The notes under the pieces: generated by a model
The model's database searches: none
What the model was told of the DNA's origin: nothing
The model's input: the letters and a program-made list of their open reading frames with translations, nothing else
Shown here: piece after piece, positions 1-64,000 of the stretch
How the letters are laid out: every line of letters starts with the position of its first letter
Position numbering within the stretch: the first letter of the stretch is position 1
Made by a program: the position numbers and the translations under genes
Source: a virus
Length of the DNA stretch: 64,000 nt
Virus record (IMG/VR): IMGVR_UViG_3300020185_004577
Location: 1 to 64,000 of that record
Direction: 5' to 3' (one strand)

Positions 1-1883
1 TCTATATCTTTATTTATCTTAGCAAACTTAGGCTTGTCTAAGTCGTCTTTTTCTCCCATCTGAACCATAGGGCCATATCTACCTATCTTGGCATATACAA
101 CTTTATTTGTTTCTGGGTGTGTTCCCAACTCTCTAATGCCTACCTTACCCTCTTCATCATTTGCCTTTTTAACTTTTTCTGAAAATGGTTCATAAAAATC
201 TCTTATAACAGAAACCCACTCAGCATTACCTTTAGCCACCTCATCAAAGTTAGCTTCTACATTAGCTGTAAAATTGTAATCCATTACCTTTTCAAATGTG
301 CCTAACAAATATTCTGTTACTATCATTCCCATTTCAGATGGTACAAACTTCTTTTTTTCACCGCCGTAATTTTCAACGGTTTTAACTTCAGTTACTTCAC
401 CGTTTTTTAAAAAAAGCTTTTCAATGCTTTTTTCAACGGGCTCAACGTCTTTCAGCTCAACATATTCTCTCTTTTGTATTGTAGATATTATACTGGCATA
501 GGTTGAAGGTCTTCCTATTCCTAAATCTTCTAATTTTTTAACTATAGATGATTCAGAGTATCTGGTTGGAGGTTTTTTGAATGTTTGAAAAGCATTTATC
601 TCAACACAATCTACTGAGTCATTTTTGGCCATATCTGGTAACAGTCCAGACTCATCTTCACCACCTTTATCTTCAGGAGTATACAGCTTTAAGAAACCAT
701 CAAAACTTACAACCTCTCCTTTTGTAACAAATTTTTCTGTTGTATTTGAAATTTTAGTCTTGATAGTTGTTCTTTCAACTCTAGCATCCGACATTTGTGA
801 TGCCATAGTTCTTTTCCATATTAAGTTGTACAACTTCTTGCAATCTTCAGAGTCACCAACAATATCAAAAGATGGATTAACTGGCCTCACTGCCTCATGA
901 GCTTCTTGGGCACCCTTTGCCTTGCCTTTGTATTTTTTTCTATTAGAATATTCCTTTCCATACTTAGAAACAATCTCATTTTCTATACTATTTAACGAGT
1001 CTTCTGATAAGGTTACAGAATCAGTTCTCATATAAGTAATATGTCCACCTTCATATAGAGATTGTGCAGCACTCATAGTTCTATTCAAAGAAAATCCCAA
1101 CCTAGAACTCGCTGTCTGCTGTAATGTTGATGTTGTAAATGGAGCTGGTGAAGTCTTCTTTCCAGGCTTTTTGTCAACAGAGTCAATTGTAAAATTGGCA
1201 ACCTTGCAATTATCCAAAAAAGATTTCGCATACTCTTTAGAGTCAAATCTTGTATCTAAAACACCCTTAAACTCACTGTCTTTAAACTTCATTAAAGAGG
1301 TAACTTTAAAGTCAGAAGTTGTTGTGAATTTCTTAATTTCATTCTCTCTCTCTACCAATATTCTCAAAGCAACAGATTGAACCCTACCACCACTTAAGCC
1401 AGGTTTTACTTTTTTCCACAACAATGGAGATAAATCGAACCCAACTAAACGGTCTAAAACCCTTCTAGCTTGTTGTGCATTTACCATGTTCATATCTAGC
1501 TCAACTGGGTTTTCTACAGCTTCTAATATTGCCTTTTTTGTAATTTCAGTAAATATTATTCTTTTCGTCTTGGAATCTGGTAGCTTCAAACACTCTTTTA
1601 TATGCCAAGATATTGCTGTACCCTCTCTATCGTCATCGCCAGCCAACCATACTGTTTCTGCACTATCTGCCAGCTTTTTTATACCTTTTACTACATCTTT
1701 TTTGTCCGTTGAAACAATATAGTTAGGCTTAAAATCATTTTCTTTATCTATACCTTTGTTGCCCTTGTCTAAGTCTCGAATGTGACCATAACTAGCCACA
1801 ACTTTATAATTATTACCAAGAAAAGACTGTATTTTCTTTGTTTTACCTGGGGATTCTACTATTACTAAATTTTTTGCTGACAT
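1..1883 (-). CDS. topA: DNA topoisomerase I (type IA), 3' end runs off the window
   Basis: Not in the ORF track. Manual translation from ATG at 1883 gives MSAKNLVIVESPGKTKKIQSFLG...SYGHIRDL, then DDDREG, GRVQS, ITYMRTDS, QEAHEAVRP, GIGRPSTYA. Confidence 0.97.
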   Translation of the reverse strand, partial: MSAKNLVIVESPGKTKKIQSFLGNNYKVVASYGHIRDLDKGNKGIDKENDFKPNYIVSTDKKDVVKGIKKLADSAETVWLAGDDDREGTAISWHIKECLKLPDSKTKRIIFTEITKKAILEAVENPVELDMNMVNAQQARRVLDRLVGFDLSPLLWKKVKPGLSGGRVQSVALRILVERENEIKKFTTTSDFKVTSLMKFKDSEFKGVLDTRFDSKEYAKSFLDNCKVANFTIDSVDKKPGKKTSPAPFTTSTLQQTASSRLGFSLNRTMSAAQSLYEGGHITYMRTDSVTLSEDSLNSIENEIVSKYGKEYSNRKKYKGKAKGAQEAHEAVRPVNPSFDIVGDSEDCKKLYNLIWKRTMASQMSDARVERTTIKTKISNTTEKFVTKGEVVSFDGFLKLYTPEDKGGEDESGLLPDMAKNDSVDCVEINAFQTFKKPPTRYSESSIVKKLEDLGIGRPSTYASIISTIQKREYVELKDVEPVEKSIEKLFLKNGEVTEVKTVENYGGEKKKFVPSEMGMIVTEYLLGTFEKVMDYNFTANVEANFDEVAKGNAEWVSVIRDFYEPFSEKVKKANDEEGKVGIRELGTHPETNKVVYAKIGRYGPMVQMGEKDDLDKPKFAKINKDI

Positions 1884-2014
1884 GTGTTATTTATCAATGA
1901 TTTAAAAACAAATATAACATTTTTTATTGAAAAATAAAACGAAAGTTTATTTAAAAAAGTCATTATTATAATAAATCTTAATATTTATGAGGGAAACGTA
2001 TTTTTATACATAAA

Positions 2015-2425
2015 ATGGAAAAAAAGGAAGTTAGATTATTTGTAAGGGAGGTTATTAGTGAAATAGCTATGGCAATAGGAGGCTCTGGTTGGGATAGTAA
2101 CAATGACGTACAATCTTTTCATGGATACCCTTCTGGTTATGGTCAATTTCCATACTTATATACAGACATGCCTGAAATGTTGCCAAGTGCAGAAGAGATA
2201 AACAAAAATAATGAGCACATTAAAATCAACAAATACACAAACAACAATGAGGTTTATGAATTTCCTTTTGATAGTTTCAAAAAAGGCTTCGAAATAGAAA
2301 GACATGAATTGGAAAGACAAAAACAGCTCATAAGCGTTTTTGACATAGCCAAAATAGTTATAGACAAATTAAGAAAAGACAAAAATTTTTATCAAGATGA
2401 GAATGCTGGAGATACATCGCAGTAA
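2015..2425 (+). CDS. Hypothetical late protein; N-terminal VRLFVREVISE motif, C-terminal degenerate DUF5661-like helix motif
   Basis: 136-aa ORF with TATTTAT upstream; KGFEIERHE...AKIVIDKLRKDKNFY resembles the GxxxExEH..IAxDHL..YY pattern. Confidence 0.5.
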   Translation: MEKKEVRLFVREVISEIAMAIGGSGWDSNNDVQSFHGYPSGYGQFPYLYTDMPEMLPSAEEINKNNEHIKINKYTNNNEVYEFPFDSFKKGFEIERHELERQKQLISVFDIAKIVIDKLRKDKNFYQDENAGDTSQ

Positions 2426-2627
2426 AGTTATGATTATATTAGAAGTAGATTACAGCGAATTCGAGAGACACCATTTTGATGATATATGGGATGCGATTCG
2501 AGATGTTTACGAAGAAGAACTTTACAAGCTAAAAAAAATAGAAAGAAATAAAGACAAAATGCATGTTAAGCTTAACATAGTAAGAAGGCGTGCATATCTA
2601 AAAGAAAAAAAGAATACTAAACGATAG
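2397..2627 (+). CDS. Hypothetical protein
   Basis: 76-aa ORF filling the gap after 2015-2425; start uncertain. Confidence 0.55.
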   Translation: MRMLEIHRSKVMIILEVDYSEFERHHFDDIWDAIRDVYEEELYKLKKIERNKDKMHVKLNIVRRRAYLKEKKNTKR

Positions 2628-2979
2628 TTATATAAGTGTTCCCATTAGTCATGGTTATTTTTTCCAAATTTATATATGTAAATTTTTCTGAAATACTTTC
2701 ATTTAAAAATTCATGTTTTTCAGTTAGTAATATTTTTTTTCCAAATGCAAAACAACAAAAAGATTCAATTGAAGTGTAGTCTATGTCTTCGCTCCCATCT
2801 CTACTTTTCTTTAGTTTATAATAAAGAAAAGGTAAGTCATATTCTTCAATCTCGGAAATCTCATTAATATTTATCTTAACAACACCCCAGTCATAAACAA
2901 TAACATAGTTATTTGACGCATTAGAACTACTTGCTTTAAACACACTACCATCAATATATTTTCTCTTTGTTAACTCCAT
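2617..2979 (-). CDS. Hypothetical protein
   Basis: 120-aa ORF abutting the upstream gene. Confidence 0.7.
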   Translation of the reverse strand: MELTKRKYIDGSVFKASSSNASNNYVIVYDWGVVKININEISEIEEYDLPFLYYKLKKSRDGSEDIDYTSIESFCCFAFGKKILLTEKHEFLNESISEKFTYINLEKITMTNGNTYITIV

Positions 2980-3738
2980 TTATATTTTGGTTAACATAAT
3001 CTCTTTTACAACCTCGTTTTCATAAGAAACCAAGTCATAAGTGACATCTGTTACCTCAACTCCACAAACTCTTCCTTCTGAATTTTTCAATATTAACTTA
3101 GTTCCTTTTGATAAGTGTTCCAAAACATTTTCTGGTGGTAGTTCTATATCAGACATTGTAAAATTTAAATTTTCTATATTAACTCTAGTGTGATTTCTAG
3201 TTTCTTTTACAATTTCATTAACTATAGTTTGACCAGTTATGCTTTTCATTGAAGCCTCTTGTTCCAAGAACTCTTGCTTTTTTTCTTGGAAATATCTATT
3301 TATATCTTTGGTTTTTGACTCAATTAGATGCTCTAAATTTTCAGAAACCTTTTTTATTTGAGACTTTATTTCCTGCTTAGTTTCTTCTCCTAAGTTTATT
3401 ATACTAGCCTTTTCCTGCTCTTTAGCCTTTCTATCCAACTCTTCTTCTTCCAACACCTTAAGAAGCTCTTGTTCATTTTGTTTTTTTATACTCTCTTTGG
3501 ATGCAACACGATTTCCTTGTGAATAATTTTCAATAATATAGTTAACGTAATCATCTCTACTAGCACTTTCACTGTAAGACGGGTGACCCTTAAAATTATA
3601 CCTTATAATTAAAGTCTTTATTGCATCATACTCTCTCCCATTGTAGTTCTTAACTATTCTATCTACCTCTTTTATCTTAGAAGGATTATAATGATTATAC
3701 AAATCAATAAGTGCTTCTTTAAAACTTTCAGAATTCAT
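2980..3738 (-). CDS. Hypothetical coiled-coil protein with N-terminal YNPxK..YxGRE helical motif
   Basis: 252-aa ORF; TATTTATA motif 12 nt upstream. Confidence 0.75.
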   Translation of the reverse strand: MNSESFKEALIDLYNHYNPSKIKEVDRIVKNYNGREYDAIKTLIIRYNFKGHPSYSESASRDDYVNYIIENYSQGNRVASKESIKKQNEQELLKVLEEEELDRKAKEQEKASIINLGEETKQEIKSQIKKVSENLEHLIESKTKDINRYFQEKKQEFLEQEASMKSITGQTIVNEIVKETRNHTRVNIENLNFTMSDIELPPENVLEHLSKGTKLILKNSEGRVCGVEVTDVTYDLVSYENEVVKEIMLTKI

Positions 3739-3763
3739 TGTATTTTATTTTATAAATAAAACA

Positions 3764-3789
3764 AAAAAAGGCTGATTAACAGCCTTTTT
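3764..3789 (-). terminator. Intrinsic terminator after ssb (bidirectional-looking)
   Basis: aaaaaggctg-attaa-cagccttttt hairpin with A/T tails. Confidence 0.8.
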
Positions 3790-3809
3790 AAAAATTTAAA
3801 TACTATACC

Positions 3810-4307
3810 TTAGAATGGAAGGTCATCATCAGTACCCGTAACAGCTTGTGGTGCAGCAGCTTGTGGTGCAGCAGCTTGTGGTGCAGCAGCTTGTGGTGCG
3901 GCAGCTTGTGGTGCGGCAGCTTGTGGTGCGGCAGCTTGTGGTGCAGCAGCTTGTGGTGCAGCAGCTTGTTGGCTATCATTTCTTCTGCCATCTGTTAGGA
4001 TTCTAAAATCTCTAGCATTGATATCTGTATATCTAATTTTAGTTCCATCTCTTTCAACAGTTCTATATTTTAATTCCCCTTCTACAAAAACAAGGCTACC
4101 TTTCTGCAAAATTCTCTGAGCGTTTTCAGCTAATTTTCCAAACATAGTGATGTTATGCCAAGATGTCTCTTCTTGCTTTACTCCGCTTTTGTCAGTCCAG
4201 TTTTTATTTGTTCCTACTGAAATTCTAGCCAATGTAGTTCCATTGTCTAATCTTTTTACATCTGGGTCCGCCCCCAGTCTTCCTAATACTTCTACTTTGT
4301 TTACCAT
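3810..4307 (-). CDS. ssb: Single-stranded DNA-binding protein, bacterial type
   Basis: MVNKVEVLGRLGADP OB-fold start, WHNI, C-terminal DDDLPF tail. Confidence 0.97.
   Translation of the reverse strand: MVNKVEVLGRLGADPDVKRLDNGTTLARISVGTNKNWTDKSGVKQEETSWHNITMFGKLAENAQRILQKGSLVFVEGELKYRTVERDGTKIRYTDINARDFRILTDGRRNDSQQAAAPQAAAPQAAAPQAAAPQAAAPQAAAPQAAAPQAAAPQAVTGTDDDLPF
3842..3969. repeat. 15-nt tandem repeat x8.5 encoding (QAAAP)8 in the SSB linker
   Basis: Unit cagcttgtggtgc(a/g)g read directly. Confidence 0.97.
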
Positions 4308-4330
4308 ATTTTTTAATTTATAATGTTCAC

Positions 4331-4361
4331 CAAAATTAGTGATTTAGTTTTTATATTCAAA
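4331..4361 (-). promoter_or_regulatory. Bacteroidota primary-sigma type promoter (TTTG-N19-TAATTTTG). Similar sites at 6393-6423, 10200-10229, 17616-17646, 17987-18017, 23094-23125, 27424-27452, 29654-29683, 32694-32723, 38275-38305, 60743-60773; -7 element only at 1909-1916 and 44491-44498
   Basis: Matches the established -33 TTTG / -7 TAnnTTTG consensus; TTG-to-TA spacing is exactly 19 nt in eight of the sites. Confidence 0.75.
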
Positions 4362-4363
4362 AC

Positions 4364-6343
4364 TTATTTGAATATTTTTTTAATAAAATTTGTAACAACT
4401 CCTTTGTTATCACTTTTCAAGCTTTCTTTAGAGTCTTTGGAGTTGTTAAGCTCTTTTTTTCTTATTTTAAACAACTCTTCTTCTGAAATTTGACCTGGCA
4501 TCATTCGTTGTCTGTCCTTACTTGGAGTCATGTCTGATGAATATGTATTTTTTACATTTATTTTATTTTTATCACAAAACATAATAGTTGACTCTATTAA
4601 CTCCTGTGTTGCTCTACTATTGTAATACCCCTTTAGTTGTTCAAGTTCTAATTTATCTCCCACCCTAACAAAGCCAGCAGTAGCTCTTTCTTTAGTAATT
4701 AAGTGAGTTACATTTATTGCTATGTATTTTTTTTCACAAATTCTATTTAAATAAGTATATATGCAGTGATGCATCTGTAAGCCTTCAAGATTTAACCTTT
4801 CTGCTGTTTCTACCACTTCAAATTTAACATCTCCAATTTGAATATTTAATTTTATAAAACTAGAAACAGACTTAGAATAAAACTCAGCTTTTTTAGCATC
4901 TTTCATAGCATTAAATCTAGCAGAATAGTCGTCATGAAGCTCTTTTAATTGATTGTAATTTTTACACTTAAATAAAACTTTAGGCTTTACTTCAAGTAAG
5001 TCAACAACTCTTATAGTGTCCATATAAATTACAACATAATCATTACCCTCATCTATTTTATTGTCTAAAATGTGTTTTATATTTTTAAACTCTAAGAGCA
5101 CATCATCTGTAACTCTTTGATTCTTTAAAATGCTAGACAAAACACTATAAACCCTATCTAACTCATAATTCTGCAATAAAAATTCTAACTGATTCTTTGA
5201 AGTTAATTTATAATGATATGCTTTATTTAATGTATCCATGTGAGACATCAACTTTATAGAATTATAAATTGTAGAACTTATCTTTAAATAACGTGACAAA
5301 TCTGAGCCATCTGCACGCTTATTGTAAGTCTCTTTCATTGACATTTCGATTATAGAGTGGGGGTTGGTTGATTTTCTATCTGCATACAATCTTGGGTTAT
5401 GTATGTAGTTACTTTCAGACCACATTTTAAAAAAGTTGTAACCTTTTGTGTGAATTATACAAGATGCACTTTCAAAAGACAAAACAGACAACAGCAGCTT
5501 ATATCCATTCATGCTATTAAAAAGGTAATCTCCTAAGTTTAATTTCTTTTTAACCATCTTCCCATCCCCAAAACCACTATCTAGATTTTGGTAATATTCT
5601 ATAGAACCAGACTCACTTTTTTCTATCTCAATTTTACTTTTAGATTTTATAAAGTCTATAAAATAAACAGAATCAAATTTATCCAAATCTTTAATGTGAA
5701 CCTTTATTAAATCTAAGGATTTTAAAATATTTTCAAAACCAGAATAATTAATAGAGTCAGAATAAGCAAAGAACTCTTCTAAAATCTTGACATTTGTTAT
5801 ATCCACATTTAAATCAACATCATCAATCACTTTATTTTCACCAGACTTTGATAAAGCATCAATTGATTTTAAATCTATGACATTAGGGGTGCTTAACTTT
5901 ATTCTAGATTGTTTTTTCAATAAATCAACTTCTAAAATGTCTACAGATTTATTAAACATTAAAGCGTCTTTGGAAGAACAATATTCAACTGCACCCTTTA
6001 ATCTTTTTATGGTAAAACTACTTTCTTCTTCTTTTACTTCTAAATCATAATCTACTGAGTATAACTCTCTTAAATTAGGCTCTAATAAGTATAGTTTTTT
6101 TAGATTGTCATACACCCTATTACACGAAGTGCAAGTTATCGATTTTAAACTTTCAGAATCTTCAGTGAGTTCATCATAATTTTTTATAACGTTTCTTACA
6201 AGTTTGCCCTTAAACCTCTGAACATTTCCACATTTACAATAAAGTATTTGACCTTTACTTGAAACGTTTGAGTCTTCAGAAATTTTAGAAACCACCATAC
6301 TGGCTGATAAATCAACTATAAAAGAAGGTTTTTTTGTAGACAT
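4364..6343 (-). CDS. PcfJ-like domain protein with N-terminal Cys cluster
   Basis: C-terminal LKELHD, LNLEGLQMHHCIYTY, QLKGYYN motifs typical of PcfJ domains; CKC and CTSC near the N-terminus. Confidence 0.75.
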   Translation of the reverse strand: MSTKKPSFIVDLSASMVVSKISEDSNVSSKGQILYCKCGNVQRFKGKLVRNVIKNYDELTEDSESLKSITCTSCNRVYDNLKKLYLLEPNLRELYSVDYDLEVKEEESSFTIKRLKGAVEYCSSKDALMFNKSVDILEVDLLKKQSRIKLSTPNVIDLKSIDALSKSGENKVIDDVDLNVDITNVKILEEFFAYSDSINYSGFENILKSLDLIKVHIKDLDKFDSVYFIDFIKSKSKIEIEKSESGSIEYYQNLDSGFGDGKMVKKKLNLGDYLFNSMNGYKLLLSVLSFESASCIIHTKGYNFFKMWSESNYIHNPRLYADRKSTNPHSIIEMSMKETYNKRADGSDLSRYLKISSTIYNSIKLMSHMDTLNKAYHYKLTSKNQLEFLLQNYELDRVYSVLSSILKNQRVTDDVLLEFKNIKHILDNKIDEGNDYVVIYMDTIRVVDLLEVKPKVLFKCKNYNQLKELHDDYSARFNAMKDAKKAEFYSKSVSSFIKLNIQIGDVKFEVVETAERLNLEGLQMHHCIYTYLNRICEKKYIAINVTHLITKERATAGFVRVGDKLELEQLKGYYNSRATQELIESTIMFCDKNKINVKNTYSSDMTPSKDRQRMMPGQISEEELFKIRKKELNNSKDSKESLKSDNKGVVTNFIKKIFK

Positions 6344-6444
6344 AATTTTTTAATATTTATTTTTTTAAAAATGATGATATTTTAGTTATATGTGAAATTA
6401 ATAAGTTTAATGTTATAAACAAAAAAATATATCTTTTTTTTTAA

Positions 6445-6452
6445 TATTTATA
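6445..6452 (+). promoter_or_regulatory. Putative phage late promoter TATTTAT(A/T), representative of about 18 sites
   Basis: Recurs on the sense strand 12-30 nt upstream of structural and putative head-protein genes (see findings). Confidence 0.7.
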
Positions 6453-6476
6453 GCAAAGTACTTTAACAAAAAAATT

Positions 6477-9302
6477 ATGCGTAATAATAAAAAACTTTAT
6501 AGCGAAGTTTCCAGAATGATTGAGCTAACAGAAAATAATCAAAATAAGTCAAAATTACTTAAAGAATCCTTTGGCAATAAGGTAATGTATAAAAAAATAT
6601 TAAAAGAATCTATTGATGATATAGATTTCACAGATATATTTGATATGTCTGATGAAAGCGAAAAAGATATGGACTCTAAAATAGACAGTAAATTTTCATC
6701 TCTTTCACCTAATGATGACATTTCTTTGTTGGGCAAATTAGCTCTAGCTACAGGTTCAATAAATAAGTTGCAAGCTGCAATGTTTGATTTAGAAAAGAAG
6801 GACACTCTAACCTTAAAAGACTTGAGCTCTGAAAGAGTTAAAAGGGATGATGATAAAGGAAGTGTCTTTGATAAAGGTAGAAAACCTTTATATCCTGGGC
6901 AATCTGTTGCAGATTTTAAAGATATGATGAAAAAGGGAAGGCTTATATTAAAAGTTGGAAATGAATCAGAAAATCTAGATGGTGAAAATGTAGACAAAGT
7001 ATTTAAATGGCTAGGAGGAACTAAAGGCGAAAAAAGCCTACACAACATAGGATTTGGAAGCAATGGTAAATTGAGCAAAAAAGGAAATGCAGAATTAAAC
7101 TTCTTGGCAAGAATGGTTTCCGACAAACCCAAAGATGAAGCAGAGCAAAAAATATTAGATACGTTCGGGAGTGCCGCTAAAAACAATGCACTGTCAATAT
7201 TGAAAGATTTTTATACGGTAGTAGCAAAAAACACTTTGCTTTCACTTTTAAATATGGAACCAACACCAGAAAATTTAGATACAATATCAGATGGTGTTAA
7301 TGAAGCGATAACAAATTTAGCTGGAGTTTCTGGTGGTGATTTAGAAAAAAAGCCTACTAGCTGGGATTCTTCTAGAAATATTGGACCTTGGATTTTGCAA
7401 GTTGCAAAAAATTATGCCAAAAACGTGCTTAAAAAAGATACAGAATATGTTCCAAACTTAAATTCAGCAAGACAATTCTTTCAAGATATGATGGATAGAG
7501 AGGGTGTTATATCTATAATTTCAAGAAAAGAGCCTTCTCATGAAAACTATGCTGATGAAGTGGAAAAAGTTGGAAGTAAATATTTGTATAAGTATTCAAA
7601 AATAGAAGATGCTATTGATGATTTATTAAATTCATCTAAAGTAAAAAATCATCATTTAAAATCTTATAATTTAGACATTTCTAAATCTAAAGATTTATTT
7701 TCTTCAGAAAGAAAAGCTCCAGTATCAATGTCTCCAGAAATGGAAAAGGAAACAGGCGAAATGATTGCTGATGAAGATGCAATTTTAGGAATTGATAAAG
7801 ATTCTGAATTAAAAATAAGAAACATACTATCTAAAGTGGTTGACTTTATGACTTTAGACTCTAAGAAATATGGAATAAAACAAGCTACTCACGACCCTTT
7901 GTATTTATCAGGAAAAGACAAGGAAGAAATAAAATCTGGTAAAGATGAAGGTTTAATTAGAAGAAGAAAAGAGTTGGCTAAAGAAAATGCTGTAAACTTC
8001 ATGTACAACTTTTTGCTATCTGCAATTGGAGACACAAAATACGGTACAGATATAGGAATATCAGGAAAGGTTAATCCAGAAGTAATGCAAAACTGGATAG
8101 ATGGTCAAAGAAAGTCTATATTAACTAAATTGATAGACATTGAAAAGAAAAACAATCCTAATATAGATTCTGAAAAAATAAAAGAAAGAGCTGAAGAGTT
8201 AGGACTATTAATTAAAGGTGGTAAAATGAGCCAATCTTTTAAAAGTGGATTAAAAGATTATTTTTCTGCAAACAAAAAGGACTTATCTAAAGTAATGGAA
8301 TTAATTTCTTCGACATCTCCAGAGGGATATGAAGTAGAAACGGATATAGAAACAATTTTTGAGCAGAAAGTTAGAGCTAAAATTCAAAATATAATAAAAG
8401 AATCATTTGTCGTAAAAGAAGAGGAATACGAAGACAACAACACGGAAGAAGAAGAGTTAGATAATTTAATAAATGTATTTGGAGACAGATTTGGAAAATC
8501 AACATCCTATGAAAGAGGTGGCAAAAATGGATTAGACAATGAAATAAAAAGTATAATAGATGGAAACAAATCCAAGTGGCATTTTGAAAATAGTGAAAAA
8601 GGTCAACATAACTATATAACTTCAGTTTTAGCTTCTATGTACAACTCATTGAGCAGCTCTCAACAGAGAAATGTTTTAAAACATATTTTCCTTTCTTTCT
8701 TCCCAAGAGGTGAAGAAAGTAGAATAGTTACACAACTAACTAACAAGCAAGTTCCTGGCTCTATGATGAGCAACAAGTCAGATATGTGGGATGTAATCAT
8801 ATCCTCAGAAGATGATGGAGTTTTGCTTTTGCAAAAAGCTTTAGAAACATATGAACCTAAAGGCTCTTTGTTTAAATACTTATTAAGAAGAATTCTTAAT
8901 GAAGCAAAAAATAGAACCAGAAAATTCGATGCATCAGTACACAAAGGCGAAAGAACTTACCACTCTAGTTATACAGACTCTATTGATGCCCCTATAGGAA
9001 GTGATGAGGATGGAAGTAAAGCTTTCGAATTAGAGGCTGAGCCAGCTATAAATGACAGGCTGGAAAAGGCAAAACACACACTATCAAGAGTGTTAAGCAC
9101 ATTAGGAGGTGAGCTTTCAAAAAGTCAAAGAAATTTATTGATGGCAATTAAAGATATGGGCGATGATGCATTTAGTCCCGATGGAGAGCTTGTATATGGA
9201 CTTATAGCAACTAGAACGGGGCTTAGCGATTCTAATGTTGGTAGTACAATGTCTGCCATAAAGAAAATGGCAAAAGAATTAAAGGGAAAAGGAATGGTAT
9301 AG
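6477..9302 (+). CDS. Large protein with two sigma70/ECF-like modules; candidate virion-packaged sigma polyprotein
   Basis: Region-2-like WDSSRNIGPWILQVAKNYAKNVLKK and KALETYEPKGSLFKYLLRRILNEAKNRTRK; region-3.2-like SIDAPIGSDED; region-4-like LSKSQRNLL...YGLIATRTGLSDSNVGSTMSAIKK. Confidence 0.65.
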   Translation: MRNNKKLYSEVSRMIELTENNQNKSKLLKESFGNKVMYKKILKESIDDIDFTDIFDMSDESEKDMDSKIDSKFSSLSPNDDISLLGKLALATGSINKLQAAMFDLEKKDTLTLKDLSSERVKRDDDKGSVFDKGRKPLYPGQSVADFKDMMKKGRLILKVGNESENLDGENVDKVFKWLGGTKGEKSLHNIGFGSNGKLSKKGNAELNFLARMVSDKPKDEAEQKILDTFGSAAKNNALSILKDFYTVVAKNTLLSLLNMEPTPENLDTISDGVNEAITNLAGVSGGDLEKKPTSWDSSRNIGPWILQVAKNYAKNVLKKDTEYVPNLNSARQFFQDMMDREGVISIISRKEPSHENYADEVEKVGSKYLYKYSKIEDAIDDLLNSSKVKNHHLKSYNLDISKSKDLFSSERKAPVSMSPEMEKETGEMIADEDAILGIDKDSELKIRNILSKVVDFMTLDSKKYGIKQATHDPLYLSGKDKEEIKSGKDEGLIRRRKELAKENAVNFMYNFLLSAIGDTKYGTDIGISGKVNPEVMQNWIDGQRKSILTKLIDIEKKNNPNIDSEKIKERAEELGLLIKGGKMSQSFKSGLKDYFSANKKDLSKVMELISSTSPEGYEVETDIETIFEQKVRAKIQNIIKESFVVKEEEYEDNNTEEEELDNLINVFGDRFGKSTSYERGGKNGLDNEIKSIIDGNKSKWHFENSEKGQHNYITSVLASMYNSLSSSQQRNVLKHIFLSFFPRGEESRIVTQLTNKQVPGSMMSNKSDMWDVIISSEDDGVLLLQKALETYEPKGSLFKYLLRRILNEAKNRTRKFDASVHKGERTYHSSYTDSIDAPIGSDEDGSKAFELEAEPAINDRLEKAKHTLSRVLSTLGGELSKSQRNLLMAIKDMGDDAFSPDGELVYGLIATRTGLSDSNVGSTMSAIKKMAKELKGKGMV

Positions 9303-9312
9303 AGACTTTGGA

Positions 9313-10182
9313 TTATTCAAAACCTATATCATTGGATGGGTTGTTTGAATATGTTGATGAAATAATATTGTCTTTCATTTCCTTTAACTCTTCTAACTTT
9401 TCAGAATAGTTATAACCATAAAGTTCTACCGATTCTATCAAATTTTTAATGTGTCCAATAGATAGTCCATTTGTATCTTTTGACATTTTTCCAATTTTAC
9501 TTTTAGTTATTTTTATGTCTAACTTTTCACAAAAAGACCTAATGTATTGACCTCTCTCTACATCGTCTGGATATTCTATAAAAAACTTTTCTTCAAACAT
9601 TCCTGGCTTGTCTGTTAGAAATTCTGCTATTTTTGATTCAAAATTAGTAGTTGCAATAAAATATACTCCATCTTTGTTTTCATTAGATTTAAGTATGTTT
9701 TTTGCAGCAGATATCCCATACTTCTCTAAAGATACTCCAAAATCTTCCATGATAATCAAAATGTCAGTATTGTCGTTGCTTTCTTTTACAAAAGAAATGA
9801 AGCTATTTAAATCAGTTGGGTCTTCAACATAAATAACTACACCATCATAAGACTCCGCAACCCTTCTACATAAATACTTTTTACCGCACCCAGGCTGTCC
9901 ATGTATCAATATAGCTCTATTAAACTCGACCCCAGATGATTTGTACTTATTTTTTAAATTTATAAAACTATTAAAATCATCACTAATATCTTTATAATAA
10001 GAGTTTAATATTTCCAAAGGTTTATCATTAGAAAATGATGCCTTAAAAAGGTGTGGACCTTGCTCTAGCGAATACTTAAGATGATATATACCGTTTGGTA
10101 TTTTGCTATATACTGACTTCGCTGGGTGGAATTCTAAACCATCTTCTGAAGTCCATACTCTTTTAATTTTGTTTTCTGACAT
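9313..10182 (-). CDS. AAA+ ATPase-like protein, degenerate
   Basis: ILIHGQPGCGKK Walker A, LIIMED Walker B, FIATTN sensor, C-terminal IGF. Confidence 0.8.
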   Translation of the reverse strand: MSENKIKRVWTSEDGLEFHPAKSVYSKIPNGIYHLKYSLEQGPHLFKASFSNDKPLEILNSYYKDISDDFNSFINLKNKYKSSGVEFNRAILIHGQPGCGKKYLCRRVAESYDGVVIYVEDPTDLNSFISFVKESNDNTDILIIMEDFGVSLEKYGISAAKNILKSNENKDGVYFIATTNFESKIAEFLTDKPGMFEEKFFIEYPDDVERGQYIRSFCEKLDIKITKSKIGKMSKDTNGLSIGHIKNLIESVELYGYNYSEKLEELKEMKDNIISSTYSNNPSNDIGFE

Positions 10183-10275
10183 AATATTTTAATATAGATT
10201 AAATATAAGAAAAATATAGACAAAGTCAATATAGATTATAAAAAATATTGTATATTTATTAATAAATCATAACTT

Positions 10276-11094
10276 ATGAAAAAAGGTACATCAAATAACA
10301 TATTCATTAAAAACTTTATAAAAGAAAGTTATAAGTCTGTTGATGAAAAAGTTAATGAAATAAAAGATAAAATAAAAAAATTAGAATCAGAAGAAGAACA
10401 AGCTTTAAAAAACTGGGGTGGTGAGTCTGAGAGCGAAGAAGAATTTAGTGCTGAAGAGTTTTTTGGGGATGCTGGAGATGCTGCTGAAGAAGACATAAAA
10501 TCAGACCCAGAAATGGGTGGCGAAGATGAGTTTGCTCCATTTGGAAGCTTAGAAGACCCTAGAATGTTAAAGGGTTTAACTGAAAATCAATTTAGATTAG
10601 TTATTAGAAATATGATTAAAGAGTCAGGCTACCCATCATTAGATGGGGGTGAAAATGCTGATGGTGGCGAGGCTGAAAATGACAACAATGACGATGCTAC
10701 AGTCGCTGAGTCTGACGACAATTTAGAAGAAGAGAGGATAGCAAATACTGAATCTAAACATGAGGTTAACCAGCTTAGAAACTTTATTGGTAGCCATATA
10801 TATGGAGAAGATTTAGGTGACTTAGGAAAAATGTATGTTGCCTATTCATATGGAGAACAGTTTCCAACATATCTACACTACAAAGGAAAGTGGTACCACA
10901 ATACCGACTATTATATGTTAGATGATGGAAAGATTAATAAACCTACTGAAAAACACAAAAAAGACATGAAGCCCTCAAAAGAAACTCATGGTATGTCCAC
11001 TATAGGCTTGCAAAGTTTGATTAGAGCTTTTAAGAAAAAAAATAAGTTAGGAGATAACAATCATACAGATGTTGAACCTGGTGAAAAGAACTAA
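10276..11094 (+). CDS. Acidic putative internal head protein with conserved-looking C-terminal YVAYSYG domain
   Basis: 272 aa; FIKNFIKES and LTENQFRLVIRNMIKES motifs; late motif upstream. Confidence 0.55.
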   Translation: MKKGTSNNIFIKNFIKESYKSVDEKVNEIKDKIKKLESEEEQALKNWGGESESEEEFSAEEFFGDAGDAAEEDIKSDPEMGGEDEFAPFGSLEDPRMLKGLTENQFRLVIRNMIKESGYPSLDGGENADGGEAENDNNDDATVAESDDNLEEERIANTESKHEVNQLRNFIGSHIYGEDLGDLGKMYVAYSYGEQFPTYLHYKGKWYHNTDYYMLDDGKINKPTEKHKKDMKPSKETHGMSTIGLQSLIRAFKKKNKLGDNNHTDVEPGEKN

Positions 11095-11102
11095 TTAATA
11101 CT

Positions 11103-11585
11103 TTACTTATCTTCTTGTGAGATTTCTTCCAATATTTCACCTATAACATCTAACCAAAGTACTAAAGCCCAATTGTCAGCACTTTTTTCCCAAGGCCTAT
11201 CATCATACGGTATATAATGTGTCATACGCTCTCCTAGCCAATATTTGGGATTTTGACACAAATCTCCATTAACCATATCTATTACATGCCCCATCTCATG
11301 CAACAAAACCCATACTCTATCCATTTTGTCAACAATATATGTGCTCAATGATATTTGATACAAATTTTCTGAATACTGGTATGTTACTCCTTTTACATAA
11401 CTTTGTAATGATTCGTTTCCATTTAATAATATTGTAACATTTGTATCACAAACATATTTATCCATTACCCTTTGAGCTACTAAAGACTCAAATTTAGGAT
11501 TAGAAAAGTGAGGTATTAAATTTTGGGAGTTAACAGAAAATAATAATATTAAAAATGTTATTATCAAAGGAAAACTAATCTTCAT
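11103..11585 (-). CDS. Secreted/membrane-anchored zinc metallopeptidase-like protein
   Basis: Hydrophobic N-terminus, LLHEMGH, downstream RPWE. Confidence 0.7.
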   Translation of the reverse strand: MKISFPLIITFLILLFSVNSQNLIPHFSNPKFESLVAQRVMDKYVCDTNVTILLNGNESLQSYVKGVTYQYSENLYQISLSTYIVDKMDRVWVLLHEMGHVIDMVNGDLCQNPKYWLGERMTHYIPYDDRPWEKSADNWALVLWLDVIGEILEEISQEDK

Positions 11586-11760
11586 CTTTTAGTTTCTGTA
11601 TATGCTTAGCCTTATTTATTTCATCCCTTCTCTTTACTGATTTTTTAGTATAATCTTTTCTGTCTCTAATATCATTAAGCATTTTAGTTTTAAAAACTTT
11701 ATTTTTCAAATTTTTTAAAGCCTGATTTATATTTCCTTTTTTAACTTTTATTTTAAGCAT
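11575..11760 (-). CDS. rpsU: Ribosomal protein bS21 (phage-encoded)
   Basis: 61 aa basic; NINQALKNLKNK...YTKKSVKRR matches the bS21 pattern. Confidence 0.9.
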   Translation of the reverse strand: MLKIKVKKGNINQALKNLKNKVFKTKMLNDIRDRKDYTKKSVKRRDEINKAKHIQKLKDED

Positions 11761-11766
11761 ATATTT

Positions 11767-12696
11767 TTACTTATTATTTTTTTTCTTAGATGTTGACCAC
11801 CAATCTGAAGAGGTTTCTTTTGTCTTGATATCTAACTCTTTATCTTCTTCACTTAACATGTCTAGGGTTAAATATTTAGACATAATTACAGAAGCTTCAG
11901 CATAATCTACCTTTGCTGTCCTTTCATTATCAGAAAGTTCTGTTATATCTAAAAAATTACATAAAGTTAAAAACATCTTTATATTATCGTCTGTATATTC
12001 TGAACTTACACTCTTTCTAAATTCAACATAAGTTGGAAGAACCTGCCCTGACTTAACTTGTCCACTATCATATAATGATGTTAATAAAGGTTCGAATATT
12101 TGCTTATCTTGTTCAAGTTTTTTTTTCTTTTGGTTAACTAAATCTTGAAATTCATTTTTTTTTACAGTTGATTCATCAACATCTTTTTCTAAATTATCTA
12201 AATTTTCATCTTCAACTTGTTCAACTTCAACTTCTTCCTTCTGATATTTAACAAAGAAATGCAAAGAAGTTAAGGATATAACTGGTAACAATCCACCTTC
12301 TAAAAATGCTAAATACCTTTTCATGGATGGTATGTCATTGGTATCAGAGCCAAGCATTTCCCATATAGGTCCAGTTAATTCAATCCACGAAATAAAAAGC
12401 TCACCACTTGGGTCTATTTCTTTATATGAATAAAATATGTTGCCTAGCATTTGAATAAAAGTAACCAAACCAAACATAAACCAAACACCACCCTTAACCT
12501 TATTTGTAGCAGCAACCAAAGCAGTAATTGCAGCAACTTCTATAGCAATAGATAAATATACAGCCCAACTAAATGGATTTGCTATGTCATACCAAGTTAC
12601 AACATGTGAAATCGATATACCAGCAACCAATAATATTGGCACCAAAAACATTGCTCTATTAGGGTTATCTTTTACCCAATTGAAAAACCTAATCAT
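11767..12696 (-). CDS. Multi-pass membrane protein with soluble C-terminal domain
   Basis: About four hydrophobic segments in aa 15-150, then a charged tail. Confidence 0.75.
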   Translation of the reverse strand: MIRFFNWVKDNPNRAMFLVPILLVAGISISHVVTWYDIANPFSWAVYLSIAIEVAAITALVAATNKVKGGVWFMFGLVTFIQMLGNIFYSYKEIDPSGELFISWIELTGPIWEMLGSDTNDIPSMKRYLAFLEGGLLPVISLTSLHFFVKYQKEEVEVEQVEDENLDNLEKDVDESTVKKNEFQDLVNQKKKKLEQDKQIFEPLLTSLYDSGQVKSGQVLPTYVEFRKSVSSEYTDDNIKMFLTLCNFLDITELSDNERTAKVDYAEASVIMSKYLTLDMLSEEDKELDIKTKETSSDWWSTSKKKNNK

Positions 12697-13001
12697 TTTT
12701 GAAGTTCTTTAATGTTGTTTTTAACCAATGAGTGCAATTCCATCAGTTGAGAACCTCTATCTTTACTTGAAATCCAATTATCATATTCAAGGTGAATGTT
12801 TATTTTTTCAACTCTTACAACTTCTGGTATACTATCTATCTTTTGGCTCAGACTGTCTATTACAAGAATTTGTTTCTCATTTGATTGTTCTAACTTTTTA
12901 ATACTCCCACCTCTTGAGCAAGACCTAAAAAAGAAAAAAACAAGTAATATAGCCAATATATATACTTTGTATTTTTTAATGAATTCTGTTATTTTCTTCA
13001 T
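12693..13001 (-). CDS. Membrane-anchored/lipoprotein-like coiled-coil protein (spanin-like candidate)
   Basis: Start moved to MKKITEF (13001), downstream of TATTTATA; one TM segment ending FFFFRSC, then coiled coil. Confidence 0.55.
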   Translation of the reverse strand: MKKITEFIKKYKVYILAILLVFFFFRSCSRGGSIKKLEQSNEKQILVIDSLSQKIDSIPEVVRVEKINIHLEYDNWISSKDRGSQLMELHSLVKNNIKELQK

Positions 13002-13079
13002 ATTTTCTATTTTTATTGTTATATATAAATATTGTGAAAAACAAATATATGATATTTTACACAAAAATAAAGGATAGTT

Positions 13080-14201
13080 TTACTTTACAAAATGCTCTCT
13101 AAAACTCTTGTAAATACCAAGAGGTTCATTTCCTGCATTTTTCTTAAGATTTGACAAAGCCATTCTGGTGTTATCATCAATTTCATGCGAATTGGGAATG
13201 TCTACATTAATATATACAATTAAATCACCCACCTTGTTTTGGCCGTAAACAGGAAGGCCTTTACCAGAAACTCTAAAAGCTTTGCCAATATATGAATTGG
13301 GTGGAATGTTTATTTTTATCTTACCGTGAGGAGTGTCTATTTCTGTTTCACTATTACCAAATATAGCGTCTATAAGACTAATATTCTTGTCTAAAATAAC
13401 ATTATCTTTCTCTACACAAAAAAGGTCATGCTTTTTCTCAAATAAATCAACTAACAAATCACCACTTTCTCCACCCTTGACAAAATCACCCTTTCCTTTT
13501 ATTGCAAAAGGCATATTAGACCTAGAACCTTTAGGGATTTTAATATCAACTTCTTCCTCCTCGTTAAAGTTGGCACCCAAACTACCGCAAGGAACACAAA
13601 TTTCTTTTATAATAATACCAGCGCCCTGACAATAATTGCATGTAGACTCTTGTCTAATAACTCCTAAAGGCGTTACTTGTTGAATGACAACTCTACCCCT
13701 TCCAGAACATTGAGGACAGTTTGTGTGACTTTTTCCACCTTTTGAACCTGAACCATTGCAACTTTTACATTTAGACTTTCTTTTAATTAAAACTTTTTTA
13801 TTTACACCATTAACAATTTCTTCTATTGTAATTCCTAACTTTATTCTTAAATTTCTTCCTTTTAAATTTTGTCTATAATTATGTTGATTACCACTTCTGC
13901 CGAACATGTCATTAAACAAATCTTCCATAGATGAATTTCCACCAAATCCACCACCATAACCATAATGACTGTTTCCACCATTGCCTACATGTCCATAAGC
14001 ATCATATTTTGCTCTTTTTTCTGAATCGCCCAATACATCATAAGACTCTGAGATTTCTTTAAATCTTTCCTCAGCGTCTTTATTTCCATGATTTTTATCT
14101 GGGTGGTGTTTTATGGCAAGCTTTCGATAAGCTTTCTTTATCTCTACAGAAGTAGAAGACTTTGTTACTCCCAAAACTTTATAGTAATCTAATTGCGACA
14201 T
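13080..14201 (-). CDS. dnaJ: Chaperone DnaJ
   Basis: J domain with HPD, G/F-rich region, four CxxC zinc-finger repeats, C-terminal domain. Confidence 0.97.
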   Translation of the reverse strand: MSQLDYYKVLGVTKSSTSVEIKKAYRKLAIKHHPDKNHGNKDAEERFKEISESYDVLGDSEKRAKYDAYGHVGNGGNSHYGYGGGFGGNSSMEDLFNDMFGRSGNQHNYRQNLKGRNLRIKLGITIEEIVNGVNKKVLIKRKSKCKSCNGSGSKGGKSHTNCPQCSGRGRVVIQQVTPLGVIRQESTCNYCQGAGIIIKEICVPCGSLGANFNEEEEVDIKIPKGSRSNMPFAIKGKGDFVKGGESGDLLVDLFEKKHDLFCVEKDNVILDKNISLIDAIFGNSETEIDTPHGKIKINIPPNSYIGKAFRVSGKGLPVYGQNKVGDLIVYINVDIPNSHEIDDNTRMALSNLKKNAGNEPLGIYKSFREHFVK

Positions 14202-14241
14202 TTTATAAATGTAGCATATAAATAAAAAAAATAAATAAACG

Positions 14242-14676
14242 TTAAGAGTTTCTTACCATTATAAATCTTGCTCTCGTGGTGATTTTGTTATTTGAATAAA
14301 ATTTGTCTTCAATTCTAAAGTTTGAACCGAAAAACTTACCCATGTCAAACGAAACTAAAGAAACTAAATCTGAACCATGCACCTCTGAAGATGTCCAACA
14401 AGGTGGCAAAAGTAAAAAAGGATATTTATCAATTAAATAATTATTATGATTATATTGACCGAAACCTTGTTCTATCTCATTATCGTTACGAATAAATTTT
14501 ATAATATCATAACATTCTTGATAAGTTGGAAGTCTCCATCCAGAACCATATTTACTGCAATATAATTTAGCATCTTTCCATCCTAAATTTAATTTATTGT
14601 CAGGAATTTTAATAGATAAATTATTTATGTATAATCCATTTTCTAATATTAAATGACGTTTAAACTCATTTCTCAT
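14242..14676 (-). CDS. DUF1566/Lcl-C-like protein
   Basis: WKDAKLYC..GSGWRLPT..E and WTSS motifs. Confidence 0.65.
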   Translation of the reverse strand: MRNEFKRHLILENGLYINNLSIKIPDNKLNLGWKDAKLYCSKYGSGWRLPTYQECYDIIKFIRNDNEIEQGFGQYNHNNYLIDKYPFLLLPPCWTSSEVHGSDLVSLVSFDMGKFFGSNFRIEDKFYSNNKITTRARFIMVRNS

Positions 14677-14681
14677 AACAC

Positions 14682-14713
14682 AAAAAAGGCCTCAATTTCT
14701 TAAGGCCTATTTT
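14682..14713 (-). terminator. Intrinsic terminator after clpP
   Basis: aggcct...aggcct stem with a U-tract on the minus strand. Confidence 0.7.
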
Positions 14714-14729
14714 ACTTTTTTATTTAACT

Positions 14730-15482
14730 TTATTTCTTAGACCTAGTGGTTCTAGCCTTTTTGGGAGGCTCCAAACCAACAACGTGGTCTATAACTCCGT
14801 ATTCTAGAGCTTCTACTGCTGTCATCCAATAATCTCTATCACAATCTGCATGTATAGTTTCGAACTTTTGACCAGTATGGTGAGCTATAATTTCATACAA
14901 CTCTTTTTTGAGTAAATTAATCTGTGTAGCAGTTATTTCAATATCTGAAGCTTGTGATTGACCAATGCCACCCAATGGCTGATGTTGCATTGAGCGAGAA
15001 TGTTTTAAAGCATATCTTTTACCCTTCGCCCCCGCTGTTAACAAAACAAATGCCATAGAAGCGCAAAGACCCATGTTATAAGTTCCTACATTGGGTGCTA
15101 CCGCTTGCATAGTGTCATATATACCCAATCCAGCATATACTGAGCCTCCAGGGCTATTTATGTACATTTTTACATCTTTTTTCTTATCTACAGACTCTAA
15201 ATATAATAATTGAGCATTTATTACATTTGCAACTTGGTCAGTAACTGGCATGCCCATATATATAATTCTGTCCATCATTAATCTCGAAAAAACATCCATA
15301 GCAACAGCATTCATCTGTCTTTCTTCAATAATATTTGGAGTCATGCCTACAGGTGAAGTTTCTAACATAGAAACTGGGTTCATTACACTTCTCATTTGAA
15401 TATTTTCGTAATCATGAAATGTCATACTTGAAACACCGTGGTCTCTTGCGAATAATTTAAAATCCTTCTTTATATTTTTCAT
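14730..15482 (-). CDS. clpP: ATP-dependent Clp protease proteolytic subunit
   Basis: DVFSRLMMDRII, YINSPGGS, CASM (catalytic Ser), HQPLGG, DRDYW; start reassigned to MKNIKKDF (15482). Confidence 0.96.
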   Translation of the reverse strand: MKNIKKDFKLFARDHGVSSMTFHDYENIQMRSVMNPVSMLETSPVGMTPNIIEERQMNAVAMDVFSRLMMDRIIYMGMPVTDQVANVINAQLLYLESVDKKKDVKMYINSPGGSVYAGLGIYDTMQAVAPNVGTYNMGLCASMAFVLLTAGAKGKRYALKHSRSMQHQPLGGIGQSQASDIEITATQINLLKKELYEIIAHHTGQKFETIHADCDRDYWMTAVEALEYGVIDHVVGLEPPKKARTTRSKK

Positions 15483-15483
15483 A

Positions 15484-17568
15484 TTATTTTTTATTTGTTT
15501 TTTTAGAAACTCTTTTTGCAACTTTTTTAACAACAACATTATCTTCTTTAGCGCTATAGTCAACAGATAATTTATCTCCTAATTTTATTTCACCTCTCAA
15601 CACGGCTTGTGAAGCTGGGTTTTGTACGTACTTTGTAACTGCCCTTATTACAGGTCTTGCTCCAAATTCTTCACTGTAACTTTCCTTTAATAAGAAATCT
15701 TTCATTTTCTTTGTAATAGAAAGTTCATACTCTCCGTTTTCAAACATTCTTTTTGCCAAAGAACTAACATGTATATCTACTATTTTAGAAATATCATCTT
15801 CTTTTAAAGTGTTAAAGACAACTTTTTCATCAATTCTATTAATAAACTCTGGTCTGAACACTTTTTTGAGCGACTTTGCAATAACATCATTAACATTCAT
15901 ATCGTCAGTTGTGCCAGAATCAAAACCTACAGGAGTGACATCCAACTCTTTAACTCCAATATTAGAAGTCATTATTATAATGGTATTTTTAAAGTTAATC
16001 TCTCTACCTAGACTATCAGTCAACATCCCTTCATCTAATATTTGCAAAAGAACATTACTAACATCTCTATGCGCTTTTTCTATTTCGTCAAAAAGAATAA
16101 CACTATAAGGATTGTTTTTAACAGCATCTGCTAATTGTCCACCCTCATCGTGACCTACATACCCAGGAGGTGAACCTATCATTCTAGACACTGAATGAGG
16201 CTCCATGTACTCTGACATATCAAGTCTTATGAGAGACTCTTCATTTCCAAACATATATTCAGCTAAAGCTTTAGTTAGTTCAGTTTTACCAACTCCAGTC
16301 CTTCCTAAAAACAAAAATGAAGCAATTGGTCTATTTGGATTATGAAAACCTGCTGCAGACCTTTGTACAGCTTCTGAAACCTTTTGAACAGCTTCATCTT
16401 GACCAATAACTCTAGACTTTATTTCTTCAGGCATTTTAATTAACCTCAAACCTTCATCATCAGTTAGTTTCTTAACAGGAATACCAGTCATTCTAGCAAC
16501 AACTCTAGCTATTTCATCAAGTAAAACATCAACTTTGTTTTCTTTACTTTCTTTATCCCAATTAAATTTATCTAACTCTAATTGTTTTTCCATTTTTCTA
16601 ATAGCATCTCTTGAATCTGCTGCCATTTCAAATTCTTGCTTTTTTATATGACTAGCCTTTAATTCCACTTGAGACTCTATATCTTTTTCTAATTGAAGAA
16701 TTTCTTCAGGAACATTTATATTATCTATGTGAACTCTAGAACCAACTTCATCCATTATATCTATTGCCTTATCTGGGAATTGTCTCTCTGTAATATATCT
16801 TTCAGCATATGTAATACAAGCATCTATAGCCTCCTCATTAAAAGATACATTATGAAAATTTTCATAGTGCTGTTTGATATTCATTAATATTTCTTTAGTC
16901 TCTTCAGTTGTGGGTGGTACAACTTTAACTTTTTGAAATCTTCTTTCTAAAGCTCCATCTTTTTCTATAGTTTTTTTATACTCATCTATAGTAGTAGCAC
17001 CAATACATTGAATGGCACCTCTAGAAAGAGCTGGTTTAATCATGTTTGCAACATCTAAAGAGCCCTGAGCATTACCAGTTCCTATTATAGTGTGTATTTC
17101 GTCAATAAAAACAATTACATCCTGATTTTCTTCAAGCTCTTCTATAATAGCCTTCATACGTTCCTCAAACTGGCCTCTGTATTTTGTGCCAGCAACAATA
17201 GATGACATCTCTAGTTCAACTATTCTTTTGTCGTGTAAAATTCTACTTACTTCTTTATTTACAATTTTCATTGCTATACCTTCAGCGATTGCAGTTTTAC
17301 CAACCCCTGGGTCTCCTATTAAAACAGGATTATTCTTTTTTCTTCTACTCAATATTTGTATTAGCCTATCAATTTCTTCTTCCCTTCCTATTACAGGGTC
17401 TAGCTGATTGTTCATTGCTAATAACGTTATATCTTTACCAAAAGAATCTAACGCTGGTGTCTTTGATTCTTTTCCATCTTTTCTCTTAATTCTTTTACCA
17501 TCATTTGGCTCTTTTCTACCACCGAATGATTCAAACTCACTTTCATCTGAAGACATATTGATATTCAT
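15484..17568 (-). CDS. clpC: ClpC-type AAA+ unfoldase lacking the N-terminal Clp-repeat domain
   Basis: Two Walker A motifs (GDPGVGKT, GRTGVGKT), UVR-type middle domain QEFEMAADSRD, VGF ClpP-docking loop. Confidence 0.93.
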   Translation of the reverse strand: MNINMSSDESEFESFGGRKEPNDGKRIKRKDGKESKTPALDSFGKDITLLAMNNQLDPVIGREEEIDRLIQILSRRKKNNPVLIGDPGVGKTAIAEGIAMKIVNKEVSRILHDKRIVELEMSSIVAGTKYRGQFEERMKAIIEELEENQDVIVFIDEIHTIIGTGNAQGSLDVANMIKPALSRGAIQCIGATTIDEYKKTIEKDGALERRFQKVKVVPPTTEETKEILMNIKQHYENFHNVSFNEEAIDACITYAERYITERQFPDKAIDIMDEVGSRVHIDNINVPEEILQLEKDIESQVELKASHIKKQEFEMAADSRDAIRKMEKQLELDKFNWDKESKENKVDVLLDEIARVVARMTGIPVKKLTDDEGLRLIKMPEEIKSRVIGQDEAVQKVSEAVQRSAAGFHNPNRPIASFLFLGRTGVGKTELTKALAEYMFGNEESLIRLDMSEYMEPHSVSRMIGSPPGYVGHDEGGQLADAVKNNPYSVILFDEIEKAHRDVSNVLLQILDEGMLTDSLGREINFKNTIIIMTSNIGVKELDVTPVGFDSGTTDDMNVNDVIAKSLKKVFRPEFINRIDEKVVFNTLKEDDISKIVDIHVSSLAKRMFENGEYELSITKKMKDFLLKESYSEEFGARPVIRAVTKYVQNPASQAVLRGEIKLGDKLSVDYSAKEDNVVVKKVAKRVSKKTNKK

Positions 17569-17652
17569 TTTTATTTATTTTTAATTGTTTTTACTATTGA
17601 TAATACTTTGTTCTGTAAAATTAACTATTAATTTGAAAAAACCAAACATAAA

Positions 17653-17982
17653 TTAATTTTTTAACACCAAAATCCACTCTTTTATTCTTTCTTGTTCTAT
17701 TGGGAATTTTATGTCTAAATCAATTTTATTGCTAAACCCCACAAAATCAGCAGATTTAAATCTAAAACCAAACACGCTAGAATAATTAGCAATTATTACT
17801 GTACCGCTTTTATTTATAAAATCTATTTCAAAAGTTCTTGGACTTTTTAAATCACCACTTATATGATATATGGATTTTATTAAATTTGAATCACCCCTAA
17901 ACTTTCTAATTATATATTTAGAATTGTATTTGGTTAAATAAATTCTACCAAGCTCATCTTTTAATTCAAACCCTTTTTTCAC
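17653..17982 (-). CDS. Hypothetical protein
   Basis: 109-aa ORF, GTG start, host-type promoter upstream. Confidence 0.6.
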   Translation of the reverse strand: MKKGFELKDELGRIYLTKYNSKYIIRKFRGDSNLIKSIYHISGDLKSPRTFEIDFINKSGTVIIANYSSVFGFRFKSADFVGFSNKIDLDIKFPIEQERIKEWILVLKN

Positions 17983-18049
17983 AATGTAAATTTAGTGAAT
18001 TTTTTGTGATTTTTCAACTATTTATAAATATTGTAATCACTTATAAGAT

Positions 18050-18484
18050 ATGAAAAAAAAAATTGGTGCTGGAATATTTGCTATTGATAAAAATAGTGGA
18101 AAAATATTGTTATGCAAAAGAGGTTTAGACACTTCGTTTTCTGAGATGTGGGCTGTATTTGGGGGAACTTTTGAAGAGACTGATGTAACACCAAAAAAAA
18201 CAGCCAAAAGAGAATTTTATGAAGAAACGGGGTCTGATGTAAATTATCAAATATCTAAAGAGCCGTTTTTTATAAACTCCAATAGGCTAATAGATTTTTA
18301 CACATATTTAGGCATATTTAATGGCCAACCAGAAATAAGAATAAACGAAGAAAGCCTTAGTTATGGTTGGTTTGATATAGACAATTTACCAAAAAATATA
18401 ATACCTGGGTTAAATGATATGCTTAACGAAAAAACTCCTGAAATTAAAGAAATAATAAAAAAATTATATAACTCTAACTATTAA
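18050..18484 (+). CDS. NUDIX hydrolase
   Basis: Nudix box GGTFEETDVTPKKTAKREFYEETG. Confidence 0.93.
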   Translation: MKKKIGAGIFAIDKNSGKILLCKRGLDTSFSEMWAVFGGTFEETDVTPKKTAKREFYEETGSDVNYQISKEPFFINSNRLIDFYTYLGIFNGQPEIRINEESLSYGWFDIDNLPKNIIPGLNDMLNEKTPEIKEIIKKLYNSNY

Positions 18485-19505
18485 AAGCATTTTTAAGTAT
18501 GTGCTTAATTACAGATACGGTAAATCCATTCCCTACCATTCTATACCTTTCAGTTCTAGAAACATTTTCCACATTCGTATAACCATCTGGCAAACACTGC
18601 AATCTCTCACATTCAATTATTGTCAATTTTCTAAATCCTTTTTGATTAAACTCTAAAGCTTTTTCTCCTCTAGGGTCTAATTGTAAACTCTTCTTTTCTC
18701 CAGAGAATTTATACATCTTCTCCTTCCCAGTTATAAATTTATTCATAAAAACTTCTTCGCCTTCTTTTAGGGCAGATTTTTCTACTTTTTTACCCTTAAA
18801 GACTATTTGTCTTTTACTTTTCTTTACGTACATATCAAAGTTTGAGCCTTTGAAGTAGTTTGCATCTATACAATACGCCTTTTCTTTGTTTGTATACCCA
18901 TTCTCTAAAATATCTTTTAGCTTTTTATTTTCATCTTTTGGTTGGTCAACTTTTATATTTGTCCAATAAAGTCTATTTCTTTTTTGAGCAGATAATTTTT
19001 CGGAGTTTATATTTACATAAGGAGTCCCTATAGCTCTAGATATAGCAGTCTTACTATCCAAACTCATGCTTGCCACATTTTCTAAAAGAAAATACTTTGG
19101 ATTCAAATTTTCTTTCGCTTCTATATAATTCCAAAATAATCCACTCCTTTCTCCGTCAAGACCTTTTCTATTACTTTTTGCTATACTTAAATCTTGACAT
19201 GGTGAACCACCTATTAGCAAATCTACCTTTCCATTACAAATCTCTAGTATTTTTTTGTAATCTAAAGATTTAACGTCTCCCATTTGAATTATTTCAGGAT
19301 GATTACTCTTAGACACTTTCATTGCATTAACATCAACCTCTGAGGATATATATAAATTCACTTTTACACCCATTTCTTTTAATGCAACCATAGCACAAGA
19401 AGCTCCATCAAATAAACTAACTACATTGATTCCACTATCTTCTTTTGATTTAAAACCAATTATTGATATTAATATTTTAAATATTTTATTAAGCTTACTC
19501 ATCAT
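18474..19505 (-). CDS. C5 cytosine DNA methyltransferase
   Basis: SLFDG motif I, GGSPCQD catalytic motif, ENV, QKRNR, GNG. Confidence 0.93.
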   Translation of the reverse strand: MMSKLNKIFKILISIIGFKSKEDSGINVVSLFDGASCAMVALKEMGVKVNLYISSEVDVNAMKVSKSNHPEIIQMGDVKSLDYKKILEICNGKVDLLIGGSPCQDLSIAKSNRKGLDGERSGLFWNYIEAKENLNPKYFLLENVASMSLDSKTAISRAIGTPYVNINSEKLSAQKRNRLYWTNIKVDQPKDENKKLKDILENGYTNKEKAYCIDANYFKGSNFDMYVKKSKRQIVFKGKKVEKSALKEGEEVFMNKFITGKEKMYKFSGEKKSLQLDPRGEKALEFNQKGFRKLTIIECERLQCLPDGYTNVENVSRTERYRMVGNGFTVSVIKHILKNAFNS

Positions 19506-19513
19506 TTATTTAT

Positions 19514-20578
19514 TTATTTATTTAAATTTATTTTTTTTTTTGTTTTGTAAAACTGTTTTTGCTCTAACAAATGTAAACATTCTTCTGGGACTATGTACTT
19601 CAGTTTGTCAATCCCATTTTCCTCTCTTAAAATTTGCCTTACCTTAGAAGAGGATATATTTGTCTCTAGCAATCCTTCTATCTTTTTTATATTTTTGTTG
19701 ATAGACTCAAATCTAACAACTTTATTTATATCATTCATATGAGCACCACCTCTTTCATAGTAAAATATAGGAAAATTATCTTCTATGTATTGTGAAGACT
19801 TTAAATTACCTATATCATACAAGTAATCTGCGCCCATAATTAAAGAAAATTTGTAATCTTTATATTTTGCACTTATCTTTAGTAGAGATTCAGCAACAGA
19901 ATTATTTTCATCGTTTTTATAATCCAATTTTGCTAATTTAAAATAAGGATTATCAAGTATAGCATTTTTCAAAAGTAAAATTCTACTTTTTAAACTTAAC
20001 AACTCTTCACTCTTGTGATTCAAGTCATATCCTTCGTCAGAAAATAAAAACCAAACTTCATCAAAGTTATAACTATTGACAACTGTATTTGCAACAATTA
20101 AATGAGCATTATGTACTGGGTTAAATGAACCTATAAATAGACCTATATTAGATGTTTTTTTGCTATTTTTATTACTTAAGCCCTTTATCATTACTATGTC
20201 CCTTTCTAGTTGCTGCAATATTTTAGCCTTTTTTTGCTTTAAATCCCTTATGGAATAAGATGCTTTATTTGAAACTAATTTGCTTACTAGAAATTTAGAA
20301 TTTATATTGTTAAATTTCTCAATATACTTTTTGTTAGACTCATATAATTCATCATGCTTTTTAATTGAACTTATTATCGTAGCATGGTCTCTTCCTCCCA
20401 AAATGTTTCCAATATCACGCAAGCTAACTTTAAAGTTAGACTTTATTATAACTGCAAAAACTCTTCTAGCATCAGCATAATCTGGCTTTCTGCTTTTTGA
20501 AATAACATCCTCTTTGGAAAGCCCAGTTTCTTTTGCAATTATGGAAAATAATAAATTTTTCTCTTTATTTGTAAGCAT
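19514..20578 (-). CDS. Fusion: DnaA domain IV-like HTH plus NadD/NMNAT-like nucleotidyltransferase
   Basis: N-terminal SKSRK..ARR..SLRDIGNILGGRDHATII; C-terminal GLFIGSFNPVHNAH, LIMGAD, ISSSKVR. Confidence 0.85.
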   Translation of the reverse strand: MLTNKEKNLLFSIIAKETGLSKEDVISKSRKPDYADARRVFAVIIKSNFKVSLRDIGNILGGRDHATIISSIKKHDELYESNKKYIEKFNNINSKFLVSKLVSNKASYSIRDLKQKKAKILQQLERDIVMIKGLSNKNSKKTSNIGLFIGSFNPVHNAHLIVANTVVNSYNFDEVWFLFSDEGYDLNHKSEELLSLKSRILLLKNAILDNPYFKLAKLDYKNDENNSVAESLLKISAKYKDYKFSLIMGADYLYDIGNLKSSQYIEDNFPIFYYERGGAHMNDINKVVRFESINKNIKKIEGLLETNISSSKVRQILREENGIDKLKYIVPEECLHLLEQKQFYKTKKKINLNK

Positions 20579-20639
20579 TTATTTTTTGTTAATTGAGCTC
20601 CATACATAATGGTTTTCTCATTTTTTTATAATTAAACAA

Positions 20640-22151
20640 TTATAGGGAAACCACAAAAGTAAATGGTTTTTTAGAGTTTTGTTTATTAATTAACTCTCTA
20701 ATTTCACCAATTGTTGTTGTTTTGTAAAATTTACCATCTTTGTAGATAGTGCCCAAAAGACCACACCCCTCTTCTTCAACAGTACACTGGTCTTTTAGTT
20801 TAATTTTACCTTCAGAATCTTGATAAATATGCAAATAACCTTTAGCGGATTTTTTTACACCATCATCAGTTATTGGGTCTTTAAAAATATCTCTAGACTC
20901 GCCATTAACAACAACGTGAGTGGCTTTAACTGCGCCACCCTGGCTATCTCTAGTTGCATAGCCCATTGAATATGAGCCAATGCCTAACACAACATTTGTA
21001 GACGCAAAACCTTTAGCTTCTAGTCTCACACAAATATCTTCAGCCCTTTCTAAAGTTATACTGTCTCCGTATATTGCTCCAATATGAGAGTCTAAAACCT
21101 TATAACCTTGAGAGTTGATAGTTCCTCCAAAAACATCCCAAAGAAGCTCAATAACACCTTTTGAAACAGCTTCTTCAACAGAAGTTGTAGCATCGTCTGT
21201 ATAAAACAAATCAATACCACACAATATGTCAACAGGGTCTCCAGAATCAGGCCTAATAACTAACTTACCATCCCTATTCAAAATATCATCTTTAAGCTCG
21301 GTAATAAACTCGGTACAAACTTTCCACAAATCAAAAGAATCAGAAACAACTGAAAGTATACCAGTTGGATATTGCTTCATCAACCTTCTAAATGCGTTAA
21401 TTTCATCTTCTTGTCCATATGCAGTCATTACTGCATGCTCAGAAGCTGGCACACTGAAGCCTATGTCTTTTGAATTGTAATAATGTTCTGCCGCTTGCAA
21501 GCAAGGTATGGTGTCTGTTCCACAAAAAGATGTTAAAAAACCTAAACCAGAACTAATTGCAGACTCTGGGTGCTGCATTCCTCTAAATGAAAAATCATGA
21601 CCTTGAAAATCAACAAAAGCTAAATTTTCAGCATCAGTTTTCATAGCGTGTTTTACCAATATTTGCTTATAAGCATAAGCCAAGGATGCTGAATGCAATG
21701 GTTTCCACAATAAAGAAGAAATCATAGTTTCTAAAAAGTTAGGTAACCAAAAAAAGTCTTTATGCGTGTTTTTTACAGTGAAAAATGGGACTTTTTCATC
21801 TATCACAGTTCCTTCTGGCAAAGACTTTACTTGTATAGGTAAATATCCCAAATCATGTAATGATTCAAAGTGAGAAACATCATAATCTGAGCCCAAGTAA
21901 GAAGAGAGAAAATCCTTAGCCTCTCCTACAACCTCACTTTTGGGTCTATTGAAGAAATTTTCATTATATAATTCTTCTATTTTTTGTATAGTATATTGAA
22001 CACCAAAAACAACTACTTTTTTAGCCTGTTCAGGCATGTATTTTACACTTCTAGGAGTAAAGTTTGAATAGACTTCTGTGGTTCCCTCTGGATACATTCT
22101 ATGGTGACTAGTCTTGTAACCATCTGTCATTAATAGTGGATTATTTTTCAT
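20640..22151 (-). CDS. Nicotinamide phosphoribosyltransferase family (NadV/Nampt or Namat)
   Basis: TDGYKTSH, HDFSFRG, SVPASEHAVM, SVVSDSFD, VIRPDSGDP, IYGDSIT, KDPITDDGVKKSAKG. Confidence 0.95.
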   Translation of the reverse strand: MKNNPLLMTDGYKTSHHRMYPEGTTEVYSNFTPRSVKYMPEQAKKVVVFGVQYTIQKIEELYNENFFNRPKSEVVGEAKDFLSSYLGSDYDVSHFESLHDLGYLPIQVKSLPEGTVIDEKVPFFTVKNTHKDFFWLPNFLETMISSLLWKPLHSASLAYAYKQILVKHAMKTDAENLAFVDFQGHDFSFRGMQHPESAISSGLGFLTSFCGTDTIPCLQAAEHYYNSKDIGFSVPASEHAVMTAYGQEDEINAFRRLMKQYPTGILSVVSDSFDLWKVCTEFITELKDDILNRDGKLVIRPDSGDPVDILCGIDLFYTDDATTSVEEAVSKGVIELLWDVFGGTINSQGYKVLDSHIGAIYGDSITLERAEDICVRLEAKGFASTNVVLGIGSYSMGYATRDSQGGAVKATHVVVNGESRDIFKDPITDDGVKKSAKGYLHIYQDSEGKIKLKDQCTVEEEGCGLLGTIYKDGKFYKTTTIGEIRELINKQNSKKPFTFVVSL

Positions 22152-22162
22152 TTTTATAGATT

Positions 22163-23077
22163 TTAATTATTATTATTTTTTATCTTAGGTAAATTGCCTT
22201 TTCCAATTATGAATATATCATATTGATTTAATTGATTATGCAATGGAAACTGATTAACACTATTTGTTGTATATATTTCATCTATGTGTTCAAAAATTGT
22301 ATCAAGCCCTTTAGAGAATATTCCATGCGTGATAACTAAAGCTATTTTTGAGTTTTTGCCATAATCTCTTCTGATAACTTTAGCTAATTCTATAAAAGTT
22401 CTACCTCCATCACATATATCGTCCACTATTACAAATGTTTTATTTTCTGCATTATCAACCTCGCCACTAATTGATGTGTGAGTGATGTTGCCTTTTAGGT
22501 CTCTATTTTTAGAGCCTATTATCATATTCTTAATGTCAAATTTTTGTTGTATTTTGAAAACCTTTTTAAGCGCTCCAGCATCAGGCGATACTAATACTAT
22601 TCCATCTTTAGCATTGTCAATATTTCTTAAAGCTTGATTAAATAAATATTGATTATCTCTAGATTCAAAGTTATTTATACAAGCCTCCAAAACATCTGAA
22701 TGTGGGTCTAAGACTGTAACTTTTTCAAAGTTTTGTGAATTAAGTATTGGTGCTATAACTGTTTTAATATAATTGATTCCACCCTCTTCAAACTTTCTAT
22801 CACTTCTACCACCAATACAATAAGGTATATATAATCTAACTTTTTTTACGCCAATTTCTTTTAAACACTGATTGGCACACACAATTAACTCTAAGTCCTT
22901 AAAACTGTTTAGTCTTGATTTAATTGTAATACCTTGGCTGTTGTTTTTTAGAGAATCAAAAGTAGAATATCCTTTCTCAACAATTTTAAGAGTTTGTTGT
23001 CCGTCTGGGAATTTTGAAATCTCATATCCACAAGAAAGTTGGTCATTTGAGTCTACTAAGTTTAATGTTTCAGCCAT
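22163..23077 (-). CDS. PRPP synthetase-like protein (Prs or Adps)
   Basis: FPDGQ, PY..GRSDR, DPHS, VSPDAGA, IVDDICDGGRTF, THGIFSKG. Confidence 0.93.
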   Translation of the reverse strand: MAETLNLVDSNDQLSCGYEISKFPDGQQTLKIVEKGYSTFDSLKNNSQGITIKSRLNSFKDLELIVCANQCLKEIGVKKVRLYIPYCIGGRSDRKFEEGGINYIKTVIAPILNSQNFEKVTVLDPHSDVLEACINNFESRDNQYLFNQALRNIDNAKDGIVLVSPDAGALKKVFKIQQKFDIKNMIIGSKNRDLKGNITHTSISGEVDNAENKTFVIVDDICDGGRTFIELAKVIRRDYGKNSKIALVITHGIFSKGLDTIFEHIDEIYTTNSVNQFPLHNQLNQYDIFIIGKGNLPKIKNNNN

Positions 23078-23157
23078 AATTGTTTTATATACTCAAATTT
23101 AAAGATAAATTAAAAGAATAGCAAATATGAATTCGCTATTTTCTTTGTTTTTATAGT

Positions 23158-23184
23158 AACGAAAAAATATTAAAAAAATTACAA
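23158..23184 (-). promoter_or_regulatory. ECF-like promoter motif TTGTAAT-N16-CGTT (also 28397-28423 and 57966-57992)
   Basis: Three intergenic copies with identical spacing. Confidence 0.55.
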
Positions 23185-23200
23185 CAAGCTATTTATTTAT

Positions 23201-23563
23201 ATGGAATTAAATTATTTATATCATTACAAAGCAAAAGTCATAGATGTTTATGATGGAGACACTGTTAGACTTGAAGTTCAACTTGGTTTCGGACTTACAT
23301 GGAGAGGTGTGGATAACAAAGGGTTGAAAATTAGGCTATTTGGAATAGACACTCCAGAAGTTAGAGGTAAAGAAAGGCCAGAAGGACTTATTTCTAGAGA
23401 TAGATTAAGAGAGCAAATACTAGGAAAACACATAACCCTTAAAACAATAAGAGATAAAACTGGTAAATATGGTAGATATTTAGGAGTCCTAATAAAAGAA
23501 GATGGAACCAATATGAACGAATGGCTAATTTCTGAAGGTTTGGCAGAAAGAAGAGAGTATTAA
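23201..23563 (+). CDS. Thermonuclease (SNase-like) family protein
   Basis: VYDGDTV, IRLFGIDTPE, GKYGRYLG. Confidence 0.92.
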   Translation: MELNYLYHYKAKVIDVYDGDTVRLEVQLGFGLTWRGVDNKGLKIRLFGIDTPEVRGKERPEGLISRDRLREQILGKHITLKTIRDKTGKYGRYLGVLIKEDGTNMNEWLISEGLAERREY

Positions 23564-25023
23564 ATCTGTAGCAACATATAGTACAGCTTTTTCTTAGGTC
23601 TTGACACTGCTACATAATGAACATTTTTTTCTTCTTGATACCCATCCATACCAGGATAAAAAGTGTAATACTCTTTTTTATCATCTGGTATCTCTATGCC
23701 ATTTCTTTTTATTAAAGATTCTGGTATTGAATTAACTACAACACAAGTATGAAACTCTTTACCTTTGGACTTATGTATTGTGGTTACAAAGTTTTTGTTT
23801 TTTTTGTTTTCTTCTATAAAATTAATCAAATCCATAACACCCCCAGAAAAATTTTCTAAAACATAGTCTAATCGCTTACGTATTAATGGGTTTATATTTC
23901 CATTTTTTATGTCTTCAACATCTTTCTCTTTTAGGTAATTAAAGTATTTTAAAGGAACTTTTCTACTGAGTAGATTGAACTCTATTAATTTAACTATAAA
24001 ATTAGTCCTTGCTAGAATTACAACCTCATCTTCATTGTTAATTAATTCAACTAACCTATCGAAGTCTATGAATTTTTCATTTATTTCACCATCAAAAGTG
24101 TGAAAAGATTTTGCGTCTAAACTTGAAAATTCATTAGAATTTGCAATTATTTGTTTAGCGCTTCTAAAATTAGTAGTCAAACTCATTTTTTCAACCTTTC
24201 TCCTTTTTTCTAAAATGTCTTCAATAGCCATACAGTTGCTGCCGCTATATCCATATATAGATTGGTTTAAGTCGCCAACCAGATAATACTTTTTAGCATT
24301 TAACTTCATGAGTATATCCATTTGAATAGTGCTAGTGTCTTGATATTCATCCAGAAAAAGGTAGTCATATTTGTCTTTAAACATTTTCAACCACTTGTTT
24401 TCTTTTAGTAAGTTTCTTACATCTAGCAATATATCAGAAAAGTCTCTTTTTCTTTTTTCTCTTAAGTACTTTGAATACTGAATGTAATAATCTGGTATCC
24501 TAACTTTTATTCCATCTGCTGTTTGTAATTTATATGATGAGATTTGAGAATCTAAAAAATCAGCATCATCATAGAGGTTTGAAATAATTTTATCAAATTT
24601 CAAACTCTCTTTTTGAGACGATTTGTAACTGGGTTTATTTGTATCTTTATACCAATCTATAAATTCATAAAAATTAGTAACCTTCTTAAACTTGCCCATT
24701 CTATGTAGCATCCAAAAACAAAATGAATGTATTGTAGTTATTTTTATATCTTTGTTGTTTACCCTCTCTTTTAACTCATCTACCGCAGCATTTGTAAAAC
24801 TAAAAAATATAATCCTTTTAGGGTCTACTCCTTTTTTTAAAAGAAATTTCAACCTCTGAACACAACAGAAAGACTTACCACTTCCAGCAGTAGAGGAAAC
24901 TATAACAGACTTTTTACCTTCATATAGAACAAATTGTTTTTGCTCTTCTGTTAAGCTAGATAAAATATCGTTATCTTCTTTTTCTTGAAAAGCGTCTAAT
25001 TGTAATTTTGAAACCTTACTCAT
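23560..25023 (-). CDS. UvrD/Rep-family SF1 helicase, compact
   Basis: AGSGKS, FTNAA, DEYQD, VGDLNQSIYGY, NFRS, TIHKSKGKEF, YVAVSR. Confidence 0.93.
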   Translation of the reverse strand: MSKVSKLQLDAFQEKEDNDILSSLTEEQKQFVLYEGKKSVIVSSTAGSGKSFCCVQRLKFLLKKGVDPKRIIFFSFTNAAVDELKERVNNKDIKITTIHSFCFWMLHRMGKFKKVTNFYEFIDWYKDTNKPSYKSSQKESLKFDKIISNLYDDADFLDSQISSYKLQTADGIKVRIPDYYIQYSKYLREKRKRDFSDILLDVRNLLKENKWLKMFKDKYDYLFLDEYQDTSTIQMDILMKLNAKKYYLVGDLNQSIYGYSGSNCMAIEDILEKRRKVEKMSLTTNFRSAKQIIANSNEFSSLDAKSFHTFDGEINEKFIDFDRLVELINNEDEVVILARTNFIVKLIEFNLLSRKVPLKYFNYLKEKDVEDIKNGNINPLIRKRLDYVLENFSGGVMDLINFIEENKKNKNFVTTIHKSKGKEFHTCVVVNSIPESLIKRNGIEIPDDKKEYYTFYPGMDGYQEEKNVHYVAVSRPKKKLYYMLLQI

Positions 25024-25492
25024 TCCTAACGTTAATTATACCACCTTTTTTATTTTTTTTACACCACAAAAGTAAAAAATCATCTGACAAACCTCTCATA
25101 TTATTTTTCTCCAAAATTAAACCTCTGCCTTTTTTGAATATACATTTACCTGTAAGGTTAATGTCTAAAAACCCCCTTAATTTTCCAACGGGGTACAATT
25201 CAACACCACCAACATTATTAGAACCGAACATCTTTGTGGACTCATTAAAATGAAACTGATTTCCTAAAATTTCACAAATGAACATACTACTTGATATGGC
25301 TGAAACATCAGGTCTGAAATCTGTGTCAGACGATATTCTAAAATAAAGTCTATTAATAGTTGTCATAAAAGTTCTATTCCATTCCAATCTACTAGCATAA
25401 GGAGTTATGTTTCTAGGTTGTGCAAAGTCATAAGAATACCAATTTTCTTCAAATAAAACTTTACAAATATTATTATTGTAGCTTGGGCTCAT
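25016..25492 (-). CDS. Hypothetical protein, possibly a major-capsid-protein-derived fragment
   Basis: 158 aa; EWNRTFMTTINR and VGKLRG resemble a segment of T4-like gp23 homologues (recalled, unverified). Confidence 0.45.
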   Translation of the reverse strand: MSPSYNNNICKVLFEENWYSYDFAQPRNITPYASRLEWNRTFMTTINRLYFRISSDTDFRPDVSAISSSMFICEILGNQFHFNESTKMFGSNNVGGVELYPVGKLRGFLDINLTGKCIFKKGRGLILEKNNMRGLSDDFLLLWCKKNKKGGIINVRNE

Positions 25493-26306
25493 TTTGTGTT
25501 GCTCTACTTTTCTCCATTATTTTTTCTAAAACTTTTTTTGTGTCAGTTGAAAAGTCTGACTTCATAAACCAAGTGTAATATCCTGGGTTGTGTTTTAAAA
25601 CATCAGATACCGATTGGTCTTGGTATTTTCCAAAATTAAATACAGGAACATCGTTGTCGTTTAAAACAATCCTTCCAGAGTAATCTAACTGCCCTTTGAA
25701 GTTTGTAAAATCATGTAGTTTAGACATATCATTTACAATAGGTCTTTCCTCTATAGTTCCATCAGAATCTTCGTAATTAGAATCTTTGTAGTAATCCAAT
25801 TGGCTTTCTAATATTTCAGCAGTAGCCCTAATATCATTCATAGCATCATGAGCACCTTCTAAATTTTTATTACAATAAAACTTATATGCCGCCTTCAGAT
25901 TTCTAGGTTCCATTTTTTGAAATATCTTCCACACGTCAATAGAGCGTCTATCATTCATGTCAAAATCAGAACCAACTCTATAGAACTCCTCTATCAACAA
26001 AGGTACATCAAATCTATTACTGTTAAAACCACACAAATCCGCATCACCTATAAATGCTTTTATACCTTTCGATATTTGCTTAAAAGTTGGTGCATCTTTA
26101 ACCATCTCATTTGTTATTCCATGAACAGCAGTAGCTTCTTCAGGGATGGGTATCATCGGATTTACCAGTCTATTTTTTTCTTCCTTTTCTCTTCCATCAG
26201 CGTAGTATTTAACAATTCCTATCTGAACTATTCTATCATTCGAAACACTAACACCTGTTGTTTCTAAATCAAAAAATACTAAATCTTTATTTAATTTTAA
26301 ATTCAT
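25473..26306 (-). CDS. DEDDh 3'-5' exonuclease (DnaQ/epsilon-like)
   Basis: FFDLETTG, FNSNRFD, AHDAMND, C-terminal FNFGKY. Confidence 0.93.
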   Translation of the reverse strand: MNLKLNKDLVFFDLETTGVSVSNDRIVQIGIVKYYADGREKEEKNRLVNPMIPIPEEATAVHGITNEMVKDAPTFKQISKGIKAFIGDADLCGFNSNRFDVPLLIEEFYRVGSDFDMNDRRSIDVWKIFQKMEPRNLKAAYKFYCNKNLEGAHDAMNDIRATAEILESQLDYYKDSNYEDSDGTIEERPIVNDMSKLHDFTNFKGQLDYSGRIVLNDNDVPVFNFGKYQDQSVSDVLKHNPGYYTWFMKSDFSTDTKKVLEKIMEKSRATQNEPKLQ

Positions 26307-26310
26307 AAGT

Positions 26311-26499
26311 TTATATTTTTTTTAAATTATCTTTATTGGCCCAAAATACTCTTTTAACTTTAACGTTGGACTCGTGTACTGTCTCTAATTTAATCATATT
26401 ATGCGACAAATCTTGTTCTAACTCTCTTAAAATCACATTTTTAGATATTGAATTTCCGTCTTCAAAAAAAATTTCTTTTTTTAATTTATATTTTGACAT
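26311..26499 (-). CDS. Small hypothetical protein
   Basis: 62-aa ORF tightly packed in the operon. Confidence 0.65.
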   Translation of the reverse strand: MSKYKLKKEIFFEDGNSISKNVILRELEQDLSHNMIKLETVHESNVKVKRVFWANKDNLKKI

Positions 26500-26503
26500 A
26501 ATT

Positions 26504-27370
26504 TTAACTCAAATGTTGCTTTAATATATTACTTCTACTCCTATGTCTCAAAACCTTTATGGCAGAATCTTTTATTTGACGAACTCTCTCTCTTGTTAAT
26601 CCAAAATATTCACCCACTTCTTCGAGTGTCATCTTTGGATATCCCATTATTCCGTAATACATACAAACAACCTCTCTCTGTCTAGGCTGTATTGTTTTAA
26701 GTGTTGAAGATAAATCTTGATGTAAAGAGTCTGAGGCCACACTTATATCCACATCATTCATCTCTCCTTCTGAAATTTTATCATACAAACTATAACCTTC
26801 ATCATCAGTTGACAGAGGAGCGTCTAAAGATGCTTGAGGCTGCGAGGAACGTAATAATCTAGATATTTTCACTACATCCTCTTGCATTATTTCAGCTATC
26901 TCTTCCTCTGTAGGCTCTCTTTGATTTCTTTGTTCAAAATCTCTAGACTCTTGCTTTAACTTATAATAAGTACTGATTTGATTTGTAGGAAGCCTAACCA
27001 TTCTAGAATTATTTGCCAAAGCTTCTAGTATAGATTGTCTAATCCACCATACAGCATATGATATAAATTTAAAACCCCTTGTTTGGTCAAATCTTTCGGC
27101 AGCCTTTATTAAGCCATAATTACCTTCATTTACTAAATCTTCAAAATTTATACCCTTACCCTGATATTGTTTTGCAACACTTATAACAAATCTTAAATTG
27201 CCAGTAATTAACTTTTCTCTAGACCTTATATTACCTGCTTGTGACTCGATGGCTAACTTATGCTCTTCTTCTTCTGTTAGTTGTTTGATTTTATTTATTT
27301 CATTTAAATATGACTTTATGGAATCAGAATCTCTATTCGTTATTTTATTAGTTATTTTCAGTTGCCTCAT
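26504..27370 (-). CDS. RNA polymerase sigma70 factor, Bacteroidota RpoD/SigA-like (paralog 2)
   Basis: MRQLKI start, NLRFVISVAKQY, DLVNEGN, FISYAVWWIRQ, SLDAP, LTRERVRQI. Confidence 0.95.
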   Translation of the reverse strand: MRQLKITNKITNRDSDSIKSYLNEINKIKQLTEEEEHKLAIESQAGNIRSREKLITGNLRFVISVAKQYQGKGINFEDLVNEGNYGLIKAAERFDQTRGFKFISYAVWWIRQSILEALANNSRMVRLPTNQISTYYKLKQESRDFEQRNQREPTEEEIAEIMQEDVVKISRLLRSSQPQASLDAPLSTDDEGYSLYDKISEGEMNDVDISVASDSLHQDLSSTLKTIQPRQREVVCMYYGIMGYPKMTLEEVGEYFGLTRERVRQIKDSAIKVLRHRSRSNILKQHLS

Positions 27371-27450
27371 TTTAAAATTTTATTTAATTAAATTAGTTCC
27401 ATTGTTAGATTTTTACGATTAAACAAATATAAGAATTATTTTAAAGAACA

Positions 27451-27482
27451 AAAAAAAATACCACACAAAAGCGTGGTATTAA
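27451..27482 (-). terminator. Intrinsic terminator between the two sigma genes
   Basis: aataccac...gtggtatt stem with a U-tract on the minus strand. Confidence 0.75.
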
Positions 27483-27502
27483 TACTTTAAAAAGACTTTA
27501 TT

Positions 27503-28366
27503 TTATAGATATTTTATGAGCAAATCTTTTGTTGAAGTGTTTTCTAACAACTTTTTCTCAGCCTTTCTTGCAATTTGCCTAATCCTCTCATTGCTATACC
27601 CTAGTTTTCTAGCAATTTCCTCTTTAGAATGCGCTTGACAATCTATGCCATAAGTGTACCTAATGACTAAAGTTTCATTGTTCGTAAGTATTTCAAATGC
27701 TCTGTACATATCTTGTTTTAAAGAATCGTCTAACAATGAAGAGTCTGGCTTGCCCAAGCTATCATCTTCTATTAAATTCACTAAAGTTGAAGAGTTTTCA
27801 TCAGAACCTACTTTTGCATCTAAAGATGAATGAAAAGAACTAGCTTGCTGTAGAAGCTTACCAGATTCAGCGTCTATATCCATATATTCACAAACTTCGA
27901 ATTCTGTTGGCTCTCTTTCTAAAACTTGCTGCAAGTGCTGTACGGCTCTTATATATTTCCCAGCTTCTAAATTTTTATTAGAAGGAACTTTTATCATTCT
28001 CTTCTTTTCAGATATGGCTTGTATTATAGTTTGTCTAATCCACCAAACCGCAAAAGATATAAATTTAAAACCTCTAGTTCCATCGAATCTTTCGGCAGCC
28101 TTTATGAGTCCCAAATTACCTTCATTTATCAAATCGGCTAATGGCAATCCTGTATTTTGGTATTTTTTAGCAACACTAATTACGAATTTTAAATTTGATT
28201 GAACCAATTCTTTTAAAGCCTCTTCGTCACCTTCTTGAATCAATTTAGAAAGCTCAAATTCTCTTTCCGGGGTTATGGAATCAAATTTATTTACATCCGT
28301 AAAGTATTGTTCTATTGATTTTTCAGTTCTGTTTGTAAGGCTTTGTTGAATTTTTAATTGTCTCAT
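27503..28366 (-). CDS. RNA polymerase sigma70 factor, Bacteroidota RpoD/SigA-like (paralog 1)
   Basis: MRQLKI start, NLKFVISVAKKY, FISFAVWWIRQ, YSNERIRQI. Confidence 0.95.
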   Translation of the reverse strand: MRQLKIQQSLTNRTEKSIEQYFTDVNKFDSITPEREFELSKLIQEGDEEALKELVQSNLKFVISVAKKYQNTGLPLADLINEGNLGLIKAAERFDGTRGFKFISFAVWWIRQTIIQAISEKKRMIKVPSNKNLEAGKYIRAVQHLQQVLEREPTEFEVCEYMDIDAESGKLLQQASSFHSSLDAKVGSDENSSTLVNLIEDDSLGKPDSSLLDDSLKQDMYRAFEILTNNETLVIRYTYGIDCQAHSKEEIARKLGYSNERIRQIARKAEKKLLENTSTKDLLIKYL

Positions 28367-28423
28367 TTTCGTTTTTTTTTAAAGATTTATAACTTAAACG
28401 TAAAATGATAAAAAAAATTACAA

Positions 28424-29215
28424 TTATTTTGTTTTTTTTATTTTATTTATTCTATCTCTTATTTTTGCACAAAGCTCTAGATTATCTTTTTCTATAGCCC
28501 CTTCCATTACTTGTTGTAAAAATTTGAGGTCGTATATGTCGTCAATTTTGTTCTCTATTACACTTTCCAAGTTCATATAATTACCCTCTTCTCCATAAAT
28601 GTCTTCAAACTTTAGGCTGGAATACATTTGTTGAATAGGCATTTCCATAAAAGACAAGCTGCTTACTATACTGTCTATAATTTTATCCCTATCTTCATTT
28701 GGTATATTTAATATATTAGAAAAATTGAACATATTACTATTGTCAAAGTTTAGTTCCTTATTTTCATAATCAGAACACATTTTTTTGAAATTAATAGGAA
28801 GGTCGTCAAAATCAAACTTACAAGACACGCTATTAAGAGTGTTGTATATACTTATGTTTTTTTTAACACTCTTTGATGTTGCAACAATATAACACCCTGT
28901 AATATCATATAATAATCCTAAATTTTTAAAAAATGAAGGTTGAGAATTCTTTTTTCTAATGTGACTCATGAAAGATTCACTATTTTCTTTAGTTCCAAAC
29001 AATAAATTCATACTATTGGACTCATAATCTATACCCAACTTTTTGGACACATCTTTACAGTCTATAACAAGAAAATATTTTAAATTTTTAATACCTAACT
29101 TTGCTAAATTACCATCTGGGTTCTTTTTTATAAGCTTTTCTATCTTTTGCTTTATCATAGAAAATCTATTTAATACTTTAGCCTTTTCATAAGCTATTGG
29201 CTCAACTAATCTCAT
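28424..29215 (-). CDS. Hypothetical protein with C-terminal UVR (UvrB/C) motif
   Basis: MEGAIEKDNLELCAKIRDRINKIK. Confidence 0.7.
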   Translation of the reverse strand: MRLVEPIAYEKAKVLNRFSMIKQKIEKLIKKNPDGNLAKLGIKNLKYFLVIDCKDVSKKLGIDYESNSMNLLFGTKENSESFMSHIRKKNSQPSFFKNLGLLYDITGCYIVATSKSVKKNISIYNTLNSVSCKFDFDDLPINFKKMCSDYENKELNFDNSNMFNFSNILNIPNEDRDKIIDSIVSSLSFMEMPIQQMYSSLKFEDIYGEEGNYMNLESVIENKIDDIYDLKFLQQVMEGAIEKDNLELCAKIRDRINKIKKTK

Positions 29216-29253
29216 AAATTATTTGCTTATAAATAATATAATGTTTTTAAAAA

Positions 29254-29637
29254 TTAACTATTCCAATCCAAGTTAGAAAAAAACTCTTTTAGCTGCATAA
29301 ATGATTCTTTATTTATGTTTACAGACTTTTCTATTATTTGCTTACTTTTTTCGTCAATTTCAGCAAAATTCATAGTAAGCCTTCTATTTTCCTTGCCTTT
29401 TTCACGAGATATTATTAAATCAACCTCCAATACACTCATGGGCTGCCCAGAATCATCTGTGCTAGCAACTATTTCAATATATGTTTTTTCATTCGGAGAT
29501 GAATTTTTATTGTAAACAACTTCTTCATTTACTTCATTTACAATGTTGCTTGAGGTCTCTAAAGATTCTCCATAAGATGAGCCAGAAACTCGCTCTGTAG
29601 TCAATACGCTACCACTTTCTTCAACTATATCATTCAT
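29254..29637 (-). CDS. Hypothetical protein
   Basis: 127-aa ORF with host-type promoter upstream. Confidence 0.7.
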   Translation of the reverse strand: MNDIVEESGSVLTTERVSGSSYGESLETSSNIVNEVNEEVVYNKNSSPNEKTYIEIVASTDDSGQPMSVLEVDLIISREKGKENRRLTMNFAEIDEKSKQIIEKSVNINKESFMQLKEFFSNLDWNS

Positions 29638-29695
29638 AATATTAATATTTCAATCAATATAATTTATAAAAGACAAAAGTCAATATTACTACAAC

Positions 29696-29728
29696 AAAAA
29701 AGCTCTTCAATTAGTTAAAGAGCTTTTT
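29696..29728 (-). terminator. Intrinsic terminator
   Basis: aaaaagctctt...aagagcttttt. Confidence 0.75.
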
Positions 29729-29763
29729 AAAATATTGTATTTAAGTATTAAATAGTAAAATTT

Positions 29764-30291
29764 CTACTTTTTCTCAACCCAAACAACTTTACCTTCAGAC
29801 ATTACTGGGTTGTGTACTGCACCCTTGAAAGGCTTACCTCCTGTAAGTTCTGAATATTTAGCTTGCAATTGAGATTCATCACTTTGCATCTTTTTCTTTA
29901 ATCCTTGAATTTGACTTGCAATATTAGCGATTTCTTTTTGTGCTTTTTCATATTTTGCTTTATCAGAAGCGTCTGTATATGCTTTTTTAACATCTCCTGC
30001 AGCTTTGTTTACTGCATCTTTCGCTTGGCCTGCAGCATCTTTTGCAGCATCAGCAACTTTTCCAGCGGTCTCTTTAGCTTTTCCACCTATCATTTTACCA
30101 ACACCCTTAAGTCCAGCACCAATACTTCCAAACAACTCTTGAAGCTCTTCTTCAGAAATATCTTCTCCTTCATTTATTCTAGATATGGCTTCTGTTAGTT
30201 TTGCCTTTTTTTCTTTAAGAGATTGAGCCTTAATGTACTTTGAAGCCTCTTCACTTATAATAGCCTTCAATTCTTTTCTTGTTATTTTCAT
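29764..30291 (-). CDS. Putative internal head protein, Ala/Lys-rich amphipathic helix
   Basis: Start reassigned to MKITRKELKAIISEE (30291), downstream of TATTTATA. Confidence 0.6.
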   Translation of the reverse strand: MKITRKELKAIISEEASKYIKAQSLKEKKAKLTEAISRINEGEDISEEELQELFGSIGAGLKGVGKMIGGKAKETAGKVADAAKDAAGQAKDAVNKAAGDVKKAYTDASDKAKYEKAQKEIANIASQIQGLKKKMQSDESQLQAKYSELTGGKPFKGAVHNPVMSEGKVVWVEKK

Positions 30292-30334
30292 TATTTTGTG
30301 TTTATCTATATAAAATAAATATAAATAAAAAAAT

Positions 30335-30358
30335 AAAAAGGGGCAAAAAACCCCTTTT
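30335..30358 (-). terminator. Intrinsic terminator after hsp20
   Basis: aaaagggg-caaaaaa-cccctttt. Confidence 0.8.
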
Positions 30359-30384
30359 AACACACAAATCAATTGAACAATTAA

Positions 30385-30819
30385 TTACTTAATCTCAACA
30401 GTTCTTTTTTTGTTTTTAGCAGAATTACTCTTAGGTACATTAATGTACAAAATACCATTATCATACTTAGATGTTATCTTGTCTAAATTTGAATCCTTGG
30501 GAAGTTTAAACATTTTATCAAAAGAACTTTTTCCAAACTCTCTTAAAGAATAATTTTTTGAATCTTCACTTTCTTCATCGGTAATTTCGTATTTAACTTT
30601 TAAAATAAAGTCTTCTAATGATATATTAATTAATTTTTTGTCTATACCAGGTATACACATTTGAATCTCTTGGAAAGATTCTTGATTCAACACATTTGAC
30701 TTTACGTTATTATTTGTGAATTTAACATCTCTAAACAACTCTTCAAAAGGTGTGAAACTTTTTAGCTGAGAGTCTATGACAGACTCAATTGGCGACAGCC
30801 TTCTTTTAATTGTAAACAT
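30385..30819 (-). CDS. Small heat-shock protein (Hsp20/alpha-crystallin)
   Basis: IPGIDK, REFGKSSFDKMFKLP, KYDNGILYINVPK. Confidence 0.93.
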   Translation of the reverse strand: MFTIKRRLSPIESVIDSQLKSFTPFEELFRDVKFTNNNVKSNVLNQESFQEIQMCIPGIDKKLINISLEDFILKVKYEITDEESEDSKNYSLREFGKSSFDKMFKLPKDSNLDKITSKYDNGILYINVPKSNSAKNKKRTVEIK

Positions 30820-30867
30820 ATTTTTTATTTTTTAATTTACAATTAACACTTCAAAGTTTATACCAAC

Positions 30868-30908
30868 AAAAAAAACGTCAATTTTATAGACAAATTGACG
30901 TTTTTTTT
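30868..30908. terminator. 17-bp perfect inverted repeat (terminator and/or operator)
   Basis: aaaaaaaacgtcaattt-tatagac-aaattgacgtttttttt. Confidence 0.7.
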
Positions 30909-30936
30909 AAAAATATATGACAAAAAATCCGATTTT

Positions 30937-31203
30937 TTATCTCTTTTGATATTTTTTAATATTTTCTGGCCATACTATTATTTTGTTATCAGCAGACACA
31001 TATCTATAGTCTAATATATTTAAAAAATAACGCTCTCCTTCATTATTAGCTACCATAAACCTACAATCACCTTTGAACCCAGTCATTAACTTAGTTGTTG
31101 CTTCACAAAATGCTTCTTGAGTTGTGTACTCTAAGTCTATCGTTCTTACGTTATTGTTTTTTTTGTTTTTCGTTTTATTGGTAAAGTGTCCTAAAAATTC
31201 CAT
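30937..31203 (-). CDS. Hypothetical protein
   Basis: 88-aa ORF. Confidence 0.65.
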   Translation of the reverse strand: MEFLGHFTNKTKNKKNNNVRTIDLEYTTQEAFCEATTKLMTGFKGDCRFMVANNEGERYFLNILDYRYVSADNKIIVWPENIKKYQKR

Positions 31204-31302
31204 ATTAAGTTTTGTTTTTTTCTTTCTTTTAATTTATACAACCAAAAATATGTAATTACATTAACGAAAGCAAGTTTTATTGAAAAAATAATTTATTTTT
31301 TT

Positions 31303-31767
31303 TCAATCAAATATTTTGTAGTAAAACTTAGGTAATAATATTTCTGAATCTGAATAATTTAATTTGTATTCGTACTTAATGAGTGCAACATCGAAGTCCA
31401 TACGTTTAACTATAGCTCCAGTAGGGTCTAATAAATCAATTTTACAAATATGAACATCTTTATATTCATCAATCCAATCATTTGATGTGATTGCTAACAT
31501 TGATTCTATGGAGATAATATTACCTTGTTCAGGAGTATAATAAAAATGTAAAGATTTAATTCTGTCTGGGCTGATTGTTTTATCAGAATATTCATTTTGT
31601 AAAAAAACAACAAATCTATTTGCTTTATATGGTTCAAAAGAATTAAAAAGAGTTCCTTGAGTTAAACGATAAGATTCTGGGTTGTTTATATTATAGTATG
31701 CATAACCCGTATAAGGAGAAGATTCTTTTCTTTCAAGAATTAACTTTCTTTTTCTCCTTTTATACAT
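31303..31767 (-). CDS. Tail tube protein-like paralog (divergent)
   Basis: FEPYKANRFVV and LLDPTGAIVKR resemble gp19-like tube proteins. Confidence 0.55.
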   Translation of the reverse strand: MYKRRKRKLILERKESSPYTGYAYYNINNPESYRLTQGTLFNSFEPYKANRFVVFLQNEYSDKTISPDRIKSLHFYYTPEQGNIISIESMLAITSNDWIDEYKDVHICKIDLLDPTGAIVKRMDFDVALIKYEYKLNYSDSEILLPKFYYKIFD

Positions 31768-31769
31768 AA

Positions 31770-32414
31770 TTAAATTCTATTCTTATATTTTAATATTTTT
31801 TGCATTTTTACAGGAGTAAGAACAAGTCCATTTTTTAGTGTTAAAGAAAATTGCTTAGCAATAGCCCTTTCTATCAAATCAAAGCTTAATCTAGTATCTC
31901 CAACCAAAAACCCTCTGTCAGTAAATTTGACAATAAATGGGAAGTTTGTTTTAGTGTCAAACCTAACTATCAAATCTTTTTTTGGTACTTTTGGCATTTC
32001 CTTAGCTGGATTAGCAACTTTTTTGCTTACAACATTGAGCTCTTTTTCTTGTTCTGTCAAAGATTCGGCTGCAGATTTCTCTGCTGTTATTTTTTGATTT
32101 TCTAAATCTGTAACTCTTTGTTTGGCAGAAGATTCTAATTCTCTAGTTAAATCCAATTGGTCTTGAGTTATCTTTACCTGCGCATCAGCCATTTTTTTAT
32201 AATCGGCCCCACTAGCAGAAGTTTGAACTTGTTTGTCCATTTTTAATTTTTCTGTTAGATTTTTTATGCTTTCCGTAGTTTTTTCTAAAGTATCTTTAGC
32301 CAATTCTATTGCATCTTCTAAAGTTGCAACATTGTCAACTTTTGCATCATCTTCAGACAAATACAAAGAAGCTTCTTTTAATATAAATGAATCTATATCT
32401 CTTTTGGTAAACAT
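31770..32414 (-). CDS. Coiled-coil late protein, putative head-associated
   Basis: IDSFILKEASLYLSE N-terminus; TATTTATA upstream. Confidence 0.6.
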   Translation of the reverse strand: MFTKRDIDSFILKEASLYLSEDDAKVDNVATLEDAIELAKDTLEKTTESIKNLTEKLKMDKQVQTSASGADYKKMADAQVKITQDQLDLTRELESSAKQRVTDLENQKITAEKSAAESLTEQEKELNVVSKKVANPAKEMPKVPKKDLIVRFDTKTNFPFIVKFTDRGFLVGDTRLSFDLIERAIAKQFSLTLKNGLVLTPVKMQKILKYKNRI

Positions 32415-32450
32415 GTTGTTTTGTTTTTAATATAAATAGTTTATAAAAGT

Positions 32451-32479
32451 AAAAAAGAGCACTTAAAAGTACTCTCTTT
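32451..32479 (-). terminator. Intrinsic terminator
   Basis: aagagcact...agtactct stem with a U-tract on the minus strand. Confidence 0.6.
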
Positions 32480-32490
32480 CATTTATTATA

Positions 32491-32676
32491 CTATTGTGCA
32501 CCCATTAAATTATCATAATGTTCTTGCCAAATCTTTTCTTCTTTTCTCTTCAAATCTTCTAAGGCCTTTCTTTTTTGTTCCAAATGCTTTTGAGCCACTT
32601 TTTTTCTAGCCGCTTTTTTTTTGCCTTTTTTTACAGATAGTCTATTTTTTGTTGCTTTATTTTTAACTTTTTTCAT
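32491..32676 (-). CDS. Small highly basic protein
   Basis: 61 aa, Lys/Arg-rich, own promoter and terminator. Confidence 0.7.
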   Translation of the reverse strand: MKKVKNKATKNRLSVKKGKKKAARKKVAQKHLEQKRKALEDLKRKEEKIWQEHYDNLMGAQ

Positions 32677-32726
32677 ATTGCTAAATTTTTTAATAAAATT
32701 AAATAATTTTTATACAAAGTCAACAA

Positions 32727-34448
32727 TTAAGACATTCTATTATTGATTTCATCTCTAACTTTAGCAGCTTTTTCATAATCTTCTACTTCCAAAGAAGAGG
32801 CTAAAGCATCATTAAGTTCATCAATATTCATATCTGATATGTTTTTATCAATTTGTGTCTCTTGAACTTCTGGGCTTTCTTCTACTTCAATTCTATCATC
32901 ACCATCTTCGATAGCCCTTAATATATCATCTGTATTATCAGAACCTGCATCAACTATATCTTCTGGGCTAGGTGTTTGACCATTATTTTCTTCTTGATAT
33001 TCTTCAATATCTTCTTCTATCTCGTCTAACAACTCCTCAAGAGCAGAAATTCCTGCCTGGCCATCATGTAGTACTTTATCCATTAAATCCAAAAATTCGT
33101 CTGGCTCTAGCATGCCAAGCTCATATAACAAGGTGGAAACTATAGTGTAATCATTTTCTCTATCTTGAACTATATAATCGATTGCATCATGTAAGTATTT
33201 CCAAATTCTAGGGCCTAATAATTTCATCCAGTGCTCTTCTTGGTATGAATCTGCCCTACCCAATACTGCTTTTTGCATTTTTGGGGTCATATTTTCTAAA
33301 CTGTATGCAAATAAGTATTCCACCACAGATTTTGCTACTTCATGAAGTAATATGGGAAACAGATGAGCAGAGGCCTTAGCTCCAGTTACTGGTCTAGTTT
33401 GCACCTCATCTTCGCCCTCTTCACCATCTTCGTCTTGAGAGTCTTCTTCATCTCCAAATTTTAATTCTGATTTACCCATATTAGTTCTCATGCCAGTGGC
33501 TTTTGGGTCAAAACTCCAAGTCATCAACTCAACAGTTGGCATAATTTCCATATACAAAGCAAATAACTCGGGGTCAATCGCTTCCACTTCAGCTCTTAAG
33601 TCAGATATAGTTTTGTGACTTCTATATCCTGCACCCATCGCTAATGCGTTTTGCATAAATCTTTTGTCTAAATTCTTTTTTAATTGCTCTTGTTCTTCTG
33701 GTGTAAAATCATCTTCTATAGTTTGTTCTAACTGTTGTTGCAAATCTTGACCAGAATCATCTTCCATATCCATGTCTGGTCCATTTTCTAAAGGCTTTAA
33801 ATCGGCTTCTATTTTTTGCATGATTCTATCTTCTACACCAAAAGTACGCTTCACTACATCTAAAGCAAGTCTTTCAAGCGCTTCTTTATGTCTAGCCTCT
33901 AACATGCTAGCCATCATTGTTTTTTGCATAGCATTCATAGGAGCTATAAGCCCTGCTTCTTGTGCATTTCTTAACACCTCATTAAACTCTTCTGTTCCTA
34001 ATTTTGATAAAGTCTTGAAATCTGGTTCTCCTTTTTGGAATATTTCTATATGTTTAAAAGGAGTATCTTCTGCACCCTCCTCTCCAGATAAGCCAGATTT
34101 AATTCTTGGGTGTATAAACCTTTCTCCTGAAGCCTCATCTTCTGGTCTCAATGGAGCTTCATTTATCATCCTTCTATACTTATTATACTCCTCTATTTTT
34201 TTATATTTTCTTTCTAATGTATAAACGCTTTCCATCTGAACACTTTCTGCTTTAGGCTTAGGTTTTTCCGATGGATTTGGGTCTCTATCTGGTATGCCTC
34301 TTCTTTTTTTCTTTTTCCCAGTGTCTGTATCTGTATCTGTATCTGTATCAGTATCGGGATTGGCTATTTCATTTTCTTCCATCTTTTTTTCCATAAGACG
34401 CTTAGCAATAGCTTCTTTTAAAAGTTTTTTTAAATCTTTCTTATTCAT
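32727..34448 (-). CDS. Acidic late protein with HExxK motif and C-terminal UVR motif; putative virion protein
   Basis: LKKLLKEA N-terminus, (DT)6 tract, [25 protein letters not shown]. Confidence 0.65.
34319..34356. repeat. 6-nt microsatellite (gtatct)n encoding a DT repeat
   Basis: gtgtct gtatct gtatct gtatct gtatca gtatcg. Confidence 0.85.
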
Positions 34449-34500
34449 TTTTATTTATTTAATATAAAATATTACTACTATAAATATGATTCAAAAAAGA

Positions 34501-34529
34501 AAAAGCCCTCTGTTTAAAAGAAGGCTTTT
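34501..34529 (-). terminator. Intrinsic terminator after nrdA
   Basis: aaaagcc...ggctttt stem. Confidence 0.7.
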
Positions 34530-34553
34530 ACTTTATTATTTAACTTTTATACA

Positions 34554-37211
34554 CTAACTTCCGCAAGCTTCACAATTGTCTGGATTATCTAGACTACAAG
34601 CCATTTGAGACATGGCATCCACCTCTTCTTCTGACATATCTGTGGGAGATGTGGGAGAAACAACTTCAGGTACAGATGTAGAAGATATAAATCTACCATC
34701 ACTATCTATTTTTTCAACAACTTTTGTTTCTGGAATGCTGTCAATCAGAACTTCTGAGTTTATTTCTATATTTTTAATTTCAGAGTCATCTTTTTTCTTT
34801 ATTGAGTTAACGTCTGTACCTAAAGATTTTCTGGCTTCTGATTTTGCATTACTTCTAAGATAATACATACCAGTCTTTAGGCCTTTAGACCATCCATAAA
34901 ATAGAGCTTTATTTACCTTTGCAACATTTGCGTCTCTTAAAAATAGGTTCATAGATTGTGACTGGTCTATAAATGCAGCTCTATCAGCAGACATGTCTAT
35001 AAGATTGCTGGCTTTCATTTCCCAAACAGTTTTATAAGTCATTTTTATTTCTTCTGGTATTTCTGCTATAGTTTGAATAGAACCATTATTTTGAATCATC
35101 TTTATTCTAATATCATCATTCCACAAGTCTATATTTATCAAATCTTCAACCAAGTGTCTGTTTACCAAAACAAACTCTCCTGACAACACATTTCTTTTAT
35201 ATAAATTATTTGTAAAAGGCTCAAAACACTCATTATTCCCCAATATTTGTGCAGTAGATGCTGTAGGCATAGGTGCTACCAGTAAAGAATTTCTAACACC
35301 ATGTTTAATTACAGACTTTTTAAGTTTTGACCAATTCCAAAGGCCAGACAATTCTTCTTCTTTAATTCCCCACATATCATACTGAAATATGCCTTTAGAA
35401 ACTGGAGAACCTTTAAAAGAAGAGTATGCTCCTGATGTTTCTGGAGCGTCTGCATTAATGGCGACCTCTTCTTTGTATAAAGATTTTGAAATATCGTTAG
35501 AAGCAGTCATGGCAGCAAAGTATATTGTTTCAAAAATATCTTTGTTTAATTGTTTGGCTGAATTTGACTCAAAAGGAATTCCTAAAAGAGCAAATGTATC
35601 AGCTAAGCCTTGAACGCCCAAACCTATAGGCCTATGTCTCATGTTGGACTTTTTAGTTTCTTTAGTTGGATACCAATTTGCATCTATAACTCTATTTAAA
35701 TTCAAGGTTGCTTGATATGTAACATCATAAAGCTTCTTGAAATCATAAGTTCTAAGACTCTTATCTTTGGACTTAACCTTTCCAGTTGGAATGTCTACCA
35801 TTTTAGGAAGAGCTATTGAGGCCAAATTGCAAACTGCAGTTTCATCTGGAGTACTTACCTCCATGATTTCTGTGCACAAATTAGAAGATTTAATTACTCC
35901 TATATTTTTTTGATTACTTTTGTTGTTGGCAGAATCTTTAAAAAGAACATAAGGTGTTCCAGTTTCTATTTGAGCTTCAAGTATTTTACCCCACAACTCT
36001 CTAGCTTTCATCACTTTTTTACCTCTACCTTCTGATTCATATTTTTCATAAAGTTTGGTAAATTCTAAATTTACTTCTGATTCATTTAATAGTTCACCAT
36101 CTTCATTGTATTTAGGGTATACATCATATACATCTGAAAGACCTGGGCATTCGTTGGGGCACATTAAAGTCCAATTAGCATCATCTTTAACTCTTTGCAT
36201 AAACAAATCAGGAGTCCACAATGCTAAAAACAAATCTCTAGCTCTTTCCTCTTCTTTTCCGTGGTTTTTTCTTAAATCAATAAAACTTTCTACGTCAAAA
36301 TGCCAAGGCTCTAGATATATGGCAAACGAACCCTTTCTCTTGCCCCCTTGATTTATCCATCTAGCTACTTCATTGTAGGTTTTAAGCATAGGGAGTAGAC
36401 CGTCTGAATTGCCTCCAGTGCCCTTTATATAAGAGCCTTTAGACCTTACACCATGAACATGAAGACCTACTCCACCAGACCATTTAGATATTTTTGCCAC
36501 ATCCTTTAAAGTGTCGAACAAAGAATCTATATCATCCCCCTTGTTAGCAACTAAAAAACATGAAGACAATTGCGGCTTAGGAGTTCCAGAATTAAATAAA
36601 GTCGGAGTTGCATGAGTAAATTGTCCTGTAGATAGTAATTCATAAGTTTTTTGAACCTCCTTTAAGTTCTCACCCCATATGCCCAAAGAAACTCTCATGT
36701 ACATATGTTGTGGTGTCTCAACAACCATTCCATTAATTTTTAACAAATAAGACCTTTCCAGTGTTTTGAATCCAAAATATTCAAAATCCAAATCTCTATC
36801 ATGAATAATCATGGATTCTATTTTCTTAGCATTTGACTTTACAACGTTTAATAACTCTTCGGAAACCAAAGGGGCATGCTCTTTTGTTTTTGGGTCTATA
36901 TTGTTATACAAGTCTTCTATGGTATCTTTAAAAGATTTTTTTGTCTCTTTTTTAACAGAAGTTAAAGCTATTCTGGCTGCAAGTATTGAGTAGTCAGGAT
37001 GTATTCTAGTTAAAGATGCAGCAGTTTCTGCCGCTAAAGTATCTAATTCTCTAGTGGTAACACCATCATATACCCCTGCAATAACCTTTTTTGCAATTTC
37101 CATATAATCAACAAAATCTTGGTCTAATCCATACGTTTGTTTTTTTATTCTTGCTGATATTTTGTCAAATTTTACTGACTCTTCAGAGCCGTCTCTTTTT
37201 ATTACTTTCAT
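34554..37211 (-). CDS. nrdA: Ribonucleoside-diphosphate reductase class Ia, alpha subunit
   Basis: ATP cone VIKRDG, ATPTLFN, SSCF, SNLCTE, VCNLAS, MYYLR, C-terminal CEACGS. Confidence 0.98.
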   Translation of the reverse strand: MKVIKRDGSEESVKFDKISARIKKQTYGLDQDFVDYMEIAKKVIAGVYDGVTTRELDTLAAETAASLTRIHPDYSILAARIALTSVKKETKKSFKDTIEDLYNNIDPKTKEHAPLVSEELLNVVKSNAKKIESMIIHDRDLDFEYFGFKTLERSYLLKINGMVVETPQHMYMRVSLGIWGENLKEVQKTYELLSTGQFTHATPTLFNSGTPKPQLSSCFLVANKGDDIDSLFDTLKDVAKISKWSGGVGLHVHGVRSKGSYIKGTGGNSDGLLPMLKTYNEVARWINQGGKRKGSFAIYLEPWHFDVESFIDLRKNHGKEEERARDLFLALWTPDLFMQRVKDDANWTLMCPNECPGLSDVYDVYPKYNEDGELLNESEVNLEFTKLYEKYESEGRGKKVMKARELWGKILEAQIETGTPYVLFKDSANNKSNQKNIGVIKSSNLCTEIMEVSTPDETAVCNLASIALPKMVDIPTGKVKSKDKSLRTYDFKKLYDVTYQATLNLNRVIDANWYPTKETKKSNMRHRPIGLGVQGLADTFALLGIPFESNSAKQLNKDIFETIYFAAMTASNDISKSLYKEEVAINADAPETSGAYSSFKGSPVSKGIFQYDMWGIKEEELSGLWNWSKLKKSVIKHGVRNSLLVAPMPTASTAQILGNNECFEPFTNNLYKRNVLSGEFVLVNRHLVEDLINIDLWNDDIRIKMIQNNGSIQTIAEIPEEIKMTYKTVWEMKASNLIDMSADRAAFIDQSQSMNLFLRDANVAKVNKALFYGWSKGLKTGMYYLRSNAKSEARKSLGTDVNSIKKKDDSEIKNIEINSEVLIDSIPETKVVEKIDSDGRFISSTSVPEVVSPTSPTDMSEEEVDAMSQMACSLDNPDNCEACGS

Positions 37212-37228
37212 CTCTTATTTTTTTAAAA

Positions 37229-38239
37229 TTAAAACTCATCATCTCCACCATCAAAGCTGATAGTATTCTCTGTTGTATCTCCACCAACTCCAGACTTAGA
37301 ATAGTCACCTACTCTTTTTTCAAAAAAGTTTGTCTTATTTTCAAGTGCTATATTTGACATAAAATCAAAAGGATTTTTAGTTCCAAAAATAGGTGTACAA
37401 TTTAAATCTGACAACAATGCGTCAGCAACGTACTCTAAATATTCAGACATCAACTTTGAATTCATACCTATTAAGCTAACTGGTAAAGATTCTGTGATAA
37501 ACTCTTTTTCTATTTCTAGTGCAGAGCCAATTATCTCTTTAATTCTATCCTTTGAAACTTGATTAATAACATGATTATTGTGTAAGTGTGTTGCAAAATC
37601 ACAATGTAGAGCTTCATCTCTAGATATTAACTCATTAGAAAAGCTAAGCCCTGGCATCAACCCTCTGCTTTTTAGCCAAAAAATAGAACAAAAAGACCCA
37701 GAAAAGAATATTCCCTCAACAGCTGCAAACGCTATAAGCCTTTCAGCAAAACTATCTGATTCAATCCACTTTAAAGCCCACTCAGCCTTTTTCTTTACTG
37801 CTGGTATTGTGTCTAAAGCGTTAAAAAGTCTATCTTTTTCTTCTTTATTTTTTACGTAGGTATCTATAAGTAATGAATACGTTTCTGAATGTATGTTTTC
37901 CATTGAAATCTGAAATCCATAGAAAAATTTAGCTTCAGGATATTGCACTTCGCTTAAAAAGTTTTCTGCTAAATTTTCATTTACAATACCATCTGAAGCT
38001 GCGAAAAATGCTAAAACATTTTTTATGAAATATCTTTCGTTTTCATTTAATTTTTCCCAATCTACTAAGTCTTGTTGTAAATCTATTTCTTCTGCAGTCC
38101 AAAAACTTGCCTCTGCTTTTTTGTAAAATTGCCAAATATCATCATATTTTATAGGAAATACAACAAATCTATTAGGATTATCTTTTAGTATACTTTCTTC
38201 TAATGTACCAACTTTTCGTTCTAGCGTTTTTTCGTTCAT
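37229..38239 (-). CDS. nrdB: Ribonucleoside-diphosphate reductase class Ia, beta subunit
   Basis: [39 protein letters not shown]. Confidence 0.98.
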
Positions 38240-38324
38240 ATTATTTTTTTATTTTATTTTATTTTTAAGCAACACAAATATAGTAATAGTAATTTCTTTA
38301 CCAAAATAATTGCTATTTTTTCAC

Positions 38325-39725
38325 TTAAGATTTTGATATTTTTTCAATATCTAAACCTGCAATGTTTGAAAGTCCATAATTAGACTGATTAACATCTTGC
38401 AAAACTCTTATATCTAAATTAGAAGTGTCAAAATGTAAATCAATTGTAAATCCATCTTCTCCATTTCTGTTTTTCAATATCATCATCTTAGCTTTGTTTA
38501 CAGCCTTATCTTCTTCAGTCCTACCTATACCCAATATTAAATCAGCAGTTTGAGCTTTACCAAGACTTTCACTAATAACTCTAAGGTCAAATTTTGGAGA
38601 GTTTATAGCTTCTCTATTTGCTTGAGTTGCAGTCCATATGGGAACATTCAACTCCATAGCCATAGCTCTCAACGTTTCATAAATGCTAGTTAAATTATAT
38701 CTTCTCTCAGAATATTCTGATGTTGATTTCATTATATCCGCATAATCCACAAAAATGACATCTGGTTTAATTCCGTGGTCTCTTTCTAATGATTGTAAGT
38801 GAGCTCTTAAGGTGTTAACAGAAGCTGTGCCAGTTGGAAACTCTTTTATAAAAAGTTGTCCCCCTTTATTTTTTATGTACTGTGATGTCTCTCTAATTTT
38901 ATCCACATATTCAGTAACATATTTTAAAGGTATATTATTAAGTGCAGAATCAAATCTGTGACCTATTTTCTCCTCTTTCATTTCTAGGCTATAATAAATG
39001 GCTTTTTTACCATCCAACATTGCGTTACTGGCCAACTTTACTAGCCCCATAGATTTACCCCCTCCAGTAGGAGCTAATATAATAGCCAACTCTCCACCTG
39101 CAAGACCCCCACCTATAATATTATCTAACCCTTCCATGGCAGTTATCGGCTCTCTACTTTCTATGACTAACCTTTTTTCTACATCATCTAAATAATTGTG
39201 ACCACTACTTTTTGGCTCACCTAACTTTAGGCTATCACCTATAATAACAGATATATTATCATAATCTTCCACCTCCCAAGCTTTTGCAGCTTTTAAGAGT
39301 CCTTTTTTTAAACCTTGTCTTTTACAAAATTCTAAAGAAACTTCTTTAACAAATTTTTGGTCGTTATGCTTATATTTTGAAACAATGTCTATTAACTCTA
39401 TTAATTGCTCCTGTTGTATTCCAACCTCTTTATACTTAATTAAACTAATTAAAGTCTCATAGTTTGGAATGAAATTATATTTTGCTATATATTTGGATAT
39501 ATGCTGAAACAATATCTTATGTTGTATATTGTCAAAGTGCTTAGCATACAAAATGTCTAATATTTGTTGAGAAAATTCTTCATCTTCAATAAAACACTTT
39601 ATTAGCTTAGTTTGAAAAGAAGACTCTTTCATAGCCTCTTTTCTACCCGAATAGTCATCTACATTGTCAAAAGCATCAACTATTTCATTAGCATTTATTT
39701 CTTTCGTGTTTAAATTTTCTTTCAT
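38325..39725 (-). CDS. Replicative helicase DnaB/T4 gp41-like
   Basis: APTGGGKS, YSLEM, IKEFP, VDYAD, WTATQANR, KNRNG. Confidence 0.93.
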   Translation of the reverse strand: MKENLNTKEINANEIVDAFDNVDDYSGRKEAMKESSFQTKLIKCFIEDEEFSQQILDILYAKHFDNIQHKILFQHISKYIAKYNFIPNYETLISLIKYKEVGIQQEQLIELIDIVSKYKHNDQKFVKEVSLEFCKRQGLKKGLLKAAKAWEVEDYDNISVIIGDSLKLGEPKSSGHNYLDDVEKRLVIESREPITAMEGLDNIIGGGLAGGELAIILAPTGGGKSMGLVKLASNAMLDGKKAIYYSLEMKEEKIGHRFDSALNNIPLKYVTEYVDKIRETSQYIKNKGGQLFIKEFPTGTASVNTLRAHLQSLERDHGIKPDVIFVDYADIMKSTSEYSERRYNLTSIYETLRAMAMELNVPIWTATQANREAINSPKFDLRVISESLGKAQTADLILGIGRTEEDKAVNKAKMMILKNRNGEDGFTIDLHFDTSNLDIRVLQDVNQSNYGLSNIAGLDIEKISKS

Positions 39726-39844
39726 TAGATATTTGTTGAAGTGTTAATAAATAAGTTTTTTTTTAAATCTTGTTTTTAATTTGTTTATATTTTTTTTCAC
39801 CATAAAGGCTGCAAAGTCTGAAAAGGACTTTTATGGTTTATAAG

Positions 39845-40885
39845 TTACTTTTTTGCCCTGTCAATTATCTTAGAAGAATATTCTTTTTCTTTAGAAATTA
39901 ATCTATGAAAAGGTCTAAAAAATAAAGATAAATCATTTTTAAAAATATGCATATTAAATCCATCCTTTACAAATAAATTCATAGCATTATTGATACCCCT
40001 TTCCTGCTCTACTGTTGGCATTATAATTATGCACTCAAGTATTTCGTTTACATCATCTATTGCCTTTTGATTAACCATAGGGCTCTTCAGGTTCATCAAT
40101 TCTCTATTTAACTCAATCACCTGTCTTCCATTAATGATTTGCTCATATATCTTTAAAGGCTTTTCCTCATACTTTTCTTCAGCCTCTTTTATAAGTTCAT
40201 CTAAAGTATATCTTTCTTCAAAAAACCTGGGGAAATATGATTTCATTTTTTTCATACCTACACCTTTTAATCCCGAAATACAGTCTGAAGTATCTCCTTC
40301 TATGCACTTAGCAAAAAGTGCATTTTTATGAGTGTAACCAAAAATATCTTTAAAATTTTGTACAGTTATAAGTTTACCGTCAGAAGGTCTTATTACAGAA
40401 ACATTCTCGCCAATTAGTTGATGAAAATCTTTGTCACTGCTGTAAATCAATACATTTTCATTTTTAGACTTATTTTTTACGTATAAACCCAAAAGGTCAT
40501 CTGCCTCTACATATTCTACTTCTACCTGCCTAACACACAGCTCTTCAAGGTAGTTTTTTACTTTTACCTTTTGCTTTAAAGTACTATATTTATTTTTTCT
40601 CTCCTCATCTATTTCATCTTCTGTAAAGTAATACGATTCCTCATCCCAAGACTTATTTCTATTTCCTTTATAAAGTGGGTATATCTTTTGTCTAAACACT
40701 CCAGACATAATACCATCCCAGAAAACTACAACTCTGTCTGGCATTGTCTTGTCTACTATAGACCTTAGGCTATCTAAAAATCCATAAGACCCCCCACAAT
40801 GCTCACCCTTGGAAAAGAGGTCTTGTCGTTTCATGAAATTTCTCTTAAGATTCCACTCCCCGTCTATTAAAAGAACTTTTCTCAT
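39845..40885 (-). CDS. 5'-3' exonuclease/flap endonuclease (T4 RNase H-like)
   Basis: LLIDG, VFWDG, YKGNR, EADD, SSDKDFHQL, GDTSDCISGLKGVG. Confidence 0.93.
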   Translation of the reverse strand: MRKVLLIDGEWNLKRNFMKRQDLFSKGEHCGGSYGFLDSLRSIVDKTMPDRVVVFWDGIMSGVFRQKIYPLYKGNRNKSWDEESYYFTEDEIDEERKNKYSTLKQKVKVKNYLEELCVRQVEVEYVEADDLLGLYVKNKSKNENVLIYSSDKDFHQLIGENVSVIRPSDGKLITVQNFKDIFGYTHKNALFAKCIEGDTSDCISGLKGVGMKKMKSYFPRFFEERYTLDELIKEAEEKYEEKPLKIYEQIINGRQVIELNRELMNLKSPMVNQKAIDDVNEILECIIIMPTVEQERGINNAMNLFVKDGFNMHIFKNDLSLFFRPFHRLISKEKEYSSKIIDRAKK

Positions 40886-41850
40886 TACTTGCCACTATAC
40901 TTACTCCAGTCTTCATCAAATCTTAATTCCCAATCAGACCTATGCTCTTTTTTATAATTATTTAAGTCGGCAGTAGTATCTCTAACAAAACCATGAGCAG
41001 TACATAATATCTTATCCTTTACAGATATGTTAGTAATGTGATTTTTCTCTACAACAATAGCTGTTTTTATTGCAAAAGAAACATTAACACCTTCTTTAGT
41101 GGCGTAAACCTTGGTGGAATTAGAAAGTATGCCTCCCATTCTAACAATCAAGCTAGCCGCCTTAGTAATTCCTTTTCCTCCATAAGGAGTTAAAGTGTTT
41201 GCAATAGTTCCTTCATATGCATGATTTACAATTAGCAAACTTGCACTATAAGGAAAATCGGCACGTTTTGTTGCAGAAATTTGTTTTTCAATAACTCTAT
41301 GTATTTGTTGAGTTAACACTTTTGCAGTTTTCATAATAGCCCCATCTGCTTCTTTTTCAATTGCTTCCCTTTCTGCTTTACTAACTACATTTCCAATTGA
41401 GTCTATAATTACTAAAATGTCGGTAGGTAAATTACCTTCTCTTTGGTCTTTTAATCTATCTCTAACAAACTTTGTAATATCTTCAACCTCTTCAATAGAA
41501 TCTACATAAAGCATGTCTTCTTGAGATATGCCCATCTCTAGAGCATGACCCCAATTAAACTTCTTTTCTGTATTTATGAATATTGGTAAAATATCATTAT
41601 CAATAGCGCCTTTAGCTGCCTCAAGAGCTAAAGTAGATTTTCCAGAATCAGGATGTCCATAAACCATAGTAACACCATACATAGGTATTCCTGGCAATTG
41701 TGTCGTATCTTGATAAGCTCTTCCTAAAGGAATCCACTCATCCTCTTTGTATATAACCTCTTCTATATCTAACTTTTGTCTATAATCAGTTATAGAAAAT
41801 GTTTTTTTTGATTTTACTTTTGGTGTATCTTCTGCTTTTGATTTTGCCAT
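40885..41850 (-). CDS. RecA/UvsX-like recombinase
   Basis: GHPDSGKST, INTE, IIDSIG, PYGGKG; located in a T4-like replication block. Confidence 0.88.
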   Translation of the reverse strand: MAKSKAEDTPKVKSKKTFSITDYRQKLDIEEVIYKEDEWIPLGRAYQDTTQLPGIPMYGVTMVYGHPDSGKSTLALEAAKGAIDNDILPIFINTEKKFNWGHALEMGISQEDMLYVDSIEEVEDITKFVRDRLKDQREGNLPTDILVIIDSIGNVVSKAEREAIEKEADGAIMKTAKVLTQQIHRVIEKQISATKRADFPYSASLLIVNHAYEGTIANTLTPYGGKGITKAASLIVRMGGILSNSTKVYATKEGVNVSFAIKTAIVVEKNHITNISVKDKILCTAHGFVRDTTADLNNYKKEHRSDWELRFDEDWSKYSGK

Positions 41851-41869
41851 TTTATTATTTTTTTATTTA

Positions 41870-42640
41870 TTAATTATTCGTATTATCTGTAGAACTTGGT
41901 GCTATAGTTGACTTGTCCAATATTTTTTTAATAGCATCATAAGGAAGTTCTATAAAAACTTCATTAATAGGCTTTACTAGACTTCTAAGTGTATTTGTCT
42001 TTTCCTCATCTGGAAGTCCGTGATGGTCTACCATTAGCGGCGACTTAACGGGTACTGGCATTAGGTTTGCAGTGTCAGAATCAATAGGAAAAGTTATATT
42101 TATATCATTACCTTGAGATACATGAGATATATCTCCATAGTATTTGTTTTTATAAAATCCTGCAATAGAATTTAGTACAGTCTTAGAGAACCCCCACCAT
42201 TTTGGCCCCTCATGCTCTTTACCTCTTATTACTACTGGCAAAAAGTGTCTGGTTTTGGCCATTTTCTTCTTTTTATCATCACTGTCTGGCTGTGTACTCA
42301 AATGCTCACAAATGGGACATGGTCTACCATACATTGATGGACAAACAACCATTTTTGATGTACCGACATTCCAGTGAAAATCAATTTTTTGATATGCCTT
42401 ACCTTCTAGTGGTGGAACTATTCTCAACTCCTCTCCTTCTTCTGGTAATTTTCCTTTTTTTGGATTATAAGTAACTTCTTTTAAGTCTACTTTTACTCGA
42501 TTACTTTTGTCATTAAATGAGTTTGCTTCCTCTACATCATTTAAAAACTGCTCAACATTCATGCCTTGACTTACATGTTGACTTTTTTGATTAGCTCCCC
42601 CAAATTCTTCATTTGAGGGAACAGTGTTTCCTTCGTTCAT
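41870..42640 (-). CDS. T4 gp32-like single-stranded DNA-binding protein
   Basis: LRIVPP, FHW, CP..YGRPCPICE zinc motif, GPKWWGFSK, YGDI..GNDI. Confidence 0.8.
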   Translation of the reverse strand: MNEGNTVPSNEEFGGANQKSQHVSQGMNVEQFLNDVEEANSFNDKSNRVKVDLKEVTYNPKKGKLPEEGEELRIVPPLEGKAYQKIDFHWNVGTSKMVVCPSMYGRPCPICEHLSTQPDSDDKKKKMAKTRHFLPVVIRGKEHEGPKWWGFSKTVLNSIAGFYKNKYYGDISHVSQGNDINITFPIDSDTANLMPVPVKSPLMVDHHGLPDEEKTNTLRSLVKPINEVFIELPYDAIKKILDKSTIAPSSTDNTNN

Positions 42641-42814
42641 TTTTCTCTTTTTAAAGTTTTAATCAGTCTAAATCGCTATCTTAAGCTTGTTGGCGACTGT
42701 GTAAATAACTCTCTATTTTTAGAGTTCAATTATAAATAGAAATATTTTTTAATTTCTTGTACAAAGAAACATAAAAGAAGATTAAAATGCAACATATTTT
42801 AAAATAAAAATAAA

Positions 42815-42852
42815 ACACTTTTCAACAAAAATATTACAGTGTTGAAAAGTGT
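42815..42852 (-). terminator. 13-bp hairpin after the polymerase gene
   Basis: acacttttcaaca...tgttgaaaagtgt. Confidence 0.75.
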
Positions 42853-42854
42853 AA

Positions 42855-44486
42855 CTATATACACTCCATATAATTTTTGCCCGATGAAAAATCAACATCA
42901 AAAACCATATCATTATACTTGGATAATATATTTGTTATTTCATCAATTGAACTCATATCGTCTGGGTGTATGTCCATAACAAAAGAATCATGAACTTGAA
43001 ACATGAAAGAGGATTTACTATTTTTAAGCCATAATTTTAACTCTTGAATTTTATCAACAACTATTTCAGTGGCAGTCGATTGAACATAATTATTAAAAGC
43101 TGCATAAGACTTATTGGGCTTAATTAAAGTTCCAAAAGGATTTATTATATATCCCAACTCTTTATATACACTGTTTATATATTCTGATGTTGTTAATATT
43201 GGAGATAAAAATAATTTTATATTATTTAAACACTCATCTACATCAACACTGTCTATTTGTGATATTATATTTTTAACTAATTTATCTCCTCCACCATAAA
43301 GAATGGCATGATTTACATCTTTTGCTACTTTTCTATGAGTTTTGGTAATTTCCACATCTAAAAACATTGATTTTGCAGCATTATAATGCAAATCAGAATT
43401 CATGTTTTTTAATATAAAATCTTCATCTCTAGACAAATACATAGAAAGCCTAGTTTCAAAAGACTTATAATCAAAAACTATAATAGTACCATTTTCATAT
43501 CTAGATATTATTTGATTTCTTATAACACTATCTTTGGGTAGCATTTGTGGATTAAAAGAATCAACACAATTTATCCTACCCGTTATAGTTCTTTTGTCAG
43601 AATACCTAAGCATTAAATATTTTTTGCCGTTTTCCCAAGTGCTTCTAACACCATTTGGAACCTTAAAGTTAGGCTCAAAATATATTTTATTAGTAGATAA
43701 CCATGAAGTTATTTTATCTTTTACGGTCTGTCTCATGCAAGAGTTTAACTCATCTTTTGTAACCTCGTGATTATCTCTTATTATTTTCATTAAAATAGGT
43801 ATATTTCTATACATGTTTCTTCCTAAAAACATTCTATTAAAATCTTTTGGCTCTATATAGTGTGAGTATTTAGACCAGAATATATTTTCTGTTGTCATAA
43901 CATCTCTTATTTGGTCTATATAAACGTATTTAACAGAATTTTGATAACTAAATAACGTACATTCAATTTTATTAATAAGTCCTGTTAATATTTTTCTAGA
44001 ATCTTTACCCACATATTCTAAACTAGGTATACTTATAGTATAAGTATCTGATTCATTTTGAATATAGCACACATTTTTGTGAAAATATATAAAAGACCTT
44101 GAATTTTTATTTATATTTTTCAATAGAAAATCTCTTAACTCACCATCTACTATAGCATCATATGAAATGGGTTTTTTGTGAAAAAATTTTTTTATAGAAT
44201 ACTCTAAAAAAGACTTTATATCAGACTTGTTCTTTTCTTCTTTTTCAGTTAAACTAAAAGTCCAAAACAAATTATCGCTTATTTTACTAGACAAAATAGA
44301 CTGTTCTGGGTACATTTCTTTAACTTTATTCCATCCTAAAATTAAAGTTGGGACTACCGTCTCCAAATTGATATCTATATTATCTATTATATCTAAGGCA
44401 AAATCTCCATAATGAGCATTTATATAATCCAAATCATCTGATGAATAAGGGAATATTTTACAAATCTTTATCAAATTATGAAGCAT
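42855..44486 (-). CDS. Family A DNA polymerase, compact
   Basis: TITGRI, motif A VFDYKSFETRL, motif B RKVAKDVNHAILYG, NNYVQS, motif C QVHDSF. Confidence 0.9.
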   Translation of the reverse strand: MLHNLIKICKIFPYSSDDLDYINAHYGDFALDIIDNIDINLETVVPTLILGWNKVKEMYPEQSILSSKISDNLFWTFSLTEKEEKNKSDIKSFLEYSIKKFFHKKPISYDAIVDGELRDFLLKNINKNSRSFIYFHKNVCYIQNESDTYTISIPSLEYVGKDSRKILTGLINKIECTLFSYQNSVKYVYIDQIRDVMTTENIFWSKYSHYIEPKDFNRMFLGRNMYRNIPILMKIIRDNHEVTKDELNSCMRQTVKDKITSWLSTNKIYFEPNFKVPNGVRSTWENGKKYLMLRYSDKRTITGRINCVDSFNPQMLPKDSVIRNQIISRYENGTIIVFDYKSFETRLSMYLSRDEDFILKNMNSDLHYNAAKSMFLDVEITKTHRKVAKDVNHAILYGGGDKLVKNIISQIDSVDVDECLNNIKLFLSPILTTSEYINSVYKELGYIINPFGTLIKPNKSYAAFNNYVQSTATEIVVDKIQELKLWLKNSKSSFMFQVHDSFVMDIHPDDMSSIDEITNILSKYNDMVFDVDFSSGKNYMECI

Positions 44487-44624
44487 GTGACAAATGTATA
44501 AATTATTTGTAATATAAAAAATTATAAACTTATGGTTTTATGTCTATTCTATTAAAAAAACATTTTTAATAAGTATTTTATTGACTTATGCCTCTTACTT
44601 GTTGTCAGATATATAACTACGAAT

Positions 44625-47600
44625 TTAACCTTTTTCCTTAAGTATAGTCACTCCTTGTCCTTCAAAGTTTTTGTTAATATATTCAACAAATGCTGGAGCT
44701 CTTCCTTGAGCTCTTCTCATTCCTCCTAGTTTGTCATTAGGACTCAACTTCTTTTTTACTGCAGCAACTGTTTTGCCTGGCCCTGTGTTCAAATGATAAT
44801 AAAAGAATACTGCGTTTTTTAAATCTGGGAATGTTACACCATTGTCGGGACATCCATAACCCTCCTGCCTTGTGGTATACCCAGTTTTTTTTGTTCCAAA
44901 TCTTGATGTCCTTCTTCTGCCATTAAAAAAACCAACTAAAGCAGCTGTCGCTACATCTTCTTCTAACAATCTTTCAGGATACCTTATAAGGTCAACTCCT
45001 GAGTTTTTGGCAGCCTTTTCATATCCAGATTTAAACGTGATTTGATTGTATCCTCTTCCTCTATATTTCCAACCATCACCTTTACGTGTGTTCCCATAAC
45101 CATTTGTTCTTATACCTACTGGCTTTTGTGTATAAACAATATTTGCAATTTTTTCTTGATATTTGTCTGAATCAGCCTTTTTTGTTTTTGGATTAACAAA
45201 ACCACCTTTTACAGGGTCGTTCTTTTTAAAATAACTCCAAACTTCTGGCAGTCTACTGGCGCTGTAAAGAAACCCTTCTGACTTTAAATCGAAACTACTT
45301 TCTTTGCTACATATAGATAATACCGATGCGATAGCAAAATTACTCGTAATACCTTCTTCTACGCATTTTTTTATAATTTTATCTATTCTTCTCTTTTTGG
45401 TGCTGCTTCTTAAGTATGATGCAACAGTTTTAGAGCCTTTATCAGTACCAGTGACTGCGTAGTCTCCACCAGTTCCGCCGCCACCACCAGCACCTCCACC
45501 ATCACTAGCGGGGTCTTCTGAATTAAGCTTCTCTTGTAACTCCTTGTCTTCTGCAGCTGAACTTGTTGACGCTTTTTCTAAAGGAGCTTCTTTAGCTATT
45601 CCTGCAGCATCCTCAAAGTCTTGAAGAGTTATTGGTAGAACTCCACCATAACTATTTCCTCCATATCTCATTTTTATTCCCGACAAATCTGTAGTCATAT
45701 CGTTGGGAGTTATTTTGTGATTCACTTTAATAATTTGATATAGACCAGTAAAAATAGTGTGATTTTCTAAAAAGAAAAACTGAAGAGGTGATATTTGGGA
45801 ATTTCCAATAGTTTCAACCCCAGCCTTGTAACTTCTTCCCTCAAAAACAGAAAGTAAACTACAGTCAGTGGTTACGGTTTTATTTTTGTTATCGTTATCT
45901 ACAATTGCTTGTAAATTAACTATACTTTCAGCTGTAACCTTATTTTCATCAGTGCTAACTTGTACATTTTTAATAATTTTATTTGTAGGGTCTCCAAATG
46001 CTATTGGGAAAGCTTCAACTTCAAAGGTTCTTAAATCTTTTACAGCAGACTGCTTTTTTTCCGTATCATTACCCACTAAAGTTCTACTTTCTGGTGTTGG
46101 TTGGAACATAACTTGGAAAAAGTTACCTATTCTTGGACCCATCATTTCATGGGGTCTAAAAATGTCAGTCACTTTATCGTATCTTGCATTTCCACATATA
46201 GGGAAAAACATAAAGTTATTTTTGGTACACAATTGCTGAAACATATTTAATGTGGTAGTATTTGCTTTTGCCGCATAAAGTGGAGCTAAACTAATTAATG
46301 CATCTTTCACTTTAACATCACTAGCCCCAATAGCCTGAAGAGGATAGTCATACCTAAAACCTCCACCAAGAACACTTCCATTATTCCTTTCTCTAGAAGA
46401 GGGGGTTTTAGCGGGGGGAACTTCGCTTCCATAAACTTTCTGCATTTCTATTGCTACATTCGGAGTTAGCGTTGCTGGTTCTCCTACTTGATTTATTCTA
46501 CTTCCATCACTTTTTCCTCCCAATATTTGCCACTGATGAAAAAGTGTGTGCATTTGTTTATATATCAAATCTTCATGCTCTCCAGCTTTGCCTAATATTT
46601 GTCCAAAAACTTTATCTACTTCATCTTGTATTTTTTGTATTTTAGGCAACAATCCCAAAGCTAACTTTCTCAAAAAGACTAAAGCCATCTGAGAATAATC
46701 ACCCTCATCGTTGAATGCACTAATTGGATTGTTTTTATTTCGAGTAGAGCCAACTGGTGCTCTGTTTTCTTTTGCATTCAAACCTCCCGCAATTGGAGTA
46801 AATGATTGACTTGTTTCATCCCTTGATGGATATTGAGCATATGGAGCTATAATTACTGGTGTCTGTTCGACATTAATAAAGTTGCCTTGTGCTCCACCGT
46901 CTGAACTTGATTCACCATGTGTTGGTCCAAAATATTGTCGCCAACTAAAAGTATCAGGCCTAAAATATTCGGGTACTGAGCTTCTAGTGTCTACACTACT
47001 TGCCTTTTTGTAATTATATAATGAAAAGCCAACACCGTTACCTCCATACTTTGACGAATCACCAAAACCAAAAAGAATGTCTCCTCCACCAGTGTATCCT
47101 GCCAATCTTTTGTTAAAAAAAAGAAGAAATTGATTTGTTACTTTGGCTCCATCTGGCTCTTGTTCGTCTTCTGGCACTCGTGTTGAATCTAAAGTTATTA
47201 CTTTGGCCACCTCATCTTCTACAGCTTCATTATCCTTTTGTTCATCTTCTTCTTCATCGCCTGTTGCTGTTGGCACAAGCCCCGGATTTTCTAATGCGCC
47301 ACCAACTCTTGAAACATCTCCAGAATCACTAAAAACAACATATTCTGTATAATTACCTTCCTCTCGAGAGCCGAAACCTGGGGTTCCTCCATATCCAGTA
47401 TGAGCAAACACAACGCCACCCATTCCTACCCACGAACCTAAGCTGGTCTTAAAATCCATACCATTACCCCAAGTAGGAGATACAGTTGTACCTTTTTTAC
47501 CAAGATTTTTTTGTTTTGTAGTTTGTCCAAAAAATGCTTTTTCACTGCCAATTAAATTTGCAAAAACTTCCTCAAATGTATACATTATCACACCTGCATT

Positions 47601-49646
47601 TTTCAATTCTGTACCAAGAGCGTTGGTTCTATTCATTACATTATTTTTATTATCATAGAATGAACCTAATTTACTTTTCATAGAAGAATATGTAATCATT
47701 CTTACATCTGGAAAACCGTCTCTTAAAAAATTTACAATTCTTTTACCTTGAGCCGTTGTGGTCAAAGCAGCTAATCCTGGGTTAATTACAATGCCTCGCC
47801 TCATAACTCCACCAGAGCCAAAATTCCACATGCGAACAGAATCAAGGTCAGCGTCTGGCCTTTGTATCCAAGCTCTTATTGCGATGCAAAATTCTTTTAA
47901 CTTCTGCAAGCCTTCAGTGTCTAATTGAGCTAGAACAACGTCTGTAATGTTAGCCAAATCTGAACTCGCCAAACTTCTTATTTTATCATAATCTTGATTT
48001 TTCTTATAATCTCCAGTATAAAACCTAGTATTACCATTTGGCTCTAAATTACCAGGTAATGCAGGATTAAAGCTTTGAGTTAAAAAACCAGCTATACCCG
48101 CTCTTTTAACCATTATAGACGCTATCATAGACCAATCATTCTGTCCCAAATAAGGATTGTCAGCGCCTATTTCCATATTATTTATAATATGTTTTATAGT
48201 TTTGTCACCACCCTCAGCAGCTTCTTTTTGCAAAGCCCTATTTTCTGCAATACCAAAACTTATAGCTGTAATAAAATCATTAACAAACTTTTTTTCAAAA
48301 TTTTCAGTACCCAAGCCTTTTGCTGGTATTTGGTTTCCCAAATCTTTTTTTCCATCTTTTGACTTATCAAATATCATAGGATAATATCTTCCTATGGTTT
48401 TATTTTCTTCTGCCTTATTTCTCTCTTCAACGTTATTAAGGTAACCTTGCTCTCCTGCATCTATTATGTACCCCATTATATAGGCAGTGTCTCTAGCGAT
48501 TCTGCTAAACACTTCAGAAATAGTCAACTTTTGCAACTCGCTTCTATTTTCTTTATAAAGATTAGCCTTTATTGCATTCTCTATTATTTCTAAATTCGAA
48601 TCTATTATAGGATTAAGCTTTTTAGCTCCTGTTTTTAATTTTTCTATATCAGTATTACTTACATTACCTCCAAACTTTGGCAGCTTGATATTAGAAGCTC
48701 CTGGAGTTGAGGAAATTTTAACTTTCCAATTTTCTATATTACGTAAACTAGGACTTAAATTTTTCAATGCAGGGATTAATATTTCATCATCTTCCGTGTA
48801 AGCATTATCTTTAGGTTTAGTAATTTTTATAGGTACAAAATCAGGTATTTCACCTCTACCAGGTATTTTACTTGATATTATATTTTCTCCTCCATCTTCA
48901 TTAAATGTTAATTCTCCACTTACAACGCCTTGTATTGGGTCTCTTTTGGCTAGTTGTAATTTGGCAACTATTTCATCGTACTCTTTAGTTAAATTTGCAG
49001 TCTCAACCTCTATCGTCTTACCAATGTACATCAAATCAATAATACTTTCTGTTGCTTCTATATAAGTTTTACTATCTTTTCCTATGTTAGTGTCTAACCT
49101 ATCGGCTCTCAATTTTTTAGCAGCATACAAATATAAAAACGGTATATCTGCAAACATACCCCATTGATTAGGCACAAAAGTTGCCTTTATAGTATAACTT
49201 CCATCATCAGAATTGTATTGAGTAGATGTGGTTTTCATATTTAGCAACCATGTAACAGGAGCTCCTAAATATCCTTTAAATGTAAATACAAACTTAGGTG
49301 GAGGCCACTGAAAAAGAGCAGCATAATTAACTCCATCAGCATCGACATCATACGTTTCTCCAAAAACTGTTTTTCCAAACAAGTCTTTAAACTCTATTTC
49401 CACAATAGGCTGAAGAGATGTATTTGTTTCAATTTTTACGTTAGTAATTCCAAAACCTATCTGCCTTCTAAAAAAACCAGTTTTAAAAGTGGGTAATCCT
49501 GTAAAGTCTTCAACTTGACTTATAAACCCAGTGTCTGGGTCTGTTACTACAGCACCTTCATTGCTTATAGTTGTCAGTCTAACATCTAAATATAAATCTC
49601 TCTCATCAAACTGTAAATCAGCTATATTTTCTGGGATTACTGGCAT
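44625..49646 (-). CDS. Baseplate hub-like protein with C-terminal GH19-type lysozyme
   Basis: 1673 aa; N-terminal FGITNV..F.D..G and FTFKGYLG hub-like motifs; C-terminal KESSF...GDGWKYRGRGYNQITFKSGY. Confidence 0.8.
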   Translation of the reverse strand: MPVIPENIADLQFDERDLYLDVRLTTISNEGAVVTDPDTGFISQVEDFTGLPTFKTGFFRRQIGFGITNVKIETNTSLQPIVEIEFKDLFGKTVFGETYDVDADGVNYAALFQWPPPKFVFTFKGYLGAPVTWLLNMKTTSTQYNSDDGSYTIKATFVPNQWGMFADIPFLYLYAAKKLRADRLDTNIGKDSKTYIEATESIIDLMYIGKTIEVETANLTKEYDEIVAKLQLAKRDPIQGVVSGELTFNEDGGENIISSKIPGRGEIPDFVPIKITKPKDNAYTEDDEILIPALKNLSPSLRNIENWKVKISSTPGASNIKLPKFGGNVSNTDIEKLKTGAKKLNPIIDSNLEIIENAIKANLYKENRSELQKLTISEVFSRIARDTAYIMGYIIDAGEQGYLNNVEERNKAEENKTIGRYYPMIFDKSKDGKKDLGNQIPAKGLGTENFEKKFVNDFITAISFGIAENRALQKEAAEGGDKTIKHIINNMEIGADNPYLGQNDWSMIASIMVKRAGIAGFLTQSFNPALPGNLEPNGNTRFYTGDYKKNQDYDKIRSLASSDLANITDVVLAQLDTEGLQKLKEFCIAIRAWIQRPDADLDSVRMWNFGSGGVMRRGIVINPGLAALTTTAQGKRIVNFLRDGFPDVRMITYSSMKSKLGSFYDNKNNVMNRTNALGTELKNAGVIMYTFEEVFANLIGSEKAFFGQTTKQKNLGKKGTTVSPTWGNGMDFKTSLGSWVGMGGVVFAHTGYGGTPGFGSREEGNYTEYVVFSDSGDVSRVGGALENPGLVPTATGDEEEDEQKDNEAVEDEVAKVITLDSTRVPEDEQEPDGAKVTNQFLLFFNKRLAGYTGGGDILFGFGDSSKYGGNGVGFSLYNYKKASSVDTRSSVPEYFRPDTFSWRQYFGPTHGESSSDGGAQGNFINVEQTPVIIAPYAQYPSRDETSQSFTPIAGGLNAKENRAPVGSTRNKNNPISAFNDEGDYSQMALVFLRKLALGLLPKIQKIQDEVDKVFGQILGKAGEHEDLIYKQMHTLFHQWQILGGKSDGSRINQVGEPATLTPNVAIEMQKVYGSEVPPAKTPSSRERNNGSVLGGGFRYDYPLQAIGASDVKVKDALISLAPLYAAKANTTTLNMFQQLCTKNNFMFFPICGNARYDKVTDIFRPHEMMGPRIGNFFQVMFQPTPESRTLVGNDTEKKQSAVKDLRTFEVEAFPIAFGDPTNKIIKNVQVSTDENKVTAESIVNLQAIVDNDNKNKTVTTDCSLLSVFEGRSYKAGVETIGNSQISPLQFFFLENHTIFTGLYQIIKVNHKITPNDMTTDLSGIKMRYGGNSYGGVLPITLQDFEDAAGIAKEAPLEKASTSSAAEDKELQEKLNSEDPASDGGGAGGGGGTGGDYAVTGTDKGSKTVASYLRSSTKKRRIDKIIKKCVEEGITSNFAIASVLSICSKESSFDLKSEGFLYSASRLPEVWSYFKKNDPVKGGFVNPKTKKADSDKYQEKIANIVYTQKPVGIRTNGYGNTRKGDGWKYRGRGYNQITFKSGYEKAAKNSGVDLIRYPERLLEEDVATAALVGFFNGRRRTSRFGTKKTGYTTRQEGYGCPDNGVTFPDLKNAVFFYYHLNTGPGKTVAAVKKKLSPNDKLGGMRRAQGRAPAFVEYINKNFEGQGVTILKEKG

Positions 49647-49655
49647 TTTCTGTAT

Positions 49656-49967
49656 TTAGTTTATTGATTTTTTTCTTAACAACTTACCCTCCACTTCGGT
49701 CAAAACTTCTCTTAAAGGCAGTGGGATTCGAATCACAGCTTCCTTAGGAATGTCAAATTCCATATAGTACTCTGGGTTTGCCATCAAAATAAGCCATCCG
49801 TAAGTATCATCTTCGTAAACTTCTGCAGATATTCTGTCTAATCTAGTTTTATCAGAATTATAAACCCTAAAAACATCAGTATCTCTTTCATTTATTTTTA
49901 TAGGAGGCATTATCTCTGTGCCTTTTGCGTTTTTTGTCCTTAACAACTTATATCTATCTCTTCCCAT
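49656..49967 (-). CDS. Baseplate wedge protein, gp53/LysM-like
   Basis: RLDRISAEVYEDDTYGWLILMANP...IRIP. Confidence 0.8.
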   Translation of the reverse strand: MGRDRYKLLRTKNAKGTEIMPPIKINERDTDVFRVYNSDKTRLDRISAEVYEDDTYGWLILMANPEYYMEFDIPKEAVIRIPLPLREVLTEVEGKLLRKKSIN

Positions 49968-50050
49968 TATTGTTTAATATATACTATCAATAAATATTAT
50001 TAGTTATTTTTTATACAAAATAAAACAAAAAAATAAAATGTAAACAGAAG

Positions 50051-53000
50051 TTACTTACTAACTCTTCTACTGAAATATCCTCCCACATCTGTAGATAGTG
50101 GTGGGTCTTCTCCTGCTTCTCCGCCATAAGCTCCAATTATATTAAAGGTTAACGTAACTTTGCACCACATCGGCTGAACTTTTCCACCGTCAAATGTCCA
50201 TGGAGAGCTTGCATAATCGTATGCAACACTACTAACTAATATATCATGGTCTAGCCAATCACCCAAAGTTAAATGACATACTGGCGGTCTTGAAAAAGAG
50301 AATCCAGACTGTTGTCTATCAGATAGTCTATTTCTTGCTGGTCTTGTCATTTTTGAAATAAATTCCATTCTCTTTAAGAAATCAACCTTACTACCAGAAA
50401 AATATGATGGCTGAAAAATGCTTCTCTTTTTCATTTCAGCAAGCTTGTCCATAGTGTTTTCCACAGAGCTTTCTACATAATTTTCTTCTTTTTTTGTAGT
50501 TGAAAAAGTATCAAAAAGTTTATATATATTTGTGCCTCCTGCACTTTCTCTAAACCTCTGATTTCTTTGTGCTGCTAAATTAGCAGATTCAGCAGCTGCA
50601 TCTGCCGCTTCATCCAATTCTGCAGCTTGCTCATTTAGTTCCCTATTTTGTTCTGCTTGAAACTTTCTTCTTTCAAAGTAAGAAGCAGACTCTGGTGTAA
50701 ATGGCTTCGTCCCAGGCTTTAATCTTGGTAATCTTTTTCTGTTATTTAAGGCAGCGTTGGCTTCAGCTCTTAACTCATCTGCTTCAGCACTGTCTTGAGT
50801 TCTTATTGATGAAAATTTATTGCCAAACGATTCAGTAATCTTACTAACTTGACCAGTTGTCTCATCGAATTTGTATCCAATATCTACCCTTTGTGCGAAA
50901 TCAGTTAAAACCCAAAAAGAAACACTTCCATCCCTAGAAGAAGAGCCATATGTATATATTGGTTCTGGTCTACCTAAAAAAGAAGTAGAGTTCCATGTTG
51001 CACTGTCTCCATGGTTAAACGACTCTATATATGCAGGAAATGACATTGCAGAACCTTCTATTGCGGGTATTGAATAATTAGTCAAAACAAACCTTAACGT
51101 TTCGGCACCCTCTGGTGCATATGGGTTTTTAATGCTATATCTATTATAAGATTTTTTGTAACTTCCATCTTTTTTTTTGCCTAAAACAAAAACGCTAGAA
51201 GAATTCTCAGTTCCTTGTACGTTGAAATTTTTAGCAAAAGAAATTTTATCTTCATCAGTATTTGCAATGGTATCTATAACATGCCTAACTCCCCTTCTTC
51301 TACTTCCTCCTTTGTCAAAATCTTGTTCTATTGCATCTGAAGTGTCTGTTTGAGACACCATATTTAAGCCTGTAATTTCACCTTCAGAATCATCTAAGTT
51401 AGATGGGTTCAATGGTTTTAGTATTTTTTCGGCAGAATCAGCTAAGTAAGTTCCACCATTTTCTGAAATAACTTCTGCAGGCGTAGTGTTAGTCCTTTGT
51501 TGCAATCTTTTATTTATCCCAGTCTTGCTCAACAACTCTTGAAAACCAGCTGAACCAAAGTTTCTCAACCCTTCTATTGCACTCTGTACTCCTTTGTCAT
51601 ATGTTTCACCAGGCTTACTTTGAAAAGTGTTTTGTTGTATATTGTGTAAAGAAATTAGATTAGTAACAAATCCCACACTAGATGGTGAAGAATAAAACCC
51701 TAAACCATCATCAACTCTAGATGTGTCATCAATGAGAGATGTTCCATAAGTTCCAATAATGTTTTCGCCTCCTTCTATCGTATTTAAACTATTAATAGAA
51801 TTTCTTTTAGTTAAATATTCTCTACCTCCTGGACTGAGTTGATTCGATGATGTTTCATCTAAAAAATCTATAGACTCTTCATCGTCAAAAACAGATTTAA
51901 TGTTTTCTTTATCACCATTTAAAAGATTTTGAGTAGCCCTAAATATGGCTCCTGAAATTTCCAATCTAGAAACTCCAACAAAGGTACTAGTACCCTCTAG
52001 TATTATATTTGCTCCTAAATTGAATCTACTAGGATTTTTTGCTAGTTGGTCATTTCTAAAAACTTTAGAAACTTGATTTATATCTTTAGTGTTAGAAACA
52101 TTTGAAGATGTCTGGTCTTCCCTTTCTGGTTTGGCGATTACTAATAAGTTAGTATCATTTTCTACATTGTTACTTGTGTTATTTGCCCGAAACCCTATAG
52201 AGTTGTCGCCCAAATCTTCAGGCTGAGTTATGTTACTGTATAAGTTGTTTAATCTATCTCCAGAAGAATCTTCCTCCAAATTACTATCGTTAGGTAAGTT
52301 GGCAGCTAAACTAGTTGACAAATACTGAAAACTGTCGCCAATTAATTCAGAATTTGAGGGAACATTTGGCACTAAATTATTATCTCTAAACGCTTCTGAA
52401 TCTTCCTCCAAACTTGAGTCTATTGGAGAATTAGAAGAAATGTCATCATTTCTGAATGGAATAGAATCTTCAAATAGATTAGTATCATTTTTTTTATTTG
52501 ACGAAAGGTCTTGTTGTCTAAACTCTTCAGATTCACTTTCTAAGTCAGTTTTTCTCAAATTATTATTTGACAAATCATCTTCTCTATAAGGAAAACTATC
52601 CGACTCCAAGTCACTTTTTGTAGGCGTATTGTACGAAAGGTCGTCACTTCTGTAAACGCTAGAATCAAAATCTAAATTTGAAGAAATTTTCTTATTTGCA
52701 GAAAGGTCTTGCTCTCTAAATTCTTGAGAATCATTTTTAAGATTATTACTATTTGAAACATTACTTTGCAAATCTTCTTGCCTAAACGGTTTTGAAGTAT
52801 CTTCTAAACTTGAAGTTTTTGATTCGTTTCTGGATGTGGTGTCACTTCTAAAATTCTCTGAAACTTTTTCTAAATCGGTGTTTACAATTTTGTTTTTTGA
52901 AGTTACAGAATCTCTATATTGTGAAGATTCCACATCTAAATTCGTTTTATTTTCAGAATTTTTACTTAAAACATTAGCTCTTAACTCCTCTGAATCACTC

Positions 53001-54022
53001 AATAAATTACTATTTTTTGTAGTATTTTTAGTTAAAGTATCTTCTCTGTATTTTTCATTTTCAGATTCTGCATCATAATTTTTATCAGTGTTTTTTGACT
53101 GATTTATACTTTTATAATTAGAAGAGTCAGATTCTAAATTTGTATTTTTTTCTCTATTGTTTTTTAATAAATTAGACCTATATAAAGAACTTTCGTTTTC
53201 TATACTGTTATTTGTTTTTAAGTTTTTGGAATTATTATTAGCTCTAATGTCTTCTGAAATAGATTCAATGCTTGCATTTTCTGATTTATTTTTTAAAATC
53301 AAATTGCTTCTACTTGATTCTGAATCGTTTAATAAATCATTAATACTACTTAAATTTTTTGATTCATTAACTTCTCTGGGGGTTCGTGAATCTATTTCTA
53401 AATTTGTTATTTTTTCTTTGTTATATTTAAGATTTATATCCCTATCTACTTTACTTTGATTGTCTGAAGAAGCGATTTTATTATATGGGTCATTGTCTCT
53501 TACTAAATTTTTAGACAACAAATTATCTCTATAATCAGAAGAGAAAGAATCAATATTTAATTTTGATTCTGAATTTTTTCTAAAATTTTCATTTCTAGCT
53601 ACTTTAGATATGGAGTCTACATTTTTAGATATATCATTATTTTTAAGTATTGCGCTTTTCCTAGACTCTTCTGCAAAATCTTCTAAACTCTTAGAAGATT
53701 CAACAAGCTTATTTTTAGACTCTAACCTTTTTCTTTGTAAGTCTCCACTTTCCTCTAAACTTTTTTGTTTAGAAACAAGATTTTTAGTTAAAGCTTCTCT
53801 TATTATTTGTGAATCTATTTCTAAATCGCTACTTGAAATAACATTTTTAGAGAGATTATCTTCTCTCATTTGTGGATATATCACATCATAAATGTCTTTA
53901 GGCTTCTCTAAATTTTTAGACAACAACTTACCCCTAACTTCATTAGAATAGTCTGAAAAAAAGGCATCTAACCCAGTTCTTCTTTCAAATTCTTCAAATG
54001 TTTCATCATAAGGTACAGACAT
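50051..54022 (-). CDS. Baseplate/tail tube-initiator-like protein with long N-terminal 22-aa repeat array
   Basis: C-terminal FPAYIESF..W....LGRPEPIYTY...R and PPVCHLTLGD motifs; lies between tape measure and baseplate genes. Confidence 0.7.
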   Translation of the reverse strand: MSVPYDETFEEFERRTGLDAFFSDYSNEVRGKLLSKNLEKPKDIYDVIYPQMREDNLSKNVISSSDLEIDSQIIREALTKNLVSKQKSLEESGDLQRKRLESKNKLVESSKSLEDFAEESRKSAILKNNDISKNVDSISKVARNENFRKNSESKLNIDSFSSDYRDNLLSKNLVRDNDPYNKIASSDNQSKVDRDINLKYNKEKITNLEIDSRTPREVNESKNLSSINDLLNDSESSRSNLILKNKSENASIESISEDIRANNNSKNLKTNNSIENESSLYRSNLLKNNREKNTNLESDSSNYKSINQSKNTDKNYDAESENEKYREDTLTKNTTKNSNLLSDSEELRANVLSKNSENKTNLDVESSQYRDSVTSKNKIVNTDLEKVSENFRSDTTSRNESKTSSLEDTSKPFRQEDLQSNVSNSNNLKNDSQEFREQDLSANKKISSNLDFDSSVYRSDDLSYNTPTKSDLESDSFPYREDDLSNNNLRKTDLESESEEFRQQDLSSNKKNDTNLFEDSIPFRNDDISSNSPIDSSLEEDSEAFRDNNLVPNVPSNSELIGDSFQYLSTSLAANLPNDSNLEEDSSGDRLNNLYSNITQPEDLGDNSIGFRANNTSNNVENDTNLLVIAKPEREDQTSSNVSNTKDINQVSKVFRNDQLAKNPSRFNLGANIILEGTSTFVGVSRLEISGAIFRATQNLLNGDKENIKSVFDDEESIDFLDETSSNQLSPGGREYLTKRNSINSLNTIEGGENIIGTYGTSLIDDTSRVDDGLGFYSSPSSVGFVTNLISLHNIQQNTFQSKPGETYDKGVQSAIEGLRNFGSAGFQELLSKTGINKRLQQRTNTTPAEVISENGGTYLADSAEKILKPLNPSNLDDSEGEITGLNMVSQTDTSDAIEQDFDKGGSRRRGVRHVIDTIANTDEDKISFAKNFNVQGTENSSSVFVLGKKKDGSYKKSYNRYSIKNPYAPEGAETLRFVLTNYSIPAIEGSAMSFPAYIESFNHGDSATWNSTSFLGRPEPIYTYGSSSRDGSVSFWVLTDFAQRVDIGYKFDETTGQVSKITESFGNKFSSIRTQDSAEADELRAEANAALNNRKRLPRLKPGTKPFTPESASYFERRKFQAEQNRELNEQAAELDEAADAAAESANLAAQRNQRFRESAGGTNIYKLFDTFSTTKKEENYVESSVENTMDKLAEMKKRSIFQPSYFSGSKVDFLKRMEFISKMTRPARNRLSDRQQSGFSFSRPPVCHLTLGDWLDHDILVSSVAYDYASSPWTFDGGKVQPMWCKVTLTFNIIGAYGGEAGEDPPLSTDVGGYFSRRVSK
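52031..53962 (-). repeat. About 29 degenerate 22-aa (66-nt) repeats
   Basis: Consensus [NDS]LxxxSxx[FY]RxxxLS[KN]N read from the translation. Confidence 0.9.
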
Positions 54023-54075
54023 AGTTGTGTTCTTTGTATATAAATATTTTTAAATAAAAATAATGCGATTAATTA

Positions 54076-57000
54076 TTAAGTACTATGCTTAGTGTCTTTT
54101 AGAATTATTTCCTGTAAATCTTTACCATCTATTTGTAACTTTACAACATGTGTCACTTTTGATGATTCTGCTTTATTTACTTCTGCAACAAACTTACCCA
54201 TTTCAGCACCACCTTCGGCCATAATCTCTGCTAACTTTTCTAATTTAGAAACATTCATACCTTTTACGGCAGACTCTAATTGCAATACTCCTGCAGCCAT
54301 TCTTTCAATTCCATCAGCCCCCATTGCTAAATTAGGGCCAAGACTAACCATAACACTTCTAAGCTCCCATAAAGCTTCTAACATCAATGCTATACCAAAT
54401 AAAACAAATGGATTAAAGAACATTAAACCTGCAAAAGCAAAACCTATTAAAGCAGGACCTAAAGTATTCAATCCACTGGCTAGGGTTACCAATCCTTTCC
54501 AATCAGTTTCAGCCAAAGATATCAACATAGGCGCTGCCATCGCTAACATTGGTGCTGCCGCAGCCAGCATTGCAGACCCTATAAGAAGGCCTATACCTGC
54601 AGCTATAGTTCCAAAACCAAAAGAAGAAAGGGCTGCTGCGAAAGGATATAAACCACTCCAATCGGCTTCTTTAATCATTTCTAAAGGCCCTATTGCTTTC
54701 AATAAATAATCTCCTGCCATACCCATCAAAACAGCGCCAACCAATAGTGCAACTCCTGCTATAGCTAATGCTGCAGCCCCGTAAAGTAAAAGAGGCATCC
54801 CAAACACCATAGCCCAACCTAAGGCTGTTAATGCGAGTATAACTAACATTGCAACACCAACGCCAGCAAGAACATTTACCCAATCTACTTCACTCATCAT
54901 TAGTGCAGCATATGCAAAAGGTATTAATGCCACACCCATAATTGCCATCGCGGCTGCTCCCAAAAGAACATCTTTCATGCTCATTTTACCCATTATCTTA
55001 GTTGCCAACCATAAACCGCCAGCCATAATAATCATAGAAGCTGCTGCTGCAGCAAGCTGAGCACCATCAGGACTTCCTGTTGCAGCTATTCCTAACATAA
55101 ATACAGCAACTGCAGCACCAATCACTGTCAATGCAAAACCAAGCATTAAAATATCTTTCATTTTTACTCTACTAAAAGATTTTATACCCATAGCCAATTT
55201 GGCTATCCAACCTTGACCAGCCCCTCCTCCTGGTGAAGGTGGTGGCTTGGGGCCCTGAACAGCACCAGCAGCACCAGCAGCACCACCACCGCCCTTGAAA
55301 ACACTTTTAATTCCTTTTAAAAATCCGCCACCTTTACTTCCTATGGCAAAACCTCTACCTTGAGCAATTCCATTAAGATAAGCTTTAGCTGGTCCGAACA
55401 GAACTGCCATAGTTGCCATAAGAATACCAAAAACACCCTTCAAGAAAGGGCCTGCAGTATTAATTGCTTGAATCATACCTGTTAACCATTCTATAACAGG
55501 TTGGAAAAATGGCACTAAAGTGTTGATAACAGAATTCTTTAAAGCATCAACAGCATCCATAAGACCTTGATTTTGTTTAGCTTGGTCTTCTAATGTCTTT
55601 TTCTTTTTTTCTTCGGCAGCAATTGCTTCTTGAATTGAAGTTGCTGATATTTGTGAAAAATCATCAATACCTTCCATTTCACCCGTAAATTCAAGCTTGC
55701 CCCCTTCTCCAACTTTAGTCATTTGCATTAAATACGCCTTTTGCTTATCATCTAAACCATCCAAGCTCGCACCAAGACCTCCAAGTAGGTCCATTTTATT
55801 CATATCTTCTGCATTTTGACCAATCATATTAGTCAAACTTTCCATAGATTGACCAGTTGCATCTGAAACCATTTGTAGTCTGTCAGTATCTACTGCATCA
55901 AACTCTAATTTCCCAGTTTCAGAGTTAAACGTACCTATGTCTTTACCCATTTCACCCAACAACTTCTGAAGTTCCTCTGGACCTTTACGTGCAGCAGAAA
56001 GCAATTGCATTGGGTCTATAGCAGCAAAAGAGCCTCCTGCAAGTTGTAGTTCAGCAGCCATCTCCATAGCTCCTTCAATATTTCTTGCTCTTTTACCAGT
56101 TTCAAAAATTTCATCAACATTCATACCTAAACGCTTAGACTCTAAAACCATTTTTCTTAAAGAAGCCTCTCCTCCTGTGAAACCCATTGTACGCATTTTA
56201 GACATGTTTTTTGACATCTCTTGCATTACTTCATTTCCACTAACACCATAAACTCTAGCATCATTCATAGTTGCAGCCGCATCTTCCTCAAGTTGTTTGA
56301 TGCCTCCACCAAATTTTACATATTCCTTTTGTAATTTAGACATTTCTGCCGTGTTTAAACCAGTTGACTTACCCAGGGCAGCCATACTCTCAGCAGCTTC
56401 TGCCAAAACTTCAAAATTTGTTGTACGAAGGTCTACACTCAATTGACCCATAGCTTCGGTAGTTTCTCCAACGCTCATTCCAAATCTGGCTGTTTCAGAA
56501 GTTAGTGCAGCCATGCCAGCAGTATTTTCACTAAAATTTATACTAGTTTTCTGTTGGGCATCTTTTATTGTTTTATCGTAATCTAAAGCCGATTTTATTA
56601 AAGAATCTAACTTAAATGATTTAGTCAAATTCTTGCCCATAGCACTCAAACCTTTGCTGATGTCAAATGTTGTTTCTTGAACATTTTTCATTTGGTCATT
56701 AGTTATATCTAGTTGAGTATTTAAATCTTGACTCTCAGCCAAAGCATCTTGAAAAGGCTTTACTAAATTTTCTGGCAAATCTCCTTCATTAACTATTTTG
56801 TCAACCAAGTCATCTGCGCCATCCTTCATTTGGTCTAATACGCCACTAAAAGTAGCGCCATCACCTCCAGCTTTTTCAAAAGCTTCTGCAAGTTTATCAG
56901 CCTCCTCAGTGGTTAAACCTAACTTATCAGCCAACTCTACAGAATTATCTAAAGATATCCCTAGGTTTTCTGCTATATCATCAAAGGTTTTGTCTAAAGC

Positions 57001-57252
57001 AGCTGAAGCAGTTTCGGCATCAGCCTCAATAGATTGGGCCGTGGCTTCTAAATCTTTTAATTTCGCATTATATTCATCGGTAGTTAGGTTTCTAAAAAAC
57101 TCATTTCCTCCAATACCAAGAAAAGTGCTAGACATAGAATTAACGAAATCCTGCTGTTGCTCCATAGACTTAGCAGCTCTATCCATAGCAGCATTGTAAG
57201 CCTGAGCTCTCTTCAGAGCATCACCACTAATTCCTTTTTCGTTTGCTGCCAT
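54076..57252 (-). CDS. Tail tape measure protein
   Basis: 1058 aa, Ala/Gly/Met-rich helical protein with a long hydrophobic region, ends VKLQIDGKDL; directly upstream of baseplate genes. Confidence 0.88.
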   Translation of the reverse strand: MAANEKGISGDALKRAQAYNAAMDRAAKSMEQQQDFVNSMSSTFLGIGGNEFFRNLTTDEYNAKLKDLEATAQSIEADAETASAALDKTFDDIAENLGISLDNSVELADKLGLTTEEADKLAEAFEKAGGDGATFSGVLDQMKDGADDLVDKIVNEGDLPENLVKPFQDALAESQDLNTQLDITNDQMKNVQETTFDISKGLSAMGKNLTKSFKLDSLIKSALDYDKTIKDAQQKTSINFSENTAGMAALTSETARFGMSVGETTEAMGQLSVDLRTTNFEVLAEAAESMAALGKSTGLNTAEMSKLQKEYVKFGGGIKQLEEDAAATMNDARVYGVSGNEVMQEMSKNMSKMRTMGFTGGEASLRKMVLESKRLGMNVDEIFETGKRARNIEGAMEMAAELQLAGGSFAAIDPMQLLSAARKGPEELQKLLGEMGKDIGTFNSETGKLEFDAVDTDRLQMVSDATGQSMESLTNMIGQNAEDMNKMDLLGGLGASLDGLDDKQKAYLMQMTKVGEGGKLEFTGEMEGIDDFSQISATSIQEAIAAEEKKKKTLEDQAKQNQGLMDAVDALKNSVINTLVPFFQPVIEWLTGMIQAINTAGPFLKGVFGILMATMAVLFGPAKAYLNGIAQGRGFAIGSKGGGFLKGIKSVFKGGGGAAGAAGAVQGPKPPPSPGGGAGQGWIAKLAMGIKSFSRVKMKDILMLGFALTVIGAAVAVFMLGIAATGSPDGAQLAAAAASMIIMAGGLWLATKIMGKMSMKDVLLGAAAMAIMGVALIPFAYAALMMSEVDWVNVLAGVGVAMLVILALTALGWAMVFGMPLLLYGAAALAIAGVALLVGAVLMGMAGDYLLKAIGPLEMIKEADWSGLYPFAAALSSFGFGTIAAGIGLLIGSAMLAAAAPMLAMAAPMLISLAETDWKGLVTLASGLNTLGPALIGFAFAGLMFFNPFVLFGIALMLEALWELRSVMVSLGPNLAMGADGIERMAAGVLQLESAVKGMNVSKLEKLAEIMAEGGAEMGKFVAEVNKAESSKVTHVVKLQIDGKDLQEIILKDTKHST

Positions 57253-57319
57253 TTATTAAACTTATATTACTAATAAATATAGTTCAATAAAAATAATTAA
57301 TTGAAAAATAAAGTAAACA

Positions 57320-57345
57320 AAAAAGGGTAGCGATTGCTACCCTTT
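57320..57345 (-). terminator. Intrinsic terminator
   Basis: aaagggtagc-gatt-gctacccttt. Confidence 0.85.
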
Positions 57346-57371
57346 ATATTATATAAATTAAATATATATCC

Positions 57372-57938
57372 CTACTTCTTTTTGCCTCCGTAAAAATCTC
57401 TAAGATAACTTTCTCTTTGATTATTAGTCATAGATTGCATTTGTGAATTCATCCAAGATTGTGTTGAACCTATAGCGTCATCTAAGTGATTTGTATTTGT
57501 TTTGTAATAATCCCTAGAACCACCTCTTACAATACCTCCAGCACCAGGAATAACATTTAAAGGTCTTCCAATTGGATTTTGATTCCACCCACCAATTATC
57601 CAAATACCCCTAATGCACTGAATGATTAAATATATACAAAATACCCCACTCATTAACGCTTTGATACTATCTCCAAAGTTGAAAAAGTCTACCAAAGAAT
57701 TGAACATACTTTGATTAAACAAAAGAAATATATGTAAACCAAGAAACATAAGACCCATAACAACTACAGAAAGTGGGTTTCTCCAATTTTTATTTGGACC
57801 TGTAAAAAATAACTGAAAAATGAAAGCAATAAATGTTGCTATAAAATTAGATTTATCATTATTTTTAACATCATTAACTACTACGTCATCACCTGGGTGT
57901 TTTCCGTATCTTTTATCATATTCTTTAAACTTGCTCAT
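57372..57938 (-). CDS. Three-TM membrane protein in its own transcription unit
   Basis: Three hydrophobic segments; ECF-like motif upstream, terminator downstream. Confidence 0.75.
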   Translation of the reverse strand: MSKFKEYDKRYGKHPGDDVVVNDVKNNDKSNFIATFIAFIFQLFFTGPNKNWRNPLSVVVMGLMFLGLHIFLLFNQSMFNSLVDFFNFGDSIKALMSGVFCIYLIIQCIRGIWIIGGWNQNPIGRPLNVIPGAGGIVRGGSRDYYKTNTNHLDDAIGSTQSWMNSQMQSMTNNQRESYLRDFYGGKKK

Positions 57939-57994
57939 AATTATAATTTTTATCTTTATTATATAAACGAATTAATATGAAAAATATTACAATA

Positions 57995-59527
57995 TTAAAT
58001 AATTTTTTTTAAGATTTTAGATATTGATAATGCAGAATCATCCTCTTTAAGATTTGCACTCACAATACTTTTGGGGGATATTTTTGGTTTAACAATTGTA
58101 TTTTTAGAGGATTTTTTAGAAGTTTTCTTAACCTTTGGTTTTGAATTTATTTCTTTTTTTATGCTATCCATATAGCGTTGAGATATAGGGTCAGAAACGA
58201 TATTGTTAATGACTTGTTGTCTAAAATTAGAAAAATAAGACATTACCCTGTCTCTCTCTGCATCTTTATCCTTAAATGATTCACCCTTTTGCTTAGGGTA
58301 TATAAAAGCCAATGCTGGATAATTGCCGTAACCATCTATCCTTCCTTCATTTGCTAATCTTTTGAAAAAATTTATATACTTAAAAAACCTTTCAGAATCT
58401 ATATCTTCTATAAATTTTGACACTTTTTCTGACAACTCTTTATCGTCATTTAAGTCTATTTTATATCCATTAGATGTAGTTCCGAAGCCTTTTCTTTTTG
58501 TTTTTAAAAGAAATCTACTAAGAACTTCTTCTTTTTTGGAACTAGACTCCTTACCTTTTTCCACTTCTTTTTCTTCGTAATCAGATGTTTTTACCTCTAT
58601 TGATTGGACACCTTTATCTATGTTTATTATTCCCGGTATATCAAAATTGCTTCCAACAGTTATATAAGACTTTTCAAAGTCTCCAGCACTTCTATTGTAA
58701 AGTTCCCAAGAAACATCTATATCATTTATTTTCATATCCAAAGAATCATAATCAACTCCTTTATCTATTTTAAGCAAATGTTCTATATCATTGTTGTCTA
58801 CTATCTTTATTTGCAAACCTTTCTTAACTTGTATAATAGATAACTTTTTGTGTTTAGTATTTTCTTTCGCCATTCTAAGACCCATAACAAATCCAGAACC
58901 AATAGATGAACCTCCCGACTTAAAGTCCCAAGGCTCTATTTTATAGCCATCTGCACTTCCCAAATAATAACCATCTATCATCTGTCCGCCCGTAATGGCA
59001 CCACCTTTAAAAACGCCCATAAAAGCGCCACTCAACCACTCTCCTCTAAACGTAATTAATTGCCCTTTTATTGAACCTCTAGCCTTTCTTTTAGTTTTAG
59101 TCAAACCTAAAGTCTCAGCTTTCCAAGAGCCTTTAAGTATCCAACTTAAAGATGGAAACAGCTTTTCAACTTTTGCCTGATTTGATGTGTGAACCAAAGT
59201 TCCCTTTGCATTTGTTTCTTTCTCGTCAACCTCAAAAGCCAAATAAGGAATTAATTCTTTGTCAATTTTTTTTGCATAATTTTCTCCAACCTTATAAAGA
59301 CCCGGCTTTCCCATGACTGCCTTTTTCTCACTATCCGAACCAGTTGAGGCTACATATTTTAAGTAATTTTGATTTGGAGTCTTAGGATTAGAACCCTTTG
59401 CATCAGCGTCTGTGTAACGATTTCCACCTAATCCACTAGCAAAAGATTTTAGTTTGTGACCAATATTACCCAAAATCTCATCTAAACGCTTTTCTATATC
59501 CTCTACATTTTCTTCGTAATTTTCCAT
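57995..59527 (-). CDS. Hypothetical late protein with short Gly/aromatic repeat segment
   Basis: 510 aa; FRGEWLSGAFMGVFKGG; cotranscribed with 59535-60029. Confidence 0.7.
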   Translation of the reverse strand: MENYEENVEDIEKRLDEILGNIGHKLKSFASGLGGNRYTDADAKGSNPKTPNQNYLKYVASTGSDSEKKAVMGKPGLYKVGENYAKKIDKELIPYLAFEVDEKETNAKGTLVHTSNQAKVEKLFPSLSWILKGSWKAETLGLTKTKRKARGSIKGQLITFRGEWLSGAFMGVFKGGAITGGQMIDGYYLGSADGYKIEPWDFKSGGSSIGSGFVMGLRMAKENTKHKKLSIIQVKKGLQIKIVDNNDIEHLLKIDKGVDYDSLDMKINDIDVSWELYNRSAGDFEKSYITVGSNFDIPGIINIDKGVQSIEVKTSDYEEKEVEKGKESSSKKEEVLSRFLLKTKRKGFGTTSNGYKIDLNDDKELSEKVSKFIEDIDSERFFKYINFFKRLANEGRIDGYGNYPALAFIYPKQKGESFKDKDAERDRVMSYFSNFRQQVINNIVSDPISQRYMDSIKKEINSKPKVKKTSKKSSKNTIVKPKISPKSIVSANLKEDDSALSISKILKKII

Positions 59528-59534
59528 TGTATTA

Positions 59535-60029
59535 CTATTTAGTTTGCAACCAATTAACTACATAATTATTTGATGCTGCAATAGGATTTTTTTGAGACAA
59601 TATTTTTTTGGCATCTAAAGACAAACTTCTCAAGTCTCTAATAGTACTTGAGCTTATAGCTCCATCCCGACCAGATATGTCATTAAAACCTCTTTTCATT
59701 AATGATTTGTATTTTTTAAATAAATCTTTTATTTTTTCAGAAAAAGATTCTTTATCAATGCCGAAATATGAAGATAATAAAATAGACTCAATTTTTTTAA
59801 AAGCATCTTCCATCATATTTTCACTTTCTTTATTCAAAACATTACTCTTATCAAAAACAGGATGTTCATACCAACTTTTAACATCTCCCAAATCATTGCT
59901 AGATGACATTTTGTGTCCATTTTTGTTATTTTTTTTCAAATGTTTGAAATTTCCAAACATACCTCCAGGAGGAGCTTCATTCAAAAACGATTCTCTAACC
60001 AACTTTCTTATATAATATTTACTATCCAT
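59535..60029 (-). CDS. Putative internal head protein
   Basis: YIRKLVRESFLNEAP N-terminus; TATTTATA upstream. Confidence 0.55.
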   Translation of the reverse strand: MDSKYYIRKLVRESFLNEAPPGGMFGNFKHLKKNNKNGHKMSSSNDLGDVKSWYEHPVFDKSNVLNKESENMMEDAFKKIESILLSSYFGIDKESFSEKIKDLFKKYKSLMKRGFNDISGRDGAISSSTIRDLRSLSLDAKKILSQKNPIAASNNYVVNWLQTK

Positions 60030-60070
60030 AATGATATGTGTGTATAGATATAAATAGTAAAATTTTTATA

Positions 60071-60101
60071 AAAAAAAGGCTCAAAATTTAAGTTGAGCCT
60101 T
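60071..60101 (-). terminator. Intrinsic terminator
   Basis: aaggctcaa...ttgagcctt with a U-tract on the minus strand. Confidence 0.8.
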
Positions 60102-60125
60102 GTGTAATATTATTTTTTGTTTTGT

Positions 60126-60338
60126 CTATCTAAAGTTTTTGACTTCTATGACACTATAAATCCAGCCACTATCAGTATTTGAGTTTAATATTTCGCACAT
60201 CCTATTAACCTCTTTAATATCATTAGATTCGTAAACCTCAGAATTTCCATCTAACATTAAAACATGAACAGGTCTTCCGTAAAGATATTTCATAGTTTTC
60301 TTTATTTGATAAGAGCTTTTTTTTGCTTTAATCAACAT
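60126..60338 (-). CDS. Small hypothetical protein
   Basis: 70-aa ORF in an operon. Confidence 0.65.
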   Translation of the reverse strand: MLIKAKKSSYQIKKTMKYLYGRPVHVLMLDGNSEVYESNDIKEVNRMCEILNSNTDSGWIYSVIEVKNFR

Positions 60339-60342
60339 AAGG

Positions 60343-60720
60343 CTATTGATTAATCAAATGATAAAACTCACTCTCCTTTGCCTCAACAATAGACTTCACT
60401 TTCTCATTCAATAAACTATTTCTTGAACTAGTAAATAAATTTGCTAAAGAATCAAATTCAGACTGATTCATTGAGAAATCTTTATAATTTACAAACTCTC
60501 CAAAAACTACACCTAAAGAATAGTCATAACCAGTCGTTCCTTTTGTAGTTTCTTGTGCAGATATATAAAGAGATATTCCATCTGATATATTTAACACATA
60601 ATAAGGACTTCCATCAGAACCTTCAACCAAAAATGAAGTTTCTTGACTTAATGTGTTGCACATTCTCGTCCACAATGATATTATTTGCTCTTTTCTAAGT
60701 GTTGATTTTTCGTGTCTCAT
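60343..60720 (-). CDS. Hypothetical protein
   Basis: 125-aa ORF; host-type promoter upstream. Confidence 0.7.
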   Translation of the reverse strand: MRHEKSTLRKEQIISLWTRMCNTLSQETSFLVEGSDGSPYYVLNISDGISLYISAQETTKGTTGYDYSLGVVFGEFVNYKDFSMNQSEFDSLANLFTSSRNSLLNEKVKSIVEAKESEFYHLINQ

Positions 60721-60802
60721 TTTAATATAATTAATTTATACGCTAATTTACATATAATATTCTGTTTTACAAAATGTAAAAAATTTATTTTATTTGAATT
60801 AA

Positions 60803-61792
60803 CTATCTAGATTTTGACTTAGCTTCACTTCTAGCTTTGCTTGCCGCTTGTCTATCTGCTTTGTTTTTCTTTTCTACTTCCTCCTGTATTCTTTGCATTA
60901 CCCACCTTCTCTCATATACAGGCATATTAAAAACATCATCTCTAGAAAATCCACCCTTTCCATAATAGGTAATTAAAAAAATCTCATCCATCATGTGTTG
61001 TCGGTATTCTGGATTTAGTCCGAAAAAATTAGTGTCTATAGGTATTTTGTTTGAAGCAACATGTCCACAAGATGGACAAGTTGTATGTATTGTATTATCA
61101 ACTCCTGGCTCTACACTATCCATGTGAGACCTTAGTTTTGCTGAATCAGACAAAGACATTGCCTTAATTACTTTTCTAATAAAACCTTTATCTTTTATGC
61201 CGCTTATACTGGTTATCTGACTTCTATAAGTCACAGCTATTCTGTTTTCTAATTTTAAATCTCCAATTTTTTTAGACTCTTTTTCAACGGTTTTTATTAT
61301 ATTCCTTTCATCAGCTAATGTTTTAGGTCTAAATTTTACAATAATTTTTTCACCTTTAATTTTCATTGTGGGCATTGTAAATTGGTATTCCAAGTTTTCG
61401 TCTGGCTGTTCTTTTATTTCTTTCATCTCTAATTCAGATAAATTAAAACTTGTTTGTGTTTCTGAATTGCAATTTCCGCACTTAAAATCAAAAGTAACTT
61501 TATCACCATAAGAAGTAGACCTTAAATAAACCATAAAAGCATCTCTATCTCCAACTAATAACTTGTCTATATTTCCGCTCCAATCTAAAAGACAAGAACT
61601 CATTAGCATTTCTAGAGCTCTACCAGAATCTATTAAAGTTGGAGAAGTTAGTAAATTTTCTTCTTTAGCAGTAACGTATTTAACTAAAAAAGTTTCCTTT
61701 TTGTCTTTATAAAAAATACCCCTTGATGGAATTGAAATCTCATCAAAGGGTACATTGTTTTCTTTTACTATGTGTTTATATGAAATGCTCAT
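60803..61792 (-). CDS. T4 gp26-like hub assembly/tail assembly chaperone, long form with C-terminal extension
   Basis: IPSRGIFY, TAKEENLL, GDRDA, two CxxC, then FFGL...DEIFLITYYGKGGFSRDDVFNMPVYERR. Confidence 0.8.
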   Translation of the reverse strand: MSISYKHIVKENNVPFDEISIPSRGIFYKDKKETFLVKYVTAKEENLLTSPTLIDSGRALEMLMSSCLLDWSGNIDKLLVGDRDAFMVYLRSTSYGDKVTFDFKCGNCNSETQTSFNLSELEMKEIKEQPDENLEYQFTMPTMKIKGEKIIVKFRPKTLADERNIIKTVEKESKKIGDLKLENRIAVTYRSQITSISGIKDKGFIRKVIKAMSLSDSAKLRSHMDSVEPGVDNTIHTTCPSCGHVASNKIPIDTNFFGLNPEYRQHMMDEIFLITYYGKGGFSRDDVFNMPVYERRWVMQRIQEEVEKKNKADRQAASKARSEAKSKSR

Positions 61793-61804
61793 ATTACATA
61801 TTCA

Positions 61805-62707
61805 TTAAACATTTGCGTTAGGCCAAAATAACTTAGCTGTTATAGGAATTTCTTGACGATATGGCGTCCCACAATTGTTACATTCAAAATCATGATTTAA
61901 ATCAATACCAGGCTCCATATCTTTTAGATATTCTCTAAAAAAGAAACTATCTGCTATAGGCATAACTCCTATAAACTTCTTAATATACGTCTTATCTCTA
62001 TTTCCATTTACATCCATGATTTGCAATAAATATCTTTCAGTAAGAACAGTAGCAACTTTAAGCCTTCCCTTAACTGTCTTTTTGCCCGTTTCATTTATTT
62101 TTTGCAACCTAGTTTCATCGGCTCCATTTAGTAGTCTAAATCTTATGTTTGCCTTTGACTTAGGCAGCATAACACTAAAAAGTCCTTCTGAGTCTGGCTT
62201 GTCAAACACTTCTCTATTTGATAAAGAAGAAAGTAATATGGAATTTTCATTAACCTCTGAACAATTAGGACACGTAGTTTTAGTTTCGTAATCATCTCCA
62301 TAACCTGTAATTCTTAAATTAATTAGAACAGCATTTCTGTCGCCAGTAAGCATTTCATCTGCCGTTATGTCTTTATCGATAAGTGCATTTTGAAGTAATA
62401 CATCTAAAACTTTACCGCTTTTTATCAAATCAGTACTTGTTAAAATGTTTTCATCTTCTGCCGTTAAATACTTTACCTCTACTGTTTTTTTTCCATTTGG
62501 ATAAAATATGCCCCCAGATGGTAAGTCAATATAATCTGTTGGAACTTCAAATTCAGTATCAATAAACTGAGCTGGTATGTCGTGCTTTTCCGCAACTGAT
62601 TGAGCTCTAGATTGAGATGTGTTATCTTGTACATTTTGAGCCTGCTGCTCTTGAGAAGGTCTAGTTCTTGATTGAACAGTTGGTTCTAAAGGATTATTTT
62701 CTTCCAT
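61805..62707 (-). CDS. T4 gp26-like hub assembly/tail assembly chaperone, short form
   Basis: LPSGGIFY, TAEDENIL, GDRNA, LRITGYG, two CxxC, ends LFWP. Confidence 0.82.
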   Translation of the reverse strand: MEENNPLEPTVQSRTRPSQEQQAQNVQDNTSQSRAQSVAEKHDIPAQFIDTEFEVPTDYIDLPSGGIFYPNGKKTVEVKYLTAEDENILTSTDLIKSGKVLDVLLQNALIDKDITADEMLTGDRNAVLINLRITGYGDDYETKTTCPNCSEVNENSILLSSLSNREVFDKPDSEGLFSVMLPKSKANIRFRLLNGADETRLQKINETGKKTVKGRLKVATVLTERYLLQIMDVNGNRDKTYIKKFIGVMPIADSFFFREYLKDMEPGIDLNHDFECNNCGTPYRQEIPITAKLFWPNANV

Positions 62708-62803
62708 AATTTGTTTTTATTTATTAATTAGTAATTATAAATAGTGTTGTCTAATTTTTATCAAAAATAAGAATGCATTATCAAAAGTAAATAGTAGTTT
62801 GTT

Positions 62804-63271
62804 ATGAATGAAGAAGAAAAAAAGAAAAAAGTAGCCTCTATATTGAGGAGAACTAAAAAAAGGTTACTGAAACCGAAAAACAAAATAAAAAAAATAAAAT
62901 ACCTTCAAGCTCAGTCTTATAGAATGAGCAAAAACACCACTTGGCCTGAGAGGGAATTTGAATCATTACTAAAAGAAATGGGTATAGAATATGAGTCTCA
63001 AAAAATATTGAAAGGTAAAATATTCGATTACTACATACCTTCTTGCAATATGCTATGTGAAGTTGACGGAGATTACTATCATGGTAATGAAGACAAATAT
63101 AGCACTTTGAACGAAATGCAAAAAAAAATAAAACAAAACGACAGATACAAAAACATAATATCCAAAGGTATGGGCTATGGAATATTTAGAGTTTGGGAAT
63201 CTGAACTAAAGGATAACAGAGAGCTTGTAAAAGAAAGAATTAGAAATGAAATACTAATCCAAAAACTCTAA
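62804..63271 (+). CDS. Vsr/DUF559-like PD-(D/E)xK endonuclease
   Basis: TWPE, FDYY, EVDGDYYHG, ND..KN, RVWESE. Confidence 0.85.
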   Translation: MNEEEKKKKVASILRRTKKRLLKPKNKIKKIKYLQAQSYRMSKNTTWPEREFESLLKEMGIEYESQKILKGKIFDYYIPSCNMLCEVDGDYYHGNEDKYSTLNEMQKKIKQNDRYKNIISKGMGYGIFRVWESELKDNRELVKERIRNEILIQKL

Positions 63272-64000
63272 CTCAGCTTCAGCCTCTTCGTAGTGTTCTT
63301 TTAAAAATGTTTTTAACGAAGTCTGTCTAGAATTTGGATTTACATTTTCAACACCTCTATAAAAAGCTTCTCTTTCTCCTATTAAAATTGCCATTTTTCT
63401 CGCTCTAGTTATACCTGTGTATATCAAATTTCTATACAACATAATATTGTGCTCACTAAGAACTGGCATAATTACAACCTCAAACTCAGAACCTTGAGAC
63501 TTATGTATGCTAATACTATAAGCCAGCTCTATTTCTATTACATTCTGCCTTTCATACTGAACAAGTTTAGAATTATTAGAATTACCATAATCTATAATAA
63601 GGCTAGAATCTTTCGAATTTATTTTTTTTATATAACCTATATCTCCATTAAAAACATTTAAATCATAGTTATTTGAAGTTTGTATAACTCTGTCACCCTC
63701 CCTATAAGTTCTATCTCCTATTTTTATTTCTTTTTTATTTTTTGACTCAGGATTAACCTCTTTTTGTATTCTTTTGTTTATTTCTCTAGTTCCTATAGAA
63801 CCCTTATTCATAGGAGTAAGTATCTGAATTTCACACTTATTACCCATATATTTTTTAACAGTATCCTTATATAGTTTGACAATCATATCAAGAGCATTCA
63901 TTCCATATCTAAAAGTTGAAAAGTCAGAAACCTTGCTTAAGCTTTTTTCCATGGAAGAATCTATAAACATACAATCAATGTCATCCTTCCATATAGAAGG
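63254..64000 (-). CDS. RecD/RecD2-like SF1B helicase, C-terminal part (5' end outside window)
   Basis: QILTPM, GDRVIQTSNNY, VFNGDIG, AYSISIHKSQGSEF, YTGITRA; frame is open to the window edge. Confidence 0.93.
   Translation of the reverse strand, partial: PSIWKDDIDCMFIDSSMEKSLSKVSDFSTFRYGMNALDMIVKLYKDTVKKYMGNKCEIQILTPMNKGSIGTREINKRIQKEVNPESKNKKEIKIGDRTYREGDRVIQTSNNYDLNVFNGDIGYIKKINSKDSSLIIDYGNSNNSKLVQYERQNVIEIELAYSISIHKSQGSEFEVVIMPVLSEHNIMLYRNLIYTGITRARKMAILIGEREAFYRGVENVNPNSRQTSLKTFLKEHYEEAEAELEFLD

Follow-up and report, generated by a model that had tools for sequence, protein, structure and literature searches.

The phage sigma factors known are small stand-alone proteins. The late sigma factor of T4, gp55, consists of a sigma2 domain only and reads the -10-only promoter TATAAATA; it is a protein of about 185 aa, made before the late genes, and works together with gp33 and the gp45 clamp. 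Among bacterial factors, the ECF (group 4) members of the sigma-70 family, such as E. coli sigmaE and M. tuberculosis SigC, SigK and SigL, have a layout in which sigma2 is joined to sigma4 by a short linker. Some proteins reach the host with the virion. T4 Alt, an ADP-ribosyltransferase, and the internal proteins IPI-III are packaged in the head, trimmed by gp21 and injected, and Alt modifies the host RNA polymerase. The virion RNA polymerases of N4 and of phiKZ-type phages are complete polymerases, and infection by these phages is independent of the host enzyme. We know of no injected sigma factor, and none was found in a literature search.

The locus described here, encoding the protein P0001, lies within a window of 64,000 nucleotides, i.e. 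positions 1 to 64,000 of the IMG/VR record IMGVR_UViG_3300020185_004577. It comes from an uncultured T4-like jumbo phage of marine origin, which probably infects a member of Bacteroidota.

Gene, protein family and source phage

The ORF at 6477-9302, on the plus strand, is a real gene. It encodes 941 aa, as stated in a preliminary description of the locus, and all the peptides quoted there are present; full-length homologs, with identities of 31-98%, are conserved in uncultured marine phages. Near-identical DNA is present in marine and estuary metagenomes from several independent studies. Short pieces of the gene, at least 99% identical, were also found in metatranscriptome contigs from three studies, although contigs from RNA libraries prove neither transcription nor a 5' end. 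The relative G001, 88% complete, carries a homolog 55% identical to P0001; G000 is a 26%-complete fragment and the record of G002 is also incomplete. No cultured member of the family was found by tblastn against 50,697 cultured-phage records, using the full protein, the N-module or the C-module as query, and a profile search found no homolog in Flavobacterium phage immuto. A PHROGs search returned no match, and a profile search of PDB sequences returned chance matches only.

The gene is surrounded by replication and chaperone genes, and the head module is distant. Besides P0001, the phage has two canonical sigma genes, and an additional sigma-like protein of 294 aa is encoded in G001; the genome parts examined did not reveal any RNA polymerase of phage type. 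The presence of two canonical sigma genes suggests that the lineage relies on the host RNA polymerase and on its own sigma factors. P0001, if injected, would share with the virion polymerases the concept of transcription machinery delivered along with the DNA, but the latter dispense with the host enzyme, whereas this lineage encodes sigmas.

The features of the locus, all on the plus strand, are the following; module 1, or N-module, corresponds to aa 1-642 and module 2, or C-module, to aa ~643-941.

6445-6452, plus: TATTTATA box, lying 25 nt upstream of the ORF start and assigned to promoter class B, phage-specific and of '-10-only' type
6477-9302, plus: ORF of P0001, 941 aa, two-module sigma-like protein (ORF call, full-length homologs)
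6477-6608, plus: N-terminal helical hairpin, aa 1-44, with E-(V/I)-x-R-M-x-x-L and ending in ILKE44; candidate propeptide or targeting segment (model, conservation)
6597-6611, plus: ILKES, aa 41-45; candidate protease site after E44 (conservation)
6612-6701, plus: acidic, predicted disordered tract, aa 46-75 (sequence; pLDDT below 50 at aa 39-60)
7035-7442, plus: sigma domain-2-like fold of module 1, aa 187-322 (fold searches, hhalign)
7443-7721, plus: beta-rich insertion, aa 323-415 (confident model)
7788-8396, plus: helical region of module 1, aa 438-640, containing the supposed degenerate HTH at about aa 565-598
8346-8405, plus: junction helix, aa 624-643, ending in IIKES; module boundary and candidate site after E642 (conservation, split lineages)
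8406-8465, plus: acidic, predicted disordered linker, aa 644-663 (pLDDT below 50 at aa 641-655)
8595-8921, plus: sigma domain-2-like fold of module 2, aa 707-815, with a region 2.2-2.4 signature (fold match, sub-threshold Pfam match)
8928-9047, plus: region-3.2-like, predicted disordered linker including SIDAPIGSDEDGS, aa 818-857 (BLASTP, low pLDDT)
9075-9296, plus: sigma domain-4 HTH, recombining cassette, aa 867-940 (fold matches, identity contrast)

Sigma-like domains of the two modules

Fold searches returned sigma2 in each of the two modules and sigma4 in module 2, where the preliminary description had placed regions 2 and 4. For module 2, sigma factors filled all 50 top rows of the Foldseek output, with whole-length, colinear alignments, extending over two domains for SigB, sigma28, AlgU and SigL. 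The sigma2 domain superposes on SigC (2o7g_B) with a Z score of 7.5 and an rmsd of 2.1 A, 86 of 89 residues being aligned, and also matches SigW, SigK, sigmaE and SigI6; its region 2.2-2.3 signature can be aligned with 'KAAERFDQTRGFKF...' in a sigma encoded by the phage itself. The segment containing SIDAPIGSDEDGS, previously attributed to region 3.2, aligns to region 3.2 of a phage-encoded sigma in a colinear BLASTP match, obtained by comparison with the sigma factors of the window (E 0.002). For aa 867-940, matches were found to SigD4 (3vep_D, Z 5.6), 8jzt_A, 3mzy_A and 4g6d_A; the scores against SigD4, sigmaF-4, sigmaH-4 and sigmaA-4 (Z 5.6-5.9) are moderate, and a HTH alone is unspecific. 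Overall, the sigma4 fold of module 2 scores between 5.6 and 6.8. As helical domains go, the Z scores obtained for module 2 are middling.

At the sequence level, the Pfam model Sigma70_r2 matches aa 781-816 with 14.3 bits (E 0.035), below the cut-off of 24 bits. Sub-threshold matches to this model occur in 9 of 14 homologs (best E 0.0012), and likewise in the C proteins of lineages where the two modules are encoded by separate genes. The r4 model does not match P0001, which scores below the curated cut-off of every Pfam sigma model. Because of these scores, the C-module is described as sigma-70-derived and divergent, and is not filed as a Pfam member. As modelled, it forms a complete minimal sigma of ECF-like type, comprising, in order, a short extension, sigma2, a linker that resembles region 3.2 and the HTH of sigma4. 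Layout, folds and region 2.2-2.4 and 4.2 signatures match those of ECF factors. Differences from them lie in the Pfam scores, the phage origin, the N-terminal extension and acidic linkers, and the fusion to, or encoding beside, a 640-aa module with a second sigma2; moreover, there is no evident anti-sigma partner.

The sigma4 domain of P0001 is 98% and 93% identical to those of P0004 and P0010, while the other regions of these proteins are 24-73% identical; against P0003, the closest relative, identity over sigma4 is 41%. Such a contrast indicates that sigma4 is a cassette swapped between lineages, and its exchange fits a DNA-specificity module.

Module 1 contains its own sigma2, close to where region 2 had been proposed. 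The best superposition of aa 187-322 is on E. coli sigmaE (1or7_A), with a Z score of 9.9, an rmsd of 2.0 A over 92 residues and 17% identity. Sigma2 domains occupy 49 of the 50 top rows of the fold search, the remaining one being a designed scaffold, and an unbiased search detected SigC (2o7g_B, Z 8.8, alignment over 88 of 89 residues) as well as T4 gp55 (7d7d_F, Z 7.7, 18% identity). Alignment of the N-module sigma2 with that of the C-module by hhalign gave P 6e-6, indicating that the two domains are mutually homologous. The specificity loop of the N-module sigma2 differs in length among homologs.

The rest of the module, about 450 residues, has no known fold match. The beta-rich insertion was not matched in fold searches. 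For the helical region at aa 438-640, ESM Atlas gave nothing usable, and fold searches, in which the region was modelled together with its neighbours and other domains filled the lists, returned no match; hhalign against the sigma4 of the C-module gave no signal. These searches give no support to the degenerate HTH supposed to lie at about aa 565-598, nor to module 1 as a complete sigma, as they detected sigma2 there, and neither sigma3 nor sigma4. According to the models, the N-module contains a second sigma2, which resembles that of ECF sigmas and of T4 gp55 and is surrounded by lineage-specific domains. Absence of a detectable sigma4 is shared with gp55, as is the context of a T4-like phage having an AT-rich 8-mer promoter class (TATTTATA) and no -35 element. 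Unlike gp55, a small, stand-alone, sigma2-only protein, P0001 is 941 aa long, with this sigma2 embedded in a 640-aa module, and its own gene bears a TATTTATA box.

On these grounds P0001 is regarded, with fair though not high confidence, as a two-module sigma-70-derived protein having a sigma-like action on the host RNA polymerase. We infer the binding to RNA polymerase, the targeting to promoters and the timing. The sigma2 domains would dock on the beta-prime clamp helices of the host core enzyme and the C-module sigma4 on the beta flap and DNA, so that the polymerase would be redirected to phage promoters. A different mode of action may be imagined, in which the sigma2-like domains bind the host core enzyme, or else a sigma or anti-sigma partner of the host, but direct no initiation; host transcription would be shut off or tuned, and the protein would be a competitor instead of a specificity factor. 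The presence of two sigma2 for one sigma4, the lack of a detectable DNA-binding sigma4 in module 1, the variable length of the specificity loop and the canonical sigmas already available for phage promoters are in line with such a mimic or decoy. It is considered quite unlikely, because the C-module retains the sigma2-linker-sigma4 layout, with a canonical-looking 4.2 HTH, and because cassette exchange is seen more typically in DNA-specificity elements than in passive competitors.

Module junction, promoter box and terminal motifs

I636 and E642, within the junction helix, are invariant in 14 full-length homologs. A sister clade has two adjacent genes in place of P0001; the split falls precisely at the IIKES helix, which closes the N gene and opens the C gene. 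In L005, retrieved with P0037 as query among viral and metagenome contigs, the two genes are one base apart and synteny is conserved. Split-gene forms constitute one well-supported clade in an unrooted tree. P0026 and P0033, also considered as split forms, were rejected, being probable fragments that group inside fused clades. The boundary at E642, proposed earlier, is thus a real module boundary, and the modules are separable units, because the sister clade has them as two adjacent genes.

The motif noticed upstream of the gene and called late is the TATTTATA box. Its TATTTAT core precedes about 23 genes in the 83-kb record; these include portal and terminase, but also DnaJ and DnaB. The box, which is also found before ClpC-like genes, is not a late-only mark, and that part of the claim was not retained. 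A -35-like element, possibly co-varying with the sigma4 allele, was searched for upstream of the TATTTAT boxes, and none was found in G000 or G001. Likely early genes carry host-type TAnnTTTG boxes. The canonical sigmas of the phage and the 294-aa sigma-like protein of G001 could serve the observed promoter classes without P0001.

The preliminary description went further, suggesting an injected polyprotein. In the full version of this scheme, P0001 would be made with the structural genes, loaded into the prohead core by means of a scaffold-like N-terminus, and cut by the S77 protease after E44 and E642; its products of ~600 and ~300 aa, both sigma-like, would enter the cell with the DNA and act on the host RNA polymerase as the next infection begins. 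A protease of this kind is encoded in G001, where a Peptidase_S77 domain, of the T4 gp21 prohead protease type, was detected at 143872-144291 (E 2e-34, 115.8 bits) as part of a gp23-type head module. Neither the G000 fragment (26% complete) nor G002, both incomplete records, has one. In T4, which provides the precedent, cleavage by gp21 follows Glu residues, the sites in Alt being ITE-6 and LTE-619, and a capsid-targeting sequence is present on internal proteins (PMC5694885, PMC3012670).

Conservation of the candidate sites is consistent with cleavage. The pattern [LIVM]-[KT]-E44 is found in 26 of 26 N-containing homologs, at identities down to 22%, and [IL]-x-E642 in all fused homologs, the latter residue being also the exact split point of the sister clade. 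Each module had been described as preceded by a KES motif and an acidic tract. LLKES (aa 27-31), ILKES and IIKES (aa 639-643) do exist, and the last two precede acidic tracts; E30, in LLKES, is not conserved, which counts against the scheme. Occurrence of the motif on other acidic proteins was borne out in part: the 83-kb record has nine instances of [LIVMF][LIVM]KE[ST], where 1.5 would be expected, and five of them are in the P0001 gene and its acidic neighbour, but [LIVMF][LIVM]KE[STED] shows no overall enrichment in G001 (13 versus 11 expected).

The N-terminal hairpin, with model helices at aa 4-18 and 22-40, displays E-(V/I)-x-R-M-x-x-L in all N-containing homologs. In G001, E-h-x-R-M-x-x-L occurs only at the N-terminus of the P0001 homolog and at the C-terminus of the scaffold (expected 0.24), and a variant is found in an acidic head-module protein; the scaffold of immuto has a similar C-terminus, which ends ...VSRWQKLAGIIK. 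Stand-alone C proteins begin with M-K-x-K-L-K-L-I-I-K-E, which resembles a targeting sequence. N-terminal h-h-x-E helices are associated with TATTTAT promoters (7/23 versus 3/52, p 0.007 in G000; p 0.05 in G001), a class to which portal, terminase and the protease operon also belong. Both E-h-x-R-M-x-x-L and h-h-x-E are short, and compositional bias is possible. A match of the hairpin (aa 2-44) to a capsid-bound scaffold fragment (9b40_G, Z 5.7) was discarded as unspecific, since unrelated hairpins match equally.

Several observations weigh against the injected polyprotein. N-terminal helices rich in Lys, Ile and Glu are frequent in AT-rich genomes. Split N proteins carry the motif at their extreme C-terminus, where a cut would free just 3-4 residues. 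The TATTTAT box also lies before replication and chaperone genes, and the host-type boxes of early genes leave an injected sigma without an obvious first task, so that infection does not obviously depend on one to begin. The complete scheme is plausible but deemed rather unlikely, while packing of P0001 in the head, besides its production in the cell, is a tentative possibility. Likeness to T4 Alt and IPI-III extends to the T4-type head system with S77 protease (in the relative), the short terminal h-x-E motifs, the location of the gene away from the head module and the presumed target, host RNA polymerase; Alt is an enzyme, whereas P0001 is sigma-like, its packaging and cleavage being hypothetical.

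The motifs shared with scaffold and acidic head-module proteins, together with the long acidic tracts, may also suit a head-assembly or structural protein, reusing sigma-like helical bundles and having no role in transcription. A long-helix likeness to polyvalent and tape-measure proteins in BFVD points the same way with low probability. Such a role is very improbable, given that region 2.2-2.4 and 4.2 signatures are specifically kept, in both modules, across more than 70% divergence, and that the gene lies far from the head module. The BFVD matches themselves, to 'large polyvalent' and tape-measure proteins, have probabilities of 0.06-0.28 and were taken as unspecific.

Significance for a proposed takeover of the host RNA polymerase

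Under the favoured reading, a sigma-like action on the host enzyme, the P0001 family joins what is modelled as a complete minimal sigma to a large module with a second sigma2. This would represent a new architecture by which abundant marine jumbo phages, as yet uncultured, take over the host RNA polymerase. The proposal is testable with recombinant proteins, and no cultured host is needed. If packaging is true, P0001 would be the first injected sigma factor, and the combination of E-x-x-R-M-x-x-L and h-x-E would be a sequence tag with which the proteins packaged by uncultured T4-like phages of Bacteroidota could be predicted. If injection is true, the host RNA polymerase would be reprogrammed ahead of any phage gene expression, and a third virion route for the control of transcription would stand beside whole virion RNA polymerases and modifying enzymes such as T4 Alt.

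Domain composition of the two modules

The open reading frame at 6477-9302 (+) encodes a protein of 941 aa, and all the peptides quoted for it in the preliminary description were found, at about the positions reported, which confirms the sequence observation made there. Pfam comparison of the C-terminal module (module 2, aa ~643-941) detected Sigma70_r2 alone, at aa 781-816, with a sub-threshold score of 14.3 bits (cut-off 24 bits); stand-alone C proteins and 9 of 14 homologs show the same sub-threshold match. A region 2.2-2.3 signature is present. By BLASTP, SIDAPIGSDEDGS aligns with region 3.2 in the canonical sigma factors that the phage itself encodes, and the alignment is colinear with the point where region 4 begins. 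When an AlphaFold model of aa 655-941 (pLDDT 81.5) was compared by Foldseek, all of the top 50 rows were sigma factors, and sigmaE, SigL and AlgU were colinear over the whole length (E 0.015-0.2, probability up to 0.95). The match to sigma regions 2 and 4 for which a fold check had been proposed was obtained in an unfiltered structural search, which placed a sigma2 domain at aa 707-815 (SigC, Z 7.5, rmsd 2.1 A, 86 of 89 residues aligned) and a sigma4 domain at aa 867-940 (SigD4, sigmaF-4, sigmaH-4 and sigmaA-4, Z 5.5-5.9). These Z values are middling, but in combination with the repeated sequence match, the order of the domains and the signature of regions 2.2-2.3 they leave a divergent minimal sigma as the clear interpretation of the module.

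In the model of the whole protein (pLDDT 75.7 overall, about 90 for aa 200-410), residues 187-322 of the N-terminal module (module 1, aa 1-642) superpose on sigma2, with E. coli sigmaE at Z 9.9 and rmsd 2.0 A over 92 residues at 17% identity. Sigma2 domains fill 49 of the top 50 rows of the module 1 fold search, the remaining row being a designed scaffold, and a search independent of Foldseek agrees (SigC Z 8.8, T4 gp55 Z 7.7). By hhalign, the sigma2 domains of the two modules are homologs of one another (P 6e-6, probability 85%, 68 columns). No sigma3- or sigma4-like signal was found in aa 438-640, and aa 76-186 and 323-415 are without match; the term 'tandem sigma factors' is therefore too strong. 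The sigma nature proposed for both modules stands, while module 1 as a complete sigma is not supported: the protein appears to be composed of one sigma2-only module and one complete minimal sigma.

Protein family, split genes and exchange of the sigma4 cassette

Relatives numbered 17 in a word-seeded search and 35 in an exhaustive HMMER search, and are metagenomic without exception; none was found in the cultured-phage records searched, including Flavobacterium phage immuto. Fourteen full-length homologs align end to end, with identity down to 31%. The exhaustive search also revealed partial relatives, either proteins of 626-700 aa matching aa ~4-470 only or proteins of 347-374 aa matching aa ~635-875 only. 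Proteins of the two kinds occur in pairs whose contigs have the same length. On one JGI contig (L005) both are encoded side by side, one base apart and in different frames:

518-2569, N gene
2571-3695, C gene

After them comes a 292-aa gene on the minus strand, which matches the AAA-ATPase gene of the window in size and position. In the split forms, a helix of the type (K/R)-I-x-x-I-x-E ends the N proteins and another starts the C proteins; their counterpart in the fused form is one junction helix, aa 624-643. In the C-module tree the true stand-alone C proteins, four in number, group in a single clade (98/95), and a long branch lies between it and the fused clade; this points to one event, fusion or fission, between the two forms. 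A third architecture is that of the 903-aa JGI protein P0040, which the same tree places as sister of the stand-alone C proteins; its N-terminal part carries a weak Sigma70_r4_2 match (aa 314-338).

The sigma4 cassette, aa 846-941 (window 9012-9299), is 98% identical to that of homolog P0004 and 93% to that of P0010, which outside the cassette share 24-73% identity with the protein, whereas P0003, the closest relative overall, is 41% identical across the same residues. The sigma4 module thus recombines between lineages, a behaviour that might be expected of a specificity module.

Genomic setting and promoter classes

The source record is viral, 83,144 bp long and 26% complete according to CheckV, the window being its first 64 kb. 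It encodes SSB, PcfJ-like, AAA ATPase, DnaJ, Clp/Lon-type ATPase, RNR, DnaB, PolIII-type polymerase, portal and terminase proteins. Full-length homologs of the 941-aa protein occur in IMG/VR records G001 (232.5 kb, 88% complete; 55% identity) and G002 (125 kb; 74%). The head genes of G001 include a gp23-type MCP, closest among cultured phages to that of immuto (34% identity), an acidic scaffold and a T4 gp21-type prohead protease. The gene is flanked divergently by those for a PcfJ-like protein (4364-6343, -) and a small AAA ATPase (9313-10182, -), an order also found in G001. DNA near-identical to window 6300-9400 was observed in marine, estuary and sediment metagenomes from several independent studies, and short pieces of it in metatranscriptome libraries from three. 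Elsewhere in the window, a 1673-aa protein (44625-49646, -) with an endolysin-like domain at aa 1421-1576, close to the C-terminus, may be a virion-associated cell-wall hydrolase.

Two canonical sigma-70 genes, conserved in G001 and G002, form a tandem pair; each encodes about 288 aa, with regions 1.2, 2, 3 and 4 above Pfam cut-offs:

26504-27370 (-), canonical sigma-70
27503-28366 (-), canonical sigma-70

Many replication-region genes carry a TAnnTTTG box, the Bacteroidota sigmaA -7 element, so that a Bacteroidota host is likely; in the window and in G001 these boxes are concentrated in that region. A different box precedes the gene under study:

6445-6452, phage-type promoter box TATTTATA, upstream of the gene

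Its core, (A/T)TATTTAT(A/T), lies 11-41 nt upstream of about 23 of 75 ORFs in the whole record and 72 of 243 in G001, often directly 3' of terminator hairpins, and is found upstream of most structural genes. No conserved -35-like partner was found, a feature shared with T4 late promoters. The core defines a class of its own, specific to the phage and separate from the host-type boxes. The motif had been described as late: it precedes the genes for portal and terminase, the protease operon and a pair of very large ORFs, yet also DnaJ, DnaB and the Clp-type ATPase, and an exclusively late class is not supported. A 294-aa protein in the structural half of G001 (165718-166602, +; L017:12718-13602), with a weak Sigma70_r2 match (E 0.0009), could be the factor reading the TATTTATA boxes.

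Proposed packaging and cleavage

Virion delivery, as put forward in the preliminary description, is a reasonable hypothesis from the sequence, although we consider packaging possible rather than probable, and the full sequence of packaging in the head, cutting by the prohead protease into sigma-like proteins and injection somewhat less probable still. In its favour, a T4-type S77 protease is encoded in a relative. In T4 itself, gp21 cleavage follows Glu residues, at ITE-6 and LTE-619 in the case of Alt, and a capsid-targeting sequence serves the internal proteins (PMC5694885, PMC3012670). Among the sites proposed, all 26 homologs containing the N-module retain [LIVM]-[KT]-E44 with acidic residues after it, and every fused homolog retains [IL]-x-E642, but E30 is not conserved. 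Also in favour is an association between TATTTAT genes and h-h-x-E helices at the N-terminus (p 0.007 in the source record, p 0.05 in G001). Against packaging, the KE[ST]-type motif shows no overall enrichment in G001, Lys/Ile/Glu-rich helices are favoured in AT-rich genomes, and early genes have host-type promoters. A neighbouring gene with h-h-x-E-type motifs is a further point in favour; no family was found for its product, which has 62% identity to that of the G001 gene in the corresponding place:

10276-11094 (+, the minority strand, as the gene under study), acidic 272-aa protein containing the motif (F/M)IKES twice and preceded by a separate TATTTAT box

Packaging is also favoured by the conserved N-terminal E-(V/I)-x-R-M-x-x-L of the protein, which occurs elsewhere in the G001 proteome only at the extreme C-terminus of the scaffold, while an acidic head-module protein carries a variant at its own C-terminus (0.24 expected); the immuto scaffold ends in the same way as that of G001.

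Scaffold-type acidic proteins of G001 and immuto with the shared C-terminal motif (V)(S/A)R(M/W)xKLAG(I/L)..K
L009:8222-9658 (-)
L009:16915-17484 (-)
L022:7707-8948 (+)

The immuto gene is annotated as 'DNA polymerase phi-like', a label probably due to its acidic tracts.

The verified finding is the architecture itself, which makes the protein a new architectural variant among phage sigma-family proteins.

Follow-up and report, generated by a model that had tools for sequence, protein, structure and literature searches.

The window, i.e., the whole stretch of 64,000 nucleotides that was analysed, comes from an uncultured marine phage, probably a very large one; the complete record spans 83 kb (about 26% of the genome). 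At positions 19514 to 20578 an open reading frame on the minus strand runs uninterrupted over 354 amino acids (aa) and encodes a DnaA domain IV-like module joined to a NadD-like domain. The gene is the third in a co-directional series after a Prs-like and a Nampt-like gene, with gaps of 11 and 61 nucleotides, and is followed by a DNA methyltransferase gene. The features of the locus and their evidence (in parentheses) are:

23158..23184, minus strand: promoter-like motif TTGTAAT-N16-CGTT, upstream of the Adps-like gene (motif count)
22163..23077, minus strand: upstream gene 1, Prs-like, probably Adps, the ADP-ribose pyrophosphokinase of NARP1 (phrog_619, E 2.2e-65)
20640..22151, minus strand: upstream gene 2, Namat-like nicotinamide ADP-ribose transferase, NAMPT in family models (scores to Namat structures)
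19514..20578, minus strand: whole fusion gene, 354 aa (open reading frame, Pfam and NCBIfam matches, homologue family, junction-spanning assemblies)
20285..20578, minus strand: DnaA domain IV-like helix-turn-helix module, aa 1-98 (PF08299, 1J1V alignment, pLDDT 85-94)
20153..20284, minus strand: linker, aa 99-142, predicted as a single long helix at aa 100-137 and then a basic stretch (AlphaFold2 model)
19514..20152, minus strand: NadD-like Rossmann adenylyltransferase domain, aa 143-354 plus the stop codon (TIGR00482, motif alignment, Foldseek)
18474..19505, minus strand: C5 cytosine DNA methyltransferase, downstream and co-directional (PF00145, E 3.3e-39)

A separate NUDIX gene is found near the fusion gene at 18050-18484, and the window also encodes a DnaB-like helicase, a polymerase and a ribonucleotide reductase (RNR).

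The Pfam search placed Bac_DnaA_C (PF08299) at aa 12-74 (E 2.9e-16, 59.7 bits, gathering threshold 31.5) and CTP_transf_like at aa 147-315 (E 2e-13) of the same protein, which bears out the fusion of DnaA domain IV with a NadD/NMNAT-like domain that had been proposed in a sequence-only reading of the window. Regarding the NCBIfam models, DnaA models (TIGR00362 and others) matched aa 5-96 exclusively with their C-terminal 85-90 positions, and the NadD model TIGR00482 matched aa 147-344 (E 2e-28) with 99.7 bits versus an equivalog cut-off of 112.45; the adenylyltransferase domain proper comprises aa 143-345. Among solved structures, the sequence matched NadD (1KAM, E 1.6e-12) and the complex of E. 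coli DnaA domain IV with DNA (1J1V, E 1.7e-6). The motifs GSFNPVHNAH, IMGAD, ISSSKVR and GGRDHATII quoted in the sequence-only reading are all present in the translation, and the HxGH motif is indeed HNAH (H156, H159). The AAA+ domain III (PF00308) is absent from the fusion gene, the sole weak match in the record falling in a Clp ATPase; with domains I-III missing, the protein is not a DnaA.

Both Pfam domains occur together in about 25 protein clusters with 38-99% identity. At the 50% identity level, the fusion family makes up about five clusters out of 1.84 billion representatives, in which no close split forms were found. Homologues of full length occur in assemblies of JGI, ENA, Logan, Tara and NCBI; the family alignment shows conservation across linker and junction, and the gene order is identical in two relatives (L002 and L082). 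A contig from another study covers positions 19435-21512 and a further contig covers 19628-22132, neither with a frame break (both are marine assemblies). An assembly or gene-calling artefact joining two genes was rejected on the basis of the homologues from multiple assemblies, the junction-spanning contigs and the lack of close split forms, and its probability is negligible; homologues that are always split and reads that disagree, the scenario raised against the fusion beforehand, are excluded by the roughly 25 fused clusters and by the independent assemblies that cross the junction. Judged by its conservation, the fusion is a genuine two-module protein under selection.

The distribution of the family is narrow. 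The fusion architecture was not found among the matches listed from 185,579 prokaryote reference genomes, no PHROGs family matched the fusion at E values up to 0.01, and the matches among INPHARED phages are single-domain only, with less than 37% identity. In the scans of IMG/VR, metagenomes and genomes, the full-length loci among the matches listed all belong to the window's own lineage, i.e., one lineage of uncultured marine phages. The literature search found no paper on a DnaA domain IV-NadD fusion, and no RNA run with the fusion gene is listed among the public runs.

Regarding the two genes upstream, the Prs-like protein yields only about 50 bits to true Prs structures and is 40-41% identical to the products of prs genes of FelixO1-like coliphages. 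The Namat-like protein yields 490 bits to the SpbetaL1 Namat crystal structures 9W5X and 9W5W versus about 250 bits to classical Nampt, and its clamp-helix aromatics F392 and Y396 are aligned to Y and Y. The Prs-like gene lies 11 nucleotides upstream of the Namat-like gene, and an Adps gene directly upstream of Namat is the arrangement of NARP1 (bioRxiv 10.1101/2024.02.11.579819). By these scores and this arrangement, the pair is of NARP1 type (Adps-like and Namat-like) and not classical Prs plus Nampt; the description of the fusion as the third gene of an NAD operon thus stands as to its place, whereas the assignment of that operon to a classical Prs/Nampt salvage pair does not. In NARP1, NAD is formed from ADP-ribose and nicotinamide, and no NMNAT step is involved (bioRxiv 10.1101/2024.02.11.579819), so that no NMNAT is required beside these genes. 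From the same study it is reported that constitutive NAD synthesis of NARP2 type is costly, which provides a rationale for control, and that no phage carries both NARP1 and NARP2 (bioRxiv 10.1101/2024.02.11.579819).

The methyltransferase gene begins 8 nucleotides past the stop codon of the fusion gene (in L002 the two genes overlap by 8 nucleotides), the order of the two genes is kept in L002 and L082, and no terminator-like site was found between them. The window contains the motif TTGTAAT-N16-CGTT three times without mismatch, in each case ahead of a gene and on the minus strand, and seven times with up to one mismatch (1.65 expected); the copy at 23158..23184 is probably the start of a transcription unit that includes the fusion gene. 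Scans for sigma-70-type promoters and for terminators remained at chance level.

The DnaA-like module is the most conserved part of the protein, with 51-62% identity to a distant clade versus 35-40% for the enzyme half, and scores 51-60 bits with Bac_DnaA_C in every clade. It carries the signature GGRDHATI and, in the alignment with 1J1V, keeps R30, R38, D64 and H65 as the equivalents of E. coli DnaA R399, R407, D433 and H434. Among the base-contact positions, T435 is replaced by A or S and H439 by S, N or A across the family, and P423 is variable; three of the six E. coli box-contact residues (R399, P423, D433, H434, T435 and H439) are kept and three are changed (for the DNA-contact roles see PMC13451751). 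S27, R30, R38, G57 and H65 are invariant even when the stand-alone relatives are included. The contact roles of the E. coli residues are reportedly also described in the paper on the 1J1V structure. The module is thus predicted to have the fold of DnaA domain IV, yet a specificity for canonical DnaA boxes is doubtful.

Stand-alone relatives of the module (119-220 aa, 41-44% identity) are common in phage contigs, with at least 283 confirmed IMG/VR phage contigs containing such a protein. The closest of them (L003, 44% identity) is encoded between a Toprim primase-like and a uracil-DNA glycosylase gene, and its neighbourhood holds no NadD-like gene. This place in a replication module, and not by metabolic genes, fits a role in replication as well as a regulatory one.

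The DNA target suggested beforehand for the fusion, boxes resembling TTATCCACA, was found to be neither enriched nor clustered. With up to one mismatch there were 22 matches in the window versus 21.3 expected, and with up to two mismatches 380 matches versus 357±16 in the 83-kb record, where the densest cluster (6 boxes in 300 bp) equalled that of shuffled sequences. Neither of the two boxes that flank the operon promoter (23024 and 23308) has a counterpart at the corresponding position in L002, an 86%-identical relative, and canonical DnaA boxes gain no support as the target of the fusion. No convincing operator-like local repeats were detected near the operon; a 6-bp inverted repeat in the leader (AATAGC-N11-GCTATT, approximately 23116-23138) has one arm altered in L002. 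In the promoter region L002 is 94% identical, which is too close for phylogenetic footprinting, and L082 lacks the region.

A Foldseek search with the model of the fusion protein yielded NadD structures as all of the top matches (E 9e-10, i.e., about 1e-9; TM-scores normalised to the target 0.78-0.84), the confidence of the model being moderate in this domain, for which a Rossmann-type nucleotidyltransferase fold is predicted. Within the family, the similarity to NadD is graded: TIGR00482 yields 170-175 bits for stand-alone NadDs, 130-134 for clade i, 100-106 for the window's clade (clade ii) and 45-57 for clade iii, with clade i above the NadD equivalog cut-off and the window protein below it. 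Clade i includes P0187, from a contig of 460,667 bp, and P0020, from one of 72,636 bp; clade iii includes P0202 besides P0033 and P0034. The ATP-side motifs, HNAH with H156 and H159 and ISSSKVR with R314, are invariant in clades i and ii, whereas in clade iii (P0033 and P0034) the catalytic histidines are gone (DNID and NNSH). Mutation H19A alone leaves 0.62% of the activity of E. coli NadD (PMC8035330). HNAH is also found in a stand-alone NadD (P0055) that scores 175 bits, above the equivalog cut-off.

On the acceptor side, the motifs SPxNPxK, PSYT and Trp-Tyr of the pocket for the pyridine mononucleotide are replaced in the window's clade and the loop is remodelled, whereas the Trp-Tyr pair and PSYT are present in clade i and in stand-alone NadDs. 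In E. coli NadD the pocket consists of the H45/R46 loop, Y84, W117 and Y118; the positions lost in the window's clade are W117, Y118 and the Y84/T85 region (for the residues that hold the pyridine ring see PMC8035330 and PMC1249556). The rebuilt pocket is itself conserved within this clade (GADYLYD), in which the enzyme half shows 63-96% identity, and the domain contains a family-specific insertion at aa 321-329. In the phylogenetic tree, all NadD-like domains of the fusions group together (96/98 support), and long branches lead to clades ii and iii; since the outgroups are canonical, the tree suggests that the ancestor was canonical too and that remodelling came later. NMN adenylyltransferase was probably the ancestral function of the enzyme half and, judging from the canonical motifs, probably persists in clade i, whereas NMN catalysis by the window's clade appears doubtful because its acceptor pocket is remodelled. 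The fusion has been retained while catalytic residues disappeared, which argues against selection for catalysis alone; a constant DNA-reading half next to a remodelled enzyme half suggests a regulator more than a plain enzyme.

Conservation is lowest in the linker (20-45% identity to the distant clade). Of the short coiled coil that had been proposed to join the two domains, a helix is predicted at aa 100-137, but with pLDDT 52-63 (AlphaFold2), and the dimer model has no confident contacts there. The homodimer model of the fusion obtained a score of 0.55, the best of three controls 0.00; of the proteins with solved structures, 20 of 30 that were pairs of one chain attained the mark used for this tool, versus one of 23 that were single chains. 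At least 50% of the contacts agreed between runs, and the pLDDT of the partner was 76. The predicted interface lies in the NadD-like domain (aa 157-169, 210, 304-312 and 321-329, the last being the family-specific insertion), through which the protein would probably dimerise. The usual form of a regulator is a dimer with two helix-turn-helix heads. The model supports binding without demonstrating it, and since solved NadD dimers exist, the prediction may mirror these and not the fusion protein itself.

Among known systems, the enterobacterial NadR is the closest in logic. NadR is trifunctional, with an Xre-type helix-turn-helix, an NMNAT domain of archaeal type that doubles as a sensor of NAD and ATP, and a C-terminal ribosylnicotinamide kinase. 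Like NadR, the fusion unites a helix-turn-helix and an NMNAT-fold domain in one polypeptide tied to NAD salvage genes; unlike NadR, its helix-turn-helix is a DnaA domain IV, its enzyme part is of NadD type, and a kinase domain is missing. With the fusion protein, the NadR NMNAT model TIGR01526 yields 13.7 bits (cut-off 341). The two architectures are convergent, not homologous, and the citation of NadR as a precedent with a different helix-turn-helix was apt. BirA, a biotin protein ligase and bio repressor, is an adenylate-forming enzyme with an N-terminal helix-turn-helix in which the ligand state governs dimerisation and operator binding; it belongs to the same class of enzyme-repressors, but its folds and pathway are unrelated, and it serves as a working analogy only.

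With NadD, the fusion protein shares the fold, the ATP-side motifs HxxH and ISSxxxR and the domain length; it differs in the missing Trp/Tyr and PSYT motifs and the insertion of the window protein and in the N-terminal DNA-binding module, which is found in no stand-alone NadD. With DnaA domain IV and the stand-alone phage proteins, it shares the Bac_DnaA_C score, a basic loop, GGRDH and the R399, R407, D433 and H434 equivalents; it differs in the changes at T435, H439 and P423, in the absence of domains I-III and in the attached enzyme fold, and it is encoded behind NARP1 genes, whereas L003 belongs to a replication module. Like NARP1 (Adps plus Namat), with which phages reconstitute NAD against NAD-depleting defence, the locus contains the Adps-like/Namat-like pair, to which the fusion gene is adjacent. 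An NMNAT-type domain is a hallmark of NARP2 (in KVP40, the Nampt NadV plus the NMNAT-Nudix protein NatV), but here it is NadD-like and not NatV-like (NF003790, E 0.09), and the transferase groups by score with Namat and not with the KVP40-type Nampt. NARP3 includes a phage NadR-like enzyme (PMC13464706). Neither NARP1 nor NARP2 as described has a DNA-binding component, whereas the fusion has a predicted one.

The explanation that is tentatively preferred is that the fusion is a dimeric, nucleotide-sensing DNA-binding regulator which follows the logic of NadR with different parts. A helix-turn-helix of DnaA domain IV type would be carried by a long helix ahead of a NadD-derived domain; the ligand of this domain would be an adenine nucleotide, i.e., ATP, NAD or a compound related to them, and the bound nucleotide would set the binding of the two DnaA-like heads to a site on the phage DNA that differs from the canonical DnaA box. 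The expression of the Adps, Namat, fusion and methyltransferase genes, or another phage DNA transaction, would thereby follow the NAD/ATP state of the cell. The architecture with its conservation and narrow distribution, the NARP1-type neighbours and the stepwise loss of the enzyme motifs are observed directly, whereas we infer that the protein binds DNA, senses a ligand and acts as a regulator, and also what its target would be. An NAD/NMN/ATP-sensing DNA-binding protein had already been put forward in the sequence-only reading: its general form agrees with a DnaA half that is constant and a NadD half that is graded across the clades, whereas the specific targets named for it gain no computed support.

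An active NMN/NaMN adenylyltransferase tethered to DNA, which would convert NMN to NAD and back up NARP1 as a third enzymatic step and not as a regulator, is considered unlikely. The enzyme half is conserved within the window's clade, and neither clade i nor clade ii varies in the two histidines, ISSSKVR or R314, so that it could be an active enzyme with a variant pocket; clade i exceeds the equivalog cut-off, the HNAH variant also occurs in the high-scoring stand-alone NadD, and human NMNAT1 has Met at the Gly position of its HxGH-type motif. NMN could stem from a side reaction of Namat with PRPP or be released by host enzymes, and since Namat makes NMN from PRPP in vitro (bioRxiv 10.1101/2024.02.11.579819), a substrate could exist; the DnaA-like head would then only localise the enzyme on phage or host DNA, e.g., near NAD-consuming DNA enzymes. 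However, the residues for stacking on the pyridine ring and for hydrogen bonds to it are missing from the window's clade, the window protein is below the equivalog cut-off, the members of clade iii are fused yet devoid of the catalytic histidines, and NARP1 needs no NMNAT. A search of the 83-kb fragment for NAD- and ATP-dependent ligase domains detected none; the missing NAD-dependent ligase would count against such an enzyme, but is uninformative at a coverage of about 26% of the genome.

A factor for host take-over, whose DnaA-like heads would shut down the initiation of host replication by occupying the host's DnaA boxes in oriC and in promoters under DnaA control, with the NadD-like domain as a possibly nucleotide-gated dimerisation scaffold, is improbable. 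A clear DnaA domain IV that keeps the R399, D433 and H434 equivalents, the missing domains I-III, which could allow boxes to be bound without initiation, and the predicted dimer are in its favour, but the family-wide differences at T435, H439 and P423 make the specificity unlike that of the host initiator, and the conserved place behind the NARP1 genes and the NadD-fold partner would be left unexplained. Equally improbable is a binder of the phage replication origin, in which the head would mark the origin, a role that stand-alone DnaA-C proteins of phages may also have, and the nucleotide domain would couple origin activity to the NAD/ATP level. The surroundings of L003, the presence of stand-alone modules in hundreds of phage contigs and the helicase, polymerase and RNR genes of the window speak for this role; against it, the fusion gene belongs to one unit with the NARP1 and methyltransferase genes, the helicase and polymerase genes lie about 18 kb away, and the 83-kb record (about a quarter of the genome) has no cluster of box-like repeats.

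Slightly less probable still is that the window's clade comprises DNA-anchored adenylyltransferases which kept the ATP site and gained a new acceptor. Such an enzyme may re-form ADP-ribose from ribose 5-phosphate and thereby feed Adps and Namat after destruction by host Nudix enzymes, or it may adenylylate a DNA-linked or defence-signalling substrate; if true, the arms race over NAD would include a further, new enzymatic step, and the domain would not be a sensor.

Regarding the preferred explanation as a nucleotide-sensing regulator, the value of the finding is limited by the narrow distribution in one uncultured marine phage lineage. The family nevertheless forms a natural series from a canonical enzyme through a remodelled pocket to a form without catalytic histidines, so that the transition from enzyme to sensor can be addressed directly with three proteins, and the many stand-alone DnaA domain IV proteins of phages are brought to attention. 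The reconstitution of NAD by phages (NARP1, 2 and 3) is a recent and active topic that has so far been described in terms of enzymes only; if the preferred explanation is true, the fusion would be the first candidate sensor or regulator in a metabolic pathway that phages direct against defence, and the principle of NadR would have been invented independently from parts of DnaA and NadD.

The gene of interest (window:19514-20578, minus strand) is an open reading frame of 354 codons without interruption, and its product combines a DnaA domain IV module with a NadD-like domain. Pfam placed Bac_DnaA_C at aa 12-74 (E 2.9e-16, 59.7 bits versus a cut-off of 31.5) and CTP_transf_like at aa 147-315. 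In NCBIfam, the last 90 positions of the DnaA models matched aa 5-96, and the whole NadD model TIGR00482 was covered by aa 147-344 (E 2e-28) at 99.7 bits, slightly below the equivalog cut-off of 112.45 bits. A search with the amino acid sequence matched solved NadD structures, among them 1KAM (E 1.6e-12), as well as 1J1V, the complex of E. coli DnaA domain IV with DNA. The AlphaFold2 model (mean pLDDT 72.7) consists of an N-terminal helical module predicted with confidence (aa 1-98, pLDDT 85-94), a single long helix of low confidence (aa 100-137) and a C-terminal Rossmann-type domain, whose top Foldseek matches were NadD only (E ~1e-9, TM to target 0.78-0.84). Since profile, sequence-to-structure, model and Foldseek results agree, the sequence-only reading of a DnaA-NadD fusion whose HxGH motif reads HNAH was correct.

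The fusion is not an assembly artefact, an explanation that the same reading had named as a danger: about 25 clusters carry both Pfam domains at 38-99% identity (word-indexed search), members were recovered in assemblies from JGI, ENA, Logan, NCBI and Tara Oceans surface water on contigs as long as 460,667 bp, and the domain junction is crossed by contigs of other studies (19435-21512 and 19628-22132). The stretch is present in public marine, estuarine and marine-sediment runs of about eight studies. When 1.84 billion 50%-identity representatives were searched exhaustively with HMMER, only five clusters had an E-value below 1e-30, four of them full-length fusions, because P0019 lacks the DnaA module; the scores then fell from 191 to 97 bits, the lower-scoring matches were stand-alone NadDs (~190 aa) and stand-alone DnaA-C proteins (119-188 aa), and no close split form was found among these representatives. 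P0019 (386 aa, ENA contig of 1,870 bp) has an aminotransferase class I/II N-terminal part, and its C-terminal part shares 79-88% identity with aa 155-349 of the fusion; this represents either a chimeric short contig or another fusion of the same NadD-like domain. Among the matches listed by pattern scans, two more loci were full-length, L002 in IMG/VR (86%) and L082 in metagenome contigs (71%). Over ~1.5 kb, another metagenome locus (L094:1142-2680) aligned with residues 10-326 of the query, but identity was only 21%; it may represent a DnaA-C plus nucleotidyltransferase arrangement that is distant or has a different spacing. Among the matches listed from 185,579 prokaryote species genomes none was a full-length fusion, each covering one half only; INPHARED phages yielded single-domain matches and no two-domain match, no PHROG family matched the fusion, and no paper describing it was found in the literature.

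The source record is an 83 kb IMG/VR virus (CheckV completeness 26%) with a G+C content of ~31% and genes for RNR, a DnaB-like helicase, a polymerase, Clp protease and ATPase, and sigma factors, which together point to a large uncultured marine phage. The fusion gene is, as had been read from the sequence, the third gene of an NAD operon, with the same gene order in L002 and L082. The gene order and the associated promoter-like motifs are:

22163-23077, minus strand: Prs-like gene, first of the unit, upstream of the fusion gene
20640-22151, minus strand: Nampt-like gene, second, directly before the fusion gene
19514-20578, minus strand: fusion gene
8 nt downstream of the fusion gene, minus strand: C5 DNA methyltransferase gene
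23158-23184, minus strand: motif TTGTAAT-N16-CGTT, just upstream of the Prs-like (Adps-like) gene and thus of the NAD operon
28397-28423, minus strand: exact copy of the motif, before a sigma-70-like gene (27503-28366)
57966-57992, minus strand: exact copy of the motif, before another gene

For the Nampt-like protein, 9W5X/9W5W gave 490 bits and classical Nampt ~250 bits; the former are crystal structures of SpbetaL1 Namat, the NARP1 enzyme (PMC12774641). The clamp-helix aromatics of ADPR-PP selectivity, F392 and Y396, align to Tyr and Tyr. The Prs-like protein is remote from true Prs (~50 bits) and is a member of phrog_619, the large 'prs' family of phages (1,520 phage records), which was shown to be ADP-ribose pyrophosphokinase, Adps (bioRxiv 10.1101/2024.02.11.579819). 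NARP1 converts ADP-ribose and nicotinamide to NAD in two steps without NMNAT (bioRxiv 10.1101/2024.02.11.579819), so there is no obvious need here for catalysis by the enzyme half of the fusion. In that preprint NARP1 and NARP2 (Nampt plus Nmnat) were not found together in any phage (bioRxiv 10.1101/2024.02.11.579819), whereas in the window a NARP1-type pair (20640-23077, minus strand) precedes an NMNAT-type domain, with a NUDIX gene nearby.

The motif TTGTAAT-N16-CGTT occurs in the window in three exact copies (seven matches at up to one mismatch versus 1.65 expected) and is a candidate phage promoter class. Between it and the start codon of the Adps-like gene lies a 6-bp inverted repeat, AATAGC-N11-GCTATT (23116-23138, minus strand), a candidate operator or RNA hairpin that is unproven because one arm differs in L002. 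A contig of depth 2 from a public run leaves out the methyltransferase gene, since 18400-18487 is inverted and continues directly at 19628; this reflects either a strain variant without that gene or an assembly quirk. At 14730-17568 (minus strand), just downstream of the NAD/methyltransferase cluster, the phage carries two Clp genes that are kept in L002 and L082: one for a ClpP-like protease extended by ~85 aa at its N-terminus, the other for a 694-aa ClpB/ClpC-like ATPase with two AAA domains.

In an alignment of the fusion family with stand-alone NadDs, catalytic features are lost by degrees. A first clade (P0020-25, P0032) has all canonical motifs (HNGH, SPESPDK, PKPSYT, Trp, ISSTxIR) and passes TIGR00482 at 130-134 bits (stand-alone NadDs 170-175); in the window's clade HNAH and ISSSKVR remain, but PSYT and Trp-Tyr have been replaced and the loop is remodelled (99.7-106.4 bits, below the cut-off); in P0033 and P0034 the histidines are gone too (DNID, NNSH) and ISS has decayed (45-57 bits). 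The E. coli NadD mutant H19A retains 0.62% activity, and NaMN is contacted by His45/Arg46 (PMC1249556); the pyridine ring is stacked on by H45 and W117 and hydrogen-bonded by Y118, and NaMN has a pocket set apart in space from that of ATP (PMC8035330). All fused NadD-like domains form one clade relative to the sampled stand-alones (maximum-likelihood tree, support 96/98), with a long stem to the window's clade (0.81), long tips in the third clade and no resolution of the order of the three groups. As the tree outgroups are canonical, the simplest history would be one fusion of an active NadD, whose acceptor side was then remodelled or lost.

Relative to the distant clade, the window protein is 51-62% identical in the DnaA-like module, 35-40% in the NadD-like module and 20-45% in the linker. 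Inside the window's clade, identity in the NadD-like module remains at 63-96%, so this module is constrained, not decaying. HNAH alone is no sign of inactivity, because P0055, a stand-alone NadD at 175 bits, shares it. These observations would suit a DNA-tethered active NMNAT, the best of the rival explanations; this is nonetheless unlikely, the window's copy having the NadD fold but failing the equivalog cut-off and the acceptor-pocket test.

A two-copy prediction of the window protein scored 0.55 (best of three controls 0.00), with at least 50% of contacts agreeing between runs and a partner pLDDT of 76; of the solved structures used for calibration, 20 of 30 one-chain pairs and 1 of 23 single chains passed the tool's mark. 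Confident contacts lie in the NadD-like domain (157-169, 210, 304-312, 321-329) and take in an insertion present only in the fusion family; the long helix made none in the two-copy model. The prediction thus supports a putative homodimer. Crystal dimers exist for bacterial NadD, and resemblance to such structures may therefore account in part for this result.

In the DnaA-like half (E. coli numbering = query residue + 369, alignment to 1J1V), R399, R407, D433 and H434 are kept as R30, R38, D64 and H65, invariant or nearly so, and the Bac_DnaA_C score is steady at 51-60 bits in all clades. The T435 position is Ala/Ser across the family, that of H439 is Ser/Asn/Ala and that of P423 is variable; P423 and H439 reportedly have roles in the E. 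coli 1J1V complex. A passage of PMC13451751 citing E. coli work names R399, D433, H434 and T435 as base-contacting. From the residues kept and changed, the fusion is expected to bind DNA, but not at the canonical box. In agreement, TTATCCACA-like sequences, earlier put forward as the target, occur at chance frequency without clustering, and the pair on either side of the operon promoter is not preserved in L002. No DNA target was found in the analysis. Occupation of host DnaA boxes, to which the kept residues would lend themselves, is accordingly improbable given the altered positions. Equally improbable is a phage origin-binding role, no clustered boxes having been seen in the 83 kb record (about a quarter of the genome). 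Phage contigs often carry stand-alone DnaA domain IV proteins (at least 283 confirmed loci in IMG/VR); the nearest among the matches listed (L003:5863-8163, 220 aa, 44% identity) is flanked by a Toprim primase-like gene on one side and a uracil-DNA glycosylase gene on the other. A new acceptor specificity of the NadD-like domain would fit its remodelled and constrained pocket side and is the least probable of these readings.

The most likely reading, held tentatively, is a dimeric DNA-binding regulator that would sense a nucleotide and act through DNA binding, a NadR-like logic built from non-homologous parts; it is preferred because the DNA-binding half and the fusion are retained while catalytic residues are lost, and because the adjacent pathway requires no NMNAT. 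The protein belongs to the Bac_DnaA_C fold family but is not a DnaA, as it has no AAA+ domain, and not NadR, as it scores 13.7 bits versus a cut-off of 341 (TIGR01526) and lacks the kinase domain; it would be placed with the enzyme-derived HTH regulators of the NadR and BirA kind. The fusion is notable for its location inside a phage anti-defence pathway, and its three clades offer a ready three-protein test series.
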